Below, piece by piece: positions 1-54,088 of a stretch of DNA of 54,088 nucleotides. This DNA is from Minisyncoccota bacterium. Its GTDB lineage: Bacteria; Patescibacteriota; Minisyncoccia; Phycocordibacterales; UBA9973. How positions within the stretch are numbered: position 1 is the first letter of the stretch; each line of letters begins with the position of its first letter. The stretch covers positions 35,434-89,521 of the forward strand of contig JAGOSA010000001.1 in the NCBI GenBank assembly GCA_018062505.1, given 5' to 3'. A program made the position numbers and the translations under genes. The notes beneath the pieces are model-generated. The model was given only the letters and a program-made list of their open reading frames with translations, made no database searches and had not been told where the DNA came from.

Positions 1-500
1 TCTGCAAAATGCGAATAGATACCCTCGCAGTTTATCTTGCCTTCATCTTGATATGCTTTCGCAAGAGCAATAAAAGATTCCTTTCTTTCCCAATTGACGC
101 CGACACGCCCCATGCCAGTGTCGATCTTGAGGTGAACAGTGGGAACGATGCCGACCTTCTTCCCTGCTTCAGCAATCATGGTGAGCTTGTCGATCGAAGC
201 TGCGGTAATCGTCAGATTGTTTTGGATAGCATCTTCAATTTCATCTTTGTCGATTGAGCCAAGCAAAAGAATTGGCAAAGTAATATTGTTTTCGCGAAGC
301 AGTTTGCCTTCTGTAACCAGCGCAACAGCAAAATAGTCAGCAGTCGAAGACAAAGCTTCAGCAACTTTCACCATGCCATGGCCGTATGCGTCAGCTTTGA
401 TAACAGCACAAACAGCGACGCTGTCGCCGCAGTTTTCTTTAATGATGCCAGTATTGTTTTTGATTGTGCCGAGAGAAACTGAAGCGTAGGTGTTTCGCAT
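1..500 (-). CDS. alr: alanine racemase, N-terminal part (gene continues beyond window start)
   Basis: Absent from the ORF track because it runs off the window edge. Reverse translation from the ATG (complement of 498-500) gives MRNTYASVSLGTIKNN...AVIKADAYGHGMVKVAEAL...HLKIDTGMGRVG...YSHFA. The KADAYGHG PLP-lysine motif is typical of alanine racemase. Confidence 0.85.
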   Translation of the reverse strand, partial: MRNTYASVSLGTIKNNTGIIKENCGDSVAVCAVIKADAYGHGMVKVAEALSSTADYFAVALVTEGKLLRENNITLPILLLGSIDKDEIEDAIQNNLTITAASIDKLTMIAEAGKKVGIVPTVHLKIDTGMGRVGVNWERKESFIALAKAYQDEGKINCEGIYSHFA

Positions 501-548
501 TTTTTTACTATAGCATGGCAACAAAGCGCGCTTTGGCGCGGGTTCTAT

Positions 549-1151
549 TTGGCATATACTATATATATGAATACATTTACCCCACGAACTTTCTCCATTC
601 CGGAGCTCAAAGGCATATCGCACAAGACGATTGGCGAACATATTAAGCTATACGAAGGCTATGTTGCCAATGCAAACACAGTCCTTGCTAAAGTCGAAGA
701 AATGGCAAAAGACGCTGAAGCAAATACATACGCTATCAACGAAGTCATGCGCCGCTTTTCATTTGAATGGAACGGCATGAAAAATCATGAAAAATACTTC
801 GCACTCTTTGAAGGCGGAGCAACTCCCCTCGCCGTCGGCAGCCCACTAGAAGAAGCAATCAAAAATACTTGGGGCGCATTTGATGCATTTTTGGCAAAAT
901 TTAAAGCACTCGCTCTGACTCGCGGCATCGGCTGGGCAATGCTTTCAAGAGACCGCGAAGGAAAGCTCTTCATGCATTGGGTAGATGAGCAGCACCTCGG
1001 CCAGCTCCAAGACACAACTCCAGTTGTCGCGCTCGACATGTGGGAGCATTCATTCGTCGCCGACTACCAGCCATCTGGCAAAAAGCAGTACGTTGAAGAT
1101 TTCTTCGCGAATATTAACTGGAAAGTTGCTGAGCAATTTTTCACTGAGTAA
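549..1151 (+). CDS. Fe/Mn-family superoxide dismutase
   Basis: Ligand-bearing motifs occur in family order: IGEHIKLY, MKNHEKYFALF (NH..F) and ALDMWEHSFVADYQ (D.WEH). An alternative ATG at 567 gives MNTFTPRTF. The metal type cannot be decided by eye. Confidence 0.8.
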   Translation: MAYTIYMNTFTPRTFSIPELKGISHKTIGEHIKLYEGYVANANTVLAKVEEMAKDAEANTYAINEVMRRFSFEWNGMKNHEKYFALFEGGATPLAVGSPLEEAIKNTWGAFDAFLAKFKALALTRGIGWAMLSRDREGKLFMHWVDEQHLGQLQDTTPVVALDMWEHSFVADYQPSGKKQYVEDFFANINWKVAEQFFTE

Positions 1152-1176
1152 ACGACCCAAAACCAAAAAAAGAAAG

Positions 1177-1206
1177 CCCGCTCCAAATGGAACGGGTCTT
1201 TTTTTG
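1177..1206. terminator. rho-independent terminator between convergent genes
   Basis: The stem CCCGCTCC/GGAACGGG has one mismatch and an AAAT loop. A T-run (tctttttttgttttt) follows. Confidence 0.55.
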
Positions 1207-1236
1207 TTTTTGTTGTTTTGTGTTTTTCGTACTTTT

Positions 1237-1707
1237 TTAGATTAAGATCAGCTTGTCTTCAGACGGTGCTCTGTCGGGATATATGCAAACACCCTCGCCA
1301 TAATCAGTGGCATTTTTCCAGCGCTTAATACAAAGCGGAAAATCCTGAACGTACTCTGGACCAGCGACAATAACTAACGCAGTAAAGACGGCATTTTTCT
1401 GGAAATTCTCTACTTTGGATCTAAGCCAACGAAAATCAGGACCTCCTGCTGCATCAAATGCCAATCTCTCTTCAACCTCAAATCCGTGAGGAGAAAATGC
1501 TTCCTTAATTTTACTAGCTGTCTGTATTGCACACGATGAAGGCGACGAAATCATACCCACGACATCATCCGGAGAAATAAACCCTTTCATTTTTTCTAGC
1601 AAGGCTCTCACCTGCCCGTATCCTTGTTCTGAAAGGCCCATATCTTCCTTTTTTGCTCCATCATTATCAATTGGTTCGGCTGACCTCAGCAATATAACTT
1701 TCTTCAT
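1237..1707 (-). CDS. hypothetical protein, possibly a histidine-phosphatase (SixA/PGAM)-like fold with substituted catalytic residues
   Basis: The layout MKKVILLRSAEP...LSEQGYGQVRAL...ISSPSSCAIQTA...LVIVAGPEYV mirrors the RHG / SP..RA.QT / H.P positions of the family. The His residues are replaced. Confidence 0.3.
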   Translation of the reverse strand: MKKVILLRSAEPIDNDGAKKEDMGLSEQGYGQVRALLEKMKGFISPDDVVGMISSPSSCAIQTASKIKEAFSPHGFEVEERLAFDAAGGPDFRWLRSKVENFQKNAVFTALVIVAGPEYVQDFPLCIKRWKNATDYGEGVCIYPDRAPSEDKLILI

Positions 1708-1826
1708 ACTATTTTGTTTTTAGGGATTCAAGTAAAAATAGCACAGCGGCACTTTATGTCAATCAAGCAGCAATATACATTGGAATAGAAAAGACAGCAC
1801 CGTAGTGCTGCCATTTGTCTAGAAAT

Positions 1827-2282
1827 TCATTTCCATACAATACATAAGTATTGCCCAGGATTTTTGACAACTGCTGTGTCGAACAAAAGCTCATCTTTGC
1901 TGATCTTCTTGTCATACATGTTGTCTTCGTTTAACTTGATGACTTCAACATTAAAAAGATTTTCAATCAAGAGTTCATAGAGATAGTATCCAACATTGCC
2001 GAGATCTGTTTTCGTTCGCCTTTTTGATTGCCTCTGCAAATCATGCTGAGAATCGAGCCAATAAACGGGATAGAAACTAACGGCCTTTTTCGCGGCAGCT
2101 TTGATTTTTTCTTCAACAATGTACTCGACATATATCTTCATCGCATCTGCTTTGTACCCGTCTTCAATCCTCTTTTCCTCGGCTTCAATATGCTTTATTT
2201 TTTTCTCGCGCTCGATCTGAGCTTGGCTGCTGATATTCCTCAGCTCCTTGAGAAGCTTTTCTGTTTTATCTTTCGTATGCAT
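1827..2282 (-). CDS. hypothetical protein
   Basis: A 151-aa ORF with a K/E-rich helical N-terminus. No recognisable motif was seen. Confidence 0.4.
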   Translation of the reverse strand: MHTKDKTEKLLKELRNISSQAQIEREKKIKHIEAEEKRIEDGYKADAMKIYVEYIVEEKIKAAAKKAVSFYPVYWLDSQHDLQRQSKRRTKTDLGNVGYYLYELLIENLFNVEVIKLNEDNMYDKKISKDELLFDTAVVKNPGQYLCIVWK

Positions 2283-2338
2283 GGCGGTTTATTTAGTTTT
2301 GGTGAGATTATAGTATGAACTTTTCTTCACACAGAATA

Positions 2339-3865
2339 TCACTTGCCGCCAACAGTGTCGATTGCTGGATTTGTATTTTCATTTTTTTTCGATTTCTTAT
2401 TTCTCCATTCGAACGGATCAAATCTGTACAGCAAGAAAATGTACATCAAAGCCATTGCCCAAAATGGCGTGACAAGCGGCACGGCGGCGAGCGGAATTTT
2501 TGTCGAAATGTGAATAATGAATAAGATTGTGGCTGCAATCCATTCCACAATGAGCGCAAACGGCATTGCGAGCGGCAAATAGATAATGCCAACAATTGCC
2601 ACGACTGCCGCAAAAGCCATGAGGTATGGCATAAATGGCAAGACAGCAATGTTGGTAATCGGACTAATAATCGACAGCACGCCAGTCTTATACAAGATGT
2701 ATGGCAGAACAAACATTTGCGTGCCAATTGTTCCGGCGGCGATTTCTCGCCACGGAAGCCCGAACTTTTTCTCCGGCAGCCATGTGAACCAGTGCGCTAC
2801 TGTCGGCGCAAAATAAATAATGCCGACGGTCGCCAGAAACGAAAGCTGCGACGAAACATCATAATAAAGCGTGTACGGATTGATCGCTGTCATCACAAAA
2901 GCCGCAAGCATGAGCACGAGGCCGATGTTGGCTTGCCGACCTTTGGCTTTTGCAAAAAGAACAATGCAGCCCATAATCCCCGCTCGCACTGCGCTCGACT
3001 GCAAACCTGTCATGACAACAAAAAGAACAATCGCAAGTCCTCCCATAGCAAGTGCACCAGAGAGCGGCAGAAATGAAAATAAATCTTTAAAGAAATTTGC
3101 GACAATACTAACGTTGTATCCTGAAAGCGCAATGATATGTGTCGTGCCAGTCGTAATAAATTCGTCGCGATTTTCTTTGGTAATTTGCTTGTCGCCAAGC
3201 AGAACACCGCTCGACAGGCTGCCATTCATCCCCGGAAGCAATGTCTTGAGCACATTCTCCAAATTATTTTCGAATCGCAAAAGCGTGCGCAAAATCGGAT
3301 TGCCTTTGTTTTTTTCTGTCACAGCAATATTTGTAGCTTTGACGATACCGAGGATGCCGTCTTTTTTGAGGAAATTCGGATAGTCGAACATGCCGCCAGT
3401 CGATGTCTCAAACGACTCAGGCTTTTCGAGCTTCCCTTTCACGACAACCATATCGCCATATGAATACTCGCGGCCTTCACTTTCGCGTACTTGGAATTTT
3501 ATTTTTTCTTTATTATTTTTTATCTCTCCCTTAACAATGAATTGGTTACCATTAGTTCCGGCTTCAGACGAAGCCACGACCATGCCGGCAAGATTAATGT
3601 TTTGATCAAACGGAAGAGAAGCAATTTTCTGATTTACTTTGCTTTCTGTATACGCAAAACGAAACATTGCGAGCGCTGCAAATAGTAAAAAAATAATGTA
3701 AGCACTTTTAGTGTGTCCCTTTCTCCTGTCCGGCCAAATAAAAATGCCGACTGCTATTGCAATCGGCATCATGTATATAAAACTATTTCGGAAGAGACTT
3801 GCTATGAGCATTCCGGCGAGCCAACCGGCAATGCCTTCCTTTACGCGATTTTTCCTGCTGTCCAC
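2339..3865 (-). CDS. comEC: ComEC/Rec2-family DNA internalisation channel protein (no beta-lactamase domain)
   Basis: Polytopic membrane protein with an OB-like insert (GDMVVVKGKLEKPE). The competence-domain signature TTGTTHIIALSGYNVSIV is present. An alternative start lies at 3811; the listed start overlaps the rnhA end by 25 nt. Confidence 0.8.
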   Translation of the reverse strand: MDSRKNRVKEGIAGWLAGMLIASLFRNSFIYMMPIAIAVGIFIWPDRRKGHTKSAYIIFLLFAALAMFRFAYTESKVNQKIASLPFDQNINLAGMVVASSEAGTNGNQFIVKGEIKNNKEKIKFQVRESEGREYSYGDMVVVKGKLEKPESFETSTGGMFDYPNFLKKDGILGIVKATNIAVTEKNKGNPILRTLLRFENNLENVLKTLLPGMNGSLSSGVLLGDKQITKENRDEFITTGTTHIIALSGYNVSIVANFFKDLFSFLPLSGALAMGGLAIVLFVVMTGLQSSAVRAGIMGCIVLFAKAKGRQANIGLVLMLAAFVMTAINPYTLYYDVSSQLSFLATVGIIYFAPTVAHWFTWLPEKKFGLPWREIAAGTIGTQMFVLPYILYKTGVLSIISPITNIAVLPFMPYLMAFAAVVAIVGIIYLPLAMPFALIVEWIAATILFIIHISTKIPLAAVPLVTPFWAMALMYIFLLYRFDPFEWRNKKSKKNENTNPAIDTVGGK

Positions 3866-4650
3866 TCGAGGATTATATTCGCTTCCTCTTGTTCTGACAA
3901 TGCTTTCTTAAATTTCGCGCCGCTCTTGCCTTTGACTCGCGCTTCGCAGTCCGCCCATGTGCGATGCGTTTCTATCATGCCGCCGACTTGCGAGACATAT
4001 GAATACGCGGGCGCTGCGCTTCGGATTTTCTTTTCGCGATTTACATTTTTGCGCTGCTCTGCTTGTTGCGCATTCATTTCTGTTGCCAAGCTGCGGTCGC
4101 CGACAGAGTCACCAAGCAAGCGCTCATAGTCTTTGCTGCCGCCAACATAAAGCAAAATCCGTTCACCGTCCGCAAAAGCAGTCGCAATCAAATCTGCGCG
4201 CTCATTGCCAAGAACGCCAGAGTGTCCAGAAACTTTCGTAAACATGAGTTCGCACTTTGATTTGAAATACCAGACGAGCTGATACATTGGCTCCCATAAA
4301 TCGCGGTTCGCCACAGGCTGCCCGTCCGCTGTCTGCCAATTATTCTTGAACCAGCCATAGACCCATTTCGTAATGCCGTTGAGCGCATAGGCCGAATCAG
4401 AATTGATTTCGACAACAGTTGCCGTGCCGAGATGATCGCGCATGTATTCGAGCGCTTTCAAAATACCGGTGAGCTCCATGCGATTGTTTGTCGTATGCCC
4501 TTCTGCGCCGCCGAGCTCAATGATGCGGCCGTTCGGAAATTGCATCGTCGCTGCCCAGCCGCCGGGACCAGGATTGCCGCGCGAAGCGCCATCTGTATAG
4601 ATTGTGATTTTTTTCTCGTTTTTATCGTCCGAAGGAGTAGTGCCGGTCAT
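3841..4650 (-). CDS. rnhA: ribonuclease HI with C-terminal RNase H1/viroplasmin-type hybrid-binding domain
   Basis: RNase H core motifs are IYTDGASRGNPGPGGWAA, NNRMELTGILKALE, INSDSAY and GHSGVLGNERADLIA. The C-terminal YSYVSQVGGMIETHRTWADCEARVKGKSGAKFKKALSEQEEA matches the HBD consensus (Y.V..G...G....W.EC...V.G..GA.FKKF). Confidence 0.9.
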   Translation of the reverse strand: MTGTTPSDDKNEKKITIYTDGASRGNPGPGGWAATMQFPNGRIIELGGAEGHTTNNRMELTGILKALEYMRDHLGTATVVEINSDSAYALNGITKWVYGWFKNNWQTADGQPVANRDLWEPMYQLVWYFKSKCELMFTKVSGHSGVLGNERADLIATAFADGERILLYVGGSKDYERLLGDSVGDRSLATEMNAQQAEQRKNVNREKKIRSAAPAYSYVSQVGGMIETHRTWADCEARVKGKSGAKFKKALSEQEEANIILEWTAGKIA

Positions 4651-4697
4651 GGGAGCATTCTATACAAAATAAGGACTTTTGGGAATAAATAAGCTAT

Positions 4698-4726
4698 TTG
4701 ACTATTACATAAATATATGATATAAT
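4698..4726 (+). promoter_or_regulatory. sigma70-like promoter for the 4765 gene
   Basis: TTGACT (4698-4703), a 17-nt spacer, then TATAAT (4721-4726). It lies 38 nt upstream of the ATG. Confidence 0.55.
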
Positions 4727-4764
4727 ACAGACAACATCTAACCTTCATTCCAAACCACATATAT

Positions 4765-5175
4765 ATGATACACAACGAAGACCCCTCATTCTACTTGATG
4801 CTATTCTTCATACTCATTTTTGGCTGGTTTACGATTCGCGTCGTACTTCCAAAAATTGATTTGCTGGCTGATACGCTCTTGCTAACTATTACCCGCATTA
4901 CGCTTCCTCGGTTTGTAAAAAAACTAATTGGAATCGCAAAGCCTCAAGCGTGCTGCTCGAATTGTTCAGCGCAGTGCGACATAGACCGATTAGCCGCTAT
5001 TCCATTCTTGAAAAATGATAGCGGGAAGTTATCAATCGGCCTTAGTGTTTGCAGGGCATGCGTCGAGGCCAACAACTTGCAAGTTGGATTGATTGAGAGA
5101 AATCTTAGCCGCAAATGGGCAAAATCTGATATTGACGATGCATTACTTGCAATAGTGAAATTAGGATTAGCTTAA
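4765..5175 (+). CDS. hypothetical membrane-anchored Cys-rich protein
   Basis: One N-terminal TM helix (FYLMLFFILIFGWFTIRVVL). Cys clusters CCSNCSAQC and CRAC are present. Confidence 0.4.
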   Translation: MIHNEDPSFYLMLFFILIFGWFTIRVVLPKIDLLADTLLLTITRITLPRFVKKLIGIAKPQACCSNCSAQCDIDRLAAIPFLKNDSGKLSIGLSVCRACVEANNLQVGLIERNLSRKWAKSDIDDALLAIVKLGLA

Positions 5176-5193
5176 TAATCCAAAAATAGTGTA

Positions 5194-5229
5194 GACGGGA
5201 TCGATTCACTTCGATCCCGTCTTTTTTTT
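5194..5229 (+). terminator. rho-independent terminator
   Basis: Perfect 11-bp stem GACGGGATCGA/TCGATCCCGTC with a 6-nt loop, followed by T8. Confidence 0.8.
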
Positions 5230-5279
5230 ACCTGATGTAATTTTACATATATAACAAAGCGTGGTATAAACAACCACAT

Positions 5280-6116
5280 ATGAAAACATTTTCAATCAGA
5301 GAAGCATTTCGGTTCGGCTGGAAGGAATTCAAAAAGGCTCCATGGGTCTACATCGGTGTTGCTGTTGTGATCGGATTTATCAACTCCCTCGGCCGCGTCG
5401 AGAATCTCGGGATTGTCGCTAGTGTTGTCGGCATCGCAGCATCGCTCGGCGTCATCAAAATAACGCTCAATGCTGTCGACGGCAAAAAACCTGAGATGAA
5501 CGATATTTTTTCTCAGTGGAATTTGTTCTGGAAATATTTGGGTATGACGATTGTTATGCTTCTCATGTTACTCATTCCGTTTATTGTCATCGGTATAATT
5601 GTCATGTCGCTGACTATGCCGATTATTACGCTTATCTCGCCTGGCCTTACTCCATCGCCATGGCTATTCGTCATCCTTGCAGCAATGATCGTTATTGTCT
5701 TCATGATTATACTTCGCTACATGTTTGCTCCGTACCTTGTTGTCGATAAGAACATGAAGATCATGGAATCATTCAAGAAGAGTAGCGCAATGACAAAAGG
5801 CTACCGCTGGAAGCTCTTGGGCATGATGTTTTTCGGTCTGCTCATCAACCTCCTTGGCGTAATTGCTCTCGTTGTCGGCGTTCTCATCACAATGATGGTT
5901 ACCTACATTGCTCAGGCATACGTTTATCGAAAGCTTTTGGAAAAGCACAATTCTGTAGCGCACGCTGCTCATACACACACACATGAACACACTCACACCA
6001 ACGGCGAGCACTCACACTCTCACGAACATGCTCACACCCATGAGCACAATCACAGCCACCACAAAGCAGAAGAAAAAACAGAAGAAGAAACAAAACCTGA
6101 AACTCCTGCAAACTAA
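5280..6116 (+). CDS. multi-pass membrane protein (DUF975-like layout) with His-rich C-terminal tail
   Basis: About 5 TM helices. The N-terminus FSIREAFRFGWKEFKKAPWVYIG is typical of this membrane family. The tail reads HAAHTHTHEHTHTNGEHSHSHEHAHTHEHNHSHH. Confidence 0.55.
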   Translation: MKTFSIREAFRFGWKEFKKAPWVYIGVAVVIGFINSLGRVENLGIVASVVGIAASLGVIKITLNAVDGKKPEMNDIFSQWNLFWKYLGMTIVMLLMLLIPFIVIGIIVMSLTMPIITLISPGLTPSPWLFVILAAMIVIVFMIILRYMFAPYLVVDKNMKIMESFKKSSAMTKGYRWKLLGMMFFGLLINLLGVIALVVGVLITMMVTYIAQAYVYRKLLEKHNSVAHAAHTHTHEHTHTNGEHSHSHEHAHTHEHNHSHHKAEEKTEEETKPETPAN

Positions 6117-6132
6117 ATTTCTCGATTTATTA

Positions 6133-6158
6133 AAAATCCCGCACATGCGGGGTTTTTT
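6133..6158 (+). terminator. rho-independent terminator
   Basis: aaaaatCCCGCAcaTGCGGGgtttttt: a GC stem followed by a T-run. Confidence 0.7.
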
Positions 6159-6239
6159 ATTATCTATTGACAAGTCAATTTATTCAGGTATAGTAGCAAC
6201 AATAAATCAAATTCAAAACTTCATATAAAACTAGATACG

Positions 6240-6785
6240 ATGAATCGAACTGAAAACTTTGACCTACAATTCTTGGCTATCGACACTGAGGTGCTCAATA
6301 GAATCATTAAGGCGGCCAACAACCTAGTGGGCAATCCGGATCCTAGTCGAAAAGGCGGATACTTAGCGCTTTACGGCATAAACGAAAAAATTTCTGCTGC
6401 AGCACCAGCTGGAGAATTTCCTGAAGACATGCGATTCAGATTTTTAACAAATGCATCTGAGAAGCTTACTCGATGCCTTAAATTCAAACTTATCCGTTCG
6501 TTTGAAAGTAGGAATGTCGAAAATGGCCAATACGGCGGCGGCATTGTCCTCAAGCATTTCGCAATCGCATTCTCTGGATATGACGAAAAGATCGATGAGG
6601 CAATTGCACTAGTATATGGCTTATATCACACGATGTTCTACTCAAAACATGAATCCGACGAAAGACCGACTGATTCAGCAATGTATTTCCCAATGTTAAT
6701 GGAACAAGTCATCGCTTGGCAAAAATTGTATGCCCCTGAAAATCAGTTTTGCATACCTCTTGCTAAAGCTATGTTTGAAGGATAG
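6240..6785 (+). CDS. hypothetical protein (weak GlcG/DUF336-like GGG...SG...DE pattern)
   Basis: 181-aa ORF. YGGGIVLKHFAIAFSGYDEKIDEAIA resembles the GGG..(x)..GVSG...DE core of DUF336. The match is weak. Confidence 0.3.
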   Translation: MNRTENFDLQFLAIDTEVLNRIIKAANNLVGNPDPSRKGGYLALYGINEKISAAAPAGEFPEDMRFRFLTNASEKLTRCLKFKLIRSFESRNVENGQYGGGIVLKHFAIAFSGYDEKIDEAIALVYGLYHTMFYSKHESDERPTDSAMYFPMLMEQVIAWQKLYAPENQFCIPLAKAMFEG

Positions 6786-6810
6786 CAGTATGTAAAAGCG
6801 AACTAAATTA

Positions 6811-6840
6811 AAAAAGGCTGAACAATTGTTCAGCCTTTTT
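6811..6840. terminator. bidirectional terminator between convergent genes
   Basis: Perfect palindrome AAAAAGGCTGAACA-at-TGTTCAGCCTTTTT. Confidence 0.75.
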
Positions 6841-6871
6841 CTTTTTCAGATTATCCAATTTCAGTCACGAG

Positions 6872-7057
6872 TTACTTTGCCGGATGTCTTTCCAAAAAGT
6901 CTGCAATCATAGCTTCCTGCTTATCTTTGAAATCTGGAGATCCATGCTCTTCAAGATAGCGGCGCAAAAATCCAACCTCAGCGCGAAGCGCCATGACTAC
7001 TCCCCTTTCTTCGCCAAAGCGCTCGCTCAACTCCTGCACAAATTCTGGGTATGTCAT
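6872..7057 (-). CDS. small hypothetical protein (61 aa)
   Basis: Helical acidic/basic ORF with no motif. Its position before the terminator supports expression. Confidence 0.35.
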   Translation of the reverse strand: MTYPEFVQELSERFGEERGVVMALRAEVGFLRRYLEEHGSPDFKDKQEAMIADFLERHPAK

Positions 7058-7091
7058 ACATATTTTTTATTAATTATTAATTATTTTCAAT

Positions 7092-7547
7092 CTATCGCTC
7101 GGCAACTTCCTTCAATTTCTCTAAAGCTTTTGGCCACATAGTCTCGAACATTTCCTTAAACTGAGAACTAGTATCCATTTCGATAAGAACTTCCGTGCCG
7201 CCATCACGCTCGGTAAAAGTGTAGTTCTCGAAAACTTCTGCGTTTTCTGGATAGCCCATTCCGGATGCTGAACCCATTTTCTTCTCGCCATTAACCAATT
7301 CGCCCATGTGCTGCAGCGAAATAAAGTCATACGGGCGATTAGCTTTGACGATTGCGTACATGCCAGACTGGCCATCGTCCATACTCGAATTAAAGAGCAT
7401 CTCGCTGCCTTCGCTCCAATCGCCTTTATATGTTGAGCCTTCTTGAAAAGCCGAAGTCCACTCATCGTATGTCGGCTTATTGAGCATCGTTTCGAAAACG
7501 TGCTGCTTTGGTGCGTTGATAAAAATGTTGAATGTAAGTTTTTCCAT
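7092..7547 (-). CDS. SRPBCC/AHSA1-like (START fold) protein
   Basis: The N-terminus LTFNIFINAPKQHVFETMLNKPTYDEWTSAF and the overall 150-aa size match the Aha1/SRPBCC family pattern. Confidence 0.6.
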   Translation of the reverse strand: MEKLTFNIFINAPKQHVFETMLNKPTYDEWTSAFQEGSTYKGDWSEGSEMLFNSSMDDGQSGMYAIVKANRPYDFISLQHMGELVNGEKKMGSASGMGYPENAEVFENYTFTERDGGTEVLIEMDTSSQFKEMFETMWPKALEKLKEVAER

Positions 7548-7584
7548 ACGTTTTATGAATTACTTTTATACGAAGAATACATTA

Positions 7585-8097
7585 TTAGTTAATGCTAAAT
7601 GTGTCACTCCTCCCTGTTACCTGAGCAGCGCCATTTGCGCTGTAGATACTGAAGAAGTAGCCAGTGTGAATATTTTCCTGAGCTGCCCATGACGAATTTA
7701 CTTTCCAAATGTAGTAACCTTGGCGCGCCGGAATGAGCGACTGAGTTAACATACCCATATCTTTGCCGCCATTGCCGAGGCTAATGTGGACATTGTTGAC
7801 GTTGCAGCTAGTCCATTTGATTGTGACTTCTTCGCCGAGTGTGTACGACTGGCCCACAGTTGGGCTTGTGACAGTGATTCTGGCTGGGTCGTTCGGCAGA
7901 CAGTTCGGTCGGGCATTTGTCGTATTACCTGTCGGAGTTTGAGCTGTCGTTGAGTCAGCTGGTGTCTGATTGTCATCAGGCATATTTTGGCTCGATGTAT
8001 TAGTTTCAACTGGAGCCACTGCCTTCTTCTTAAATAAGATAAAACCGCCAATCAACAAAACGACAATGATAATGAGTACTGTATTGCGTGTTTTCAT
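7585..8097 (-). CDS. secreted/membrane-anchored protein with T/P/Q-rich linker and Ig-like C-terminal domain
   Basis: Start chosen at MKTRNTVLIIIVVLLIGGFILF (ATG complement at 8095-8097). The longer track ORF would overlap recJ. Confidence 0.5.
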   Translation of the reverse strand: MKTRNTVLIIIVVLLIGGFILFKKKAVAPVETNTSSQNMPDDNQTPADSTTAQTPTGNTTNARPNCLPNDPARITVTSPTVGQSYTLGEEVTIKWTSCNVNNVHISLGNGGKDMGMLTQSLIPARQGYYIWKVNSSWAAQENIHTGYFFSIYSANGAAQVTGRSDTFSIN

Positions 8098-8137
8098 ACT
8101 ATTAATAGTACTCCAACTGCCAGCTTTGTCGATTAGC

Positions 8138-9904
8138 CTAAAAAATATCAACAATCCTAATCCTCGCCTCCCTGCCTCTAAAGTATGACATTTCAAGCGT
8201 GCCCACGAGCGTGACTTTCATGCCGGCAGCAATAGGCTGCTGAATGCCATCAGCATCTGCAATAGTGAAATCATTAGGCGTCTTGAAAAATGCAATTGCT
8301 TTTGATGAGCCACGATCGTCGCTCATAGTAATTTCCAAATGCTCTTTTGTTTTGCCGAAGAGTTTTACGGAATCGAGCGTGACATTTTGGAAAAGAAAAA
8401 TCGGTTTTGGATTGTCGAGACCAAATGGCGCGAAGCGATCGATCTCAGCAATGAAAGCAGGTTTTACTTTGTCGAGAGAAATAGTTGCGAGCGCCATGTT
8501 CGGATTGCTTGAAGCATTAGTTTCATCCGAAGCTGCTTGATCTGCGATTTCTCGAATCGAAACATACGTTTTGACGAGCGCCTCTTCAAGAAAATGAATT
8601 TTCTCGCGAGTCGCAACGAAACCGCCAGCAACTGTGTGTCCGCCAAACTGCACAAAGAATTCTGTATTTGCTGTCATGAGATCGACAACGTTGACACTGC
8701 CGTCAGAGCGGCATGAGCCTTTGATATGTTCGTCTTCCTCTTCAACACCCCAGACGAAAACTGGCTTGCGAAGTTCATCAGTAAGTTTGCCGGCAACGAG
8801 ACCAAGTATTCCCGCTCCCCAACCAGTGCTTCCGATGACAACAACCGGACTTTCATTGCTGCGCTTAGCAAGCGTGGCCTTGGCTTCTTTCATGATTCTG
8901 GCAACAAGAAGTTTTCGCTCGTCATTTATGTTCGACAAATGTTCGGCCATTGGAATTGCTTTCGCATCTGTGTCTGCCGCAAGAAGTTCGAAAGCGCGCA
9001 TTGGCGTATCCATGCGAGAAGCAGCGTTGATGCGCGGAGCAACCATAAAGGTCAGGTCATCTTCGGTGAGATGCTCTGTATCCATTTTCATTTTCTTGAA
9101 AAGCGCGCGAAGCCCCGGACGATTGTTGCGTCGCAAAACTTTCATGCCGAAGTACGAAATTGTTCTGTTCTCGCCGCGAATTGGAACCATGTCAGAAAGC
9201 GTGCCAAGTGCCGCCATGTCGAGCATCCACTTTTCCCAGCCATCGTGGATTTTGTAGTACTCGCCGTACTTTTTGACGAATGCTTGCGCAAGCTTAAAAG
9301 AAACGCCGGCGCCAGAGAGAACTTGTTCGGGATATGCTGTGGCAAACGCACCTTCAACAATTGCGTCGACATGAGGATTGATAATCGCATACGCTCTTGG
9401 CAATTCTCCGTGCGGCAAATGGTGATCAGTAATGATGACGTCGATGCCGCCAGCAGTTGCAGCTGCAGTTTCTTCAACAGCTGTAATGCCGAGGTCAAAT
9501 GTAATCAAAAGCTTCACTCCTTTATCAATAAAGTCTTTGACAGCATCCATATGAAGTCCGTAGCCTTCGTCGTGTCGATGCGGAATGTAGAATTCAATGT
9601 GCTCGTAGCCGATTCGCTTGAACATATCGGACATAATCGTTGCCGCTGGAATACCATCACAGTCGTAATCGCTGTAAACGACAATTTTTTCTTTGCCTTC
9701 CATTGCTTCAAATATCCTGACAACAGCTTTTTCCATGTCTTTGAACAAATATGGATCGAGCAAATCTTCGTAGCGTGGCGTTAAAAATTTTTCAGCGTCA
9801 GCTTCGGCAGTTAAGCCGCGCACAAAAAGCATCTTGCGGACAATGTCGCCATAAGTCAGTAATAAATGCTCCGGTACATCCGGAGCGAGTTCCCACTTTT
9901 TCAC
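8138..9904 (-). CDS. recJ: single-stranded-DNA-specific exonuclease RecJ
   Basis: DHH-family motifs are VYSDYDCDGIPAA, ITFDLGI, IITDHH and the DHHA1-like GGHTVAGGF. Confidence 0.9.
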   Translation of the reverse strand: MKKWELAPDVPEHLLLTYGDIVRKMLFVRGLTAEADAEKFLTPRYEDLLDPYLFKDMEKAVVRIFEAMEGKEKIVVYSDYDCDGIPAATIMSDMFKRIGYEHIEFYIPHRHDEGYGLHMDAVKDFIDKGVKLLITFDLGITAVEETAAATAGGIDVIITDHHLPHGELPRAYAIINPHVDAIVEGAFATAYPEQVLSGAGVSFKLAQAFVKKYGEYYKIHDGWEKWMLDMAALGTLSDMVPIRGENRTISYFGMKVLRRNNRPGLRALFKKMKMDTEHLTEDDLTFMVAPRINAASRMDTPMRAFELLAADTDAKAIPMAEHLSNINDERKLLVARIMKEAKATLAKRSNESPVVVIGSTGWGAGILGLVAGKLTDELRKPVFVWGVEEEDEHIKGSCRSDGSVNVVDLMTANTEFFVQFGGHTVAGGFVATREKIHFLEEALVKTYVSIREIADQAASDETNASSNPNMALATISLDKVKPAFIAEIDRFAPFGLDNPKPIFLFQNVTLDSVKLFGKTKEHLEITMSDDRGSSKAIAFFKTPNDFTIADADGIQQPIAAGMKVTLVGTLEMSYFRGREARIRIVDIF

Positions 9905-9932
9905 AGGTCCATTTTACCATATACTGCTATAT

Positions 9933-10343
9933 ATGAATGAAACTCACCAAGACACACTTTTTACAAAGATAGTTAAGCGCGAAATCCCAGCGACTATTGT
10001 CTATGAAGACGAAGAATCATTGGCTTTTATGGATATTTCTCCAGTTTCTAAAGGGCACGTACTTCTCATTACTAAAGAGCCATACGAATGGATGCAAGAT
10101 GTCCCTGACGAATTGCTTGCCCGAATGTTTACAAAAACCAAGAAAATGATGGTTGTCATGAAAAAAGCGCTCGATTGCGACTACATACAGCTTGGTGTTG
10201 CAGGCGATGAAGTCCCGCATTTCCATATTCATCTTATTCCCCGACATCGCGGAGCAAAAATATTTGGTGAACACCGGCCAGAAGCTAAGTACGAAGACGG
10301 CGAAATGCAGACTTATGCAGACAAAATCAAGAGCGCACTTTAA
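9933..10343 (+). CDS. HIT-family (histidine triad) nucleotide hydrolase
   Basis: The VPHFHIHLIP triad is present, and the N-terminus reads FTKIVKREIPATIVYEDE. Confidence 0.9.
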   Translation: MNETHQDTLFTKIVKREIPATIVYEDEESLAFMDISPVSKGHVLLITKEPYEWMQDVPDELLARMFTKTKKMMVVMKKALDCDYIQLGVAGDEVPHFHIHLIPRHRGAKIFGEHRPEAKYEDGEMQTYADKIKSAL

Positions 10344-10364
10344 TTTTAATGATATAATTTCTGC

Positions 10365-12056
10365 ATGGTCAACAAAGTAATTCTCGATTACATTCATTCA
10401 GAATTTAATCGCGGCGTTCCAAAAGAAACAATAAGACAAATGCTCATCGAAAGCGGATGGCAACTTGCCGATGTCGACGAAGCAGAGCGCATCGCATATG
10501 CGACACCTGCTGCTGTTCCTCAGCCAGCCGCACCGCAGGCGACAAACATTCCTATTAGCCGCGAACAAAACACTCGCCCATTCCAAAGCACAGCTTTCCA
10601 AAACAACACGCAGCAAAATGCTATGCACAACGTAAAGCCAGCAAACCTCATGGCAGCACTTGATGCGTACAAGCAAAAAACTGCGCCAGCAGTTCAGCCT
10701 GCAATGCAGCAGTTCACACAACCAGCAGTGCGCCCGCTAACCCAGCCCGCAATGCAAAAGCCAGCTGTTCCTCTCATGGAGCGCCCAATGCAAGCAAATC
10801 CTGCCTCCCTTCCAGTTCAGCCGACAATGCAAACGCAAAATCCATTTGATCGCCCAGTTTCTGCAGTTCAACCAATTGTTCATGGAAAATCGCACTGGCG
10901 TAGCCTCAAAGTTGTTTTCGCAATTCTCTTTGTCCTTGTGGCAGGCGCTGCAGTATATGGATACTTCACTGGCTACTTTATTTCTGTCGCCAAAATGAGC
11001 GGCGATACATTTGCGGCAATTACCGAATCGAAAGGCGCAACATTTGATGCTGCGATTTCGATCGACATGACAAATGTCAAAGACGATGCTTCCCTACTCA
11101 CGATGTTGCCAGGCTACTCGCCGAACATTTCATTTGCAGTCCAAGGATCGTACAGCAAAGACGAATCAAAAAATCTCCTCTCAAATGCAAGCTTCGCATT
11201 TGCTGCCGGCACATTTTCGATCAATGCAAACACAAAGCTTACTGCCGACAATCTCTACGTCTATACAACAGAAGTTCCGCCGCTTGCCCTCTTTGATCTC
11301 GCCAACTACAAAAACCAATGGCTCTCTGTTCCAGTTGGCGAAGCAGCAGACGGCACCGAGCCCATTCCTGTCATCAGCGATATTGTCAGCGACCTCTCTA
11401 AAGTTACCCAGTTCGCAGACATCGCAGCTTCTTCAACAAATCTGATAACGATTTCGCAACGATTTATGCCTGAAACAATCGATGGCGTAGAGGCATACCA
11501 CTTTGGATTTACAATCAACAATGATCCAAGCCTCAACGATACACTCGGCACAATCAGCAATAGCTACGGCGAAGCTTGGATCGGCAAAGCAGATCACTTG
11601 CCACGCAAAATCACGCTCGCATTCGACAGCCAAGAAGGCCCTGACCCTGCAAGCCTCGCAAAAGTTTCCATGGTTATGACATTTACGCAGTGGGGCAATG
11701 ACATTACTGTCGAAGCGCCGACCGAAAGCATTCCCTTCTCGACTATTGTCGAGAGCAGTCTCGCCCAAGAGCAAGTCAAAAGCTTTGACGAAGAATTGTC
11801 TGCAAAGCTCGTTAGTCTCCAAGGAGATGCGGAAGTATTCTTCGATGCAAATACGCTCAGCTACAAAAATTTCTGCAAATCTCCAAGTGTCGCTGCTTCT
11901 TTTGCCGAAAAAATGCTCGCAGGCTGCCGTGATGCAGTTGGCTCATATGTCATCTACTCAAAACTATCAGCCGAGAATAGCGGATTCTACTGTGTCGATG
12001 CGACAAACACTGGAATCGAAATCGAAAAAGCGCCAACAGGACTTGCTTGCCAGTAA
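10365..12056 (+). CDS. membrane-anchored protein of unknown function, paralog A of a two-member family in this window
   Basis: N-terminal helical module (ILDYIHSEFNRGVPKETIRQMLIESGW), a Q/P/A-rich repeat region, one TM helix and a large outside domain. It ends in the Cys motif FYCVDATNTG...LACQ. The architecture matches 28584-30272. Confidence 0.6.
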   Translation: MVNKVILDYIHSEFNRGVPKETIRQMLIESGWQLADVDEAERIAYATPAAVPQPAAPQATNIPISREQNTRPFQSTAFQNNTQQNAMHNVKPANLMAALDAYKQKTAPAVQPAMQQFTQPAVRPLTQPAMQKPAVPLMERPMQANPASLPVQPTMQTQNPFDRPVSAVQPIVHGKSHWRSLKVVFAILFVLVAGAAVYGYFTGYFISVAKMSGDTFAAITESKGATFDAAISIDMTNVKDDASLLTMLPGYSPNISFAVQGSYSKDESKNLLSNASFAFAAGTFSINANTKLTADNLYVYTTEVPPLALFDLANYKNQWLSVPVGEAADGTEPIPVISDIVSDLSKVTQFADIAASSTNLITISQRFMPETIDGVEAYHFGFTINNDPSLNDTLGTISNSYGEAWIGKADHLPRKITLAFDSQEGPDPASLAKVSMVMTFTQWGNDITVEAPTESIPFSTIVESSLAQEQVKSFDEELSAKLVSLQGDAEVFFDANTLSYKNFCKSPSVAASFAEKMLAGCRDAVGSYVIYSKLSAENSGFYCVDATNTGIEIEKAPTGLACQ

Positions 12057-12138
12057 AATAATTTTCGGCTACTGTCAAATGACTTTTGGAGTATACTTTA
12101 TATGAGGCCGACTTTATTAGCATAGACGAAGACCATAT

Positions 12139-12330
12139 ATGCTTAGATGGACAATGACATTCTTAGTTATAGCGATCATCGCTGCGCTCCTCGGTTTTAC
12201 TAGCATTGCAGGCGCATCGATTACCATCGCCAAGATTTTCTTCTTTATCTTCCTCGCACTCTTCATCATCAGCATCATTGCTGGCGGTGTACTCTTCAAG
12301 GGAGCAAAGAATTTGACGCTCAAGCAATAA
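12139..12330 (+). CDS. UPF0391/DUF1328 small membrane protein
   Basis: [42 protein letters not shown] matches the conserved YtjA-type pattern. Confidence 0.85.
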
Positions 12331-12358
12331 GCTTACTGCTGCATCATCAATGCAACAT

Positions 12359-12388
12359 AAAAAATCCCCGCATGTCGGGGATTTTTTA
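12359..12388. terminator. bidirectional terminator
   Basis: AAAATCCCCG-catgt-CGGGGATTTT with flanking A and T runs, between convergent genes. Confidence 0.75.
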
Positions 12389-12407
12389 TTTTCTACCAAA
12401 GATGTGT

Positions 12408-12983
12408 TTATTTATTATTTTTGAGCGATTCTCGAATCATACTAAATATGGCAAAAATGATGGCGCCGCCAAATAGAATAATGTGTGTCCAGTGCCTTTG
12501 GAAGAAATTCTGGGCTTCTTTTTCTATTGCTGCCTGCTTTGGATCTGTAGCAGCAACTGTGTCGACGCGAATGTCATACGAAAGGACGAATGGCTCAAAA
12601 GACGCCGCGCTGCTTAGTTCAGCTTTTGGCGTACCGGAAAATTGAACAGTGTAGATTGATCGCTCGGGAAATGTATATGTTACAGGCGAAATGCGAGTTA
12701 CCGTTTTTTCGAATATAGATTCACCGTTCTGCAGAACTGAGACAACGCAGGTGCAATCTTCAATTGCAAAGATGTTTGCACTATCTTTGAGATCGAAGAA
12801 AATAGAAGCCGGCTCGCCGGCCACAGGACTATCGTTTGGGTCGATGTGGAGGATTGCTCCAATCGTTTGGTCTGTCTTGAGCACGTGGGCTGAGGCCTGA
12901 GGAGGCATTACCGCGAACGCGCAAGCCAATGCAAAAAGACATGATGCTGCGATAAAGAATGTTTCAAATGATATTTTTTTCAT
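12408..12983 (-). CDS. secreted, C-terminally TM-anchored protein with predicted N-terminal His after signal cleavage (YcnI/CopC-like candidate)
   Basis: The signal peptide ends ...PPQASA|HVLKTD, giving a mature N-terminal His. A beta-rich body and a C-terminal TM (HIILFGGAIIFAIFSMI) follow. Confidence 0.4.
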   Translation of the reverse strand: MKKISFETFFIAASCLFALACAFAVMPPQASAHVLKTDQTIGAILHIDPNDSPVAGEPASIFFDLKDSANIFAIEDCTCVVSVLQNGESIFEKTVTRISPVTYTFPERSIYTVQFSGTPKAELSSAASFEPFVLSYDIRVDTVAATDPKQAAIEKEAQNFFQRHWTHIILFGGAIIFAIFSMIRESLKNNK

Positions 12984-13010
12984 ACTATTTTTATTTTTAA
13001 TTGATGAAGG

Positions 13011-13781
13011 CTAATGCCTGTGTATGCTAGCGCTCTTGGCTACGAACAGCATGTAGAAATACGCTGCAAGCAACAGGAACAGCAAAATCGAAATGGCGAT
13101 CTGATTTATGTTTTTGCCGCCGGTTTTTTTCTCGAGCAATTTAGCAAAGCGGAACGACTGAAGCGCAAGCAAGCCGAAGACGAGCGTCATTACAGCGACC
13201 GGAATTGGGCGCGATAAGTTAGTGAAATGCGAACCGACAGCAATGACATGGACTATGATGATAGCGCCAGCGAGGTAGACGAAGCGATGCAGCCTCCCCC
13301 ACCACTTGCCCATCTTCTTGAAAAAGTAGTCGAACGACGTTGCAGCCATCAAGAACAAAATAAAAAGCGCGATCGCTCCGAGCCACATATCGAGGATCTG
13401 CCTGTCGCCGAGAAATGGCAGCCCAGCAAAACCTTGTAGCAAATCGAAAAAAGAAATGTACACATGCAAAAATGCAAACAAGAATGTTGAAATGCCGATT
13501 GCGCGGCGAGCATGGAGCATTGGCTTCCTAAGCGGTGCATTCGGAAAGACAAAATAGAAAGGGCTGATCAAAAGAGCAACATACAGATACCCAAAAGCCG
13601 CAAAACCAAAGAGTTCGGCAATGCGGATATTGCGGAGGTCGACAATGCTGATCTGGCTTGTGACGCCAAGGTAAATGGAAAGCGCAATTATAGCGCTCAA
13701 GATATAGACGATTGTGCGGCCGCAGCGGGCGAAAAATGGCTTTTGGTCTGCAGCTTGAGCAACGGATACGTTTTCGGGCAT
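13011..13781 (-). CDS. ferric-reductase-like transmembrane domain protein (MsrQ/YedZ-like)
   Basis: Six TM helices. RRAIGISTFLFAFLHVYISF and LHRFVYLAGAIIIVHVIAVGSHF carry the paired heme-ligand-type His residues of this family. Confidence 0.6.
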   Translation of the reverse strand: MPENVSVAQAADQKPFFARCGRTIVYILSAIIALSIYLGVTSQISIVDLRNIRIAELFGFAAFGYLYVALLISPFYFVFPNAPLRKPMLHARRAIGISTFLFAFLHVYISFFDLLQGFAGLPFLGDRQILDMWLGAIALFILFLMAATSFDYFFKKMGKWWGRLHRFVYLAGAIIIVHVIAVGSHFTNLSRPIPVAVMTLVFGLLALQSFRFAKLLEKKTGGKNINQIAISILLFLLLAAYFYMLFVAKSASIHRH

Positions 13782-13824
13782 GGCTTATTTTAGCACATTG
13801 CATATGCCCCAGCAGAACGGCCAA

Positions 13825-14268
13825 CTACCCTACTTTCTTGGCATTATAGAGCTGAGTATAAACAGAGATAATGACATTCCTTGTATGTTCGGGAACGGAA
13901 ACATTTTTTGAAAGATCGCCAAAGGCTCTTGGGTCAAGCTCAAGATCATAAAAATCATTTCTCGTAGCGCGAGCATCTGGGCCAACTTGCAGCGACATGA
14001 GGAAAAACGAAGCCACGACAAGCGACTCCTCTCGACCAACCCTGCCTTCCGAACGATGGTAGTCAATAAAGTCGACAATGCCAGAATCAAGCACCTGCAA
14101 TTCACTCCAAACAGATTCGAGAAAATCCGTGTCTTTTTGCGTTAAATCTTCTTGCGTCATAAGCTTGAGGGCAACATCGTTCAATACCAAATGAGACTCA
14201 GGCTTTATGCTCAGTGTTTTTTCGAGTTCAGCTTCCATTTTTTTATTTTGTTCAAATTTTGGATTCAT
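13825..14268 (-). CDS. hypothetical protein (148 aa), coupled downstream of the 1096-aa gene
   Basis: Start taken at MNPKFEQNKK, 4 nt after the upstream stop. The longer track ORF would overlap the upstream gene. Confidence 0.45.
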   Translation of the reverse strand: MNPKFEQNKKMEAELEKTLSIKPESHLVLNDVALKLMTQEDLTQKDTDFLESVWSELQVLDSGIVDFIDYHRSEGRVGREESLVVASFFLMSLQVGPDARATRNDFYDLELDPRAFGDLSKNVSVPEHTRNVIISVYTQLYNAKKVG

Positions 14269-14272
14269 ATAT

Positions 14273-17200
14273 TTATTCTTGCGCATATTCACCCGCCGTC
14301 GCATACTCATTTTCTGACACAACAGCTTCTTTTTGCTGAAGCAGTCTTTCCATTTCCCTATTGAATTTATTGAGCAATATCTGCGACTTGTGCGTAATCA
14401 TTTCTTCAGACGCACCTTGAACAACATAGTAGCCATCGCGCACTTCTCCTCCGCGATCAAATAGAGAATCTTGCGGACGGCCATCCATAATACCGCCATA
14501 GTTTTCATGCTTCATGACATCGAGGACAGCTTTGGCATTGACCGAACTATTGTTCGTGCCTTGCGGTCCTTTGAGGAAAATGTTGTTGGTGCGTGCGAGT
14601 GCGTTTACAAAACTTGGTTGTTGAGCTTCAAAAAGCGCTGACTCGGAAATAGTAATAGAATTCTTGAAGTCAGCAGACGCCAGCTCTTCTTCGCTTATCA
14701 ATTTTTTGTTGCGCATGATATCGATATTCTCTCCAGTATCGACATACTCGCCTTTTTTATCGACAAAGCCTCCACTAAATTCACTTTCGACAAATGAAGC
14801 ATTATGCTGGCTGACAGCATCCATCATTCCCCTCTTGAGCTTAGCCCACTCAAAAACAATTTCTTTTTCTTTTGAGGAATCGAATCTATCTTTTATCGCG
14901 CCAGTAGTGATGAGCATATCTTCAAATGCCTCGGCAGAATCCGGTACTTCCGCAAATTGAACATGGTTCGGGAGATATTTCTCTGAAACCTGTATTGCTA
15001 CGCCTGCATGGTGCGCAGTTAAAATAGCTTTTTCAAATTGCTCAATCGAATCTGTTGCCATGCCTTTTATCTCGCAGCGGACGCCACCTTGCCGAGTGTC
15101 GCTGAAATGATCAAGCTGCTTTTGGTGGATGATTTTTGTTGCGCGGATATTTTTTCCTGCTTCTACACCGGAAAGCTGCGCCATTGTCATAGTGTTGTTG
15201 AGAAATTGCATGTTTTCATCTACTCTAAGGCCACTATCGCCGCCGAGGCTCAAATGGTAGCCGCGAGGGGCATTTTCGTACTTTGTAAAATTGAGATCAA
15301 AAAGTCCCGCTTCCTGCATCAGCCTCACTTCTGCCATGACCATATAGGGATTATATGTTGGCTTTGGCGCAAATTCGTGGACGCCACCCAGACCCCTGCC
15401 GATATTTGCGGCTTTACTAATGAGCTCACTATCTTTTTTGTATCCAAATGCGCTTTCCTTGTTATATTCATCGACAATAGATTGGGTAGCTTCGTACTCT
15501 ATTCCCATAGAGACATGGGCGCCGTCTGGTATACAAGTCGGATCATACTTATCGAGAACATTTCCGATTCTTTCAAGCTCGCGCGCTAGCGCTTCCGGAT
15601 TACCAAGTCCTTTTGCTGCAACTGCCAATGTAATAAGGTTTTTTCCTTTATTTCCGTATTTTGATTCGAAAACTTCGAGGCTTTCTTGGATTTGCGGCGG
15701 CAAATGTTCTTTTTCGTTTTCAACCATAAATGAATCTTCTATATTCTTCAGCCGTCCCAGTTTTATTTCCTTATTTTCTAGACTGTCTTGAGCCCTAATA
15801 TCTTCAGCCGCTGAATCAAGAATAATCGAGTGCGCATTTTTACCATTATACTTTTCCCTGATAGACGGGAAATTCGTCATGATTTTTTCAATATGCTCAA
15901 AATTCAAGCCTTTGGCCCTCCTCTTGAATTCGATAAATACTTTTTCCTGCATCTCAGGGCTATTAAGTTCTTCTTCCTTAATATCGAAAGTCTTCAAAAC
16001 ATGATCAAACGAGAAAGGAGATTCTCGGGCTGAAATGGTCGGCAACGCCAACAGCATTTTCTCGCGGACAACTTCATATGGAACAGAAAACTTTTCAGCC
16101 AAATTACAAACTTCTTCTGTTGTAATATTTCCATTTCCGATAGCATGAGCCATTCTGCCAATTCCTTCCGTGGCAACCTCTTGCATTTCTGGCCCTGCTA
16201 ATTTCTCACGCGGAATATCCAAATATCCAAGAGTCCACACTATCGAATGTGGATATGATGTCGCGATGAATTTTTTCAATCCCACCAAAGCCTGCTCCTG
16301 AAATTCAGGAGTGTGCTTTTCTTCATCTGTTATGCCAAAGCCTGCAAAAACATCTTGTAGCTCATAGAAATTACCTTCCTCTAGAAAGATTTTCTTGCCT
16401 ATTTCTTTTATTTCCGCTTTTGTCGATTCTTCAATTGGTGCGGCATTCAAGTCACGGAGTATTGACCTAGTATCGTTTTTATAACTATCAAAAATACCTG
16501 AATTGGCAATTGTCTCTGCGTCAACATTCTTGAACTTATCTAAATATCCAAGCACGGTTCTCTGCTGTCCGCTTTCCAGAAGTGCTTTCATTAGGTCCTC
16601 GCTGAATTCGCCTTTCTCTGCCCGCTTGAGCGCACTTTCGACTACATAGTGCCTTGAAGCAGTACTGTCGGCAGTAGCGACCAAGGCAGCAAGAACAGGC
16701 TCGCTGATTCCTTCATTCCTGTTGTATATAAAATGAGAATCATGTGAAGCTAAAATGTCGTCCGCAAATCGAGTCTTCATCAAAGATTCAAGCTCAGATT
16801 TTGTAATATTTTTCCCAATGTAATGACCTAGCCTTTCGAGGTCTATTTTTTCATCTCTGAATTTGTCTTTGCCAAAATAATTCTCTAAGTGCGACAAATC
16901 TTTTTGGGCAAGGAGCGCAATCTTTGACTTGCGGATAAAATCTGAATCTCGGCTCGGACGATCTTTCTCATCAAGGCTGTAGTCTTCACTAGCCGCGATC
17001 GCTGCCTTCATTTTTTCTTTGAGCATTTCTTTTGCCTGCCTTATTGTGTCGACTGGATTTTCAACAAGAATTCCCTCGGCAACCTGCTTCCTTTTTACAT
17101 CTTCATATAGTTCCTGCATCGCCTCGGCTTCATACGCTTCAAGCGGAACATCATCCGGCTTCAGGATTTGCAGCATTGGCAAAATTTCTTTTTCATACTT

Positions 17201-17563
17201 TTCTTGGGCAGGATCTGTTTCAGGCTGATCGGACTCGGCAACAGCTTCCCCTTCATGAAAGGCTCCAAGCTGTGTGAGCGCTTCACTTTTTAGATTTTCG
17301 GCTTCTGTATTTATCTCGCGTAACTGATGGTCAAAATTGATTTCGCTCTTGGCTGCAAAAACATCAGCTTGGTTTTGCAAATTGAACTGCGCGGCAATTG
17401 CGTCGATCTTGGAGTCATCTGCGCGGAAAGCTGCTATTTTTTCTTCGATTTCGTTTCCAATTTTTTGGCGAAGCTGTTCGAGCTGTACTTCTGTTGCTGG
17501 AACTTGCTCAAGCGAAATTAAAGCAGCATTTTCCTCTTCGATTGGTGGTTTTTCATTTTCCAT
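14273..17563 (-). CDS. large (1096 aa) protein with GS-like amidoligase-type motif set and internal repeats
   Basis: Acidic coiled-coil N-terminus. Three repeats contain ..EE(K/L)..PE(F/M)QE.. (aa ~406-550). Ordered motifs GIEYE, GGVHEFAPKP, GYHLSLGG and VRCEIKGMATDSIE (aa ~683-850) resemble the Amidoligase_2/GS fold. Confidence 0.45.
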   Translation of the reverse strand: MENEKPPIEEENAALISLEQVPATEVQLEQLRQKIGNEIEEKIAAFRADDSKIDAIAAQFNLQNQADVFAAKSEINFDHQLREINTEAENLKSEALTQLGAFHEGEAVAESDQPETDPAQEKYEKEILPMLQILKPDDVPLEAYEAEAMQELYEDVKRKQVAEGILVENPVDTIRQAKEMLKEKMKAAIAASEDYSLDEKDRPSRDSDFIRKSKIALLAQKDLSHLENYFGKDKFRDEKIDLERLGHYIGKNITKSELESLMKTRFADDILASHDSHFIYNRNEGISEPVLAALVATADSTASRHYVVESALKRAEKGEFSEDLMKALLESGQQRTVLGYLDKFKNVDAETIANSGIFDSYKNDTRSILRDLNAAPIEESTKAEIKEIGKKIFLEEGNFYELQDVFAGFGITDEEKHTPEFQEQALVGLKKFIATSYPHSIVWTLGYLDIPREKLAGPEMQEVATEGIGRMAHAIGNGNITTEEVCNLAEKFSVPYEVVREKMLLALPTISARESPFSFDHVLKTFDIKEEELNSPEMQEKVFIEFKRRAKGLNFEHIEKIMTNFPSIREKYNGKNAHSIILDSAAEDIRAQDSLENKEIKLGRLKNIEDSFMVENEKEHLPPQIQESLEVFESKYGNKGKNLITLAVAAKGLGNPEALARELERIGNVLDKYDPTCIPDGAHVSMGIEYEATQSIVDEYNKESAFGYKKDSELISKAANIGRGLGGVHEFAPKPTYNPYMVMAEVRLMQEAGLFDLNFTKYENAPRGYHLSLGGDSGLRVDENMQFLNNTMTMAQLSGVEAGKNIRATKIIHQKQLDHFSDTRQGGVRCEIKGMATDSIEQFEKAILTAHHAGVAIQVSEKYLPNHVQFAEVPDSAEAFEDMLITTGAIKDRFDSSKEKEIVFEWAKLKRGMMDAVSQHNASFVESEFSGGFVDKKGEYVDTGENIDIMRNKKLISEEELASADFKNSITISESALFEAQQPSFVNALARTNNIFLKGPQGTNNSSVNAKAVLDVMKHENYGGIMDGRPQDSLFDRGGEVRDGYYVVQGASEEMITHKSQILLNKFNREMERLLQQKEAVVSENEYATAGEYAQE

Positions 17564-17564
17564 A

Positions 17565-17735
17565 TTACATCATCGACTTCAATCCGCGCTTAACTTCGTC
17601 GATCTTTTTTTCTTTGAGTTTGAGGCTGAAGAGCTGCATGAGATGCATTTTTTTCTGCCGAAGAACATCAAGTTTTTGATTGAAAGTTTCTTGCAGTGCA
17701 GCGAGCTTTTCGGCTGTTTTCCCTTCGGCGTTCAT
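17565..17735 (-). CDS. small coiled-coil protein (56 aa), upstream partner of the 1096-aa gene
   Basis: Below the ORF-track cutoff. Translation is MNAEGKTAEKLAALQETFNQKLDVLRQKKMHLMQLFSLKLKEKKIDEVKRGLKSMM. Its stop lies 1 nt before the ATG of the large gene. Confidence 0.4.
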   Translation of the reverse strand: MNAEGKTAEKLAALQETFNQKLDVLRQKKMHLMQLFSLKLKEKKIDEVKRGLKSMM

Positions 17736-17868
17736 AGACAAATAGTACCATTCAGGACGTGCGGCTACCAGCAGATATTTTTGGAGTTAAAATCTTTCTC
17801 AATTATTCCTAAAGACCAATCCACAACCTGAGTCCCGCAATTTTATATGGAGCATATAATGCCTGCAT

Positions 17869-18537
17869 ATGAGAGTATTAATTATTGAAGATGACCCAGA
17901 AATATTAGTAATGCTGACGTCGTACTTGGAAACTGCCTGCTTTGCGGTTGATGCTTGTAGCGACGGCGCGCAAGGCTCGTTCTTGGCGAGGACCAACGAC
18001 TACGACATCGTCATTTTGGACTACATGCTACCAAACAAAGACGGCTTGCGCATTTGCCACGAAGTTCGCGAAGCTGGCAAAACAATGCCTCTTCTCATGG
18101 TTACGGTGCGAAGCCAGATTTCGGATAAAGTCGAACTTTTGAATAAAGGCGTTGATGACTACGTAACGAAGCCATTTTCATTCGAAGAAATTATTGCGCG
18201 TATTAATGCTTTGCTTCGGAGGCCAAAAGCGATTGATGCTCCTGTAATGAATGTCGGCAGCATTACGATCGACGCCGCGAAGCAGCGTGTCCTCAAGGGC
18301 AATAAAGAAATTTACCTGACGCGCAAAGAGTATTCCCTGCTTGAGTATTTGGCACGCAATGAAGGGCATGTTGTTTCGAGAGGGACAATAATGGAACATG
18401 TCTGGAATATGGAAAGCGATCCGTTTTCAAATACAATCGAGGCGCACATCTTCAATCTGCGCAAAAAGATTCGCCGCGGCAAGAATGATTTGATACGCAC
18501 TGTCCCAGGCCGCGGCTATATGCTGAGCGGGAAATAG
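17869..18537 (+). CDS. OmpR/PhoB-family response regulator
   Basis: REC motifs are IIEDD, VILDYMLPNKDG and VTKPF. The C-terminal winged helix reads LTRKEYSLLEYL...RTVPGRGYML. Confidence 0.9.
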   Translation: MRVLIIEDDPEILVMLTSYLETACFAVDACSDGAQGSFLARTNDYDIVILDYMLPNKDGLRICHEVREAGKTMPLLMVTVRSQISDKVELLNKGVDDYVTKPFSFEEIIARINALLRRPKAIDAPVMNVGSITIDAAKQRVLKGNKEIYLTRKEYSLLEYLARNEGHVVSRGTIMEHVWNMESDPFSNTIEAHIFNLRKKIRRGKNDLIRTVPGRGYMLSGK

Positions 18538-18788
18538 TGATGGGATTAGCACGTGAAGTTCACTTTATAAAAAATTTATCAGGGCTTCATGTCGCCCTGC
18601 CATACTGTTTGGGCAATCCAGACGGTCGAATGGATTTGCTTTATCAAAAGTTATATCATATCCATATGTCACATATCATCGAAAAAATCCTCAATGACGA
18701 AACCATGCGCACCAAATCCGACGTCACCAAACTATCGCTGAATGAGGGAGAGTTTGAGCCGTGGTGGAGCTAACTAAATAAAGAAATA

Positions 18789-20273
18789 ATGAAAACTCTT
18801 CTCATGAGCACAAAATCAATGATCACTGCCTGCCAAAAGTGGTACATGAAGAGTGCTCATTATTTCTATCTACGTTTTCTGAAACCAAAGTCTATAAATG
18901 AGGATGAAAAAAGAAGTGAAGGTATTCTTACTCTTCTATTATTTATTGCCTTAATAATCAATGCATTTTTCGAAATAGTTCTTATTTTCCTGCACCTCAG
19001 CGTTAATAACTATGAAGGAATACCGTTAACTGTATTCTCATTAATATTTGCGTTCTTTATTTTACTATTTATAGCCGCCAGAAAGGGTTACCATTTATTT
19101 GCTGGCTATTGTTTTGTATTTCTAATTCTTGCTTCAACAATTTACGGCAGTTATATGTGGGGAGCAAGTTTGCCAATGGGACTACTTTCATATGGACTAG
19201 TGGTGACTATTGCGAGCATAGTAATTAATAGTAGATTTGGTTTTATTATTGCCCTGATAGCTTGTTCGTCAATTGTAATAACTGGACTACATGAGCACTC
19301 TAGTCAAATTATTCCAGAATGGAAACAGGCGGCTATAGAAAAACGCGACGTTATAAGCTACGGCATCATGATCGGTCTCACCGCCCTACTCTCTCGGCTA
19401 TCAAACAAAGAAATGGAAAAATCACTTAAACGCGCGAGGACATCCGAGCAGGCACTCAAAGAAGAGCGAGACAATCTCGAAATCACGGTTCAAGAAAGGA
19501 CTAGGGCGCTCCGCGAATCAGAGCGGGAGCGCATGCGCGAACTGTATCGCTTTGCTGAATTCGGCAAGCTCTCCGGCGGCATCTTCCATGACTTGCTCAA
19601 CCCGCTGACTGCCGTTTCGCTCTCTGTCGAAAAACTTTCAGCAGACAGCAGCATCAAAACCAGCAGCAGCGAAGAAGCTGTTCGTTCGCTCAAGACCGCA
19701 GTTAGCGCAACCAAGAAAATGGAGCAATTTATGGCCACTGTAAAAAAGCAGATTCAGTCCAACGACATGCGCGGCGCATTCTCTCTCAATGAAGAAATCG
19801 AAGACGCAATCGAACTCATCAAGCACAAGGCCATAAAAACCAATACCTCGATCATTTTTGATTCCGCCGCTTCGCACCAAACATACGGCAATCCCCTCAA
19901 ATTAAACCAAGTCATCACAAATCTTCTTATTAATGCAATCGACGCAGGAGCCACAGAAATTATTGTTAGCCTTTCTGCTTCGCCACAACTAGAAAATAAA
20001 ATCGTCTGCATAATCAAAGACAATGGCAGCGGCATGCCGCCCGACATCTCCAAAAACATTTTCACGCCATTCTATACAACAAAAGAAAAAGGCATTGGCC
20101 TTGGGCTTTCAACAACGAAGGACATTGTCGAAGAGCACTTTGGCGGATCGATTGACTGCCAAAGCTCTACAGGGAACCAAAACGACAGCGGCACCAGTTT
20201 TACTATTATTCTTTCATCACATGATTTCAATTCTCCATCCGTTAACAGAATCGAAGAAACAGAAAATAGCTGA
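18789..20273 (+). CDS. membrane sensor histidine kinase
   Basis: Multiple N-terminal TM helices. The H-box is FHDLLNPLTAV. The ATPase boxes are NLLINAIDAG, DNGSGMPPD and GIGLGLSTTKDIV. Confidence 0.85.
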   Translation: MKTLLMSTKSMITACQKWYMKSAHYFYLRFLKPKSINEDEKRSEGILTLLLFIALIINAFFEIVLIFLHLSVNNYEGIPLTVFSLIFAFFILLFIAARKGYHLFAGYCFVFLILASTIYGSYMWGASLPMGLLSYGLVVTIASIVINSRFGFIIALIACSSIVITGLHEHSSQIIPEWKQAAIEKRDVISYGIMIGLTALLSRLSNKEMEKSLKRARTSEQALKEERDNLEITVQERTRALRESERERMRELYRFAEFGKLSGGIFHDLLNPLTAVSLSVEKLSADSSIKTSSSEEAVRSLKTAVSATKKMEQFMATVKKQIQSNDMRGAFSLNEEIEDAIELIKHKAIKTNTSIIFDSAASHQTYGNPLKLNQVITNLLINAIDAGATEIIVSLSASPQLENKIVCIIKDNGSGMPPDISKNIFTPFYTTKEKGIGLGLSTTKDIVEEHFGGSIDCQSSTGNQNDSGTSFTIILSSHDFNSPSVNRIEETENS

Positions 20274-22212
20274 GAGCATTAAAAACGCTTGGCTTTTCTT
20301 GGTGGAAAATCAGCAACGAAATGGCAAGTTTGCAGGTATTGCCTTTGCCGACTCAGTCGCTGGAGCACCGGCAAAAGAAGCTTCATCGCCAACTCCTTTT
20401 ACGACTTCTGTTATTCTGAGCTCACTCAGAAACCTCAATGGCTCTGACTTTGTAGACCAAGAGCAGCTGGCAGCGCTCGCGAGCAAAGCCGCAAACTATC
20501 TCCTCAGCCAAAAAGACGAAACGCTTTTTGCGTGGAACTACTGGGAAACAGGCAATGACAAAAGGCGTACCCTGCCTCCAGATATGGACGACACAGCACT
20601 TGCCGTTGCATCGCTGCAGCTCTGGCAGCCAGAATCCTTGGACGGAGAGGCTTTGGCAAACCTAGTCCATGCATTGCTTATGGCCGAAATATCGGCCGGC
20701 GGCCCGTACAATACTTGGCTGAACGATTTCAAAAAACACGACGTATGGGCAGACTGCGACATTGGCGTCAATGCAAACATTGCTTTTATGTCTTCACTAC
20801 TCGGCATTACGCTCAAGAATCTCAATCAATACTTTGAGGAAGCAGTACTGTCAGGCAAGCTTTCATCGGCATATTACCTCTCTCCACTCGTGCTCTTATA
20901 TTTTATTTCTCGCGGCTACGGTGGCGACAAAAAGGAACTGTTCGTTGAAGCAATTGAAAAAGAACGAATAGCAGACGGCACGTGGGGCTCTCCCATGCAT
21001 ACTGCCCTCGCGCTTTCTTCCCTTCACAATTTTGGGAAAAATATTACGGGCGAAAATGAAGCGATCGATTATATCGTCGAGGCGCAGCAGAGCGGCCGCT
21101 GGGAAAAAGAAATATTCTACCTCGAGCGCAGAAATCCAGAAGATCGCTGGTATCACGGATCAGAAAGTATATCGACTGCACTTTGCATTGAAGCTTTATC
21201 TCTATTGTTAGTGTCGGCGAAAAAAGAAATTAAGCCGAGCCAGACTGCCCAAACAGAACCAAAACATTTTCAAGCTGAGGCAGACAGCATCGCCGAAGAA
21301 TTCGCTAATCGTGCTTCGGCTATTTCAGAAGAATATAAAATACTCGCAGAAAAATGGATCGCCAAGATGTTTGCGCATGACTGGATTCGAGACAGCATTC
21401 TGTTTCCTTTTTTCTTGAACCACAACCTTATCTCTACGCAAGCAAATACAGAGAAAGAAGTAGCACAGCAAGAGCTATCCGCTCTGTCTTTAGCAAATCT
21501 CTTCGGCTGGATCGGCTACACAATCATGGACGATATCATGGACGAGGATGCGCCAGCTAGCATGATCCCCTTCGCAAACTTTTGCCTGCGCGAAATGAAT
21601 ATGCTGTTTGCAGAAAACCTTAGTGCCGAAAACATGCGAACTGCAAAAGAGCTGCTGAACGAAATAGACAAAGCATACAGTTTTGAGCAATCCCAAAGAG
21701 CCAAGGCAACCAAAGACGCTTTCCGAATCCCATTCCCACCGCAAGATAATCAACAAACAGAATTTCAACTGATGCCTAAATCCATCGGTATAGCTATAGG
21801 TGGTCTTAGCCTTTTTAACAATAGCGAAGCTTTAATCAACTTCTTCAGGTACTTTCTGCGTGCGAAGCAAAATAGCGATGACGCCGAAGACCTGATAGAC
21901 GATCTCGCACGCGGCCATATTACGCCAGCAGCTTCTCGGGTACTAGCCGCCTTCCGCGCAAAATACCCACGCCGAGAAATGTATTCAATTTCAGTAGATA
22001 GAGATTTGCTGCTGTCGATTTTTTGGAATGAAACCTACCCGCTGCTTTTCCAAGAAATGAACGAGGACCTCAGCAAAGCAGCAATAGCCATCGCTGAACT
22101 ACCACTTCGTGAAGACAACTACTTCATGAGGCTAACAAATAAACTACAAACAGCAATCCGCCGAACAAATGATGAACGGCGGAAAGTGCAAGATTTTTTG
22201 AGCGAGTACTAA
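20221..22212 (+). CDS. fusion of prenyltransferase/terpene-cyclase-like alpha-alpha barrel (DxDDTA) with class I isoprenoid-synthase-like domain (DDxxD)
   Basis: LPPDMDDTALAV (20581-20592 encodes DMDD), plus QW-like GTWGS and QSGRWEKE. The C-terminal half has YTIMDDIMDED (21529-21549) and RAKQNSDDAEDLIDD (21871-21903). The start is uncertain: ATG 20221 overlaps the kinase gene by 53 nt. Confidence 0.5.
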   Translation: MISILHPLTESKKQKIAESIKNAWLFLVENQQRNGKFAGIAFADSVAGAPAKEASSPTPFTTSVILSSLRNLNGSDFVDQEQLAALASKAANYLLSQKDETLFAWNYWETGNDKRRTLPPDMDDTALAVASLQLWQPESLDGEALANLVHALLMAEISAGGPYNTWLNDFKKHDVWADCDIGVNANIAFMSSLLGITLKNLNQYFEEAVLSGKLSSAYYLSPLVLLYFISRGYGGDKKELFVEAIEKERIADGTWGSPMHTALALSSLHNFGKNITGENEAIDYIVEAQQSGRWEKEIFYLERRNPEDRWYHGSESISTALCIEALSLLLVSAKKEIKPSQTAQTEPKHFQAEADSIAEEFANRASAISEEYKILAEKWIAKMFAHDWIRDSILFPFFLNHNLISTQANTEKEVAQQELSALSLANLFGWIGYTIMDDIMDEDAPASMIPFANFCLREMNMLFAENLSAENMRTAKELLNEIDKAYSFEQSQRAKATKDAFRIPFPPQDNQQTEFQLMPKSIGIAIGGLSLFNNSEALINFFRYFLRAKQNSDDAEDLIDDLARGHITPAASRVLAAFRAKYPRREMYSISVDRDLLLSIFWNETYPLLFQEMNEDLSKAAIAIAELPLREDNYFMRLTNKLQTAIRRTNDERRKVQDFLSEY

Positions 22213-22231
22213 CTGAGCAGATGCGCTGTGG

Positions 22232-25200
22232 CTACGGGTTGAGCAAAATGTACTTCTTCGTACTTGGCCCGAAAATACCTGTTCCCTTCTTTAAACCCAC
22301 AGGAATAAGGATTTCTTTAGCGTGGGCATCTTGGAATTTGACGAGGGCAGCCTTGGTTGCTGGACCAAAGTAGTTAGTTTCCTTGCCTACAGAACCAGCA
22401 CCTGTTTTTGCTACGGCAAAACCGTGTGCATTCAAGTATTTCTGAAGCTCAAGAATAGACTTAGCTGTCATGCCTGTTTTGAGGTTTCTGGTTTCGGCAA
22501 AGAGAGCTGGGTATGTTTTGGAAAAATCTGCCGCTCCACTTGTTGGAGTTTCTGGATCTGGATTTGTAACCGGCGGAACAATTGGTGGAACAATAGGCGG
22601 CACGATTGGAGCATTTGGATCTATCGGAATAGGAATTGGAATAGAATAACCCCAACTCCCCCCTCCGCCTCCACCACCACCTTCTTCAACAGGAATCGTC
22701 TCGAGCAAACCGGTTGTCGTATCCAAAATCGAAACCAAATTGTCTTGGAAACGCGTAACGTAAATGTCAGTACCGTATACACCCATGCCAGCCGGAGAGT
22801 GGCCGACGACGACAGTGCTATCGACAGTATTGTCGCTCGAATCAATTATCGAAATAGTGCCATCATCAAAATTTTCAATGTAGATTTTTGTGCCGACGAC
22901 AGCCATACCACGCGGACCATTGCCGACATCGATTGTCTCAGTGACTCTGTTTGTCGCCGTATCAATAACAGAAACATTGTGCGATCTGTAGTTTGCCACA
23001 TAAACAATATCGTCAAGTACGATGACGCCACGAGGACCTTCTGAATCTCCGGGCAATAAAATCGTATCGGAAATTGTATTATCTGTAGAATCAATAACCG
23101 TGATCGAGTTGCCGCCTGAATAATTTTGATCGCCGAAGTTCGCGACATAGAGATCAGTGCCGTGCGCCTTAATACCACGAGGATATGCGCCGACAGGAAT
23201 AGTTGCAGTGACTGTATTATTTGTTGCATCAATAACTGAGACAGTATTCGATGCGCCGTTTGTGACATAGACTTCTGTGCCGATAGTCGTCACGTAGTAC
23301 GGACGCAAGCCAACAGAAACAGTCGTCGCAACAGTGTTGGTACTTGTATCAATTACCGAAACAGTATCAGAACCGGTGTTTGCAACGTACATATATATTG
23401 TTCCGGAAACAGTTGCAGCAGAAAGGCCATACGGTTCGTCGCCGACATCAATAGTGTCGATTACGGTATTATCTGAAAGACGAAGAACCGAAACAGTGCC
23501 GTCGCCTTGGTTGGCAATATATGAATAGTCGACAGCATCAACGGTTACTGCCGCAGACGCCTGGTATGGATTGTCCCCTACTTCAATTTCTACATAGCCG
23601 CCGATAACAATATTTTTTGAGTCGCCGATATTTCTTGTGATAAATGAATTCTCAGCGACAAATGAACCTTGTGATGAAGGAATGTCGTACGCAGTTTGTG
23701 TAATCGTATTTGCAAAATCAGTAACCGATGCGCTTGTAACCGACGAAACAGCAAGGTCCGGTGTGCGATGCCCGGAGCCAACTGTGTACGTTCCCGAAAG
23801 CGTTGAGCCGGAAACGTTTGAAAGTGTCGCTGAACCGCCGGAATTGAGCGCGACCGTCATTGTTGAGCCGGGTTTTATATTTCGATCAAACGTTGCGGTG
23901 ATGTTTATTGTTTGGCCTGTAGTGTATGTACCGGAGGCTGCAGTAGAAGTAAAAGATAGAAGTGCTGGAATCGCATGCGGGAGCTGCGAACTATCTAAGA
24001 CAAGCATTCTGTTATCGATCGAAATGTATACCTTGTCCCCAACAACTGCGGCATAGCCTGCACTCACACTATCTGTGTCAACAGAAGCAACAATAGCATC
24101 AGTCTCAGTATCGACAATATCGACAGCCCCGCCAGTGCTTCGCATAACGTAGAGGTATTTACCTAAAACAACCATATGAACTGGCTCATTTGAACTTGGT
24201 ATTGTTTCGACAACGGTATCTGTGGATGTATCGATAGCACTTATTGTTCCCGAGCTAGCTCCTGTCGAATAGACTTTTGTGCCGACTGCCACGATGGCAT
24301 ATGGGGTTGCTCCAACTGGTATAGTGTCTATCTCCGTATTGGTAACTGTATCAATAACGGTCACTTGATTTTGATTGTTATTGTTAGCAACGTACAATTT
24401 TGAACCGACAGCAACACTGTAATAAGGAGAACCAATCGACGTAATTGTATCCACAACAGTTTCGCTAATCGTATCGATGACACTAATAGTATGTGAGCTA
24501 TTGTTATTGACGTAGAGCATCGTGCCAACCTGAGTAAATCCAGCGGGGTTATTCCCGACTGTTAGTGTTGTCGTAACTGTGTCAGAATTTGTATCAATAA
24601 TAGAAACGGTATTTTCGCCATAGTTACCAACATAGACCTTTTGTCCAACAACATGAATGAGCGATGGCGACACACCGACAGTGACTACTTCAACCTGTGC
24701 ATATGTATCAATGTCAAAAACTTCAATACTACCCTCCTCTACTACATACAGTTTTTTCTCGGCAATAATGAGATTGTATCCTGTACTTGCCAATGAAATT
24801 GTAGTGAGTACAGCGTCACTCGCAGTATCAATGACAGTAACCTTACCGTCAGAACTAGACTCATTAGCAGTTAAGACAAAAAGCTTGGTGCCGTAGCTTC
24901 TCGAAAAAGTTGGACTATAGCCAGCAGTCACCGGCACCGCATACTCAACTGGTAGTTCAACAATAGCCGCCTGTTCCTGCAATCCAATCAGTGATTTTAG
25001 TGTGGTTGCGCCTGGTGTGTATGAAAAAACAATAGCATCGCCGGGATCCAAAGCAACATTTGGCTGTACAGACAACGTCACGCCATTTATGGCAACACTT
25101 GAGACAGAAACATCTTCACCGTTTACGTTTATCGCAAAATCGCCAACACTCGGAACGGATGAAGTATCCAGATTGTGGCGATACTCAATGTATATTTTTT

Positions 25201-25735
25201 GAGTGTCCGCATACGCTCGGTATTTTTTTGTATAAATATAGCTTCCACTATTTTCTACGGTAAAAGTAGTTCCACTGTCATACGTTGCTTCCGTGATATC
25301 AAGCTCGACAGCGTCGGCAACAACTATCCATGGGTCGTCTGTCGTAAAATTAAAGTTTGTCGTTGTTTCGTTTTGATAGACAATAGATTTTGTACCTTGA
25401 ATAGTTCCTATGTTGTCACTACCAGGGCCATTGTCATAATACGTTGCATTGCCGGTAACAGTTCCCTCGTTTCCGCCAGAACCATAGAAACGAGCATCGC
25501 CGTCGAATGTTGCGCTGGGAAGAATATGAAGTTCGTCTAGATTGTCGTAGTCAGGCAACGTTAGTGCTGGGTCAGTTGCGTCGGAATCAAGCCAGTAGTT
25601 GCCGAGTTCAGATGGAGACTGGTTCACGGCATTGTTGAAATAGTACGAAACCGGTTCGACAGAATACGCCTTGTTTGCAACAAGCGCTAATACAAATATT
25701 CCGACGATCGCACCGATTTTTAATAACCTTTTCAT
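22232..25735 (-). CDS. large surface protein with YVTN-type beta-propeller repeats and C-terminal peptidoglycan-binding domain
   Basis: N-terminal signal/anchor LLKIGAIVGIFVLALVANKAYS. Many ~40-aa units follow the pattern YV(A/T)N..S.TVSVIDT.TNTV..TI.VG..P. A G8 run, a (PPIV)3 linker and a PG_binding_1-like LQKYLNAHGF...GPATKAALVKFQ are also present. Confidence 0.8.
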   Translation of the reverse strand: MKRLLKIGAIVGIFVLALVANKAYSVEPVSYYFNNAVNQSPSELGNYWLDSDATDPALTLPDYDNLDELHILPSATFDGDARFYGSGGNEGTVTGNATYYDNGPGSDNIGTIQGTKSIVYQNETTTNFNFTTDDPWIVVADAVELDITEATYDSGTTFTVENSGSYIYTKKYRAYADTQKIYIEYRHNLDTSSVPSVGDFAINVNGEDVSVSSVAINGVTLSVQPNVALDPGDAIVFSYTPGATTLKSLIGLQEQAAIVELPVEYAVPVTAGYSPTFSRSYGTKLFVLTANESSSDGKVTVIDTASDAVLTTISLASTGYNLIIAEKKLYVVEEGSIEVFDIDTYAQVEVVTVGVSPSLIHVVGQKVYVGNYGENTVSIIDTNSDTVTTTLTVGNNPAGFTQVGTMLYVNNNSSHTISVIDTISETVVDTITSIGSPYYSVAVGSKLYVANNNNQNQVTVIDTVTNTEIDTIPVGATPYAIVAVGTKVYSTGASSGTISAIDTSTDTVVETIPSSNEPVHMVVLGKYLYVMRSTGGAVDIVDTETDAIVASVDTDSVSAGYAAVVGDKVYISIDNRMLVLDSSQLPHAIPALLSFTSTAASGTYTTGQTINITATFDRNIKPGSTMTVALNSGGSATLSNVSGSTLSGTYTVGSGHRTPDLAVSSVTSASVTDFANTITQTAYDIPSSQGSFVAENSFITRNIGDSKNIVIGGYVEIEVGDNPYQASAAVTVDAVDYSYIANQGDGTVSVLRLSDNTVIDTIDVGDEPYGLSAATVSGTIYMYVANTGSDTVSVIDTSTNTVATTVSVGLRPYYVTTIGTEVYVTNGASNTVSVIDATNNTVTATIPVGAYPRGIKAHGTDLYVANFGDQNYSGGNSITVIDSTDNTISDTILLPGDSEGPRGVIVLDDIVYVANYRSHNVSVIDTATNRVTETIDVGNGPRGMAVVGTKIYIENFDDGTISIIDSSDNTVDSTVVVGHSPAGMGVYGTDIYVTRFQDNLVSILDTTTGLLETIPVEEGGGGGGGGSWGYSIPIPIPIDPNAPIVPPIVPPIVPPVTNPDPETPTSGAADFSKTYPALFAETRNLKTGMTAKSILELQKYLNAHGFAVAKTGAGSVGKETNYFGPATKAALVKFQDAHAKEILIPVGLKKGTGIFGPSTKKYILLNP

Positions 25736-25774
25736 GTCAGGTTATTATACCATATGGAAATAAAGGCACATTTG

Positions 25775-25799
25775 AAAAGCCCCGCATTGCGGGGCTTTT
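25775..25799 (-). terminator. terminator after the ParB-like gene
   Basis: AAAAGCCCCGC-att-GCGGGGCTTTT perfect hairpin. Confidence 0.75.
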
Positions 25800-25822
25800 A
25801 CCTAAGAGTTGTTTAAAGCAGT

Positions 25823-26479
25823 TTAGCCATCAATACCGCAATGACCTAAATTGCGGAAGAGACCGACATTGAGGTTTACGTATCTCTCGTTGCGCGGCGG
25901 CTTTTCGCTCACAATCTTCACGTCCTTCCAGCAGCCGAACTGACATGGCGGCTCATAGACATTGCTCAGAATGATAGATTCAATAGTTGTCCCAATTGAA
26001 GCCGTAAGATAATTGCGATGCGTTCCGTCAATCAAGCATGATTGGCCGGTATGCATTTCTACCAAGGGCGGAAGATAGTGCGCAACAGCTAGATTGCCGC
26101 AGGCAGTCTTTCCGATGACAATGAGTGCCGTACATTTGGCAAAACCCCTGTTGATGTGAAATCCATTGAACAAATCGCTGACAACTTCGATAAGCCTTTG
26201 GTACTTTTGCCGCTCAACAAATGTTTGAGCAACATTGAGGTTTGTTGGATCCAAGCGGTAGTGCTGGATCTTGGCATCTTTGTAGGGCTGTATTGATGCA
26301 TCGCCTTCCAAAGTAACGTTACGGAGCAAACCTTCAAGGTATGGCTCTGGCATTATCTTCAGTTCTACGACGGTGACAATATCGCGAAGTGGAACTATTC
26401 GATCCACTTCAAAAGCGGAAATGGGCATTTTCAGCCCAGTGCGGGATTCGAATTCATCCCTGAGTATTGGATCTTTCAT
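25823..26479 (-). CDS. ParB/sulfiredoxin-fold domain protein (function unknown)
   Basis: The LIDGTHRNYLA motif (DG.HR) follows a GxxxxxxxP-type segment, as in ParB-like nuclease domains. The rest is unassigned. Confidence 0.35.
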   Translation of the reverse strand: MKDPILRDEFESRTGLKMPISAFEVDRIVPLRDIVTVVELKIMPEPYLEGLLRNVTLEGDASIQPYKDAKIQHYRLDPTNLNVAQTFVERQKYQRLIEVVSDLFNGFHINRGFAKCTALIVIGKTACGNLAVAHYLPPLVEMHTGQSCLIDGTHRNYLTASIGTTIESIILSNVYEPPCQFGCWKDVKIVSEKPPRNERYVNLNVGLFRNLGHCGIDG

Positions 26480-26539
26480 ATATGTTTGGTTTTTAGTGAG
26501 CTTTGTTGTGAAAGAGTCTACCTTTATCTAGCCCAAAGA

Positions 26540-27106
26540 TCAATTAGATAAAGTCTTTATCTTGCTGTACAGCTCTGGCCAATCATAAATACGAATAGCG
26601 GTTGAATGTTCGTCAATGTCTTCATTGTATCCCCAAGAAAAAAGAAAAAGATGTTTGACTGCAGGGGCAACAGATATGAGCTTATCCAAATCATCATCGA
26701 CAAATATTTCGATGCCGAGCTCTTGGCATGTCGGCAATTTGCTTTCTTTGCATCCGTAAAAAGGAATATCAAGATTGTTAATCGTTGCCCACTCTTTTGC
26801 AATACCAAGCTCCTCGTCTGTTGCGCGCGACGTAATAATAAAAAGGTCGTGGCCATCTGCCTGCAATTTGCGGATGAAATCTATTGCGTCAGGAACAGCT
26901 GTTGCTTGCAGTCCAAGTTCGCGCGTGCCGTATATTTTTTTCTGGAGGGTTCGGTATTGCTCTAGCGTCAGCAAGCCCTCGCCGACGACAATCTCTTTCT
27001 TGAATTTTTCTTCAGGAATAGAAACGCCGAACATTTGTTCGGCGCCAAGCTTTTTGAGCTTGCCGCAGTCTGCTATTACTCCGTCAAAATCAAGGCCGAT
27101 TTTCAT
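26540..27106 (-). CDS. HAD-superfamily 5'(3')-deoxyribonucleotidase-like phosphatase
   Basis: Motif I is IGLDFDGVIADC, motif II LFIITSR, and the late acidic motif FVDDDLDK. Confidence 0.6.
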   Translation of the reverse strand: MKIGLDFDGVIADCGKLKKLGAEQMFGVSIPEEKFKKEIVVGEGLLTLEQYRTLQKKIYGTRELGLQATAVPDAIDFIRKLQADGHDLFIITSRATDEELGIAKEWATINNLDIPFYGCKESKLPTCQELGIEIFVDDDLDKLISVAPAVKHLFLFSWGYNEDIDEHSTAIRIYDWPELYSKIKTLSN

Positions 27107-27109
27107 ACA

Positions 27110-27532
27110 TTAAAATTCTCGATACCTTGCATTGCCAGGATGGCCAAACAAATGCAGCAGCAGATCTTTGTCCGACCCAAAATGAACCCTGCTGACTTCG
27201 TACTTATTTTCGGCAAGTAAAGTATTTTCAAGCTGATCAAAAAAGGCAATGCCAATTTTGAATGGAGCAAGCTTGTGCGAAAGATGGGCAAACGGGCAAA
27301 GCACAATACGATTCTCTTTTGTTTCGAGGCAAAACTTTTCTATCTCTTTGGCAATCTTTGGAATGACGTGCTCGAAATCATCTTCCTGCTCGACAGTGAT
27401 CCAAGCAACGATACACTCCTCGTGATCAAAACTATTGTGAGTAATTGCTTCAGGCGCAACATCTACGCCGCGAGTCGAAAGCCCGCTGATGTTTGCATTA
27501 AACTTTTTGCAATGAAAAAGGATAGATCTCAT
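27110..27532 (-). CDS. free-standing archaeal-type threonyl-tRNA synthetase editing domain (tRNA-Thr_ED / DTD-like fold)
   Basis: By eye it aligns along its full length to the Pyrococcus-type ThrRS N-terminal editing domain. Matching segments are MRSILFHC, ECIVAWITVEQEDD, IVLCPFAHLSHKLAP and HFGSDKDLLLHLFGHPGNARYREF. Confidence 0.75.
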   Translation of the reverse strand: MRSILFHCKKFNANISGLSTRGVDVAPEAITHNSFDHEECIVAWITVEQEDDFEHVIPKIAKEIEKFCLETKENRIVLCPFAHLSHKLAPFKIGIAFFDQLENTLLAENKYEVSRVHFGSDKDLLLHLFGHPGNARYREF

Positions 27533-27540
27533 TAATAGTA

Positions 27541-27948
27541 TTATACAGACTTACTTATTTTTCCTGCTTCATCTGCAAGTTCTTCTTCAGATGGATTTGA
27601 ACGCGCTCCTCCTTCATAAGAACGAGAAGTAATATCGTCAGGATGATGCATTGGAATTATATGTATGTGAGCATGCGCAACATCATAACCTGCCAACACT
27701 AAACCAACTTTATCAGGAGAATATATATTTTTAATTACTTGTGAAAGTTTTTTAACCACAAGAAAAACATGACTATAGATTGTCTCTTCCATATCGTAAA
27801 AATCAGCGACATGAGTTTTTGGAATAACCAACACATGCCCTGGGTTGATCGGGTGTTTGTCCATAAAAACCAAGCATTGATCGTCTTCAAATACTTTATG
27901 CACCTGCCCTTCGCCTTTTATTAAGCTACAGAATCTACAGTTTTCCAT
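27541..27948 (-). CDS. HIT-family protein (second copy)
   Basis: CRFCSLIKGE and HAHIHIIPMH are present. Start taken at MENCRFC; the track ORF extends a further 24 codons upstream. Confidence 0.85.
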   Translation of the reverse strand: MENCRFCSLIKGEGQVHKVFEDDQCLVFMDKHPINPGHVLVIPKTHVADFYDMEETIYSHVFLVVKKLSQVIKNIYSPDKVGLVLAGYDVAHAHIHIIPMHHPDDITSRSYEGGARSNPSEEELADEAGKISKSV

Positions 27949-28056
27949 ATTAGATATAGTAACATTTTCATTATCTAGAATAATTAGTGGGAGGCCGATC
28001 AGACTACGTCTTTCCGGCACTCTCCAAAAATATAGTCGCTACGCTCGTTATTTTTG

Positions 28057-28129
28057 GGAGCCTATCGGGAATTGAACCCGAATCGAGAGTTCCACAAACT
28101 CCAGTGTTAACCATTACACCATAGGCTCC
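28057..28129 (-). tRNA. tRNA-His (anticodon GTG)
   Basis: The complement folds as G(-1)+GAGCCTA acceptor / TAGGCTC+C73. The anticodon stem is GGAGT/ACTCT with loop TTGTGGA. The T-arm is CGGG-TTCAATT-CCCG. Confidence 0.85.
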
Positions 28130-28206
28130 ATGTGGTAGCAGGATTTAACCCCGCCCGTGATTTATAGCAAAAAATGCTTAAATAAGCCAGTTTTTGACCC
28201 AATCGT

Positions 28207-28545
28207 TTAGAAAAGCGGGATCTGGTCGACTTTGGCCGCTACGATGAAATCGTTCTCCGAAAGCCCCTTGATCGAGTGAGTGTATAGCTCGAGCTTTACG
28301 CGATTGTAGGAAATGTGAATGTCCGGATGGTGGCCTTCCATTTCGGCGACGTCGGCAACGCCTTCGACAAATGTCATGGCTTTGACGAAATCCTTGAATT
28401 GGAACTTTTTCGAAATCATTTTGCCGTCTTCAGACATCTCCCAGCCGACAACTTCTGTCATGTAGCTTTCAGCTTCTTCGCGCGTGAGCGGCGGAACTCC
28501 CCCTTCGCAGGACTGGCATTTCTTTTTGAGTAGGTCGTGATTCAT
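28207..28545 (-). CDS. phhB: pterin-4-alpha-carbinolamine dehydratase (PCD/DCoH)
   Basis: MEGHHPDIHISYNRVKLELYTHSIKGLSENDF is the family signature. Confidence 0.85.
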   Translation of the reverse strand: MNHDLLKKKCQSCEGGVPPLTREEAESYMTEVVGWEMSEDGKMISKKFQFKDFVKAMTFVEGVADVAEMEGHHPDIHISYNRVKLELYTHSIKGLSENDFIVAAKVDQIPLF

Positions 28546-28583
28546 ATTTTCTTTATATAAAATTAATTAGCAATTCATCTCGC

Positions 28584-30272
28584 TTAGTTACACTTATCTC
28601 CGAGCGGCTGACGAGCTGCTTTGCCGGAAAAGCCTCGGCTGTCTGTGCAGTAGAAATTACCAGACACATCGCGCACGACATAGCTCCAAGCAGTGTCAGC
28701 ATCTGTGCAGACTGGCAGCTGGTAGCCCGATGCCAGTACTTTGCTCGATATGAAAGGAATAGTCAACTCAGTATTGTTTTCGGTTTCCTCCCCTTTCTTG
28801 ATGCAGACACCTTTGTATGAACTTTGGTTAATTCCTTTGTAGACGCTTGCAATCGTTCGGACATCAGAGAAAAATCCCTGCAATCCTTCAGGAAGATCGG
28901 CAGCTGCATCTTTTTTTGAAAGATCTGCAAAAGGAACGACGAGCGAAGGAATATTGATTGTCGGAGGAAGATCGAATCGGTCATACGAAAGAGAAAAACG
29001 AACCCGGACTGGAACCGTATACTCTTTTACTTTGTAGCCAAAGACAAATGTGGCCTTCTTCACTTTACCATCTGGACCAATCGTCACTTCGCCTGTCGGC
29101 GGTTCTGTGTAGGACATTGCCGGATATTTCGGACCGATGCTGCCAGTGATGCCGAGCTTGTCGCCAGTAATAAATATTGAAGTGAAATAATTTACTAAAG
29201 CATCTGGATAGCTAACCGTAACAATAGTATCTCCAGTTGGCTGCTCAACTGATCCGGTTGGCACAGCAGCACTTATGTACTGAGAAAGCATTCTCGAAAA
29301 ACCTTGATTGTACAAAGAAGCTCCGCCAAAAAAACCATACGCAAACATTGGCACTTCAGATCCCTCGTCGAATCGAACCCAGTTTGCTCCTTGATTAGCG
29401 ACAGAACTATCGAAGATCGCCGAACTTTCCGAAAGCTTCACATAGAGAGCGTTGCTGATGAGTCGGCTCGTCGAAGTAAAATCAACAGGATTATTCCCAG
29501 GGACAGTAATCTTGGTGACGAATTTAACTTCATTTTTCTTGGAGCGAAAATCGAACCAGTCATCAACGCCCATATATGCGCCTTTCATGGTTGATGTTGT
29601 CTGCCTGCCTCCAATACCACCAAAAGTACTGATGAGAACTTTGTCAGACAGAAGAAGTCCGGCTGGCGCACTGATATCGTATTCGCCCGAATACTGAATC
29701 GATTTCGCCACCTCAGTCTGCGCAGAAAGTTCAGCAATTTTTTTGCTTGGATCATTCAGGATTGGCGACAAGAAAAAGTAAGCTGCCCCGCCGAGTATAA
29801 GCAATCCAAAAACAACAAGTATTGGGAGTAGTTTGTGGTGCTCCGGCTTTTTGGCAGCATCTTTTGTGCGATTTTCCGTAATTTTTACTTCCTGAAAAAC
29901 AGATTCAGCGCCGGACCCAGGCATTAATCCGCCAACTGGAACAGATTGTAATATTGAGTGTGCTGGATCGCCCGATGGATTAATTGGCTGCGCAGGAGGA
30001 GTATGAACCGCGCTTTCTTTGCTTGGATCACGCAGTACGTTTTGGACGGCTTCTTGATTGATTGATTCCTTTTGCGGAATCGACGTCGCAACAGGAGCAA
30101 CATATGGCATGCCGGAAGTGCCTCCGTGCATACGCTCAGTCACAACCCGAAGCGCATCCGCAACTTCGAGCGCTTTCCAGCCAGCAGCAACAAGTGCCTC
30201 GCTAATCGCCTCATGCGAGACGCCGCGCTTCACTTCATTTTCAATGTATGCGATTAGGTCGTTGGTTAACAT
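28584..30272 (-). CDS. membrane-anchored protein of unknown function, paralog B of the 10365-12056 family
   Basis: N-terminus LIAYIENEVKRGVSHEAISEALVAAGW, a low-complexity region, the TM LLPILVVFGLLILGGAAYFFL, a large outside domain and a C-terminal FYCTDSRGF...DKCN. Confidence 0.6.
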   Translation of the reverse strand: MLTNDLIAYIENEVKRGVSHEAISEALVAAGWKALEVADALRVVTERMHGGTSGMPYVAPVATSIPQKESINQEAVQNVLRDPSKESAVHTPPAQPINPSGDPAHSILQSVPVGGLMPGSGAESVFQEVKITENRTKDAAKKPEHHKLLPILVVFGLLILGGAAYFFLSPILNDPSKKIAELSAQTEVAKSIQYSGEYDISAPAGLLLSDKVLISTFGGIGGRQTTSTMKGAYMGVDDWFDFRSKKNEVKFVTKITVPGNNPVDFTSTSRLISNALYVKLSESSAIFDSSVANQGANWVRFDEGSEVPMFAYGFFGGASLYNQGFSRMLSQYISAAVPTGSVEQPTGDTIVTVSYPDALVNYFTSIFITGDKLGITGSIGPKYPAMSYTEPPTGEVTIGPDGKVKKATFVFGYKVKEYTVPVRVRFSLSYDRFDLPPTINIPSLVVPFADLSKKDAAADLPEGLQGFFSDVRTIASVYKGINQSSYKGVCIKKGEETENNTELTIPFISSKVLASGYQLPVCTDADTAWSYVVRDVSGNFYCTDSRGFSGKAARQPLGDKCN

Positions 30273-30275
30273 AAA

Positions 30276-30707
30276 CTAGATTTTTGCGGCACTGCTTTCG
30301 CCGAATTTTTTCATATCTTCAAAAACGCTGAGCACGACAGGATTTTGGCTTTCAGTGCGAAGCCAGATGCCATTGATGCAAGCGTCGAGCGAGTCAACGA
30401 CAGCAGGACAAGGACCTCCCGCTAAAATCATGTCGGCAGAGTTCGAGCTAATCGGATACGTAACAGAGAAGCCGACAACTGTCGTTCCCGATTTTTCTTC
30501 ATCAAAAGTCCAATCGGACGGATAAATGAAAACGGTGTCCCCATTCAACGTGAATGCATTCCAGATAATATCTCTTGAAACTTCAGGAATGGTTTCGCTT
30601 GCCTGATCGCTCGGCAAAACTGTCACCGCTCGATTCTTCGTCAAGAAAAAAATGCCGACGGCAATTGCAGCCAATACAAGGAGCGTTGCGAGAACATTTT
30701 TTTGCAT
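30276..30707 (-). CDS. membrane-anchored hypothetical protein
   Basis: Start taken at MQKNVLATLLVLAAIAVGIFFL. It lies 3 nt downstream of paralog B. Confidence 0.45.
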   Translation of the reverse strand: MQKNVLATLLVLAAIAVGIFFLTKNRAVTVLPSDQASETIPEVSRDIIWNAFTLNGDTVFIYPSDWTFDEEKSGTTVVGFSVTYPISSNSADMILAGGPCPAVVDSLDACINGIWLRTESQNPVVLSVFEDMKKFGESSAAKI

Positions 30708-30808
30708 GCGTCTATTATAGCGCCCCTGCTCGATTGGAGAAAATAAAAACACGGGATTAGCCGTGTTTTTATTTATATGTTGCCATATTTCAGTATTGCC
30801 ATACTTTG

Positions 30809-30892
30809 TGCGCGGGAGAAGACTTGAACTTCCATTCCCTTGCGGGAGCTACCACCTCAAGGTAGTGCGTCTACCAGTTTCGCCACCCGCGC
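30809..30892 (-). tRNA. tRNA-Leu (anticodon GAG), long variable arm
   Basis: The complement reads GCGCGGG TG GCGAAACTGGTAGACGC A CTACC TTGAGGT GGTAG CTCCCGCAAGGGAAT GGAAG TTCAAGT CTTCT CCCGCGC A. Confidence 0.9.
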
Positions 30893-31028
30893 ATGCTTTC
30901 TGCCCATTGCTGCTTATTTGCAAACTATCGATTTTGCTTTTGTAGTATACAGATTCCTCGGCTTTTATCAAGAAGGTAGAAATCTGCCAAAGAAAAAACC
31001 GGCAATACCGGTTTTTTCACTAGGAGTC

Positions 31029-31448
31029 TTATTCTGCAGCAGCTTCTTCTGTCTTCCCTTCCTTTGCTTCGATGACTTCCTCTTCGTGCTTGCCTTTGAG
31101 TGTGTACATCTTCATCTTGCGGGCGACTTCGCGAGCTGCTTTTTCGCGGACGTAGTAGAGCTTCGAGCGTCGGACGCGAGCGCGTTTGACGACTTCGATC
31201 TTGTCGATTGTTGGAGAGTAGAGCGGGAAAACACGTTCGACGCCAACGCCGCTTGCTACCTTGCGGATAGTAAACGTCGCACCAGCTTCTGTGCCGTGCT
31301 TGCGGGCCAAAACGAGGCCTTCAAAGGCCTGAAGACGGACCTTGCCCTTATCTTCAATCTTTGACCAGACGCGAACAGTATCGCCTGAAGAAAATTCAAG
31401 CTTTTCGCGGTCAGCGCTATTTATAGGTGTCATTACTTTAACTGCCAT
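31029..31448 (-). CDS. rplS: 50S ribosomal protein L19
   Basis: [61 protein letters not shown] is the classic L19 core. Confidence 0.95.
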
Positions 31449-31462
31449 AGATGCCCGTTACT

Positions 31463-32269
31463 TTAGCATGGAAGTTCAACCTGCGCAACTTGGGCGACAT
31501 CCTTGAATTCCTTTGGCGCTGGCGCCTCAAAAACCCTTGTATTTCCCTCTTTATCTACATAGCTAAGCTTGGCGGCATGGAGCATGAGCCTCGGAAAAGC
31601 CGCAATCGTCTTTTCATCGCCATAGAGCTTGTCGCCGCCGACTGGGTGGTTGGTGAAATTCATGTGGACGCGGATTTGGTGTGTTCGTCCTGTGCGCGGC
31701 TTGATGAGAATGAGACTCCACTCAGTAATGTCCGAGGGATTGCTTGCGCTGCCGCGAGTTTTGCCAAGCACACGATAGTCAGTAACAGCATCGCGAAGTT
31801 CACCGCGCGTTCCCCTGCCGCCAAGGAATTTTCGGAAATCATTTTTTGAGCGGCCAATCGGAACAGCGATCGAACCGATATTTTCCTTAAAGCTGCCGCG
31901 AACGATTGCCAAGTACTCTTTCTTCATCGTGCGATCTTGGAATTTTTCTTTGAGCATGTAAAAAGTTTCATTGTCTTTGGCAATAATCATGACTCCGGAA
32001 GTATCTTTGTCGAGACGATGGACGATGCCAGGGCGATGAATCTTGAGTTCGCTGCCAACGTATTCATGCGAAGGAAGCGCACAATCAACGACGACACTTT
32101 TATTCATTTTGATGACAAGCGGCTCGCCAACATCTCTTTTGACTTTCTTTTCATTGAGCAAAAAGTCCGCGAGCGTTTCTTCGCAATTGTGGCCGTCGCC
32201 ATGCACAAGAAGGCCAGACGGCTTATTGATGACGAGAATTTTTTTGTCTTCGTAAATAATATCGAGCAT
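31463..32269 (-). CDS. RluA-family pseudouridine synthase (no S4 domain)
   Basis: ILVINKPSGLLVH, the catalytic HRLDKDTSGVMIIAK, and GRTHQIRVH are present. Confidence 0.9.
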   Translation of the reverse strand: MLDIIYEDKKILVINKPSGLLVHGDGHNCEETLADFLLNEKKVKRDVGEPLVIKMNKSVVVDCALPSHEYVGSELKIHRPGIVHRLDKDTSGVMIIAKDNETFYMLKEKFQDRTMKKEYLAIVRGSFKENIGSIAVPIGRSKNDFRKFLGGRGTRGELRDAVTDYRVLGKTRGSASNPSDITEWSLILIKPRTGRTHQIRVHMNFTNHPVGGDKLYGDEKTIAAFPRLMLHAAKLSYVDKEGNTRVFEAPAPKEFKDVAQVAQVELPC

Positions 32270-32290
32270 TGTATATATATTTGAGAAATA

Positions 32291-33679
32291 CTAGGCGGCC
32301 GCTTTTTGGTCTGCTGGATTCTCAGCTTCAAACTCCGCAATCAATTCATTGAGATGTTTCGATGTCTTGTCTTCGTGGCGAACAGCGAGCATCGTTTTGA
32401 TTTCAGCATTGTCGCCAGCGAGCGCTTCAATCGAAGTGCGAACGTCGTCGTAAGCATCAGCAATGCTATTGCCGTGCTTTCTTGCAAATCGAGCCATGAT
32501 ATCACATTGGACCATAATTTGGTTCATGACGTCAAATTTCATCGGACTATTCTTGAAATTCTGTTTAACACTTTCGTCGTCAATGTTTTTGAGCATGTAC
32601 GCCATTTTCTTTACCTCGCCAAAATCAAAATAGAGAATTGCCTTCGGCACAGCAAACTCTTTAGTCATATTTCCAGCATGATCTTTAAAATATTTTACTT
32701 TTGTCTTGTAGCCATCTCTGATCGATTTGAGCAAATTGAAAACTTTGTTTTTATATTGTTCACTATAGAGACCGCGGTATGTGACATCAATACCAAGACC
32801 GAGAAAGCTACTGCCTTCGGCACTTTCCTTGAGTTTTTCGTTAACCCCGCCGTATGAAACATCAATACCTTCTGGATTTTCCTTGAGAATTTCAAGAACG
32901 TCGTCAACGCCGCGACGAACATCGTCGAACTTCGAGCTGCGGAGTACTTTTACCTTGTCGCCGTACCAGTTGAGGTCAGTCACACCGTACTCAAGGCCGA
33001 TCTCCGTCATTGAAGCAATTTTTTTGGATTTCGATTTTTCCTGAGATTCGTCGCCGAAGGCAGATTCGATTTCTGCCAATTTTGCCAAATCTTTTCTTAC
33101 TTCTGCTTCGCCGCCTTTGATAAGTCCAGCTTTCGCAAATTCATAATAGTAATCGTCTGACTCCATGCCTTTTACTTTTTCAAGTTTTTGGACGTCAGCA
33201 TAAAGTGCATCAAGTTCAGCTTCATCATCGAAGATGCCATCTTTTTCTTCTTTCAGCTTTTCTTCTTCTTGGTATTCGGAGAAATGGCGCTGGCCTTCTT
33301 CGTCTTCAACAATCTTGAGCTCTTTTTTCTCAATGCTGATCGGAATAAATTCTGGCTCAGATTTTTTATCTTTTTTATTTTTAGATTCAGGCACAATTTC
33401 AGGAATAGTAATGACGCCCAAGCTACGAAGCGTTGTCATGACATCTTTTGAAGGAATGCCATCTTTGATCAGGCCGTTTTGGAGGAGAAATGTTTCAATT
33501 TCAGTTTCAGATGTAAAATCCGAGAAATCGACTTTGCCGAGCTCTACCCTCTTGGCGATTCGGCTTGCAGTTTGATCGACGAGTCGCGCTTCGACGCTCG
33601 CAAATACTTTGCCGCCTTCGTTGCTGCCGGAAGTATTTGTCGGCGGATTATTGAATTGATTGCTTGGGTTTGGTTGCAT
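32291..33679 (-). CDS. hypothetical protein (acidic, helical)
   Basis: Start taken at MQPNPSNQFNNPP. No recognisable motif was seen. Confidence 0.4.
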   Translation of the reverse strand: MQPNPSNQFNNPPTNTSGSNEGGKVFASVEARLVDQTASRIAKRVELGKVDFSDFTSETEIETFLLQNGLIKDGIPSKDVMTTLRSLGVITIPEIVPESKNKKDKKSEPEFIPISIEKKELKIVEDEEGQRHFSEYQEEEKLKEEKDGIFDDEAELDALYADVQKLEKVKGMESDDYYYEFAKAGLIKGGEAEVRKDLAKLAEIESAFGDESQEKSKSKKIASMTEIGLEYGVTDLNWYGDKVKVLRSSKFDDVRRGVDDVLEILKENPEGIDVSYGGVNEKLKESAEGSSFLGLGIDVTYRGLYSEQYKNKVFNLLKSIRDGYKTKVKYFKDHAGNMTKEFAVPKAILYFDFGEVKKMAYMLKNIDDESVKQNFKNSPMKFDVMNQIMVQCDIMARFARKHGNSIADAYDDVRTSIEALAGDNAEIKTMLAVRHEDKTSKHLNELIAEFEAENPADQKAAA

Positions 33680-33795
33680 AGGCTTATAGTACTGGCAAAT
33701 ATAGAGAGTGTCTATGATTGTGCGATTTGGCTGCGGGCTTGAAAAAAACCCCAAATACTATATGATTTGCCTGTCGCAATGAAATACGCGATCGC

Positions 33796-33868
33796 GCGCG
33801 ATTAGCTCAGTTGGTAGAGCAATCCGTTTACACCGGAAAGGTCGCAGGTTCGAGTCCTGCATCGCGCA
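33796..33868 (+). tRNA. tRNA-Val (anticodon TAC)
   Basis: GCGCGAT TA GCTC AGTTGGTA GAGC A ATCCG TTTACAC CGGAA AGGTC GCAGG TTCGAGT CCTGC ATCGCGC A. Confidence 0.9.
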
Positions 33869-33965
33869 CACGAAGAGAATGATATAATCCGACCATGCCC
33901 CCGTACTCCGTGCAGGGGCGTCGCTCGGAAAAAATGAGAATGCATTCTCATTTTCTTCCTCGCTA

Positions 33966-34037
33966 GCCCCTGTAGTTAAATGGATATAACTGCGGACTTC
34001 TAAGCCGTTATTCGAGGTTCGATTCCTCGCGGGGGCA
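33966..34037 (+). tRNA. tRNA-Arg (anticodon TCT)
   Basis: Acceptor GCCCCTG/CGGGGGC and anticodon loop CTTCTAA. The stem GCGGA/GCCGT has one A-G mismatch. The T-arm is CGAGG TTCGATT CCTCG. Confidence 0.75.
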
Positions 34038-34056
34038 CAAAGAGATAGTTGGCGGA

Positions 34057-34458
34057 CTAATTTTTATTGACGATAGACTGAAGCGCTTGCTGCAATTCTT
34101 GGATTCTCCTTTCGTGGTTAGACATTTCAGCGTGAGCTTTATTGATTTCAGCTTCGGTGTTTCTGACACCAGTTTCATTCTTGGATATTTCTTGCTTCTT
34201 CTTTTCCATCTCGGATTTTGTCTTTGTGACTTGCGTTTCTGCATTGCGAAGTTCGCCTTCAAGCTTGCTTATTTCTGCTTTGGTTTTTGTGACCAATGCT
34301 TCCGCTGTCCGCAAAGCTCCCTCAAGATTCGCAAAGTCCTGCTTGCTTGCCTGCAGATCATTTTTGAATTTAGTATTTTCCTGCTCACTTTTATTGAGTT
34401 CAGATTTTTCCTTTTCAATTTCTCTTTTAACGCTATCAAGGTCTGAAGATGTGCTCAT
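34057..34458 (-). CDS. coiled-coil protein with three ~21-aa tandem repeats
   Basis: The repeats are EGALRTAEALVTKTKAEISKL, EGELRNAETQVTKTKSEMEKK and ETGVRNTEAEINKAHAEMSNH. Confidence 0.5.
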   Translation of the reverse strand: MSTSSDLDSVKREIEKEKSELNKSEQENTKFKNDLQASKQDFANLEGALRTAEALVTKTKAEISKLEGELRNAETQVTKTKSEMEKKKQEISKNETGVRNTEAEINKAHAEMSNHERRIQELQQALQSIVNKN

Positions 34459-34520
34459 GTGATGAAAATAATTAGATAATAAGTTACTTCTAGATTATAT
34501 CACGATGATTTTGCTGGAGA

Positions 34521-35567
34521 CTACTTATGGAGACCCCGCAAAGCAAGCGCGAGCGCTGGCAAGTATTTGAGGCTTTCTGCTTGAGTAAGTTCAGGGACTT
34601 CATTTTGAAGCGGCACATTTTTGAAAGGTTCAGGAGTGCGCGTTTCGATATGGAGCGAAGCTTCGAGGTAGGCTGGCATACCTGGGATTGTTGCGCCGAG
34701 GCCAACGAGCGTGACTTGGTGGACGCGACACTCTTTTTCTTTGCGGCAATCAACGTGCCAGTAGAGAAATGTTTTTTCGGCGGCTTCGACAAGCTTGCGG
34801 AATTCGCCGCGCAAGCACTGAATGATCCCATCATTTGTCGTGAGAGAGATGCCATCAAAGAAAAGCGCTTCGGCCGCGGCCTCCTTTTCGACATCAAATG
34901 TCTCCATTATTTTTTGTATCCAAATATCTGTTCCAGTTGAAACAACTTCTTCGAGCACGAGCGAACCTTTCGACAAAATAGTGATCGATGTTTCGTGCGC
35001 TTTGATCGCAATAACAATACTTGCTGCATCGTCGAGGCCGATGAGCTCAGCGACAATTTCAGTTGAGAGACCAACATACTTGAGCTTAAAATTCGCTTTT
35101 TCGGCAATCGCCTTCATGTCGTCGATCGGCGGCTGCGGCAGCATCGTGACAGCGACTTTCGTATTATTCTTCTCCCGATAGAGAATTTCGGTCTGCATAA
35201 CAAAATCATGTCGATCACCAATCGCTTTTTTGATTTCCCTTTCAACCATGTGCTCGAGCAAAAAAGGATCACTCTCAGGGAGTGTCATTTCGAAAAAAGT
35301 TGCAGCGCCGTCTGGAAGCGCGATCTGCAATGTTTTAGTACTTGATCGACGATGAAGGTTTGCAAAAATGTGCGCAAGTTCAGCATCGCGTGAATCTTTG
35401 TCGCCACTGTCGGATTCGAGGGCAACTTCGCCAAAGCGCGAAATAGAAATGCCGCGAGATGTCGCAATCGCTTCGACGTATGAAACAAGATGGTCTTCAA
35501 TAGCAACGCCAAGCGCCGCTTTTTTGCCGGAGACAGGAAGTTTGATTTTGCTAGTTTGTTTTTTCAT
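34521..35567 (-). CDS. pilM: PilM-like actin-fold ATPase (type IV pilus assembly)
   Basis: Size and layout fit PilM/FtsA-like proteins: an N-terminal peptide then LGVAIED, AIKAHETSITIL and VTLVGLGATIPGMPAYLE. Confidence 0.55.
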   Translation of the reverse strand: MKKQTSKIKLPVSGKKAALGVAIEDHLVSYVEAIATSRGISISRFGEVALESDSGDKDSRDAELAHIFANLHRRSSTKTLQIALPDGAATFFEMTLPESDPFLLEHMVEREIKKAIGDRHDFVMQTEILYREKNNTKVAVTMLPQPPIDDMKAIAEKANFKLKYVGLSTEIVAELIGLDDAASIVIAIKAHETSITILSKGSLVLEEVVSTGTDIWIQKIMETFDVEKEAAAEALFFDGISLTTNDGIIQCLRGEFRKLVEAAEKTFLYWHVDCRKEKECRVHQVTLVGLGATIPGMPAYLEASLHIETRTPEPFKNVPLQNEVPELTQAESLKYLPALALALRGLHK

Positions 35568-35590
35568 AAAGAACGGAAATTATTTTTTGA

Positions 35591-36016
35591 TTACGTTACT
35601 GAAACGCCAGCATTTACCTTCTTGCCAGGCTCAAGCGTCGTGAAATTTTCCAAATCGCCCGTGACGTAGAGAATCATGCCATTTGATTCGATGCCGCGGA
35701 TTTTGCGTGGCGCCAAATTTGTAATGACTGGAAATTGCTTGCCGATGAGCGTTTCGATTTCCGGAAAGTATTCGCGAACGCCAGAGAGAATAGTGCGAGG
35801 CTCAGCTTCGCCGAGGTCGACTTTGTACATAATGAGCTTGTCTGCGTCAGGCACAGCGCTCGCCTCGAGAATGGTGCCGATTTTTATTTCGAGCTTGTAC
35901 ACATCATCGATGCTGATTTTTTTCGCAACTTCAACAACAGGTTCGGACGCAGAAACAACTGGCTCGGATGTCACTTCTGTTTTTATTTCTTCGGTTGTAT
36001 TTTCAGTATCACTCAT
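35591..36016 (-). CDS. tRNA-binding domain protein (Trbp111/CsaA/EMAP-like)
   Basis: LEIKIGTILEASAVPDADKLIMYKVDLGE...RTILSGVREYF...NLAPRKIRGIESNGMIL. Confidence 0.8.
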   Translation of the reverse strand: MSDTENTTEEIKTEVTSEPVVSASEPVVEVAKKISIDDVYKLEIKIGTILEASAVPDADKLIMYKVDLGEAEPRTILSGVREYFPEIETLIGKQFPVITNLAPRKIRGIESNGMILYVTGDLENFTTLEPGKKVNAGVSVT

Positions 36017-36017
36017 A

Positions 36018-36422
36018 TTATTTGTTCTTCAATTGTATTGTATCCAAGTGCCTCTGTAAAATAATAGCTGCCGCTTTGTCGTCGATATGTTCGGCTTGCT
36101 TACCTCCTGCGCGCTTCTCAAAGTGTCGCGCTTCACTCGATGAGAAAAATTCTTGGACAAAATGAACGGGCAAACCGTACTGCATGCCGAGGATGGCCGC
36201 AAAGCCATCAATATCTTCTTGAACTTTATTTGATTGCCCCTTCAGGTCAGTAGACTTCCCTATGACAACTTCGCCAATCTTCTCTTTGGCGATGATGAGT
36301 TCAATCTGTTTGTCCTTGTCCGAAGTCGGAATAATGGCGTACGGAAATGCGATCTTGCCGTTTTCATCCGAAACCGCCAAGCCTATTTTCTTTGTGCCGT
36401 AGTCGATGCCGAGGTATTTCAT
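36018..36422 (-). CDS. ruvX: YqgF/RuvX-family putative pre-16S rRNA nuclease / Holliday junction resolvase-like
   Basis: The N-terminal MKYLGIDYGTKKIGLAVSD and the 134-aa size fit the family. Confidence 0.85.
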   Translation of the reverse strand: MKYLGIDYGTKKIGLAVSDENGKIAFPYAIIPTSDKDKQIELIIAKEKIGEVVIGKSTDLKGQSNKVQEDIDGFAAILGMQYGLPVHFVQEFFSSSEARHFEKRAGGKQAEHIDDKAAAIILQRHLDTIQLKNK

Positions 36423-36502
36423 GAGATCAGTATAGCAGACAGAACAACGCTACGCGGGCGTCGCCGGTTGTCGAAAAGGCTTTTTTAAGCTAGTATTTCC
36501 CC

Positions 36503-36772
36503 ATGGATCTATTCCTCCAGACTAGAGACCCACAGAGCTTGGCGATATTCGCTTTAGTTGTGCTTTGGATCTTTTTCTGGAAAGGTTTGGCCCTCTGGCA
36601 TGCAAGCCGCAGGGACAACAGGATGTGGTTCGTGATATTGCTCATCATCTCAACCCTGGGCATTATCGAAATCATTTACCTTTTCTTTGTGATCAAACTC
36701 AAGCCGAGCGACCTTTTCAAAAATGAGAAGATTGCAGGCGGCGCAGATAGCGAAGCAAACGAAGGTAAATAA
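36503..36772 (+). CDS. small membrane protein (DUF5652-like)
   Basis: The conserved segment LWKGLALWHASRRDNRMWFVILLIISTLGIIEIIYL is present. Confidence 0.55.
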   Translation: MDLFLQTRDPQSLAIFALVVLWIFFWKGLALWHASRRDNRMWFVILLIISTLGIIEIIYLFFVIKLKPSDLFKNEKIAGGADSEANEGK

Positions 36773-36783
36773 AAAACACGCAC

Positions 36784-36870
36784 GGAGGCGTGGCTGAGTG
36801 GTTGAAGGCACCTGTCTTGAAAACAGGAGACTGAGCAATCGGTCCGTGAGTTCGAATCTCACCGCCTCCG
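36784..36870 (+). tRNA. tRNA-Ser (anticodon TGA), long variable arm
   Basis: GGAGGCG TG GCTGAGTGGTTGAAGGC A CCTGT CTTGAAA ACAGG AGACTGAGCAATCGGTCC GTGAG TTCGAAT CTCAC CGCCTCC G. Confidence 0.9.
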
Positions 36871-36907
36871 CATTAAAAAATACACGATTACTCATGTATT
36901 TTTTTTA

Positions 36908-37306
36908 TTACATTTTCTTCAAAACCCCTTTCCTTTTCACAATATTCTTGTAATCCCACTGAATCAGTTCGGCTTTCTTGAGCCACTTTTTCAAATGCGT
37001 AATTTTGATCTCACTTACATCCATATACAATATTTCAGCAGCTTTAAACTTCCCTTCTTTCTTGAGGTCAGCTTCATCAAAACCTTGTCCACTGAAAAAC
37101 ATCAGTGCGACAGCGCCGCTCTTGCGGACAGAGTAAGAAACGATAGGATTCTCATCGATAAACCAAACGGGAGAACCATGCCAAATCTTTGATTCGCTTT
37201 TCTTGAGATGCTTGTCGATAGTAGTGCTCAAAAAAGCACAAATCTTTTTAATAGTCGGCGTCTGTTTTATATTATATTCTGGAATTGTTTTTGAAATGCT
37301 TTTCAT
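36908..37306 (-). CDS. DUF1801 (YdhG-like) domain protein
   Basis: KIWHGSPVWFIDENPIVSYSVRKSGAVALMFFSG fits the pattern of the family. Confidence 0.5.
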   Translation of the reverse strand: MKSISKTIPEYNIKQTPTIKKICAFLSTTIDKHLKKSESKIWHGSPVWFIDENPIVSYSVRKSGAVALMFFSGQGFDEADLKKEGKFKAAEILYMDVSEIKITHLKKWLKKAELIQWDYKNIVKRKGVLKKM

Positions 37307-37312
37307 AATGCT

Positions 37313-37516
37313 TTATTTTTTTTCTGCAAAATCAAAACTCGTGGTGTGAAAACAATCGCAACCTGAAACAGGACACCTTATTTCCCCACCTTTTGAGAAA
37401 TCATTTATATCGTATGCAATAACAACGTGCGGATCGAATAGATGCCCGCATTTTTTACAATTCCCATTTAAATCATCCATTTTATTTTTTTCAACCAACT
37501 CTGTTTCAGTGTTCAT
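37313..37516 (-). CDS. small zinc-ribbon-like protein (67 aa)
   Basis: The Cys/His pairs are CKKCGH ... CPVSGCDC. Confidence 0.4.
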   Translation of the reverse strand: MNTETELVEKNKMDDLNGNCKKCGHLFDPHVVIAYDINDFSKGGEIRCPVSGCDCFHTTSFDFAEKK

Positions 37517-37633
37517 TTAATATTATTTTTTACAGACTTATTCAAGAACTATATATTATTCATTTTTCTTGTAAAGTTAGCCCCTAAGTATCGTAGCTGA
37601 CACATTCCCCCATTTCTGCTAAGCTAAGCGCAT

Positions 37634-38053
37634 ATGATACCAATAAATCACCTTGCAGTTATAGTCGCTGCGGTCGCAGCATTTATCGTCGGATTCATGT
37701 TCCATGGCCCGCTTTTCGGCAAGCTCTGGATGAAGCTCGCAAACGTCACGCCAACAGGCAAAGAGAAATTCTCTGACATGTACGGACAAATGCTTACAAA
37801 CTTCGTCGTCTACATCATAACAGCATATGGATTTGCTGTTATGTACGCATTCGCATTCACATCATCGCTCCTTTGGGGCGCAACAGTAAAAACTGGTCTC
37901 GTTGCAGCATTTGTCATTTGGCTTGGATTCCTCGTCACATCAAGCTCAATGGACGTCATTTGGATGAAGCGCTCAAAAAAACTCTGGGCTTTTGAAGCAA
38001 TCAGCAGTGGTGCTGTCATGGCAGTCATGGCCCTCATCATTTCTGCTTGGTAA
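37634..38053 (+). CDS. DUF1761 membrane protein
   Basis: N-terminus INHLAVIVAAVAAFIVGFMFHGPLFGKLW with 4 TM helices. Confidence 0.6.
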   Translation: MIPINHLAVIVAAVAAFIVGFMFHGPLFGKLWMKLANVTPTGKEKFSDMYGQMLTNFVVYIITAYGFAVMYAFAFTSSLLWGATVKTGLVAAFVIWLGFLVTSSSMDVIWMKRSKKLWAFEAISSGAVMAVMALIISAW

Positions 38054-38099
38054 ATGGAGAAGCAAATCGAGATTATTATTTTCTAAAATAAAACTAAAG

Positions 38100-38131
38100 A
38101 AAAATCCGACACAATGTGCCGGATTTTTTTA
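38100..38131. terminator. bidirectional terminator
   Basis: AAAATCCG[a]CACA-a-TGTG[c]CGGATTTT hairpin followed by T7, between convergent genes. Confidence 0.7.
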
Positions 38132-38157
38132 TTGCGTATTAAGATTTCTTGAGGGTT

Positions 38158-38757
38158 TCATATTCCCCCTCTTACAGCAGCACCTCTCAGCACTTTGATC
38201 CTAAAAAGTTTCAGCAAGAACCATTCCGTCCAGTACCAAAATCGAATCGTATTAAGAACAGGATTGAGAAATTCAGTCATGACGCAAAAGTTCGTATCAT
38301 ACGGCGCTTCGTGGTGCCAGCCGTGGCTTTTGCGGCGCTGGAAAATGCCGAGCTTCTGGAGAAACGCAACGATTTTGCCATTCTCTTTCTTTGTCCTGTG
38401 AGCCATTGCGTGAACTTCGTTTGCTTGGCTCGCCATCAAGAGACAGACAACCATTTCCCATGAATGCCAACCGAGCAGCCAAAGCGCCGGCGCAATAATA
38501 CACGCCGCAACAATCGACGAACCAACGCGATAGATGTAACTTCCCTGCAGCATGTGCCGCGGCGTTTTGTGATGAATCAAGTTCGGCGCAACTAAGTATT
38601 TTCCAAGAATTGGCCAATTCGGATTGCCATACGTGTCCTGAAACCAATGAACGACTCCAGTAATGAAGTCAGCAACTAGCCAAAGGCCGAAGATTTTTAG
38701 AGCAACAATTGCGGCCGACGACGCGGATAGCATGTTCGATAGATAGTCTATTTCCAT
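38158..38757 (-). CDS. CarF/TMEM189 (Kua)-type lipid desaturase domain protein
   Basis: His boxes are HWFQD, HHKTPRHM, HAMAHR and HGWHHEAPYDTNFCVMTEF. The H..HH...P...N(F/Y)C..T tail is typical of this family. Confidence 0.6.
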   Translation of the reverse strand: MEIDYLSNMLSASSAAIVALKIFGLWLVADFITGVVHWFQDTYGNPNWPILGKYLVAPNLIHHKTPRHMLQGSYIYRVGSSIVAACIIAPALWLLGWHSWEMVVCLLMASQANEVHAMAHRTKKENGKIVAFLQKLGIFQRRKSHGWHHEAPYDTNFCVMTEFLNPVLNTIRFWYWTEWFLLKLFRIKVLRGAAVRGGI

Positions 38758-38870
38758 TTGTGCGGTTTTAAATGAGTTTCCCTAACACTACGCCAACTTG
38801 CTATTTTGTTTAATACAGTATAATAATGATTAGACAAATAGCTAAAAACCAGCAGTTTGCAACAAAACAT

Positions 38871-39635
38871 ATGAACGAACCCGAAAAATACCTCCAAAAG
38901 CTTGGCCTCTCCGAGTCTGAAACGACCGTGTATTTGCGCATGATTGCAGGCGCTCGAACGGCGCTCGATGTCATCAAGACCACCAAGATGAAGCGCCCGA
39001 CTGTCTACTACGCATTGAACTCGCTCGAGAAACGTGGCCTCGTTTCGAAGTCCGGCAAGCTTGCCGACTTTACTTTTACGCTCTCCCCGCTTGAGCGTCT
39101 GCTTGCCATAGCCAAAGAAAAAGAAGATGAAGCCGCATCGCTCACCGAACAGATTGGCGAACTCATTCCCAATCTCATTTCTTCGCCGAGCACAAAAATA
39201 GAAAAGCCTGCTGTCTCATTTTACGAAGGCATCGATGCTGTGAAGCATGTCGTCATGGATGTCATGTACTCCAAAAGCAAACAAGTCAGCCTCATCGTTC
39301 CCGAGCACACATTCTTTTGGGGTTTTGGCGAGCCATTTCTGCGGAAGTTTATCGAAGAGCGTCGGAGCCGCAACATTACGACGCGCAATCTTTGGGAAGC
39401 AGAAATCAAATCGCAAGACTACAAGCAATACTATTCTGATCTTTCGAAAGTTCGCATGCTCCCCGATGTTATGCAAGGAAAATTCAAGTCGACGATCTTT
39501 ATGTTCGACGACAAAACACTGTACGTTTCATCATATGAAAATTGCTACGCGATTTTGGTGACGTCGCAAGAGCACACAGACACAATGTCGGCATTGTTTG
39601 AAGGGCTTTGGATCAATGCAAAACCGCATTCCTAA
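38871..39635 (+). CDS. TrmB-family transcriptional regulator
   Basis: LQKLGLSESETTVYLRMIAG...MKRPTVYYALNSLEKRGLVS forms the winged HTH. Start taken at MNEPEKYLQ. Confidence 0.7.
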   Translation: MNEPEKYLQKLGLSESETTVYLRMIAGARTALDVIKTTKMKRPTVYYALNSLEKRGLVSKSGKLADFTFTLSPLERLLAIAKEKEDEAASLTEQIGELIPNLISSPSTKIEKPAVSFYEGIDAVKHVVMDVMYSKSKQVSLIVPEHTFFWGFGEPFLRKFIEERRSRNITTRNLWEAEIKSQDYKQYYSDLSKVRMLPDVMQGKFKSTIFMFDDKTLYVSSYENCYAILVTSQEHTDTMSALFEGLWINAKPHS

Positions 39636-39643
39636 AATGAGGG

Positions 39644-40345
39644 CTATTTATCCTCCTCGCGCTTTTCTTTAATCATTCGCGAGAGCTCTACCTCTCCGAG
39701 TTCATGATCGCCGCGATGTCGGCGGACACTATCTTTCATATCTTTCCAGAAATCTTTTTTGTATTTCATGTTGATCAAGAAAATGACAAGCGCCGCAAGA
39801 ACTGCACCACACAGAGCGAGCGCCATATCTTTTTGCGCATCCCAAATGTCGCCTTGGCTGCCGAGGAAAGCGAGGCCAGCTGCAGGATCAACACTCGCCG
39901 CTGCGCGCCATTCGATTATTTCATAGAGGGCAGAAAACGAACCCCAGAGGTCGATCGGAATAATGTATGACCAAATACCTTTTACCCTCGCCAAGCGCAT
40001 GAACATTTCGCGGATCGGATAGAACAAGAGGAAGCCGCAGAGGAAGTGAACCATTCTGTCGTACATGTTGCGAGAAGCACCGAACCATTCCTGCAAGGTA
40101 TTTCCAAATGGCACGTGCTCGTATGTATAGTGCGAACCGATAACGTGGAGCATTAGGAAAACAGTGAGGAGCGTGTAAGACACTTTAGAAAGTTTGAAAA
40201 AGTAGCCGAGTCCAATGATGATTGGCACAAAAATGAATACCAGATAATTCTCGAGCAGCCAGTCATGAGGGAAAACCGGATTGATCGCTGCCCAAATCCA
40301 AACTGCCAAGAAAGCCACAATCAGGAAGATATGATATTTTTTCAT
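39644..40345 (-). CDS. DUF2238 (YjdF-like) membrane protein
   Basis: Start at MKKYHIFLIVAFLAVWIWAAINP. YDRMVHFLCGFLLFYPIRE fits the pattern of the family. Confidence 0.55.
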   Translation of the reverse strand: MKKYHIFLIVAFLAVWIWAAINPVFPHDWLLENYLVFIFVPIIIGLGYFFKLSKVSYTLLTVFLMLHVIGSHYTYEHVPFGNTLQEWFGASRNMYDRMVHFLCGFLLFYPIREMFMRLARVKGIWSYIIPIDLWGSFSALYEIIEWRAAASVDPAAGLAFLGSQGDIWDAQKDMALALCGAVLAALVIFLINMKYKKDFWKDMKDSVRRHRGDHELGEVELSRMIKEKREEDK

Positions 40346-40427
40346 GCTGTAAGTGTAGAATGCCAGCTCTCGTTTAGCAACATGCTCCTGTGGCAAAAGC
40401 GGCTGTGGTAAAATAGGCAGACAATAT

Positions 40428-41315
40428 ATGTCACAAGAAAACCCAAACCAGCAATCGAATTCGCAACCAGAATCAGGCCAACCTGAAAATCAGGAAACAA
40501 AAAATCTTTCTTTCGAAGAGAAGATACTTCCCTTCCAGCTTGAGTACGCAGCAAGAATTTGGGAAGGAAAAACCCCTGCCCCCGACTGGGGCGACAGAGG
40601 GGAAAGTTTCGAAGGGGTACTCGATGCGGTTACCGATGTAGGCAGTAAGATTGCTGATGCTTTTGAAAAACACATTGGAGGAATATCGGAAGATCAAGAT
40701 GCCTATATGCATTATTACGATGGGGTTCTCGGAAAAATTAAAGAGCAGTATGAAAGAAATCCAGAAGCATGGACTGGCAGCATTGATAGTATTATTCAAA
40801 ATGAACTGGTTAATGTTCCAGTAGATTTACCGTCGCACGAACCTCGTGGGCCTGGGAGAGCACGCGAAGGTGCTATTCGCTATATTATAGGACCTGCTGG
40901 GGAAACTTTTGAAGGAAATGGAATACTCGAAACAGACGAAATTCTATTGCTCCATTTTGATCACATTGATCCGACCTCAAATTCTTCTTCTCAAGACTCG
41001 TTGCGCAAGTTGGCAGCTGAAATAATAAAAAATCACCCAAATATAAAAGCAATCGTTGCCGACTCTTGGCTAATGGATACAGGTATCGCAAAAGCAATGG
41101 GTTTTTCTACTCACGACATTGCTGAACATCTCCATGGCGAAACTTTTTGGGGACAATTTTATGATAAGTATGGAAATATTAAAGAGGAAGAAATGAAAGC
41201 ATTTCTGGAAACAGGTAGGGCAAAATATAAAATCAAAGGCGGCATCATGCCTATTGAACAATTCCTCGAAAAATACGGACCAAAGAATGATGAGAAGAAT
41301 CTGAACAAAAGTTAA
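40428..41315 (+). CDS. hypothetical protein
   Basis: 295-aa ORF with a Q/N/E-rich N-terminus and no recognisable motif. Confidence 0.4.
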   Translation: MSQENPNQQSNSQPESGQPENQETKNLSFEEKILPFQLEYAARIWEGKTPAPDWGDRGESFEGVLDAVTDVGSKIADAFEKHIGGISEDQDAYMHYYDGVLGKIKEQYERNPEAWTGSIDSIIQNELVNVPVDLPSHEPRGPGRAREGAIRYIIGPAGETFEGNGILETDEILLLHFDHIDPTSNSSSQDSLRKLAAEIIKNHPNIKAIVADSWLMDTGIAKAMGFSTHDIAEHLHGETFWGQFYDKYGNIKEEEMKAFLETGRAKYKIKGGIMPIEQFLEKYGPKNDEKNLNKS

Positions 41316-41322
41316 AGTAAAA

Positions 41323-42153
41323 ATGAAATCGATCCTTTCCCTCTCCTCACTCAAAAAAGAAATCCGCTCTCTCGGAACACCTGAGCGCGCGGAAGCTTGC
41401 GCATGGTTTTTCAAAACCGGAGCTGGTCAGTACGGCGAAGGCGATATTTTTCTCGGGCTGACTGTTCCGGCACAGCGCACGATCGCCAAAAAGTACGCCG
41501 ACCTTCCCCTCTCAGACGTCGAAAGTCTTCTACAATCAAAGGAACATGAATTCCGCCTGACTGCGCTCATTATTTTGGTTGGGCAATACAAAAATGCTGA
41601 CAAAATAAAAGATGAAAAAGGTGCGGCAAAAATCAAAAAGCAGATTTTCAACCTCTATCTCAAAAATACAAAATGGATCAACAACTGGGATCTCGTCGAC
41701 ACAAGCGCTGGATACATTGTCGGCGACTACTTGCTCAACCTCACCGAGAAAACTGCCGAAGCCACAAAAATGAAAATCCTGACGAAGCTCGCCAAATCAA
41801 AACTGCTTTGGGGTCGACGCATTGCAATCGTTTCGACTTCGGCATTCATCAATCGCGGACGTCATGAGGAAACAATCGCCATCGCCAAGCTTCTCCTCCA
41901 GCTGCCGAACGGCAAACCAGAACACGACCTCATCCACAAAGCGACCGGCTGGATGCTTCGCGAAGTCGGTAAGCGCGCTTCACTCGAAGCCCTGCTCGCC
42001 TTTCTCCATCAGTACGGACCAGATATGCCGCGCACAATGCTTCGCTATGCAATCGAAAAATTTTCGCCTGCCGAGCGAAAAATGTATTTGAGTATGCCGA
42101 GCAGAGTTGCGAGTCAGAAAATTGCCAGAAAGCTAATTTCTAAAAATAAATAA
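41323..42153 (+). CDS. DNA alkylation repair protein (AlkD/AlkC-like HEAT-repeat glycosylase family)
   Basis: PERAEACAWFFKTG, EHEFRLTALIIL, WINNWDLVD and HDLIHKATGWMLREVGKR are present. Confidence 0.75.
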   Translation: MKSILSLSSLKKEIRSLGTPERAEACAWFFKTGAGQYGEGDIFLGLTVPAQRTIAKKYADLPLSDVESLLQSKEHEFRLTALIILVGQYKNADKIKDEKGAAKIKKQIFNLYLKNTKWINNWDLVDTSAGYIVGDYLLNLTEKTAEATKMKILTKLAKSKLLWGRRIAIVSTSAFINRGRHEETIAIAKLLLQLPNGKPEHDLIHKATGWMLREVGKRASLEALLAFLHQYGPDMPRTMLRYAIEKFSPAERKMYLSMPSRVASQKIARKLISKNK

Positions 42154-42210
42154 TTTCAATAATAAATTCTCTGCACCGATTCTTGTTTTGTTCTATAATG
42201 GAGCAACACT

Positions 42211-43764
42211 ATGAAAAAATTCTCAACAATACTTAAGAAATTCGGCAGTTTTGCAAAGACCAAAAAAGGAATAGCTATCATTGCGGCGATCATCATCGTT
42301 GTCATCATTATTGTGAGCGGCGGCAAAAAGGAAAACCTCCAGCAGGTTGCCGTCACTAAAGGCACAATCAATGAAACTGTTTCAATCACTGGCAATACTT
42401 CCCCAGTCGAAAGCGTCGACCTCAGCTTCGGCAGCAGCGGCATCGTTTCTCGCGTCGACAAAACTGTCGGCACAAAAGTTACAAAAGGCCAGCTCATTGC
42501 GCAGCTCAATTCAAGCGACCTCGGCGCGCAAGCAAATCAGGCTCAGGCAAACCTTGCTGCACAACAGGCCAAGCTCGAAGGAATTCAAGCAGGTTCTCGC
42601 CCTGAGGATATTGCTTCTTCGCAAGCCGCACTCGACAAAGCCAAGCAAGATCTCGACAACCTCTACGCAAGCATCACTGACACTTCAAACGATTCATATG
42701 CCAAAGCAAACGACGCTGTCCGTGCGCAGATCGATCCTCTTTTCTACGACGACGAAACGCAAAAGCCGCAGCTTACTTATTCGACAAGCTCGCCTGTTGA
42801 CGCGCTGATCACTCGCCGCATTGCCGCATCTGTCACTCTCAACTCATGGCAGACAAGCGGACAAGAGTCGCAGCTCAGCAAAAATATTTCTGACCTCTCA
42901 ACTATCCGAACAATGCTCGACCTTGCAGCGAAAAGCCTCGACCAGTCTATCAACATCGACGCGACAACGCTCGCTGCGTACAAAGCTGCAGTTACTGCCG
43001 CAACAAGTGCCGTCAACCTTGCTTCAAAAAATCTCAATACACTTTCGCAAAACATCTCTTCGCAAAAGCTCACCATCAACCAGCTCCAAGCTCAGCTCGA
43101 TCTCAAGCGCGCAGGTTCGACTCCGCAGGACATTTCAGCTCAGATGGCGCAAGTCGCAAGCGCGCAGGCTGCCCTACAGAGCGCCTACGCAAAGCTCAGC
43201 AACAACAGAATCGTCTCTCCGATCAATGGCGTCATTACTAAAATCGATGCCAAAGTCGGACAGCTCGCAACAACTGGCACGCCGCTCGTTTCGATCATTT
43301 CCGACAGCGCTTTCGAAGTAAATGCCCTCATTTCCGAAATCGACATAGGTAAAGTTGCGATCGACAACAGTGTTTCGATGACGCTTGACGCCTTCCCTAG
43401 CGAAACATTTGCCGGAACAGTTTTCTATATTGATCCAGCGCAGACTTCTACTGATGGCGTCGTCGGCTACAAGATCAAGATTTCATTTGATACTGCTGAT
43501 CCGAGAATGAAGAGCGGACTCACTGCCAACATCGACATCAAAACTCGCTCAAAAGAAAATGTTTTGATTTTGCCGCAGTATGCGATTTTGCAGAATGACG
43601 ATGGTGTCTTTGTCCAAGTTCTCGATGAAAATAAAAAAGGAAAAGACAAGACAGTCGACTTGCCAGTTACTCTTGGCCTCCAAGATCAAGACGGCAATGT
43701 CGAAATCACTTCTGGTGTCAGCGAGGGTCAGCAAGTCGTGAATATCGGACTCAAGCAAAAATAA
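42211..43764 (+). CDS. HlyD/MacA-type periplasmic adaptor (membrane fusion) protein
   Basis: N-terminal TM helix, a long coiled-coil hairpin (Q/A-rich), a lipoyl-like SPINGVITKIDAKVGQ and a beta-barrel tail. Confidence 0.75.
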   Translation: MKKFSTILKKFGSFAKTKKGIAIIAAIIIVVIIIVSGGKKENLQQVAVTKGTINETVSITGNTSPVESVDLSFGSSGIVSRVDKTVGTKVTKGQLIAQLNSSDLGAQANQAQANLAAQQAKLEGIQAGSRPEDIASSQAALDKAKQDLDNLYASITDTSNDSYAKANDAVRAQIDPLFYDDETQKPQLTYSTSSPVDALITRRIAASVTLNSWQTSGQESQLSKNISDLSTIRTMLDLAAKSLDQSINIDATTLAAYKAAVTAATSAVNLASKNLNTLSQNISSQKLTINQLQAQLDLKRAGSTPQDISAQMAQVASAQAALQSAYAKLSNNRIVSPINGVITKIDAKVGQLATTGTPLVSIISDSAFEVNALISEIDIGKVAIDNSVSMTLDAFPSETFAGTVFYIDPAQTSTDGVVGYKIKISFDTADPRMKSGLTANIDIKTRSKENVLILPQYAILQNDDGVFVQVLDENKKGKDKTVDLPVTLGLQDQDGNVEITSGVSEGQQVVNIGLKQK

Positions 43765-43765
43765 T

Positions 43766-44485
43766 ATGCAAATGATAGAGGTGCGAGGCCTCAAAAAAGA
43801 ATACTTGCAGGAAGAAGTGCCGACACTTGCGCTTCGCGGCGTTGATATTTCGATCAAGCAAGGAGAATTCGTGTCGATCATGGGACCGTCTGGTTCTGGC
43901 AAGTCGACGCTCCTCCACATTTTGAGCTTTCTCGATCGCCCAACTGGCGGTTCATATGAATTTATCGGACGCAAAATGGATCAAATGGACGACCAAGAGC
44001 TCGCGCATGTCCGCAACAAAGACATGGGCTTCGTTTTCCAGTCTTTCAATCTTCTATCGCGCCAAACTGTCTACGATAATGTTGAAATTCCGCTGCTCTA
44101 TTCGTCAGACATTTCTCCATCGCAGAGAAAGCAGAAAGTAGAAGATGCAGTTCGCTCTGTTGGACTCGAAGAAAAATTGCTGACAGAGGCTGGCAGACTT
44201 TCTGGCGGACAGAAGCAGCGCGTCGCTATTGCCCGTGCACTCGTCACTGATCCGAATATCATTTTTGCAGACGAACCAACGGGAAACCTCGACTCAGCTT
44301 CTGGTTTGCAAGTCATGGAGGTTTTGAAAGAGCTGCACGAAAAAGGGCGCACGATTGTGCTCGTCACGCACGAAACGCAGACAGCCGAATTTGCCAACCG
44401 TATCATCCGCATCAAAGATGGCTTGGTCGAAAGCGACAAAGTCGTCGAGAAGTCGCACAAGCACAAGCTGGCATCTCTCAAATAA
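43766..44485 (+). CDS. ABC transporter ATP-binding protein (MacB/LolD type)
   Basis: Walker A is GPSGSGKSTLL, the signature LSGGQKQRVAIARAL and Walker B IIFADEPTGNLD. Confidence 0.9.
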   Translation: MQMIEVRGLKKEYLQEEVPTLALRGVDISIKQGEFVSIMGPSGSGKSTLLHILSFLDRPTGGSYEFIGRKMDQMDDQELAHVRNKDMGFVFQSFNLLSRQTVYDNVEIPLLYSSDISPSQRKQKVEDAVRSVGLEEKLLTEAGRLSGGQKQRVAIARALVTDPNIIFADEPTGNLDSASGLQVMEVLKELHEKGRTIVLVTHETQTAEFANRIIRIKDGLVESDKVVEKSHKHKLASLK

Positions 44486-44547
44486 GGCCTCACTTAAATA
44501 AACCTGAATTAAAGTTAAAATTTCGATCAAATATAAAATAAATTTCC

Positions 44548-45795
44548 ATGTTATACAGAGACGCATTCAAAACTGCAACAAGATCGCTCACGCAAGGCAA
44601 AATGCGCTCTTTCCTGACGATGCTCGGTATTGTCATCGGCATCGCTTCGGTCATTCTCCTCATGTCGATCGGCGAATCGGCACAGAAGCTCATCATTGGG
44701 CAAGTTGAAGGCGTCGGCTCTAACCTCATGTACGTCGTACCAGGGGCGCCTTCTGGCGACGGCTTCTCTTCTCCTGCTTCATCGCAAGGTATCGTCATTA
44801 CAAGCCTCGTACAGCGCGACATTGATGCGCTCTACCGCGAGCCATCCGTCGTTGGCGCTGCCGGTGAAGTTCGCGGCCAAGGCGAAATCGTATACGCAAC
44901 GCAAAACAAAACGATTAGCTTTGTTGGAGTGACCGAAGACTACTTCAGCGTCCAAAACATGGATATCGGAGAAGGCCGCGCTTTTTCCAAGGGAGATATT
45001 GATTCAGGGAACCACGTTGCAATCCTCGGACCTGATCTAGCAGAAGAACTCTTTGGGCCAAACGTCACGCCAACCAACAAGAACATCCGCCTCAAAAACA
45101 TTTCATTTAGAGTAATTGGCATACTGGAAAAAGGCGGCACTGGCGCATTTGGTGTCGACCAAGGCAATTTGGTCATCTTGCCTGTCTCAGTTGTCCAGAA
45201 ACAAATGCTCGGCATCAACTATTTCAACGATGTCATCGTCAAAGGCAATGCTGACTATGAGCTCTCTTTTGTGAAATCCCGCGTCACATCTGTCCTTCGA
45301 CAAAATCACGGCATCACAGAATCAAAGAAAGACGACTTTGATATTAGAACTCAGGAAGATATTTTGGAAATTCTCGGCAGCATCACTTCGGTGCTCACAC
45401 TTTTCCTTGCGGCCATCGCTTCAATCTCGCTTGTCGTCGGCGGCATCGGCATCATGAACATCATGCTCGTTGCTGTTACTGAGCGAACTCGCGAAATTGG
45501 ACTTAGAAAAGCAGTAGGTGCCACTGACAAAGATATTCTTCAGCAATTCTTGATCGAGTCTATGCTACTCACGCTCGTCGGTGGGCTGATCGGTATCGCT
45601 CTTGGCGCAGCACTCGTCGGCATTACCTATTTTGCAATCTCAACTTTTGCCGACATCGACTGGGTTTTCGCTTTCCCTATCAAAGCTGTTCTCCTCGCTC
45701 TCAGTGTTTCTACTTTGTCAGGATTGATCTTTGGTATCTACCCTGCCCGCAAGGCCGGCAGGAAGAATCCGATTGATGCTCTGAGGTACGAATAG
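44548..45795 (+). CDS. ABC transporter permease (MacB_PCD + FtsX domains)
   Basis: N-terminus RSFLTMLGIVIGIASVI, a large periplasmic domain, and the C-terminal FtsX segment ERTREIGLRKAVGA. Confidence 0.85.
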   Translation: MLYRDAFKTATRSLTQGKMRSFLTMLGIVIGIASVILLMSIGESAQKLIIGQVEGVGSNLMYVVPGAPSGDGFSSPASSQGIVITSLVQRDIDALYREPSVVGAAGEVRGQGEIVYATQNKTISFVGVTEDYFSVQNMDIGEGRAFSKGDIDSGNHVAILGPDLAEELFGPNVTPTNKNIRLKNISFRVIGILEKGGTGAFGVDQGNLVILPVSVVQKQMLGINYFNDVIVKGNADYELSFVKSRVTSVLRQNHGITESKKDDFDIRTQEDILEILGSITSVLTLFLAAIASISLVVGGIGIMNIMLVAVTERTREIGLRKAVGATDKDILQQFLIESMLLTLVGGLIGIALGAALVGITYFAISTFADIDWVFAFPIKAVLLALSVSTLSGLIFGIYPARKAGRKNPIDALRYE

Positions 45796-45877
45796 TTTCT
45801 ACATATTTAAAAATGGAATAAAAAAAATGTCTGATCGTTATGATCAGACATTTTGTATTCGTACTTCAATTTTCATT

Positions 45878-46276
45878 CTACTTCAAACGCTTCTTGTCGA
45901 TTTTCCAACTAACAAGAAGCAAAAACCCAGCAATAATCCCTGCTGTTAAATACTGCATGCCCCTATCGCTCAGTGGCAGCAATTGCACAATAAGCACTGC
46001 TGGTAAAACACTCAAGCTTGTCAAAAAGAGCACTAAAAAATTGTATGTTGCAGGATCTTTTTCTTGTTTTGCTTTTGTGTGGTAGTTGCCTTTAAACAAA
46101 AACACGATGCCTGTTATTGCAGTAGCTAACTGTATAATCATTGGTCCAACTTTTGTAGTTATGTACCCAAGATAATAGAGAATGGTGCCAACAACAATAA
46201 AAACAAGTAAGCAATTACTTACTATATTTACTATTCCCATTAAGGAGATTTTAGGTAGACGTTTATTTGCTATCAT
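45878..46276 (-). CDS. hypothetical 4-TM membrane protein
   Basis: Hydrophobic 132-aa ORF with no motif. Confidence 0.4.
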   Translation of the reverse strand: MIANKRLPKISLMGIVNIVSNCLLVFIVVGTILYYLGYITTKVGPMIIQLATAITGIVFLFKGNYHTKAKQEKDPATYNFLVLFLTSLSVLPAVLIVQLLPLSDRGMQYLTAGIIAGFLLLVSWKIDKKRLK

Positions 46277-46437
46277 TTTTATGTAAATTTACGGGTTCTG
46301 GCTATATTATAGCACACAATATGCTACTTTGTCAATAAAGCCAGTTTTCCCCTGCTAGGAGGCCCCTTCCCCTTGTCAGCCCCTAAAACGTGGTACTATA
46401 TGTGGGTTATTACTAAGTAATCAATAAATAGCAATTT

Positions 46438-46710
46438 ATGGCAACTACACCAAAAGCAAAGTCTGCGAATTCAGCGTTCATGAAGCCTATGACAATCAGC
46501 GAAGATCTCGCAGCCGTTGTCGGTAAGGGCCCAATGCCTCGCTCAGAAGTCGTTAAGGCTATCTGGGTCTACATCAAGAAGAACGATCTTCAGGATCCTA
46601 AGAACAAGCGTAACATCGTCGCTGACGCAAACCTCAAAAAGGTTTTCGGTGGCAAGGCGGTAGTCAACATGTTCGAAATGACAAAGCTCGTTTCAAAGCA
46701 CCTCTCATAA
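46438..46710 (+). CDS. SWIB/MDM2-domain protein
   Basis: LAAVVGKGPMPRSEVVKAIWVYIKKNDLQDPKNKRNIVADANLKKVFG is the canonical SWIB core. Confidence 0.8.
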   Translation: MATTPKAKSANSAFMKPMTISEDLAAVVGKGPMPRSEVVKAIWVYIKKNDLQDPKNKRNIVADANLKKVFGGKAVVNMFEMTKLVSKHLS

Positions 46711-46726
46711 GTTTTGTTTTCCCCGC

Positions 46727-46752
46727 AAAAGCGCCCATCATCGGGCGCTTTT
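46727..46752 (+). terminator. rho-independent terminator
   Basis: AAAAGCGCCC-atcatc-GGGCGCTTTT. Confidence 0.75.
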
Positions 46753-46779
46753 GTCATTAAAGTGTAGTAAAATGTTCTC

Positions 46780-47238
46780 ATGCAAGAACTTACTTGGATT
46801 ATGCCGGCATCGCACAAAGAAAGAAGCGTAGACTGGTTTTGGGCAATCGGCATCATTACGCTCGTCGGTGCCGGAACAGCATTCTTCGTCAACAATGCGC
46901 TCTTTGGTATTTTCATTCTCCTTGGCGGCGGATTGCTTTTCTATACAAACCTCAACAAGCCGAACGACACATCTATACATATCAATGAAAAAGAAATAAC
47001 CGTCAGCGGACTGAGCTACAAGACAAATAAAATGAAAGGCTTTGCAGTCGTCAAAAACGCGAAAGACCAGAATTTGCTGATTGTGCGAACAGATCGCTTC
47101 TTTTTGCCTATTCTCATTATCCATGTCGCCGACCACGTCTCGGTAGAGCAACTTGAAGACATGCTCGAGAAGCGTATTCCTAAGGAAGACCTTCGCGAAC
47201 CACCAGCAAATGCTGTGGCTGAGAAGCTTGGATTCTAG
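46780..47238 (+). CDS. hypothetical 2-TM membrane protein
   Basis: 152-aa ORF with two N-terminal TM helices (WFWAIGIITLVGAG, LFGIFILLGGGLLFY). Confidence 0.4.
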   Translation: MQELTWIMPASHKERSVDWFWAIGIITLVGAGTAFFVNNALFGIFILLGGGLLFYTNLNKPNDTSIHINEKEITVSGLSYKTNKMKGFAVVKNAKDQNLLIVRTDRFFLPILIIHVADHVSVEQLEDMLEKRIPKEDLREPPANAVAEKLGF

Positions 47239-47302
47239 ACGAAATGGGGTGTTTAGCGTATAGTATCTCCGCGCGAGCCTTATAGTCGCGCTCAAGAAAG
47301 AC

Positions 47303-47374
47303 GGCCCCGTCGTTCAATGGATAGGACATGAGTTTGCGGAATTCAAGATGCAGGTTCGATTCCTGCCGGGGTCA
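47303..47374 (+). tRNA. tRNA-Arg (anticodon GCG)
   Basis: GGCCCCG TC GTTC AATGGATA GGAC A TGAGT TTGCGGA ATTCA AGAT GCAGG TTCGATT CCTGC CGGGGTC A. Anticodon positions 34-36 are G336 C337 G338. Confidence 0.85.
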
Positions 47375-47409
47375 CACGCTAGTGCGAGGTTCGGGAGACC
47401 GAGAGGGAT
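47372..47409. repeat. 38-bp direct repeat, left copy (identical to 52851-52888)
   Basis: tcacacgctagtgcgaggttcgggagaccgagagggat. It overlaps the last 3 nt of tRNA-Arg(GCG). Confidence 0.95.
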
Positions 47410-47437
47410 ATCCCTTTCTAATATCGAACTTTTAAAA

Positions 47438-47467
47438 CAAAAGTCGCCAATTGGCGACTTTTGTTTT
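47438..47467. terminator. bidirectional terminator just inside the island
   Basis: Perfect palindrome CAAAAGTCGCCAA/TTGGCGACTTTTG followed by TTTT. Confidence 0.75.
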
Positions 47468-47488
47468 CGGATTCGGCCTTTTCATTTT

Positions 47489-48046
47489 TTATTGCGACTC
47501 ACTACTCACACCATTCCTCGCGACATTTTCAGCATCTAGAATTATCCCGTTAATGACATTTATATATTCCTTTTCTGGCGAGGTTATTTGGTCGGTTAAT
47601 TTACCCTCCTTGTACCATGTACAAATGCTACTGTTAACGACATAGAATTCATCTTTAGTCATAGTTGGAACTGAAGCAGGATCCTCTATCGGCGCGATTT
47701 TATAACTAGTAAGCTCATCAATGACTTTTACCACTTTTTTGTCCTTAAGAACAACTGAGACTGTTCTGAATCCTGTTTCCCCGGAATGCTTATCTTCAAT
47801 CAAAACCACATCATTATTCTTATCAGTAAAAATTCTTCTATATGAGCCATCTGTAGCTTGTCTGTCTAGTTCATTTTCTTGAACATTATAATTACCACTT
47901 TCAGCAAGAACCTTACTTACATACGAATCAATTTCTGACTGATTCGAGCTACAATTAATGGCAATATTTTTATCGTGTTTATTATATGCAATGATGCCAA
48001 CTGCAAATAAAACTATAATTATGAGAATTGATATATATTTTTTCAT
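47489..48046 (-). CDS. hypothetical N-terminally anchored/secreted protein
   Basis: MKKYISILIIIVLFAVGIIAYNK anchor. It is AT-rich with no motif. Confidence 0.45.
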   Translation of the reverse strand: MKKYISILIIIVLFAVGIIAYNKHDKNIAINCSSNQSEIDSYVSKVLAESGNYNVQENELDRQATDGSYRRIFTDKNNDVVLIEDKHSGETGFRTVSVVLKDKKVVKVIDELTSYKIAPIEDPASVPTMTKDEFYVVNSSICTWYKEGKLTDQITSPEKEYINVINGIILDAENVARNGVSSESQ

Positions 48047-48054
48047 TAATTCAA

Positions 48055-48468
48055 TTAGTCCTCGTAAACAGATACAGTTGTGACTATTTCTCCATCAAAA
48101 GTCACTTTAAGCCATTTATTATCTGCCGCCGTAAAATCTATCCAGTATAGCCACACGGAAGCATTGTATGTATTATCATCGATACCAATTAGATCTTTAA
48201 CTTGTTCTTTATTCTTGCCAATTAGATTGGCTGATCTTATGAGCGAATATGCCATCTTCTTTCGGTTAGATAATTCCCGGTATGCAGAGTTGCCATCTAC
48301 ATTGGAACTTTGGAATCTTTCATATGATTTAACCCATTCAATTGAGTCAAATTTTTTAGGAAAAATATAATTTCTTATATTTGGAGTAGAAAAGCATATG
48401 GCGACGATGGCTAGTAAAGTGATTAATACAATTATTATTATTATTATTATTTTGGTTCTTTTAGTCAT
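48055..48468 (-). CDS. hypothetical N-terminally anchored protein
   Basis: MTKRTKIIIIIIIVLITLLAIVAICF anchor with no motif. Confidence 0.45.
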   Translation of the reverse strand: MTKRTKIIIIIIIVLITLLAIVAICFSTPNIRNYIFPKKFDSIEWVKSYERFQSSNVDGNSAYRELSNRKKMAYSLIRSANLIGKNKEQVKDLIGIDDNTYNASVWLYWIDFTAADNKWLKVTFDGEIVTTVSVYED

Positions 48469-48469
48469 T

Positions 48470-48607
48470 TTATTTCTTTATTTGGGAATTTTTTAAGATG
48501 AACTGATCTTCCCGAACTTCCAATGTAATAAACGGCCAAGTTATTTGCCAAGAGCCAATCCATGCCCCACCACGAAATTTATTATTTCGATTTATATCAT
48601 TAAACAT
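48470..48607 (-). pseudogene. truncated 45-codon copy of the N-terminus of the 48898-49227 gene
   Basis: Translation is MFNDINRNNKFRGGAWIGSWQITWPFITLEVREDQFILKNSQIKK*. It lies in the 124-bp repeat, and its ATG overlaps the upstream stop by 1 nt. Confidence 0.6.
48484..48607. repeat. 124-bp direct repeat copy 1 (119/124 identical to 49104-49227)
   Basis: Base-by-base comparison of the two copies gives 5 mismatches. Confidence 0.95.
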
Positions 48608-48867
48608 TAGAGAATAATAATCAATAACTGTGTTATCGCACCAAGCATTATTATCAAAGCAACTATTATTATCAGTGAATAGGAACTTTTATCCGATCTG
48701 GCTTCCATACTTTCTAATACTTTTTGATTTAGAAAATCTTTACGTTTAGATAAATAGCTCTTTTGAAGTGAGTACATTTTCTTTCTGTAGATGATTGCAA
48801 TGATGCTACCAATTATCAACATAATTAAAACTACTATTTGATATATATCTCCTATTTTATCTTGCAT
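48607..48867 (-). CDS. hypothetical 2-TM small membrane protein
   Basis: The TM helices are IYQIVVLIMLIIGSIIAIIY and YSLIIIVALIIMLGAITQLLIII. Confidence 0.45.
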   Translation of the reverse strand: MQDKIGDIYQIVVLIMLIIGSIIAIIYRKKMYSLQKSYLSKRKDFLNQKVLESMEARSDKSSYSLIIIVALIIMLGAITQLLIIIL

Positions 48868-48897
48868 TATTTTTTAGATCTTCTTATTCATTTTTTA

Positions 48898-49227
48898 CTA
48901 AACTCTTGCACCATACCAACCAAATTTTTTAAGAGAATCAATCAAACTATCAAATCGAAAGCTCCAGTACCAAAAATAATATTTAGTTTCCTTAGATTTA
49001 TCACGGAGTACAATGTTGATGCCGTGACCGATTATTGGTAGATATTTTTTTACCTCGATTTTTTCGACTGAGTCACGGGTAAAATAGTATTCTTTCTTGA
49101 ATAGGGAATTTTTTAAGATGAGCTGATCTTCCCGAACTTCCAATGTAATAAACGGCCAAGTTATTTGCCAAGAGCCAATCCATGCCCCGCCACGAAATTT
49201 ATTATTTTGATTTATATTATTAGACAT
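48898..49227 (-). CDS. hypothetical protein (109 aa), full-length copy of the duplicated N-terminus
   Basis: MSNNINQNNKFRGGAWIGSWQITWPFITLEVREDQLILKNSLFKKEYYF... The start lies 2 nt after the stop of the upstream orphan fragment. Confidence 0.5.
   Translation of the reverse strand: MSNNINQNNKFRGGAWIGSWQITWPFITLEVREDQLILKNSLFKKEYYFTRDSVEKIEVKKYLPIIGHGINIVLRDKSKETKYYFWYWSFRFDSLIDSLKKFGWYGARV
49104..49227. repeat. 124-bp direct repeat copy 2
   Basis: See 48484-48607. Confidence 0.95.
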
Positions 49228-49232
49228 TATTA

Positions 49233-49481
49233 TTTTCTTATATTATTGATAATATTTTTAATACCCCGACCAACAGAAGATCCTGCAGAACTTACACTAC
49301 TTTTAAAGTTATTAATCACATTAGAAATATTACCTTGAAAAATTGGATATGTTTTACTTACACCCCCACTGAATGTAATAGGAATAGCAATAGGGCTTAG
49401 TCTTGCCCCTACTCCGATACCGACATCTGTTCCAGTGTATCCTCCATTGGAAAAGTTAGTCGTAACATCTCCACCGAGCTT
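49233..49481 (-). pseudogene. orphan 3' fragment of a Gly/Ser-rich protein gene (no start codon)
   Basis: An 83-codon open frame between an in-frame TAG (49482-49484) and TAA (49230-49232). It reads KLGGDVTTNFSNGGYTGTDVGIGVGARLSPIAIPITFSGGVSKTYPIFQGNISNVINNFKSSVSSAGSSVGRGIKNIINNIRK. No ATG is present, and the only alternative start is near the end. Confidence 0.5.
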
Positions 49482-49536
49482 CTATTTGAAGCGTAGCAAA
49501 AGGAATATCAACAATCAATGAGTTGTGGATATTCTT

Positions 49537-49557
49537 TTACTGCACGGTGTGCAGTAA
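49537..49557. promoter_or_regulatory. perfect inverted repeat TTACTGCAC-GGT-GTGCAGTAA, candidate LexA-type operator
   Basis: The 9-bp arms are perfectly complementary. The core CTG-N9-CAG resembles the CTG-N10-CAG SOS box. It lies 60-80 nt upstream of the lexA-like ATG. Confidence 0.5.
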
Positions 49558-49577
49558 CCTCTATATTCATTATCCAC

Positions 49578-49606
49578 TTGCATTTTTGTTTACCTGTCTG
49601 TATACT
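49578..49606 (+). promoter_or_regulatory. sigma70-like promoter of the lexA-like/cap5/CD-NTase operon
   Basis: TTGCAT (49578-49583), a 17-nt spacer, then TATACT (49601-49606). The ATG is at 49617, which implies a very short leader. Confidence 0.45.
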
Positions 49607-49616
49607 ACTGTTTACC

Positions 49617-50240
49617 ATGCATACCGCACTAAGTGAGAAGGATAAAAAGGCCTTCACATTCATCCGGAACCGCATTATTCACTTTGGGAAGAGTCCTTCC
49701 CTTCGTGAGATAAACACGGTAACCGAAGATAAGTCACCCCGCTCGGCAAGTTTGGTAATCAATCGGCTTATTCATGCTGGTTTGATACGAAAGATCGAAG
49801 ACAAAATTCTGCTTACATCAAATATTGACCAATTACAGGACTCAGTGACGACAGTAAAAGTTCCACTCGTCGGATCAGTCCCCTGCGGATCACCCATGCT
49901 TGCAGAAGAGAACATTACAGCCTATATATCTGTTTCAACAGCACTTGCCAAACCAGGATCAAAATATTTCCTTCTTCGTGCCGTGGGAGATTCCATGAAT
50001 CTCGCCGACATCAATGATGGTGATATTCTCCTCGTTCGGCAACAAAGCATGGCTGAAAACAACCAACGAGTGGTTGCTCTCATTGACGACGAAGCGACCG
50101 TAAAGATTCTCGAAAGAAAAAATGAGTACGTTATTCTTCGACCAAAATCATCCAACAAAGAACACAAGCCAATTGTCTTAACAGATAATTGCAAGATCCT
50201 AGGCGTAGTTATTTCAGTACTACCATCGGATCTTCACTAG
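49617..50240 (+). CDS. lexA: LexA-type repressor (winged HTH + S24 self-cleaving peptidase domain)
   Basis: The N-terminal LSEKDKKAFTFIRNRIIHFGKSPSLREIN...SASLVINRLIHAGLIRK forms the HTH. The linker is VPLVGSVPCGSPMLAEENI (C-G where LexA has A-G). The Ser motif is AVGDSM and the Lys motif EATVKIL. Start taken at MHTALSE; the track ORF start at 49518 would cover the promoter. Confidence 0.8.
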   Translation: MHTALSEKDKKAFTFIRNRIIHFGKSPSLREINTVTEDKSPRSASLVINRLIHAGLIRKIEDKILLTSNIDQLQDSVTTVKVPLVGSVPCGSPMLAEENITAYISVSTALAKPGSKYFLLRAVGDSMNLADINDGDILLVRQQSMAENNQRVVALIDDEATVKILERKNEYVILRPKSSNKEHKPIVLTDNCKILGVVISVLPSDLH

Positions 50241-50243
50241 TTC

Positions 50244-51405
50244 ATGCACACAACAGAAAATTCCGGAAAATCCGTCAAACGTATTTCAAGAGATAAAATT
50301 AAATCACCTACTAAGGATGTTTTAATTGTCCGCTCTGGTGGGAGATGTCAGTTTAATGGATGCAATCGATATCTTTTTAAACATTCTCTTACTCAAGACG
50401 AAGGTAATTACGCACAAGTTGCCCACATTGTCGCATACAGCAAACAAGGTCCTCGAGCGAGCCAATTGCTTACTAAAGAATACATTAATGACCCAGAAAA
50501 CTTAATGCTTCTTTGCCATGAGTGCCACCACCTTGTGGACACAAAACCTGAATCGTATACTGTCGAACTACTTAAAAAGTATAAACACGAGCACGAGGAG
50601 AGGGTATTTCAGCAAACTGAAATAAAATCAGAATTAAAAACCTCAATCCTTCAACTGAAATCAATCATAGGGAGCCAGGCGGTGGATATCCCTGCAGCTG
50701 ATGTTCGAATGGCAATAGCGCCTCGTTTCCCTGTTGATGCGAAAGGATGTGTTATGGATCTTACTCAATTTTCCCAAGAAGATCCGGCATTTTATAGTGT
50801 CGCTAAAGACTACATAAACAAACAAGTGGATGCTTTCCTTTCGGCAGGAGTAGAGTCATTGCCCATTAAGCACATTTCCCTATTTGCTCTCGCTCCAATA
50901 CCAATTCTCGTATTCCTTGGATCGAAGCTCGGAAACAAGATTGCGCTGAATGCTTATCAAAGGCACAGAGACACGGAAGATTGGAAATGGAAAGACAATG
51001 AAGACCCTCTTGTTTTTACTTACGAGAAAATTAAAAACGGCAACGATCCACACCAAGTTTCTCTTGTCGTTTCGGTGAGCGGAAATATTATGTCCGATAA
51101 TCCGCCGAATTTTACCGACGACACGAGCGTATACCTGCTGACACCAGAAGGCGGCAAAGCCGGCTATTCTATTCTGAAAAATGCCGAAAGTGTACACAAT
51201 TTTCAAAAAAACATACCGAGAGCTTTTGAGTTTAATCCTTAAAGAACATTCAGGACTTTCGGAAATCAATCTTTTTGCAGCATGCCCCGCCCCTATCGCC
51301 ATTCACTGCGGCAGAGAGATTATGCCCAAAATTGATCCTAGGGTAATAGTTCACGATTATAACAGGACTGCCGGAGGCTGGCTGGAAGTATTAAAAATTA
51401 ACTAG
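50244..51405 (+). CDS. cap5: Cap5-like CBASS effector: N-terminal HNH endonuclease + SAVED domain, interrupted by a 1-nt frameshift (frame 0 ends 51242; frame +1 continues 51178-51405)
   Basis: The HNH domain reads CQFNGCNRYL...HIVAYSKQGPR...NLMLLCHECHHLVD. The two SAVED halves are ISLFALAPIPILVFLGSKL...YQRH and, in the +1 frame, INLFAACPAPIAIHCGREI...VHDYNR. An A7 run lies at 51205-51211. Confidence 0.75.
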
Positions 51406-51414
51406 TTGAAAATT

Positions 51415-52716
51415 ATGAACAACATAAACAATTACCTTCAAGAGTTGCTCGTCTCTCAAAACCTAACGGAAGAACAAGAAGAAACTCTGCAGTCACACAA
51501 AGAAGAAGTTACCAGCTTCCTGCGTGCTAAATTTGGAGACAGCCCAAAGATAAAATATGCTGGTTCAAAGGAAAAAGGTACAATGATTCGCGACAACTAC
51601 GATCTAGATATTGTTTGTTACTTCCCTAGCACCGACGAACGCACATTGAAAGAAATCCGTGAAGACGTTTCAGATCACCTTGGTGAAAAATATATGATGG
51701 AAGACAAAGCTTCCGCTGAACGTATCTTAGATCTGAAAGATTCCAATAGCCCTCGTGGATACCACATTGATGTTGTACCAGGAAGATTCATCGAGGGCAC
51801 AAATGATGTTTTCCTTCACCTTGCCGAAGGCGACAAAGAACGACTCCAAACAAATCTTAAAACTCACATTAGCCACATCGCCAATAGCGGATGTGTTCCA
51901 GTTATCCGTCTCGCAAAAATTTGGGCACATCGAAACAAGATAGAGATTAAAACATTTATACTCGAACTGTTTATCGTTGAAATTCTAAATGACAGCAAAA
52001 CAAAAGATGATCTTGAAAAATCGTTCCTAATAGTGATCGAAGCAATGAAAGATCGTTTTAATTCGATCCAAATTATTGATCCAGCCAACACAAACAATAT
52101 TGTTTCTAAACTAATGGAGCCTACAGCAAAAACTGCAGTTGTATATGCCGCAGAAGGTGCTTATGAACAAATTGAAGATTCAAATAATCTATCAGATTGG
52201 AAAAGTATTTTTTGCGATACTTCTAAAGAAAATATTACTCCAGTCGTAATAGAGAATTCACGCGACTTAGCGCTATCAGACTTTTCTCATCGACAGGATT
52301 TGTCAGATGAAGGTATTGTCGACTACGGCACATACCCATGCTCTGTAGAAATTAAAGCTGAAATTTGGTTCCGTGGCCCGCACGATAAAAAAATAAATCG
52401 ACGCTCTCATGGTTTTGTAAATTCTAAGACACTTATTCCAACTTGGCATGAAATTGATTACACTGCGACAACCGATGCCCCGATGCCATACGATATTTAC
52501 TGGCAAGTAGTTAATACTGGCATGCATGCAAGTCAAAAGAATGGTCTTCGTGGAGAAATTTTCCCCGGCGAAAGAGTCAGAACAGAACACACATTATTTC
52601 ATGGAGTTCACTGGATTGAGTGCTTTATAGTCTCAAAAGAAGGGGTTTGCATAGCGCGCAGCGGTCCCTTTTATGTTGCGTTTCGTAACCCAAACTTTCT
52701 TCAGCTACCTTCTTAG
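51415..52716 (+). CDS. SMODS/CD-NTase-family nucleotidyltransferase with C-terminal AGS-C-like beta-rich domain
   Basis: The Pol-beta NTase motifs are YAGSKEKGTMIRDNYDLDIV and HIDVVPG. The OAS/CD-NTase-type helix is RLAKIWAHRNKIEIKTFILELFIVEIL. A C-terminal ~145 aa (...YDIYWQVVNTGMHASQKNGLRGEIF...HGVHWIECFIV...) follows. TTG at 51406 is an alternative start directly after the cap5 stop. Confidence 0.75.
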   Translation: MNNINNYLQELLVSQNLTEEQEETLQSHKEEVTSFLRAKFGDSPKIKYAGSKEKGTMIRDNYDLDIVCYFPSTDERTLKEIREDVSDHLGEKYMMEDKASAERILDLKDSNSPRGYHIDVVPGRFIEGTNDVFLHLAEGDKERLQTNLKTHISHIANSGCVPVIRLAKIWAHRNKIEIKTFILELFIVEILNDSKTKDDLEKSFLIVIEAMKDRFNSIQIIDPANTNNIVSKLMEPTAKTAVVYAAEGAYEQIEDSNNLSDWKSIFCDTSKENITPVVIENSRDLALSDFSHRQDLSDEGIVDYGTYPCSVEIKAEIWFRGPHDKKINRRSHGFVNSKTLIPTWHEIDYTATTDAPMPYDIYWQVVNTGMHASQKNGLRGEIFPGERVRTEHTLFHGVHWIECFIVSKEGVCIARSGPFYVAFRNPNFLQLPS

Positions 52717-52850
52717 TTAATTCAAACTGTGTCTCATTTGTCTCATTTCTAAAAACTAACCCTTGACCGAGAGGGTTCACCGCCTCGCCGCCAAAAGTGC
52801 TAGAATACCCTTATACGGTCTCACCTCTCTTGGTTCTAGACCGACGAGCT

Positions 52851-52888
52851 TCACACGCTAGTGCGAGGTTCGGGAGACCGAGAGGGAT
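52851..52888. repeat. 38-bp direct repeat, right copy
   Basis: All 38 positions are identical to 47372-47409. The flanking bases differ on both sides. Confidence 0.95.
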
Positions 52889-52933
52889 CTCGTTAGTCTA
52901 AATAAAAAAATATTGATATAGTCATTACTATAT

Positions 52934-53236
52934 ATGGGAATTGAGATAGAACTCGGTATTTTGATTATTATCCAGCTTCTCGCAAGCTCTTTTTTCGGCC
53001 ACTTTGAAGTCGGCACGCCTGCATGGAGGAAAATAGTGAAGTGGCTCGTGTTGGATAGCATCACTGTCGCGCTCTACTTTGGCATCGGCCACTATGCCCT
53101 CATTTTCCCACTTGCCATTGCTATTCTGGGTACCACCGTTCACATCAGGATTTGCAAAAAGAACGGTATTGATCCCTTGAAAGCCACACCCCGAGATAAA
53201 TACTACAAACTGCGTGGCTGGAAACTTGAAGAGTAA
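52934..53236 (+). CDS. small 3-TM membrane protein, coupled upstream of the P-type ATPase
   Basis: 100-aa hydrophobic ORF. Its stop lies 4 nt before the ATPase ATG. Confidence 0.45.
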   Translation: MGIEIELGILIIIQLLASSFFGHFEVGTPAWRKIVKWLVLDSITVALYFGIGHYALIFPLAIAILGTTVHIRICKKNGIDPLKATPRDKYYKLRGWKLEE

Positions 53237-53240
53237 TACA

Positions 53241-54088
53241 ATGTTCAAAGAAATAATCAAAAATAAAAAGTTCAGGTTTCTCTTGCTGGCGCTCGCACTG
53301 GTCATTCCTTTTGAAATTCTCTCATTCGCCGACAAACACTTTCCGCTCTCCGTCGAAGCGCCGCTCTTTATAATCCTCATCGGTGTCGTTGGACGAAAGG
53401 TATTCATTAAAGGGTTCAAGAGCTTACTCAAGCTCAAGTTCTCGAGCATTAACCTCCTCATGACTATCGCCGTCTTCGGCGCACTGTATCTCCGTCAATT
53501 CGAGGAAGCGGCGATCATCGTCATTTTATTCTCGCTCGGCGAAGCGCTCGAAGATTTTGGTATCGACAAGAGCAAGTCGGCGCTTCAGGAATTGGTGAAC
53601 AAAAATCCCAAGTCAGTCACCCTCAAAGGCAATACCGAAAAAACCGCTATAGAAAACGTGAAGATCGGTGACATTTTCATCGTGAAAAATGGCGACCACA
53701 TCGCTCTCGACGGCACGATCGTTTCCGGCGAATCGCTCATCGATGAATCATCAATCACGGGTGAGCCATTGCCAAAGAGCAAGTATATTGGTGACTTCGT
53801 CTATTCAGGAAGCGTGAACGGCCATGGGTACCTTGAGGTGAAAGCCACCAAAGAAGCCAAGGACACGACGCTCTCGAAAATTATCAAGCTCACCTACGAA
53901 GCGGCAGCCAAGAAATCCGAGTCACAGCAATTCATCGACAAGTTTGCCAAGTACTACACGCCACTCGTCATGCTGGCCGCTTTCTTGGTGGTTCTCATTC
54001 CTGTCGTCTTTCTCAATCTGCCATTTGAAAAGTGGTTCACTGAAGCACTTACCCTCCTCATCATTTCCTGTCCGTGCGCCTTGGTGAT
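53241..54088 (+). CDS. heavy-metal (Cd/Zn/Co-type) P1B-type ATPase, N-terminal part (continues beyond window end), no HMA domain
   Basis: Absent from the ORF track because it has an open end. Translation is MFKEIIKNKKFRF...DESSITGEPLPKSK (TGE actuator motif) ...LTLLIISCPCALV (CPC metal site in the TM helix). Confidence 0.9.
   Translation, partial: MFKEIIKNKKFRFLLLALALVIPFEILSFADKHFPLSVEAPLFIILIGVVGRKVFIKGFKSLLKLKFSSINLLMTIAVFGALYLRQFEEAAIIVILFSLGEALEDFGIDKSKSALQELVNKNPKSVTLKGNTEKTAIENVKIGDIFIVKNGDHIALDGTIVSGESLIDESSITGEPLPKSKYIGDFVYSGSVNGHGYLEVKATKEAKDTTLSKIIKLTYEAAAKKSESQQFIDKFAKYYTPLVMLAAFLVVLIPVVFLNLPFEKWFTEALTLLIISCPCALV

Follow-up and report, generated by a model that had tools for sequence, protein, structure and literature searches.

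The gene at positions 20221-22212 of the window (the whole 54,088-nt stretch of Minisyncoccota bacterium DNA analyzed here) very probably encodes a genuine two-domain terpenoid enzyme that joins a class II cyclase to a trans-IDS-fold domain. By analogy with characterized systems, the best reading (probability of roughly 0.6) is that this enzyme is a ChrPC/PalQ/ComQ-like maturase, which would prenylate the Trp of a peptide and cyclize the attached chain, the product being a pheromone sensed by a kinase. The gene belongs to a four-gene cassette that is conserved across ultra-small (CPR) bacteria, and the presence of a Trp peptide, a sensor kinase, and a regulator in this conserved cassette suggests that the product is probably a terpene-decorated peptide signal and not a membrane lipid. 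The genes of the cassette and the parts of the enzyme are:

17869-18537, plus strand: OmpR-type response regulator of 222 aa, which opens the cassette (Pfam Response_reg E = 9e-27, Trans_reg_C E = 1e-25)
18666-18773, plus strand: putative precursor peptide MSHIIEKILNDETMRTKSDVTKLSLNEGEFEPWWS, 35 aa, the proposed substrate, bearing a leader motif and, close to its C-terminus, a Trp (positional ORF conservation and HMM; inferred start)
18789-20273, plus strand: membrane sensor histidine kinase, 494 aa (Pfam HATPase_c E = 2e-23, weak HisKA match)
20221-22212, plus strand: predicted cyclase-prenyltransferase fusion, 663 aa (P0001; ORF, homologs, AlphaFold2 model, and alignment)
20221-21231, plus strand: predicted N-terminal single-barrel class II terpene cyclase domain (TC-beta), approximately residues 1-337 (PDB profile search and Foldseek)
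20581-20595, plus strand: class II general-acid motif D121-M-D123-D124-T125 (111-sequence conservation and AsDMS alignment)
21262-22209, plus strand: predicted C-terminal trans-IDS-like prenyltransferase domain (alpha fold), residues 348-663 (domain-only AlphaFold2 and Foldseek)
21529-21543, plus strand: first Asp-rich motif D437-D-I-M-D441, FARM-like (D437 and D441 invariant)
21868-21903, plus strand: second motif Q550-N-S-D553-D554-A-E-D557-L-I-D-D561, SARM-like with a preceding Gln (111-sequence conservation)

Gene Structure and Family Conservation

The open frame around the gene spans 20023 to 22212, and translation from ATG 20221 to the stop at 22212 gives 663 aa, in the single polypeptide of the sequence-only reading; homologs begin at the equivalent position, in line with this start. 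The enzyme and kinase genes overlap by 53 nt, also as that reading had it, because the kinase ORF stops at 20273. Among related loci, the enzyme start falls between -74 and +20 nt of the kinase stop, so that the two genes overlap or abut, and a 4-nt ATGA overlap is common. The AlphaFold2 model of the full-length enzyme (mean pLDDT 85.6) consists of two helical domains with a low-confidence linker between them (residues 337-347).

Every family member encountered was annotated as “hypothetical protein.” In a representative library, 676 clusters matched the enzyme at E ≤ 1e-30, and 111 diverse representatives with 26-55% identity to the window protein were aligned to assess conservation. Residues D121, D123, D437, D441, E489, Q550, D553, D557, and D561 are invariant in this alignment, and D124, T125, and D554 are conserved in at least 90% of the sequences. 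Judged from the aligned sequences, the conservation of the motifs is far above chance expectation. The DxDDT and Asp-rich motifs were found as previously quoted, and the doubt whether the Asp motifs would be conserved in homologs is answered by core residues kept in 111 of 111 sequences.

The Two Domains of the Enzyme

The general-acid motif lies in LPPDMDDTALAV, which carries D121, D123, D124, and T125. In the PDB profile search, the N-terminal domain is nearest to the drimenol synthase AsDMS (residues 257-524, E = 1e-16) and not to MstE (E = 0.27), with weaker matches to squalene-hopene cyclase (2.5e-4), the monodomain cyclase 8pak (4e-4), and AstC (6.5e-4). Foldseek likewise returned 9mhs (AsDMS) at E = 2e-9, together with 8pak and 8paj at TMt 0.65-0.69, and the AlphaFold2 model has the alpha/alpha-barrel (six-hairpin toroid) fold. 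Moreover, the general acid D123 pairs with AsDMS D333, the position that was mutated in the D333N crystal structures. By itself, the window protein stays below the Pfam thresholds, but some homologs pass SQHop_cyclase_C. From fold, motif, and homology, the N-terminal domain is predicted to be a monodomain TC-beta class II cyclase (AsDMS/AstC/MstE-like). The case for Q/W-type repeats is weaker: the QxxxGxF of residues 31-37 hardly varies in the family, but HMMER places it on the QW segments of squalene-hopene cyclase with sub-threshold scores only.

In the C-terminal domain, GYTIMDDIMDED carries D437 and D441, and LRAKQNSDDAEDLIDDL carries Q550, D553, D554, D557, and D561; since D438 varies, the strict form of the first motif is DxxxD. 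The domain modeled alone (AlphaFold2 pLDDT 90.7, pTM 0.88) adopts an alpha fold with both Asp-rich motifs at helix ends on facing helices, the first motif sitting at the C-terminal end of a long helix. The best 50 Foldseek matches are all trans-IDS enzymes or the Trp farnesyltransferase Ord1 (3aqb, TM 0.70; 5zlf, TMt 0.74; Ord1 9v4i, E = 1.4e-3), with TM of 0.65-0.74 against hexaprenyl, heptaprenyl, octaprenyl, and geranylgeranyl diphosphate synthases. Profile and structure searches of the kind proposed earlier therefore assign the N-terminal domain to AsDMS-like class II cyclases and, by Foldseek, the C-terminal domain to the isoprenoid-synthase fold.

At the sequence level, no characterized enzyme matched the C-terminal domain in Pfam, NCBIfam, or PDB profile searches, and its own profile returned only members of the same fused family. 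PF00348 does not match the window protein even at E = 10; the true polyprenyl synthase of the genome scores 103 bits against this model. With hhalign, only the second Asp motif was aligned to this synthase, opposite the SARM AFQIQDDFYD, at 1% probability. The sole conserved basic residue of the domain is R457, and in the alignment comparison GGKRxR, the RRG that follows the first Asp motif, and the GK..D..K that follows the second all lack an equivalent, although the IPP-binding basic motifs are present in cassette-linked polyprenyl synthases. Assignment as a canonical trans-IDS (PF00348) was rejected, as the HMM match and the IPP-binding basic motifs are missing and the fold alone fits. Assignment as a class I terpene cyclase was also rejected, as there is no NSE/DTE motif and no such enzyme among the best 50 Foldseek matches. 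The second motif, QxxDDAxDxxxD, is of the SARM type and not (N,D)Dxx(S,T)xxxE. The domain does combine the features of peptide Trp prenyltransferases, namely a trans-IDS-like fold, the first Asp motif, and Gln plus Asp at the second, but the Gln is non-discriminating because ordinary trans-IDS enzymes also have FQxxDD. The suggested fusion of a class II cyclase with an Asp-rich isoprenoid-synthase-like domain is accordingly retained for both domains (profile E = 1e-16; Foldseek), except that the C-terminal domain is not a class I cyclase.

A Conserved Cassette With a Trp Peptide

The gene order regulator-peptide-kinase-enzyme was found in approximately 25 of 29 related loci, with a regulator homolog upstream in 25 and a kinase homolog directly 5′ of the enzyme in 26. 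Linkage of regulator, kinase, and enzyme is kept at 22-83% enzyme identity; in one locus (L028) no cassette was detected around the enzyme. In the kinase, 5-6 transmembrane helices with short loops (five strong segments by hydropathy, all within residues 49-168) precede a coiled coil, HisKA, and HATPase_c. In some relatives a receiver domain is fused to the enzyme (e.g., P0072), and in others receiver-only proteins adjoin it. No leader peptidase or dedicated exporter is encoded in the cassette, and across the 29 related loci there is no immunity gene and no consistently linked exporter or protease gene, an ABC exporter being nearby in only four.

Between the regulator and the kinase lies a 35-aa ORF ending in EPWWS, which was missed by the sequence-only reading. 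A 34-40-aa ORF occurs at the same position in all regulator-kinase-enzyme loci (homologs in approximately 26 loci), and these peptides, which are acidic and short, have in common the motif (I/L)(I/L)xKxL(T/N)DxxxR as well as a Trp that never varies and lies within 1-8 residues of the end. An HMM trained on 19 of the small ORFs detected peptides outside the training set beside the kinase or enzyme in five rearranged loci (L007, L013, L016, L017, and L019; E = 1e-8 to 2e-3), and in L019 the peptide is directly 5′ of the enzyme with no kinase nearby. The HMM has one match in the whole genome. Relative to the locus L002, the peptide ORF differs by three nucleotide changes, all of which are synonymous. 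An adjacent precursor peptide with a conserved candidate acceptor Trp, as in Trp prenyltransferase systems, is therefore present, and the peptide is probably the substrate of the enzyme. The regulated membrane or envelope isoprenoid product suggested earlier is now the less likely reading and is disfavored, since a conserved gene for a 35-aa Trp peptide speaks for a peptide substrate.

In seven loci the enzyme has a PF00348 polyprenyl synthase as its neighbor (E = 1e-44 to 1e-50), and the present genome has one homolog of this synthase away from the cassette. Chain-length rules associate an aromatic residue at -5 before the first Asp motif with a short-chain product, and such a residue is found in all cassette-linked and homologous synthases. 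The genome's own polyprenyl synthase is without the Lys-containing stretch after the second Asp motif. The search for IPP/DMAPP supply genes that had been recommended as a check came out negative, with no MEP or MVA genes (IspH, GHMP kinase, Dxr, IspD, IspF, IspG, true Dxs) and no UppS found in the genome, which is 79.5% complete. The absence of an IPP/DMAPP pathway counts against the maturase-pheromone reading, and the missing pathway is a metabolic question in its own right.

Proposed Mechanism and Alternatives

In the proposed mechanism, the C-terminal domain would hold a short prenyl diphosphate (C15-C20) via Mg2+ at the Asp motifs, the donor being supplied by the dedicated polyprenyl synthase that is adjacent in many relatives and elsewhere in the present genome. 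The chain would be moved onto the conserved peptide Trp, as by ComQ, PalQ, and the P domain of ChrPC, and D123 of the N-terminal domain would then protonate its terminal double bond to initiate cyclization, as the C domain of ChrPC does. The terpenoid-peptide may exit the cell and be detected by the membrane-embedded sensor of the kinase, which would phosphorylate the regulator and thereby control the cassette and possibly other genes. That the product acts as the signal for the kinase of the cassette is, in our estimate, an even chance. The whole circuit would form a ComQXPA-like autoinducer loop, and the enzyme, pre-peptide, membrane kinase, and regulator expected of such a locus all fall between 17869 and 22212 and are kept in relatives. 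The loop would be analogous and not homologous to ComQXPA, because the regulator is OmpR-type and the kinase HisKA, unlike the ComA and ComP classes; ComA is a LuxR/NarL-type regulator.

Alternatively, the cyclase domain may convert a free prenyl diphosphate to a bicyclic drimenyl- or copalyl-type diphosphate, with the alpha domain removing or transferring the diphosphate, or elongating the chain at an earlier step, and the resulting cyclic lipid being set or sensed by the two-component system. AsDMS, the closest solved relative of the N-terminal domain, does cyclize free FPP and hand the product to a second domain, a polyprenyl synthase adjoins the enzyme in the seven loci mentioned above, and a kinase whose sensor is within the membrane could sense a lipid. 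We nevertheless consider the synthesis of a free terpenoid rather unlikely, as it leaves the conserved peptide and its invariant Trp unexplained, as the alpha domain is unlike class I cyclases (Foldseek best 50; no NSE/DTE) and, without IPP-binding motifs, cannot be an elongating synthase, and as no precursor pathway was found in the genome.

The same prenylation and cyclization of Trp may instead yield an antimicrobial or host-directed RiPP effector, with the kinase and regulator providing autoinduction or control of immunity, as in lantibiotic NisRK-type circuits. In favor are the life of CPR bacteria on host cells, the ABC exporters nearby in four loci, and the description of ChrPC-type products as RiPPs (PMC13290415). 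An effector is unlikely, however, given the lack of an immunity gene or a consistently linked exporter or protease gene, the acidic and short peptides where typical membrane-active peptides are cationic, and the tight 1:1 linkage to a multi-pass kinase family-wide, which fits pheromone systems such as ComQXPA and PalPXQ. It is highly improbable that the protein is a non-catalytic accessory, i.e., an isoprenoid-binding (e.g., polyprenyl-phosphate-binding) sensor subunit that modulates the kinase and keeps its motifs for ligand binding. Conserved translational coupling with the kinase, receiver domains fused to or beside the enzyme in some relatives, and the lack of a visible precursor pathway would agree with such a role, but an invariant class II general acid and five invariant acidic residues of the alpha domain, across 111 sequences at approximately 30% identity, are expected of active sites, and dedicated polyprenyl synthases are adjacent.

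Comparison With Known Systems

The primary paper on ChrPC (and NctPC) is reportedly that of Hubrich et al. in Chem in 2024 (doi 10.1016/j.chempr.2024.07.026). ChrPC uses C10-C20 donors to prenylate an internal Trp by its trans-IDS-like P domain, and its C domain cyclizes the chain; Trp is the target of all characterized trans-IDS-like prenyltransferases, and the indole is recognized by a conserved Gln just N-terminal to the second Asp motif together with the first Asp of that motif (PMC13290415). As in ChrPC and NctPC, the folds of a trans-IDS-like prenyltransferase and of a monodomain class II cyclase are found here in one chain, and their acceptor Trp, in a small ribosomal peptide whose attached chain is then cyclized, has a counterpart in the adjacent Trp peptide gene. 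The comparison with ChrPC is by description and not by sequence, and the present enzyme has its cyclase N-terminal. Unlike ChrPC, the present enzyme belongs to a cassette that centers on a two-component system and is distributed over the Patescibacteria.

The kinase PalP, the peptide PalX, and the enzyme PalQ share one cluster in Paenibacillus alvei (PMC10853753). As in PalPXQ and ComQXPA, the locus groups a trans-IDS-like Trp prenyltransferase (here a predicted one) with a membrane histidine kinase and a peptide whose conserved Trp is at or close to the C-terminus, a likeness drawn from fold, motifs, and gene context and not from sequence. The PalQ motif residues D89/D93 (a DxxxD first motif) and D200/D204 (PMC10853753) have their counterparts in D90/D94 and D206/D210/D214 of the present domain (C-domain numbering), and the spacing of D90/D94 and D206/D210 is almost that of PalQ. 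On the other hand, ComQ and PalQ are without the cyclase domain of the present enzyme, ComQ lacks the second Asp motif that is invariant in this family, and PalX bears an NHLP leader whereas the leader of the present peptide is a 20-residue helix motif.

AsDMS (PDB 9mhs, 9m7d-f) and the fungal HAD-like cyclases (AstC) also combine a single-barrel TC-beta domain with a second, product-processing domain, and AsDMS ranks first for the present N-terminal domain in both sequence and structure, with an aligned general acid. However, in AsDMS the cyclase is preceded by a HAD phosphatase as partner, and the substrate is free FPP, whereas the partner here is a C-terminal alpha-fold prenyltransferase-like domain, and the acid motif is DxDTT in AsDMS but DxDDT here. 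Bifunctional class II/class I diterpene synthases (abietadiene synthase; bacterial DCS enzymes, PMC12164552) likewise have DxDD and an Asp-rich alpha site in one chain. The likeness to plant and fungal diterpene synthases of this kind drawn in the sequence-only reading was not borne out: unlike the alpha-beta-gamma enzymes, the present protein has no gamma domain, a trans-IDS-type alpha domain with no class I cyclase among its best 50 Foldseek matches, a SARM-type second motif and not NSE/DTE, and the order beta-alpha.

Implications for CPR Bacteria

In the papers searched, no description of this enzyme family in CPR bacteria and no peptide pheromone system for CPR/Patescibacteria were found. 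The genomes of CPR/Patescibacteria are tiny, and for lipids and most of their building blocks these bacteria presumably rely on hosts. CPR cells are apparently unable to produce IPP, so that making the signal could require isoprenoid precursors taken from the host. A Patescibacteria-wide cell-cell signaling by a cyclized-terpene Trp peptide, with precursors perhaps derived from the host so that signaling is coupled to host attachment, would be one implication, albeit a doubtful one. The conserved cassette would offer a testable handle on communication or host sensing by uncultured epibionts, and the maturase reading, if true, would enlarge a very small set of enzymes that make polycyclic terpene-peptide hybrids. 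The receiver-enzyme fusions of some lineages could mean that signal synthesis is itself under direct phospho-control.

Gene structure and conservation

The reading frame of the enzyme gene is open from 20023 to 22212, and the ATG at 20221 gives a protein of 663 aa (P0001), with a start codon at the equivalent position in its homologs. The sequence-only reading had proposed a 53-nt overlap with the kinase gene, which is correct, as the kinase ORF ends at 20273, and all of the motifs it quoted were found in P0001. In related loci, the enzyme begins between -74 and +20 nt relative to the kinase stop, frequently with a 4-nt ATGA overlap. Because the enzyme starts cluster at the kinase stop across these loci, close coupling of the two genes is a family trait.

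A scan of 1.84 billion representative proteins identified 1780 relatives, counted at E ≤ 1e-3, of which 676 reach E ≤ 1e-30. The best 150 of the 1780 are nearly all ~630-690 aa long and align over their full length, and the two-domain architecture is fixed among the matches listed. In an alignment of 111 diverse representatives (26-55% identity to P0001), residues D121, D123, D437, D441, E489, Q550, D553, D557, and D561 are invariant, and conservation is 90% or higher at D124, T125, D554, and R457. The Asp-rich motifs recognized earlier are therefore conserved across these 111 homologs, except that the first motif of the C-domain has to be corrected to the strict form DxxxD.

Class II cyclase-like N-domain

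As a single sequence, P0001 has no significant match in Pfam, NCBIfam, or PDB sequences; the Pfam and NCBIfam searches returned only a sub-threshold match to TED_complement, and phmmer against the PDB returned none. With family profiles, a match to the TC-beta (cyclase) domain of AsDMS, a drimenol synthase, emerges over the first 310 residues (E = 1e-11 for a profile of 12 sequences and 1e-16 for one of 111), and D123 is aligned with AsDMS D333, the residue changed in the D333N structures. Weaker profile matches of this region include squalene-hopene cyclase, the monodomain cyclase 8pak, and AstC, and some homologs pass the Pfam threshold for SQHop_cyclase_C. In the AlphaFold2 model of P0001 (pLDDT 85.6), a disordered linker (residues 337-347) connects two helical domains, and Foldseek matches the N-domain to AsDMS (E = 2e-9), 8pak/8paj, and squalene-hopene cyclase.

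Transferase-like C-domain

[quoted passage not shown] The others include hexaprenyl synthase 3aqb (TM 0.70), octaprenyl synthase 5zlf (TMt 0.74), and heptaprenyl and geranylgeranyl synthases. The suggestion from sequence of a class I cyclase is not borne out, as no such enzyme is among these 50 matches and the second motif, QxxDDAxD, is of the SARM type and not NSE/DTE. A C-domain profile found nothing significant in the PDB (best match MoeN5, E = 1.4), and hhalign of this profile with the polyprenyl synthase of the same genome aligned the second Asp motif alone, at 1% probability.

In the aligned set of bona fide synthases, GGKRLRP is present, the first Asp motif is followed by RH/RRG, and the second by GK..D..K.T, whereas only one basic residue is conserved in the C-domain among the 111 sequences. 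By this difference, the C-domain looks like a transferase that binds prenyl diphosphates but no longer IPP; it is not an elongating synthase, and it is not a class I cyclase either.

Tryptophan peptide and gene neighborhood

Two genes of the cassette lie upstream of the enzyme:

17869-18537, same strand as the enzyme: OmpR-type regulator
18789-20273, same strand as the enzyme: histidine kinase with 5 or 6 transmembrane helices and almost no extracellular loops

The 250-nt gap between them contains an ORF ending at 18773, which reads MSHIIEKILNDETMRTKSDVTKLSLNEGEFEPWWS from the ATG at 18666. We compared 29 related loci from species-representative genomes, in which the order regulator-kinase-enzyme occurs in 25-26 by ORF clustering, and every locus with this order has an ORF of 34-40 aa at the same position. 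These peptides share the leader (I/L)(I/L)xKxL(T/N)DxxxR and a Trp located 1-8 residues before the end, mostly within (E/A)PW. A peptide HMM trained on 19 of the ORFs also detected untrained peptides beside the kinase or enzyme in the rearranged loci L007, L013, L016, L017, and L019 (E = 1e-8 to 2e-3); in L019, the enzyme follows the peptide directly, and no kinase is close by. The HMM has a single match in the whole 671-kb genome, in which the enzyme is also single-copy. Between the peptide ORF and that of the closest relative (L002), there are three nucleotide differences, all synonymous.

The stretch from the regulator stop to the peptide start (18538-18665) is near-identical to that of L002, a relative at 83% identity, and contains a GC-rich hairpin at 18580-18599. 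This stretch could be an attenuator or another kind of regulatory region. Promoter and terminator scans of 17500-22400 scored no better than shuffled sequence, and intergenic repeat searches gave no convincing regulator-binding repeats, with no direct repeats typical of OmpR-type sites in 18538-18665.

Most of the 29 loci belong to Patescibacteria (Paceibacterota, Saccharibacteria, Nomura-, Buchanan-, Taylor-, and Roizmanbacteria). A few MAGs that carry the cassette are labelled as lying outside the CPR, namely Gammaproteobacteria (L008, L009, and L018), Planctomycetales (L015), Dormiibacterota (L014), and, for the homolog P0183, Verrucomicrobiae. The enzyme occurs without a detectable cassette in L028. 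In one representative of the protein library (P0072, 770 aa), a receiver (Response_reg) domain is fused to the enzyme C-terminus, and some rearranged Saccharimonadales loci have, instead of the OmpR-type regulator, receiver-only proteins adjoining the enzyme:

L007:5236-5667, receiver-only protein
L013:4277-4684, receiver-only protein
L016:7966-8415, receiver-only protein
L017:7914-8312, receiver-only protein

Four loci have ABC transporter genes 1-3 genes away from the cassette, which may serve to export the peptide; the one in L024 is of the exporter type (ABC_membrane and ABC_tran):

L006:6366-7823, ABC transporter
L021:9807-11561, ABC transporter
L023:10403-11074, ABC transporter
L024:8902-10773, ABC transporter

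Seven of the 29 loci have a gene for a true polyprenyl synthase as the immediate neighbor of the enzyme, convergent with it in some and co-directional in others; these synthases match PF00348 at E = 1e-44 to 1e-50:

L003:8006-9073, PF00348 synthase
L004:8039-9136, PF00348 synthase
L006:4384-5373, PF00348 synthase
L014:7965-8858, PF00348 synthase
L022:5680-6783, PF00348 synthase
L023:7772-8935, PF00348 synthase
L027:7703-8830, PF00348 synthase

The window also encodes a 1096-aa protein (14273-17563, minus strand) with no Pfam match at E ≤ 1e-3, which had been described as amidoligase-like from sequence.

Proposed mechanism

In ChrPC, a P domain of the trans-IDS-like type is fused to a C domain that is a monodomain class II cyclase; the former uses C10-C20 donors to prenylate an internal Trp in a ribosomal peptide, and the latter afterwards cyclises the attached chain (PMC13290415). 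Trp is the target of all characterised trans-IDS-like prenyltransferases (ComQ, PalQ, and the ChrPC P domain), and the indole is recognized by two residues, the first Asp of the second Asp motif and a Gln just upstream of that motif (PMC13290415). Ordinary synthases have this Gln as well, and its presence is therefore not diagnostic. PalQ, with motif residues D89/D93 and D200/D204, is encoded with the histidine kinase PalP and the precursor PalX, which has a conserved C-terminal Trp (PMC10853753); the corresponding C-domain residues, in domain numbering, are D90/D94 and D206/D210/D214.

On the precedents of ChrPC, ComQ, PalQ, and PalP-PalX, the best-supported model is that the C-domain would prenylate the peptide Trp, the N-domain would then cyclise the prenyl chain via D123, and the product would act on the membrane kinase, closing a loop like that of ComQXPA, although the regulator and kinase here differ in class from ComA and ComP. 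Gene linkage, conservation, motifs, and folds are direct results of the analysis, whereas the substrate, the sequence of the steps, export, and the part in signalling are inferred.

The enzyme could instead be a synthase of free terpenoids, in keeping with the AsDMS analogy and with the adjoining polyprenyl synthases, but this would leave the peptide unexplained and is considered unlikely. It is slightly less probable still that the same chemistry serves another role, yielding, under control of the kinase, a peptide that is antimicrobial or directed at the host. A non-catalytic sensor subunit is very improbable because the catalytic residues are invariant. A DesK-like circuit concerned with cyclic lipids and membrane fluidity was also considered and then demoted, as it does not explain the peptide.

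Prenyltransferase-cyclase fusions acting on a Trp peptide have been known as a kind of enzyme since 2024, and Bacillus and Paenibacillus are already known to have Trp-prenyl peptide systems linked to a kinase. New here are the union of both in a single cassette, the position of an AsDMS-like cyclase N-terminal to the transferase, and the wide distribution in Patescibacteria, for which we found no paper. Searches of protein databases with the 111-sequence profile and with the C-domain profile returned the same fused family only, with all members annotated as hypothetical proteins, and the latter gave no stand-alone ComQ- or PalQ-like proteins.

Precursor supply

Precursor genes were searched for in the genome assembly (671 kb, 40 contigs, 79.5% complete). 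IspH, GHMP kinases (covering IspE and the mevalonate kinases), and UppS were not found there, nor were Dxr, IspD, IspF, and IspG with E. coli queries (HisS control, E = 3e-79) or a true Dxs, as transketolase-like proteins match only its C-terminal half. We would guess that the host supplies IPP/DMAPP. The only polyprenyl synthase of the genome is on another contig than the enzyme:

contig C22:4906-5895 (L001:1339-2328), minus strand: polyprenyl synthase, 330 aa

Its sequence contains GGKRLRP, DDIMD as first Asp motif, and FQIQDD as second, lacks after the latter a Lys-bearing stretch of ~11 residues in which the conserved GK..D motif would lie, and is 28-32% identical to the cassette-linked synthases. 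Under the accepted rule for chain length, an aromatic residue at the fifth position upstream of the first Asp motif goes with a short product. All synthases compared, both this one and those linked to the cassette, carry such a residue, and their products would be short (C15-C20) by this rule. The gene is flanked by those for an NHL-repeat protein and a glycoside hydrolase 3-like protein.

Follow-up and report, generated by a model that had tools for sequence, protein, structure and literature searches.

An integrative islet beside a tRNA gene is carried by the small genome studied here, that of a tiny-celled, Nomurabacteria-like member of the Patescibacteria (CPR). The window, a stretch of 54,088 nucleotides, holds a strain-variable islet at 47410-52888 (5,479 bp including one repeat unit), whose insertion point is the trailer just 3' of tRNA-Arg(GCG). 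It is a real integrated islet, since the site is empty in other strains, and its cargo is the debris of conflict systems: orphan immunity-like genes, a toxin tip and a CBASS operon with a broken Cap5. We read it, with a probability of roughly two in three, as a decayed, non-autonomous, CIME-like integrative islet that arose by Campbell-type recombination of circular DNA. The original prediction of an att-like integration next to a tRNA, with subsequent decay, thus draws support from the empty site, the composition, the joined ends of the island and its decay, while the recombination may be either site-specific or driven by homology across the 38-mer.

The repeat, its tRNA anchor and the empty sites

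The islet is delimited by two exact forward-strand copies of a 38-mer, TCACACGCTAGTGCGAGGTTCGGGAGACCGAGAGGGAT, at 47372-47409 (the attL core) and 52851-52888 (the attR core). These are the only exact copies in the window; a search allowing up to 3 mismatches returned the same two and nothing extra, the 16-nt core of the repeat is confined to the same two places, and 0/100 shuffled controls gave any 38-mer match. Exact search and flank comparison agree with the prediction on both the positions and the unlike flanking bases on either side. Leftward, a weak and imperfect extension brings the similarity to 60 nt at 83% overall, the extra bases matching at 10/19 (binomial p = 0.016). An identity of 38 bp is also what homology-driven recombination would need.

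The tRNA-Arg(GCG), on the forward strand, spans 47303-47375 in ARAGORN and 47303-47374 in Rfam (58.8 bits) and has no encoded CCA. Given these two ends, the left copy covers the last 3-4 nt of the gene, namely two acceptor-stem bases and the discriminator A. The 38-mer is essentially the tRNA trailer, unlike the usual tRNA 3' half; its left copy is the native trailer and recurs without any change in the sister species L001 and the empty-site contigs. In 10 related lineages the tRNA stands after a 152-aa gene, and in all relatives it marks the site as its conserved anchor. Further copies of the 38-mer were looked for and the repeat is not dispersed: besides the two copies in the window, GTDB species representatives give a single match, which lies at the orthologous site, and the fetched relatives have the 38-mer linked to tRNA-Arg only.

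The empty site, looked for in related assemblies, is present and precise in three independent metagenome assemblies, L004, L009 and L010 (sequencing runs SRR28715692, SRR35626165 and SRR28715693), as tRNA-Arg, one 38-mer and the 52934 gene. This first right-flank gene (52934-53236, forward strand) encodes a 100-aa membrane protein and was the query that retrieved both empty and occupied sites. The three contigs continue straight across the single 38-mer. Moreover, the empty-site strain differs from the window at 21/735 positions left of the tRNA and is therefore a different lineage; a mis-join of one and the same genome does not account for the empty contigs. Precisely at the tRNA/38-mer the divergence drops to 0-1 per 570-1238 nt, a step which shows that homologous recombination has acted here too. 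The sister species L001 carries the tRNA and the 38-mer once, followed by unrelated DNA; cargo at tRNA-Arg was found in 0/10 related lineages, and the insertions in four other lineages all begin exactly after the discriminator base.

Composition and cargo

The higher AT content of the enclosed 5.4 kb, first noticed by eye, is outlying in both measures computed. The island interior has a GC of 0.378, against a mean of 0.447 (sd 0.011, minimum 0.421) in 420 other 5.4-kb windows, and a tetranucleotide distance of 0.307, a measure that elsewhere reaches at most 0.244. Within it lie two modules, 47410-49490 at GC 0.325 and 49491-52716 at GC 0.408, and the composition of both these distinct modules is shown to be foreign.

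The AT-rich left module is the remnant of an Rhs/YD toxin-immunity array, with all of its genes on the reverse strand. It starts with a 185-aa protein whose N-terminal segment is hydrophobic and which has no family assigned (47489-48046), followed by a 137-aa protein (48055-48468) whose poly-Ile N-terminal segment (MTKRTKIIIIIIIVL) comes partly from the (att)n run singled out in the original prediction, which is real and lies within the stretch coding for that segment. Next come a duplicate of the 5' part of the 109-aa gene (48470-48609; 140 bp, 94% identical to 49090-49229, with 74% amino acid identity to the L042 homologue), an 86-aa hydrophobic protein (48607-48867) and the 109-aa protein itself (48898-49227). 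The closest relative of the latter, at 77% identity, is encoded at L042 3547-3858, behind a TEN_YD-shell protein in an Rhs/YD toxin array, and the 109-aa protein is probably an immunity protein. The module closes with an Rhs/YD polymorphic-toxin gene reduced to its orphan 3' end (49230-49484; 84 codons, without a start), which matches the C-terminal tip of an L042 Rhs-core protein (41% over 82 aa, E = 6e-17) and is the tip of an Rhs-type toxin, left at the module junction as a scar of the mosaic.

The second module carries a type I CBASS operon, a decaying anti-phage system, on the forward strand. Its first gene (49617-50240) encodes a LexA-type repressor with HTH and S24 peptidase domains in Pfam (NCBIfam lexA 139.9 bits, cut-off 110.95), followed by the HNH-SAVED effector Cap5 (50244-51405) and a CD-NTase (SMODS) fused to an AGS-C sensor domain (51415-52716). 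A 9-3-9 palindrome, TTACTGCAC-GGT-GTGCAGTAA (49537-49557), 60 nt upstream of the LexA-type gene, is an SOS-box-like candidate operator, and the operon is probably SOS-inducible via its own LexA-type repressor. Cap5 is broken by a +1 frameshift in an A7 run at 51205-51211, which yields the same 332-aa product in 3 assemblies and is predicted to inactivate the nuclease. The content originally listed (anchored small proteins, a duplicated gene start, an orphan gene end and the LexA/Cap5/CD-NTase operon) is hence confirmed, and the suspected decay is evident in the frameshifted Cap5, the truncated toxin gene and the internal 140-bp duplication. As had also been claimed, the island has no integrase gene: a scan of 40 ORFs of the window, all island ORFs included, gave no recombinase domain, and the islet is hence non-autonomous.

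Arms, joined ends and rival origins

Both ends of the island carry structured arms. The right-end arm 'Z' (52794-52850, forward strand) has a host-like GC, and its last 22 nt mimic the T-arm/acceptor 3' end of a tRNA, in register with tRNA-Arg; Z and the 38-mer together fold at z = -3.84, and no partial tRNA-Arg copy was found at up to 2 mismatches. On the island side of the left repeat stands the T2 hairpin, a bidirectional terminator (47434-47467; a perfect 17+17 palindrome, fold z = -6.1), which is homologous to a hairpin behind a 38-mer-like sequence in another species, L016. The small palindrome AGGGAT|ATCCCT pointed out at 47404-47415 is real and extends to an 18-bp near-palindrome, GAGAGGGAT|ATCCCTTTC (47401-47418), which is centred on the 38-mer/island junction, occurs neither at the empty site nor at attR, and is a candidate recombinase core site.

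When the island ends are joined via one 38-mer (..52888 + 47410..), they become colinear with a contiguous stretch of L016 that lies downstream of the same tRNA. The identities are 51/57 in the Z arm, 19/19 and 11/19 in the first and second halves of the 38-mer, 15/24 in the next 24 nt and 25/34 in the T2 hairpin, and the alignment scores 209, compared with 162 when the actual attR and its right flank are used. Judged from the alignment, this colinearity would be the signature of a Campbell-type circle insertion that produced attL and attR. However, the attP-like sequence of L016 is chromosomal and not on a free element, which counts against reading the islet as an integrated circle.

According to the preferred scenario, a putative circular DNA would have recombined Campbell-type into the tRNA-Arg trailer, the 38-mer being the stretch common to attB (tRNA and trailer) and attP (Z arm, 38-mer and T2 hairpin). 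Integration would leave one 38-mer at each end, attL and attR, and recombination between the two would restore exactly the empty site of the other strains. The islet would most likely be what deletion has left of a larger integrative element, and could at present move only via a recombinase acting in trans or by RecA-type recombination across the 38-mer. Both the recombinase and the crossover position are putative, and the crossover could lie at either edge of the 38-mer, left or right. Further, with just 3 nt of the repeat inside the tRNA, carrying 35 nt of trailer has no obvious reason unless the element captured the trailer from a former host.

An unlikely competitor is homology-driven acquisition without a site-specific recombinase, by which DNA of a related genome in L016-like order (CBASS ... 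Z arm, 38-mer, T2, Rhs array) entered by natural competence, was circularised by end-joining of the truncated Rhs tip against the LexA promoter (~49485-49500), and was inserted when RecA made one crossover within the common 38-nt trailer, loss being the reverse reaction. ComEC and PilM are indeed encoded in the window, the orphan gene end coincides exactly with the module junction, the identity block comprises precisely what both partners share and no more, and the fall in divergence from 21/735 is the footprint of homologous exchange; the chromosomal order in L016 and the lack of a recombinase among the 40 ORFs point the same way. Yet this route requires an extra, unobserved circularisation step, 38 bp is about the lower limit for RecA-dependent recombination, and it leaves unexplained the in-register copy of the tRNA 3'-end geometry in the Z arm, the centring of the near-palindrome on the junction and the insertions of four other lineages that start exactly after the discriminator base.

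It is less probable still, and in our view quite improbable, that the island is ancestral, its two 38-mers having arisen when an L016-like locus was locally duplicated or rearranged and the empty sites being secondary deletions between these pre-existing copies, with no integration event. Deletion between direct repeats would equally yield a one-copy empty site, and the Z arm, 38-mer and T2 order is chromosomal in L016; the interior, however, is a strong compositional outlier of two unrelated modules, none of the ten related lineages has cargo at the tRNA, and the L016 order is circularly permuted here, an outcome of circle insertion but not of deletion or simple duplication. Finally, an artefact is effectively refuted, whether a chimera made in assembly at a dispersed repeat or a transposon that left a long target-site duplication. 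Short-read Logan contigs (SRR11088367, SRR11088409, SRR11088410 and SRR11088391) do start within the right-hand 38-mer, as expected where a repeat exceeds the assembly k-mer and branches the graph, but the longer, independent assemblies L002, L003 and L034 span both junctions identically. The repeat, moreover, is not dispersed, terminal inverted repeats are not reported at the island ends, a transposase domain was not found, and 38 bp is far above known target-site duplication lengths.

Likeness to known integrative elements

CIMEs (cis-mobilizable elements) are an established class of decayed ICE/IME remnants that keep attL and attR and have lost the integration and transfer genes (Guédon et al. 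2017, PMC5704250). The islet resembles them in lying between direct att repeats on the 3' side of a conserved gene, in its visibly decayed cargo without recombinase or transfer genes, and in that recombination between its repeats can regain the empty site; it differs in that a parent ICE or IME with its att site was not found. To our knowledge, conjugative elements are not documented in CPR bacteria, the host group of the islet.

The tycheposon islands of Prochlorococcus, tRNA-linked and built by successive integrations in streamlined genomes (bioRxiv 10.1101/2020.12.28.424599), offer a second comparison. Shared features are the small-genome host, a tRNA-adjacent island present or absent at strain level, degenerate integrase-less remnants beside an att motif, and defence or adaptive cargo. 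However, tycheposon att repeats are partial tRNA copies, whereas the islet repeat covers just 3 nt of the tRNA, and many tycheposons keep a tyrosine recombinase while no recombinase of any kind was found in the 40 ORFs scanned here.

IMEX are integrase-less elements that use the host XerCD at dif. Like them, the islet is without its own integrase and is flanked by direct target repeats, and its attP side is dif-like, with inverted half-sites around a 6-bp centre (GAGAGG-GATATC-CCTTTC). In contrast to IMEX, its target is a tRNA trailer rather than dif, its chromosomal copy is without a second half-site, and the cumulative GC skew is monotonic through the site, which is therefore not a terminus.

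No relative was found in which the island has both an integrase and these att arms. The nearest full-length CD-NTase relative (metagenome contigs L037/L038, 68% amino acid identity) sits on an island with the same CD-NTase and AGS-C architecture, a SAVED-domain effector upstream and a DNA-damage-type regulator ahead of the operon, and it likewise abuts a tRNA 3' end. That island differs in having its own large serine recombinase and methyltransferases, and CapH/CapP-type regulators (HTH and M78 peptidase) in place of LexA/S24; at the DNA level the CD-NTase gene alone is alignable to the islet (70.6%). There the CD-NTase gene adjoins the serine recombinase, against the 3' end of tRNA-Ser(GCT) rather than tRNA-Arg(GCG), so this CBASS lineage travels on tRNA-linked integrative islands.

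A repeat-bounded island and its empty site

Central to the island is the 38-mer TCACACGCTAGTGCGAGGTTCGGGAGACCGAGAGGGAT. The 54-kb window has two exact copies of it, one at 47372-47409 and one at 52851-52888, as the original prediction of a perfect direct repeat had it; no further copy was found in the window with 3 mismatches allowed (0 matches in 100 shuffles). The neighbouring tRNA-Arg(gcg) spans 47303-47375 according to ARAGORN and 47303-47374 according to Rfam, its CCA is not encoded, and the first bases of the left repeat are the final two of the acceptor stem plus the discriminator A, in keeping with the predicted overlap of three nucleotides with the tRNA. The island (47410-52888) thus begins 35 nt past the discriminator base at the tRNA 3' end. 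The repeat is exact, yet a mere 3 nt of it lie within the tRNA, and the bases outside both copies differ, again as foreseen. The 19 nucleotides further to the left retain a weak in-register likeness (GGTTCGATTCCTGCCGGGG versus GGTTCTAGACCGACGAGCT, 10/19 matches, binomial p = 0.016). The small palindrome noticed earlier at the junction is real and belongs to an 18-bp near-palindrome, GAGAGGGAT|ATCCCTTTC, which is centred on the boundary between the 38-mer and the island, at the island-side junction, and is missing from the empty site.

The AT-rich character that had been ascribed to the enclosed DNA holds up on both measures of composition, with the island interior more extreme than every other window. 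Its GC content is 0.378, whereas 420 equally long windows average 0.447 ± 0.011 and never fall below 0.421, and its tetranucleotide distance to the rest of the window is 0.307, the maximum elsewhere being 0.244.

Contigs encoding the 100-aa membrane protein of the right flank (52934-53236, plus strand) were used to retrieve both states of the site. Two occupied copies (L002 and L003) emerged from this look-up, and the anticipated empty site, where the tRNA-Arg leads through one 38-mer straight into the right flank, was found in three contigs from other sequencing runs, L004 (SRR28715692), L009 (SRR35626165) and L010 (SRR28715693); a single-copy site is also present in the sister species L001. 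The longer assemblies L002, L003 and L034 cross both junctions identically. Several short-read Logan contigs begin 8 nt into the right-hand repeat, as expected of a 38-bp repeat, at which a graph built with k = 31 branches. Left of the tRNA, the empty-site contig L009 differs from the window at 21/735 positions, and the empty-site contigs are therefore not mis-joins of the window's genome. To the right of the site, the differences number 0/570, 1/903 and 1/1238. The drop, seen between 46675-47302 and 52889-54088, falls precisely at the tRNA/38-mer (Fisher p = 6e-6 for 21/735 against 0/570, and 1e-8 against 1/1238); lineages have therefore swapped the right flank through homologous recombination that ended here. 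This flank, comprising the 100-aa protein and a P-type ATPase, is not syntenic in related species. It may have been acquired by recent exchange, or be part of a second island that extends past the end of the window.

The possibility that the 38-mer is a dispersed genomic repeat, raised along with the original prediction, did not hold. Among one genome per GTDB species, the exact 38-mer has a single match, the Candidatus Nomurabacteria MAG L001, where it occurs once, directly 3' of the orthologous tRNA-Arg, and is followed by unrelated DNA. Across all 42 fetched loci the core of the 38-mer adjoins the tRNA-Arg locus, the other occurrences being three chance matches from a loose metagenome scan. 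Exact-pattern scans with the core in IMG/VR and JGI metagenomes, and with the right end of the island (the Z arm, 52794-52850) in IMG/VR, gave no match; a looser pattern scan returned chance matches only, with neither a tRNA nor similarity to the window. Whole-island blastn against GenBank phages and PLSDB plasmids likewise gave no match.

A probable array remnant and a CBASS operon as cargo

The left module of the island (47410-49490; GC 0.325) carries all its genes on the minus strand and comprises small hydrophobic proteins of 185, 137 and 86 aa, a 109-aa protein, a 140-bp duplicate of the stretch where the 109-aa gene begins, and a gene end of 84 codons devoid of a start. The gene end resembles the C-terminal tip of an Rhs-core protein on L042, a contig with an Rhs/YD array (41% over 82 aa, E = 6e-17), and the 109-aa protein is 77% identical to the product of an L042 gene located after a TEN_YD-shell protein. 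Given these two matches, the left module is best described as the remnant of a polymorphic toxin-immunity array, seemingly cut off at ~49485. An Rhs/YD core gene is absent from the module, the 84-codon tip and the array-gene homologue being all that remains, and the 109-aa gene with its duplicated 5' fragment is a putative immunity-like gene. No relative of the 109-aa or the 185-aa protein emerged from tblastn-type scans of IMG/VR.

The right module (49491-52716; GC 0.408) is a type I CBASS operon, in the order LexA-type repressor, Cap5 (HNH-SAVED) and CD-NTase fused to AGS-C; the accessory genes Cap2/Cap3 and HORMA/TRIP13 are absent from this three-gene operon. The repressor scores 139.9 bits with NCBIfam lexA (cut-off 110.95) and carries a Pfam Peptidase_S24 domain. 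Its translation holds the motifs VPCG, GDSM and TVK, which, by comparison with LexA/UmuD, we take to be the cleavage site, the catalytic Ser and the catalytic Lys, respectively. A 9-3-9 palindrome resembling an SOS box (TACTG..CAGTA), TTACTGCAC-GGT-GTGCAGTAA, lies 60 nt upstream of the LexA-type gene, palindrome and gene together spanning 49537-50240. The CD-NTase (51415-52716) matches the PADLOC cyclase PDLC00803 (E = 1e-66) and Pfam AGS_C, and reaches 25.4 bits with Pfam SMODS, slightly below the cut-off of 26.5.

Cap5 is split by a +1 frameshift at an A7 run (51205-51211), and the operon therefore does not encode an intact HNH-SAVED effector. The gene is still recognisable: removal of one A restores a full-length HNH-SAVED protein of 386 aa, whose match to PADLOC PDLC00746 covers positions 7-388 of the 389 in the model. 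Three independent assemblies agree on the truncated 332-aa product, so that a sequencing error confined to a single data set is not the cause of the frameshift; it could reflect plain decay or a slippage-prone on/off tract.

Among the 120 best homologues of the CD-NTase-AGS-C protein listed, ~115 are ~300 aa long and cover ~60-70% of the query, hence without its C-terminal third, and the full fusion is shared by only four of the homologues listed (P0014, P0015, P0016 and P0019). The closest full-length protein (68% identity) is encoded on a contig that also holds a SAVED effector, an HTH/Peptidase_M78 pair of the CapH/CapP type, DNA methyltransferases and a large serine recombinase, and that directly abuts the 3' end of a tRNA-Ser(gct). 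Given this setting beside a recombinase and a tRNA, the CBASS lineage does travel with tRNA-linked integrative islands, and the copy in the window either has lost its recombinase or never had one. The sister system (L037) has CapH/CapP, where the operon in the window has a LexA-family repressor. We found no description of a LexA/S24-type CBASS regulator in the literature, where CapH/CapP, CapW and CapK/CapS are described; the arrangement suggests that a LexA/S24-type repressor can replace CapH/CapP ahead of CBASS.

The tRNA-Arg trailer in related lineages

The tRNA-Arg(gcg) is kept after a 152-aa gene in 10/10 related lineages, and a trailer consisting of the 38-mer's first 16-23 nt (CACGCTAGTGCGAGGT..) recurs in the clade. 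This trailer stands directly 3' of the tRNA in the species of the window, in L001 (38/38) and in the related locus L023 (13/16), and is displaced behind a ~150-nt inserted module in L030 and a ~350-nt cassette in L016. The same ~150-nt module is found in L032 and L013; behind it, L032 retains only CACGCTA of the trailer that follows the module in L030, and L013 has no recognisable trailer. In all four loci the inserted DNA starts exactly past the discriminator base, and its last bases are a tRNA-like ..CCA or ..TCA. The module, located at L030 2993-3125, L032 1829-1960, L013 10601-10740 and L026 ~973-1100 (the L026 contig stops within it), consists of a terminator hairpin followed by GTGACGG..CGGAG..GGGGTCGCGGAAATTCGCGAG..GTGGCCA, and no Rfam family matched it. 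Seven other lineages carry a plain terminator directly 3' of the tRNA-Arg, and the 38-mer is therefore not needed for the tRNA itself. Moreover, its 38/38 identity between the window species and L001 stands against a neighbouring protein that is only 66% identical and a tRNA leader that matches at 34/45; the chance of such identity at the leader's rate is ~2e-5. Homogenisation by a visiting element is one possible explanation.

One of these relatives bears directly on the topology of the island. The arm left of the right repeat, taken together with 19 nt of that repeat (52807-52869), has a counterpart in L016 with 95% identity. When the two island ends are joined through one 38-mer (..52888 + 47410..), they align colinearly with contiguous L016 DNA, over the Z arm (51/57), the 38-mer (19/19, then 11/19), the next 24 nt (15/24) and the terminator hairpin on the island side, at 47434-47467 (25/34). 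The alignment score to L016 is 209 for the joined ends and 162 for the actual attR and right flank. The order of the island is thus circularly permuted relative to one that is contiguous in nature, exactly as expected if a circle were inserted in Campbell fashion by way of the shared 38-mer.

Other proposals concerning the island ends and the modules were considered and set aside. The arm left of the right repeat and the modules of relatives are not partial copies of tRNA-Arg, since no copy of its last 12 nt was found within 2 mismatches, the sole match lying within a gene of L030 and being probably due to chance. What likeness to the tRNA is left consists of terminal mimicry (..TCA|CAC, ..CCA|CAC) and the 10/19 in-register matches. 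The right arm and 38-mer (52805-52890) are predicted to fold into a three-way structure (-37.8 kcal/mol, z = -3.84), in which the 3' half of the 38-mer would pair with the 5' part of the arm (CGGUCUC/GAGACCG). A conserved structured RNA was rejected despite this z-score, as the outer stem cannot form in L016. Rfam searches of the island and its ends found nothing except the tRNA; sub-threshold matches to sraL and STnc40, both on the terminator at 47434-47467, were dismissed.

An unannotated tRNA-like RNA of 70 nt was observed in relatives (L016 9737-9806; L013 10923-10992; L014 5372-5442), and is missed by ARAGORN and by Rfam at the gathering threshold. The acceptor stem is 7 bp long and contains G3·U70; the other elements are a mini D-arm, a canonical T-arm, and a 7-bp 'anticodon' stem with a 9-nt loop, YYUCACCAA. 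Compensatory changes distinguish L016 from L013, and the acceptor stem of the L014 copy is degenerate. Both L016 and L013 carry, ~100 nt upstream, a 15-nt stretch that is the reverse complement of the 5' half of the anticodon arm and is followed by a terminator. A covariance model of this RNA (R1) found no copy in the window, and the stretch 52765-52793 was rejected as its remnant, the resemblance being too weak. Elsewhere on L013, a related Parcubacteria-like contig, ARAGORN identifies a tRNA with the anticodon tta (19444-19517), a 'tRNA-Stop' reading UAA, which scores 70.4 bits with the Rfam tRNA model.

Origin of the island and its place among known elements

Consistent with the original prediction, Pfam domains of integrases, resolvases, recombinases or transposases were absent from 40 ORFs scanned across the window, all island ORFs included. 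A recombinase was also not found in the genes adjoining the site in relatives, and no element combining the Z arm or the 38-mer with a recombinase was detected in IMG/VR, JGI metagenomes, GTDB genomes, phages or plasmids; only the sister CBASS has one, at a different tRNA. The att-like reading proposed earlier is nevertheless supported by the empty sites, the foreign composition and the colinear joined ends. We consider it about two-thirds probable that a circular element recombined via the 38 nt shared with the tRNA-Arg trailer, leaving attL and attR on either side of the island, and that what is left in the chromosome today is a remnant, decayed and non-autonomous. L016, L030 and L032 point to a crossover at the 38-mer's left edge; the palindrome, and L001, which diverges at the same nucleotide, point to the right edge.

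The same topology could arise through RecA-type recombination following natural transformation, with the truncated toxin gene marking the joint of circularisation. In favour of this route, the block of identity is exactly the shared stretch and nothing more, and the fall in divergence from 21/735 to 0-1 differences coincides precisely with the tRNA/38-mer. The ComEC and PilM encoded in the window (2339-3865 and 34521-35567) are consistent with natural competence, on which CPR/Patescibacteria cells are thought to depend. The nucleotide-exact insertion points past the discriminator base in several lineages, the mimicry of the tRNA end by the inserted arms and the junction palindrome argue for a site-specific enzyme. 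We regard the homology-driven route, the main rival, as rather unlikely. That the island is ancestral and was deleted in other strains appears quite unlikely, and an artefact is barely conceivable, given the composition, cargo that is absent from all relatives, and the independent assemblies. A bolder proposal, to which we give little credence, is that the tRNA-Arg(GCG) trailer could be a dedicated recombination hotspot across the clade of Nomurabacteria-like CPR, where an unrecognised trans-acting system would swap integrase-less cassettes whose right ends mimic the tRNA 3' end, such as the Z arm, the ~150-nt module of L030, L032 and L013, and the tRNA-like RNA cassette of L016. Candidates would be a host-encoded recombinase, or an RNA-assisted system involving the structure of the Z arm and 38-mer and the neighbouring tRNA-like RNAs. 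If so, the 38/38 trailer identity across species would reflect homogenisation by, or selection for, that system.

Returning to the integrated circular element as the favoured origin, the combination of att repeats, tRNA, empty site and decayed cargo is textbook, and the island represents an integrase-less, att-flanked case at a tRNA. It displays several hallmarks of tRNA-linked integrative islands (the tRNA 3' end, a single-repeat empty site and deviating composition), except that these usually have an integrase at one end. In keeping attL and attR and lacking a recombinase, it is similar to CIMEs, in which att sites are kept and integration genes are lost (PMC5704250), and it resembles the degenerate remnants found beside tRNA-linked islands in Prochlorococcus (bioRxiv 10.1101/2020.12.28.424599). 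A transposon or IS with target-site duplication was rejected, there being no transposase domain and no terminal inverted repeats reported at the island ends, as was an IMEX at dif, since the target is a tRNA trailer and the site shows no GC-skew inflection. An integron cassette, a prophage and a satellite were rejected for want of their hallmarks.

The island is of note for its CPR host, for the clean pair of empty and occupied sites, and for a CBASS operon with a LexA-type regulator. In CPR/Patescibacteria, gene flow and mobile elements are, to our knowledge, poorly documented, and the site records to the nucleotide how a genome of this group gained or lost a defence islet. Since the island has no recombinase, it points either to mobilisation in trans or to an exchange of cassettes, driven by homology, at a tRNA trailer that is conserved. 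The site could also be used to track strain-level turnover of defence in metagenomes. Among the other genes of the window, 27110-27532 encodes a stand-alone 140-aa protein that matches tRNA-Thr_ED (E = 2e-21), an editing domain specific to the threonyl-tRNA synthetase of archaea.

What the first reader, a model, noticed from the sequence alone, without database searches (positions are those of the whole stretch)
49537..52716. LexA-type repressor fused into an operon with a Cap5 (HNH-SAVED) nuclease and a SMODS/CD-NTase: candidate DNA-damage-gated CBASS
**Seen in sequence**
- Three same-strand genes are packed with 3-nt and 0-9-nt gaps (TAG-ttc-ATG at 50238-50246; TAG then TTG/ATG at 51403-51417).
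- Gene 1 has a LexA-like winged HTH plus an S24 domain. The Ser (GDSM) and Lys (TVKIL) dyad are present, with a C-G at the usual A-G cleavage site.
- Gene 2 has an HNH motif set followed by two SAVED-like repeats.
- Gene 3 has the G-S...D-x-D / h-D-h Pol-beta NTase motifs of SMODS/CD-NTases plus an extra C-terminal domain.

**Established knowledge**
- CD-NTase plus Cap5 is a minimal CBASS anti-phage module.
- Some CBASS loci are controlled by the two-protein CapH/CapP damage-responsive switch.
- LexA-family proteins self-cleave on RecA filaments.

**Inference**
- A one-protein LexA-like switch appears to replace CapH/CapP here. That would tie expression of a suicide nuclease system to DNA damage or phage replication.
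- The effector-first gene order, and its occurrence in a streamlined CPR-like genome, are also unusual.
Basis: partly seen in the sequence, partly recalled or inferred. Interest (0 to 1): 0.8.

Follow-up and report, generated by a model that had tools for sequence, protein, structure and literature searches.

The report
LexA-led CBASS defence island, effector frameshifted
A 5.5-kb mobile island in a Paceibacteria genome carries a self-cleaving LexA-type repressor at the head of a CBASS anti-phage operon, one case of a wider and apparently undescribed habit of this LexA clade of leading swappable defence gene sets; here the nuclease gene is broken by a one-base frameshift.

Summary
The three genes are real: LexA-type repressor (49617-50240), HNH-SAVED Cap5 (50244-51405) and CD-NTase fused to AGS_C (51415-52716), with 3- and 9-nt gaps.

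1. Cap5 is split by a +1 frameshift in an A7 run (51205-51211). The same allele occurs in five assemblies.
2. The genes lie in a 5,479-bp low-GC island bounded by a perfect 37-bp direct repeat beside tRNA-Arg. Three contigs from sister strains show the empty site, so this LexA is accessory, not housekeeping.
3. The pattern is general. The LexA belongs to a clade (monophyletic in 50/50 NJ bootstraps) whose members are followed, same strand, by variable defence cargo: CBASS in 13 of 34, plus Thoeris-like TIR, Shedu, caspase, PARIS and others. Most sit beside a serine recombinase/TerL/TerS/ParB-methylase core.

The closest CD-NTase relative (68% identity) sits in the same element family but with a divergent HTH + M78 peptidase pair (CapH/CapP type) instead of LexA. 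That supports the idea that LexA replaces CapH/CapP.

The 21-bp palindrome is not conserved; KTWTAC repeats over the -10 and start codon are the better operator candidate. Effector-first order is normal for this Cap5 family. Damage-gated derepression is inferred, not shown.

The parts
47303..47375 (+). tRNA-Arg (anticodon GCG). Its 3' end abuts the left copy of the island's direct repeat.
   Evidence: Rfam 58.8 bits; ARAGORN.
47373..47409 (.). Left copy of the perfect 37-bp direct repeat (attL-like).
   Evidence: two exact copies, none in 100 shuffles.
47410..52888 (.). Accessory island of 5,479 bp, GC 37.8% against 44.7% for the rest of the window. It is absent from sister strains. It holds four small ORFs of unknown function plus the LexA-Cap5-CD-NTase operon, and no integrase.
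   Evidence: Empty-site contigs L193, L194 and L188 join window ..47412 directly to 52851.. with a single repeat copy. GC values.
47489..49227 (-). Four small minus-strand ORFs of unknown function: 185 aa (47489-48046), 137 aa (48055-48468), 86 aa (48607-48867) and 109 aa (48898-49227). Several have hydrophobic N-termini. A 140-nt internal duplication lies at 48470-48609 and 49090-49229.
   Evidence: No significant Pfam or PHROG match. No homologues in other fetched loci. Duplication.
49537..49557 (.). Perfect 9-3-9 palindrome TTACTGCAC-GGT-GTGCAGTAA, 21 nt upstream of the -35 hexamer. Role unexplained; not conserved in related loci.
49578..49606 (+). Predicted promoter TTGCAT-17 nt-TATACT. 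The -10 hexamer ends 10 nt before the ATG, so the mRNA would be leaderless or nearly so.
   Evidence: The same layout is conserved in 29 clade-A loci. This is a sequence reading, not shown experimentally.
49588..49615 (+). Three KTWTAC boxes 10-12 bp apart: GTTTAC 49588-93, GTATAC 49600-05, GTTTAC 49610-15. Candidate LexA operator overlapping the -10 hexamer and the transcription start.
   Evidence: Boxes sit near -17 and -7 from the ATG in 24 of 29 clade-A promoters and at one of the two in the other 5; 2.03 per locus against 0.096 background. The recognition helix KSPRSASLVI is about invariant in the clade.
49617..50240 (+). LexA-type repressor, 207 aa: winged HTH plus S24 domain, Cys90-Gly91 cleavage site, Ser126 and Lys163.
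50244..51242 (+). Cap5 (HNH-SAVED effector), 5' reading frame. As written it encodes a 332-aa product that ends at TAA 51240-51242.
51205..51211 (+). A7 run, the site of the +1 frameshift that splits Cap5. Six A's would restore the frame.
   Evidence: Identical A7 in L001, L002, L003 and L185.
51202..51405 (+). Cap5 3' part in the +1 frame: the C-terminal 66 residues or so of the SAVED domain, with all invariant positions kept, ending at TAG 51403-51405.
51415..52716 (+). CD-NTase, 433 aa. Complete cyclase core (residues 1-266), a low-confidence linker (271-290), and a C-terminal beta-rich AGS_C domain (about 300-425). An alternative TTG start lies at 51406.
52852..52888 (.). Right copy of the 37-bp direct repeat (attR-like). 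It is preceded by 22 nt that resemble the tRNA 3' end; the 60-nt stretch is 83% identical to the left copy.

Best explanation
This is a horizontally acquired defence cassette.

**Shown**
- It is a 5.5-kb island inserted next to tRNA-Arg.
- Its right-hand 3.1 kb is one operon: a LexA-type repressor gene, then a type I CBASS made of a Cap5 HNH-SAVED nuclease and a CD-NTase with a fused AGS_C domain.
- The LexA belongs to a distinct clade that, across Patescibacteria mobile elements, leads interchangeable defence gene sets.
- The Cap5 gene in this genome carries a one-base insertion in an A-run.

**Inferred mechanism**
- The repressor dimer binds the conserved KTWTAC repeats over its own -10 hexamer and transcription start, and holds the whole operon, itself included, at a low level.
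- RecA filaments form on single-stranded DNA made by DNA damage or phage replication. They stimulate Ser126/Lys163 self-cleavage at Cys90-Gly91, repression is lifted, and transcription of Cap5 and the cyclase rises.
- The cyclase then makes a nucleotide signal that the SAVED domain reads, switching on the HNH nuclease.
- This is the role the two-protein CapH/CapP switch plays in related cassettes.
- Because of the frameshift, the system here is probably switched off. At best it would depend on rare slippage or reversion to A6.
For: - **Domain identities:**
- **Operon packing:** gaps of 3 and 9 nt.
- **Island and empty sites:**
- **Triad recurs:** L004, L005 and L172.
- **Clade A:** monophyletic in 50/50 bootstraps, with the C-G site, Ser and Lys conserved at about 100% and a nearly invariant recognition helix.
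- **Cargo:** recognised defence genes lie directly downstream of 27 of 34 distinct clade-A LexAs, 13 of them CBASS.
- **Control:** distant LexAs are followed by recA or a Y-family polymerase, never by defence genes.
- **Promoter and box layout:** conserved in 29 clade-A loci including the window.
- **Displacement:** the sister cassette L186 has a CapH/CapP-type pair in place of LexA.
- **Frameshift:** the same allele in five assemblies; the repaired protein aligns without a gap.
Against: - No experiment shows DNA binding, self-cleavage or induction.
- The operator is a motif inference. The only perfect palindrome lies elsewhere and is unexplained.
- In most clade-A loci the LexA faces a conserved mobility and packaging module, so its primary target could be that module rather than the cargo.
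- The Cap5 frameshift means the cassette may be inert in this organism.
- No recA or second lexA can be checked, because only 54 kb of the genome is visible.
- The tree is neighbour-joining on p-distances only.
Confidence: 0.65

Rival explanations
1. The LexA-type protein is mainly the maintenance repressor of a satellite- or prophage-like mobile element, comparable to lambda CI or SXT SetR. Its real target would be the divergent recombinase/TerL/TerS/ParB-methylase module. The defence genes would simply occupy the cargo slot behind the repressor gene and be expressed with it in the resting state, like lambda cI-rexAB, rather than being switched on by damage. In the window the mobility core has been lost and the repressor is a leftover.
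For: - In L006-L016, L086, L092 and L098 the LexA gene faces a conserved small ORF, a ParB-N6/N4 methylase (phrog_498, 2e-80), a TerS-like HTH, TerL (phrog_38, 1e-72) and a large serine recombinase, while the host flanks differ.
- The cargo varies while the LexA and this core stay constant.
- One metagenome-assembled genome carries two copies (L014, L015).
Against: - LexA stays joined to CBASS where the ParB/TerL core is absent or different: the window, and L004 and L005.
- Gaps of 0-33 nt to the cargo place both under the LexA promoter, so any autoregulation by LexA also sets cargo levels.
- The same slot is held by a CapH/CapP-type pair in L186, and that pair is shown experimentally to gate CBASS expression.
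- The two readings are not exclusive.
Confidence: 0.25
2. In this genome the cassette is a decaying relic. The Cap5 frameshift truncates the SAVED sensor, the CBASS is non-functional, and the LexA link has no present consequence.
For: - The A7 allele is the only one seen, in five assemblies.
- The exact repaired 386-aa sequence is absent from about 15 billion proteins.
- The island has no integrase, and it contains an internal 140-nt duplication.
Against: - The +1-frame tail keeps every invariant residue, and LexA and the CD-NTase are intact, so the lesion is recent or tolerated.
- A homopolymer lesion can revert, and slippage could give some full-length product.
- This rival concerns the state in one strain, not what the cassette is.
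Confidence: 0.35
3. The gene is the organism's ordinary SOS LexA, and a CBASS happened to land next to it.
For: - It passes the NCBIfam lexA equivalog model and is named LexA in NCBI.
- It is the only lexA in the 54-kb window.
Against: - The whole island, lexA included, is missing from sister strains whose flanks are 97-100% identical.
- It groups in a clade tied to mobile elements and defence cargo (50/50 bootstraps), apart from a Patescibacteria lexA that sits next to recA.
- No SOS gene in the window carries the palindrome.
Confidence: 0.03

Closest known systems
CapH/CapP-regulated CBASS (Lau et al. 2022, preprint 10.1101/2022.04.27.489752)
   Same: - A repressor encoded at the head of a CBASS operon is removed by proteolysis in response to a DNA-damage or single-stranded-DNA signal.
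- The sister cassette L186 (CD-NTase 68% identical) carries an HTH_3 + PF06114 pair at the same slot.
   Different: - One polypeptide combines DNA binding with a serine-lysine self-cleaving domain. There is no metallopeptidase.
- The signal would be read through RecA filaments rather than by direct ssDNA binding.
- The regulator is co-directional and is the first gene of the operon, not divergent.
CapW/BrxR (WYL) and CapK/CapS regulators of defence operons (PMC9122588, PMC11662680, PMC13373217)
   Same: Dedicated transcription repressors encoded beside many different defence systems that release repression on DNA damage.
   Different: The protein families and sensing chemistry are unrelated: ssDNA binding by a WYL domain, or kinase phosphorylation, against autoproteolysis.
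Cap5-containing CBASS (CdnG-Cap5, PMC8568899; PDB 7rwk, 7rwm, 8ysq, 8fm1)
   Same: - An HNH-SAVED effector next to a CD-NTase.
- The HNH residues invariant across 12 homologues (His61, Asn82, Asn86, His95) and the SAVED domain are present.
   Different: - The effector gene is frameshifted.
- The cyclase is remote from solved ones (best sequence hit CdnC, 1e-7) and carries an extra AGS_C domain.
- Relatives L004, L005 and L172 instead have a separate E2 gene.
Type I CBASS with an NTase/AGS-C cyclase (lactococcal plasmid, PMC11381338)
   Same: A CD-NTase fused to PF18134 AGS_C in a minimal two-gene CBASS.
   Different: - The effector there is SLATT, not Cap5, and no LexA is reported.
- In this cyclase family the fusion is rare: among the 120 listed relatives only four have the fused length (427-437 aa), the rest are 286-311 aa, and none of those shorter ones carries the precomputed AGS_C domain.
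Lambda cI-rexAB and SXT SetR (S24 repressors of mobile elements; from general knowledge)
   Same: A RecA-sensitive S24 repressor of a mobile element, with defence genes riding behind or beside it.
   Different: - The DNA-binding domain is the LexA winged helix rather than the lambda-type HTH.
- The element is a small TerL/TerS/ParB-methylase/serine-recombinase unit in Patescibacteria.
- The cargo slot holds many unrelated systems.
Canonical SOS LexA (E. coli; TIGR00498)
   Same: The same fold, catalytic dyad and cleavage-site position. The Cys-Gly site is the one known from UmuD (general knowledge).
   Different: - It is accessory and island-borne, in a separate clade.
- The recognition helix is SPRSASLVI against SPNAAEEHL in E. 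coli.
- No link to repair genes was seen.

Membership tests
LexA repressor family (TIGR00498; LexA_DNA_bind + Peptidase_S24) | Whole-protein match above the curated cut-off | tested here: met
   TIGR00498 at 139.9 bits against 110.95. PF00717 at 98.5 bits; PF01726 at 24.5 against 23.7.
LexA repressor family (TIGR00498; LexA_DNA_bind + Peptidase_S24) | Ser/Lys catalytic dyad and an Ala/Cys-Gly scissile bond at the aligned positions | tested here: met
   Cys90-Gly91, Ser126 and Lys163 align with E. coli A84-G85, S119 and K156. They are about 100% conserved in the clade.
LexA repressor family (TIGR00498; LexA_DNA_bind + Peptidase_S24) | RecA-stimulated self-cleavage | not testable with these tools
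   Needs biochemistry.
Canonical SOS regulator (housekeeping lexA) | Core-genome gene that controls recA, uvr and other repair genes through a shared box | tested here: not met
   - The island is absent from sister strains.
- The clade is separate from the lexA-recA locus L050.
- The palindrome occurs once in the window.
- The whole genome is not available.
[quoted passage not shown] | CD-NTase with the G[GS]...[DE]x[DE]...[DE] active site and the cyclase fold | tested here: met
   PADLOC cyclase 1.2e-66. G50-S51, D63/D65 and D119. Foldseek hits CdnC, CdnB and CdnD, best E 2e-13. Pfam SMODS is just under its cut-off.
[quoted passage not shown] | Adjacent effector with a nucleotide-sensing domain | tested here: met
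   HNH-SAVED gene 9 nt upstream of the cyclase.
[quoted passage not shown] | Intact effector reading frame | tested here: not met
   +1 frameshift at the A7 run 51205-51211, present in all five assemblies.
[quoted passage not shown] | Protection against phage; a nucleotide second messenger | not testable with these tools
   Needs expression of the repaired operon, phage challenge and LC-MS.
Cap5 | N-terminal HNH nuclease plus C-terminal SAVED, full length | tested here: inconclusive
The gene as written truncates SAVED.
CapH/CapP regulatory module | HTH repressor plus PF06114 Zn-metallopeptidase, upstream on the opposite strand | tested here: not met
   The island has no such genes, though they are present in sister cassette L186. 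The cassette may work like this module but is not a member of it.
tRNA-associated integrative island | Direct repeats flanking the insert at a tRNA 3' end, with an empty site in relatives | tested here: met
tRNA-associated integrative island | Integrase or recombinase encoded inside | tested here: not met
   None among the island's ORFs. Related elements carry a large serine recombinase.

The most novel reading that the evidence does not exclude
A dedicated LexA paralogue clade acts as a single-protein, RecA-coupled master switch for a family of small satellite-like mobile elements in Patescibacteria and neighbouring phyla. These elements carry a serine recombinase, TerL, TerS and a ParB-methylase. 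The slot directly behind the repressor gene holds interchangeable anti-phage systems: several CBASS types, Thoeris-like TIR, Shedu, caspase, PARIS and a metallo-beta-lactamase-fold candidate. In the sister clade the slot holds type II restriction-modification systems. This would be a fourth, mechanistically distinct way of tying abortive-infection immunity to DNA damage, after CapW, CapH/CapP and CapK/CapS. It may also couple immunity to element excision and packaging.
Probability: 0.45. Interest if true: 0.82.

Novelty: new variant of a known kind. Interest (0 to 1): 0.7.

Why it matters
- **Regulation of suicide defences.** How cells keep such systems silent yet ready is an active question. 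Three damage-responsive regulator families are known for CBASS and related systems: CapW/BrxR, CapH/CapP and CapK/CapS.
- **A possible fourth family.** A LexA-type self-cleaving repressor at the head of CBASS and many other defence cassettes would plug immunity directly into the RecA/SOS signal. I found no description of it.
- **A natural swap.** LexA and a CapH/CapP-type pair sit in front of closely related CBASS modules within one element family. That gives a direct pair for testing whether the two switches are equivalent.
- **Defence in very small genomes.** The work points to a compact element that carries defence genes in Patescibacteria. I found no account of CBASS in this group.
- **Annotation.** Many genes named 'LexA' in these phyla are probably regulators of mobile defence cassettes rather than the SOS repressor.

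Tried and rejected
- **Palindrome 49537-49557 as the LexA box.** No counterpart exists upstream of any related LexA, although the recognition helix is nearly invariant. One exact hit in IMG/VR is within chance expectation for 18 fixed bases. Its role stays open.
- **Programmed -1 frameshifting on A_AAA_AAC.** The heptamer is in frame, but the downstream frame is +1, not -1 (sequence reading). Slippage on only seven A's is expected to be weak.
- **Assembly error as the cause of the frameshift.** Identical A7 is seen in five assemblies from at least four samples.
- **Housekeeping lexA.** Rejected on the empty sites and the clade placement.
- **A tRNA or other RNA gene at 52750-52900.** Nothing from Rfam or ARAGORN; only 22 nt resemble the tRNA 3' end.
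- **ParB/TerS/TerL core in the window.** Absent.
- **The four small island ORFs.** No significant Pfam or PHROG match and no relatives in other loci.
- **Viral contigs.** No close LexA relatives; the two hits are 36% identical.
- **L182's 178-aa HEAGH protein upstream of a Cap5.** No Pfam or PDB match, so it cannot be called CapP.
- **AGS_C as a diverged E2.** No similarity.
- **Exact look-up of the 436-aa TTG-start cyclase.** Not on record; gene callers use the ATG at 51415.

Full report
**1. What is in the sequence**

- **Gene 1 (49617-50240, 207 aa)** is a LexA-type repressor.
  - Peptidase_S24 scores 2.5e-28 and LexA_DNA_bind is just above its cut-off. The NCBIfam lexA equivalog scores 139.9 against 110.95.
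  - Against E. coli LexA it has Cys90-Gly91 at the Ala84-Gly85 bond, Ser126 and Lys163.
  - From general knowledge, Cys-Gly is the bond that UmuD cleaves.
- **Gene 2** is a Cap5-type HNH-SAVED effector: PADLOC 4.5e-130 end to end, and PDB 8ysq 3e-51 and 7rwk 7e-48.
- **Gene 3 (51415-52716, 433 aa)** is a CD-NTase.
  - PADLOC cyclase scores 1.2e-66. G50-S51, D63-x-D65 and D119 align with CdnC.
  - It carries a C-terminal AGS_C domain (1.5e-24).
  - An AlphaFold model (pLDDT 77) shows a complete cyclase core, a low-confidence linker at 271-290 and a separate beta-rich domain.
  - Foldseek returns CdnC, CdnB, CdnD, CdnG and CdnE as top hits (best E 2e-13, target TM up to 0.74).

**2.

- Cap5 is not one ORF. 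Frame 0 ends at 51242 (332 aa) and the rest runs in the +1 frame to 51405. The switch lies in an A7 run at 51205-51211.
- With six A's the 386-aa product aligns without a gap through the junction (..NFQK|TYRELL..) with 11 homologues and keeps all invariant C-terminal residues.
- The A7 allele is identical in the window, two NCBI metagenome assemblies and two Logan assemblies.
- The lesion is therefore real and recent or tolerated. The heptamer A_AAA_AAC is a classic -1 slippery site, but the frame needed is +1, so programmed -1 shifting is excluded.

**3. The genes sit in a mobile island**

- A perfect 37-bp direct repeat (47373-47409 and 52852-52888) starts at the last bases of tRNA-Arg(GCG).
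- The 5,479 bp between the repeats has 37.8% GC against 44.7% elsewhere in the window.
- Three contigs from other samples (L193, L194, L188) join window ..47412 directly to 52851.. with one repeat copy. Their flanks are 96-98.5% (left) and 99.9-100% (right) identical. These are empty sites.
- The island, lexA included, is therefore accessory.
- It also holds four small minus-strand ORFs with no significant Pfam or PHROG match and no integrase.

**4. Is the LexA-CBASS link more than adjacency?**

- The two closest Cap5 relatives (50% identity) sit in LexA-Cap5-CD-NTase-E2 operons inside elements with a serine recombinase, TrwB/TraG and ArdC (L004, L005).
- A fourth triad, L172, came from the metagenome scan.
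- Searching with the LexA gave more than 1,800 homologues, the best at 63-70% identity, from Paceibacterota and Patescibacteria.
- I fetched 160 loci around LexA homologues from genomes and metagenomes and typed the genes directly downstream.
- The LexA tree has three parts.

*Clade A*
- It contains 34 distinct sequences at 56% identity or more to the window's protein, and is monophyletic in 50/50 bootstraps.
- Thirteen members have a CBASS cyclase downstream. These are of at least five different PADLOC cyclase models, with patatin, Cap5 or transmembrane partners.
- Fourteen have other recognised defence genes: ThsB/TIR, caspase, Shedu SduA, a metallo-beta-lactamase-fold PADLOC candidate (PDC-M48B), a PARIS AriAB fusion, HEPN/PD-Lambda-3_B, and an E1-E2-like protein.
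- Seven are unknown or lack downstream sequence.
- Gaps to the first cargo gene are mostly 0-33 nt.

*Clade B*
- Members are 41-54% identical and come from Omnitrophota, Planctomycetota and others.
- They are mostly followed by type II restriction-modification genes: methylases with MvaI/BcnI or TdeIII endonucleases, Eco57I-like enzymes, and C5 or Dam methylases.
- A few are canonical lexA-recA pairs.

*Outside both clades*
- A Patescibacteria lexA next to recA (L050, 40% identity), and a Cytophagia lexA with a Y-family polymerase.

**5. The element behind clade A**

- In L006-L016, L086, L092 and L098 the LexA gene faces, on the other strand, a small ORF, a ParB-N6/N4 methylase (phrog_498, 2e-80), a TerS-like HTH protein, a terminase large subunit (phrog_38, 1e-72) and then a large serine recombinase. 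Host flanks differ between loci.
- This looks like a compact satellite- or prophage-derived element with a cargo slot behind its repressor.
- The window lacks this core.

**6. LexA against CapH/CapP**

- The cyclase core has hundreds of relatives. The 120 listed are 49-69% identical and mostly 286-311 aa, with no AGS_C. Only four are of the fused length, 427-437 aa.
- The closest (68% identity; L186 and L187) lies in the same element family. Its ParB-methylase, TerS and TerL are 45%, 41% and 49% identical to L008's, and it has a serine recombinase. It carries a Cap5 (38% identity) and a CD-NTase::AGS_C.
- There the regulator is a divergent HTH_3 (112 aa) plus Peptidase_M78/PF06114 (166 aa, HEIGH motif) pair, and no LexA is present.
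- Lau et al. define CapH/CapP exactly this way: an HTH plus a PF06114/DUF955 peptidase, upstream on the opposite strand, cleaved in response to ssDNA and DNA damage.
- Related CBASS cargo in one element family thus carries either switch.

**7. Promoter and operator**

- All 29 clade-A promoters examined share TTGnnn-17 nt-TATACT, with the -10 hexamer ending about 10 nt before the ATG.
- KTWTAC boxes sit near -17 and -7 in 24 of the 29 and at one of the two positions in the other 5. There are 2.03 per locus against 0.096 expected.
- In the window the boxes are GTTTAC 49588, GTATAC 49600 and GTTTAC 49610.
- The recognition helix KSPRSASLVI is nearly invariant in the clade, so a shared operator is expected. 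These boxes are the best candidate; this is an inference.
- The 21-bp palindrome lies upstream of the -35 hexamer and has no counterpart elsewhere. I cannot explain it.

**8.

- Effector-first order is the rule in this Cap5 family. From general knowledge it is also the order in Vibrio cholerae capV-dncV.
- CD-NTase::AGS_C is a described type I CBASS architecture (PMC11381338).

**9. Literature**

- Full-text searches for CBASS with LexA or S24, Patescibacteria with defence systems and LexA, and related terms found no description of LexA-type regulators of CBASS or other defence cassettes.
- Known regulators are CapW/BrxR, CapH/CapP and CapK/CapS.
- The library is incomplete, so prior description cannot be excluded.

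**10. Verdict**

- It needs three amendments: the mobile island, the effector frameshift, and a different likely operator.
- The mechanism (autorepression, then RecA-triggered self-cleavage, then derepression) is inferred from family knowledge and conservation of the catalytic and cleavage residues. It has not been shown.

Noticed in passing
L098 20441-20621 and L100 13114-13292 (gene runs off the locus): A 524-aa gene whose product has LexA_DNA_bind + Peptidase_S24 + C5 DNA_methylase hits. This looks like a LexA-methyltransferase fusion at the far end of a clade-A cargo region.
   Followed up: no
L006-L016, L086, L092, L098, L186 (e.g. L092 4296-10618): A compact conserved element in Patescibacteria: large serine recombinase, terminase large subunit, TerS-like HTH, ParB-N6/N4 methylase, a small ORF, then LexA (or HTH+M78) plus defence cargo. 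There are no capsid or replication genes within the flanks seen. It may be a new kind of phage satellite.
   Followed up: partly
L019-L028, L139-L168 (e.g. L022 395-3652; L026 6001-8678): In Omnitrophota, Planctomycetota and related metagenome-assembled genomes, a sister LexA clade (41-54% identity) is followed by type II restriction-modification genes: methylases with MvaI/BcnI or TdeIII endonucleases. This suggests a controller-protein-like role for LexA-type repressors.
   Followed up: partly
L016 6613-6825, L127 7637-7924, L101 5888-6130, and many other loci: A 65-95-aa gene often sits between LexA and the cargo. It is DUF3892 in some loci and PADLOC candidate PDC-S16 (5.9e-21) in others. 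It is absent from the window.
   Followed up: partly
window 49537-49557: A perfect 9-3-9 palindrome whose outer arms TACTG...CAGTA match the E. coli SOS-box arms but with 9 rather than 10 bases between them. It is unique to this island and its function is unexplained.
   Followed up: partly
window 48470-48609 and 49090-49229: A 140-nt direct duplication (94% identity) inside the island. It copies the 5' end of the 109-aa ORF and its upstream region.
   Followed up: no
window 47434-47467: A perfect 17-bp inverted repeat with no spacer (AAAACAAAAGTCGCCAA/TTGGCGACTTTTGTTTT) just inside the island's left end. It looks like a two-way terminator.
   Followed up: no
window 47489-49227 (minus strand): Four small ORFs (185, 137, 86 and 109 aa), several with hydrophobic N-termini, in the lowest-GC part of the island (about 30-33%). 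No significant Pfam or PHROG match was found and no relatives in other loci.
   Followed up: partly
L182 4420-4956: A 178-aa protein with an HEAGH motif lies 44 nt upstream of a LexA-less Cap5-CD-NTase-E2 operon. It could be a CapP-like peptidase, but it has no Pfam or PDB match.
   Followed up: partly
L029 and L031 (one genome), L138: LexA followed by a small ORF and then a DUF6791-ThiF (E1-like) protein. It occurs twice in one genome.
   Followed up: no
L189, L191, L192, L195 against L002: Several short-read assemblies break exactly inside the 37-bp repeat. That is expected for a repeat longer than the assembler's k-mer, and it may also reflect mixed populations with and without the island.
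   Followed up: partly
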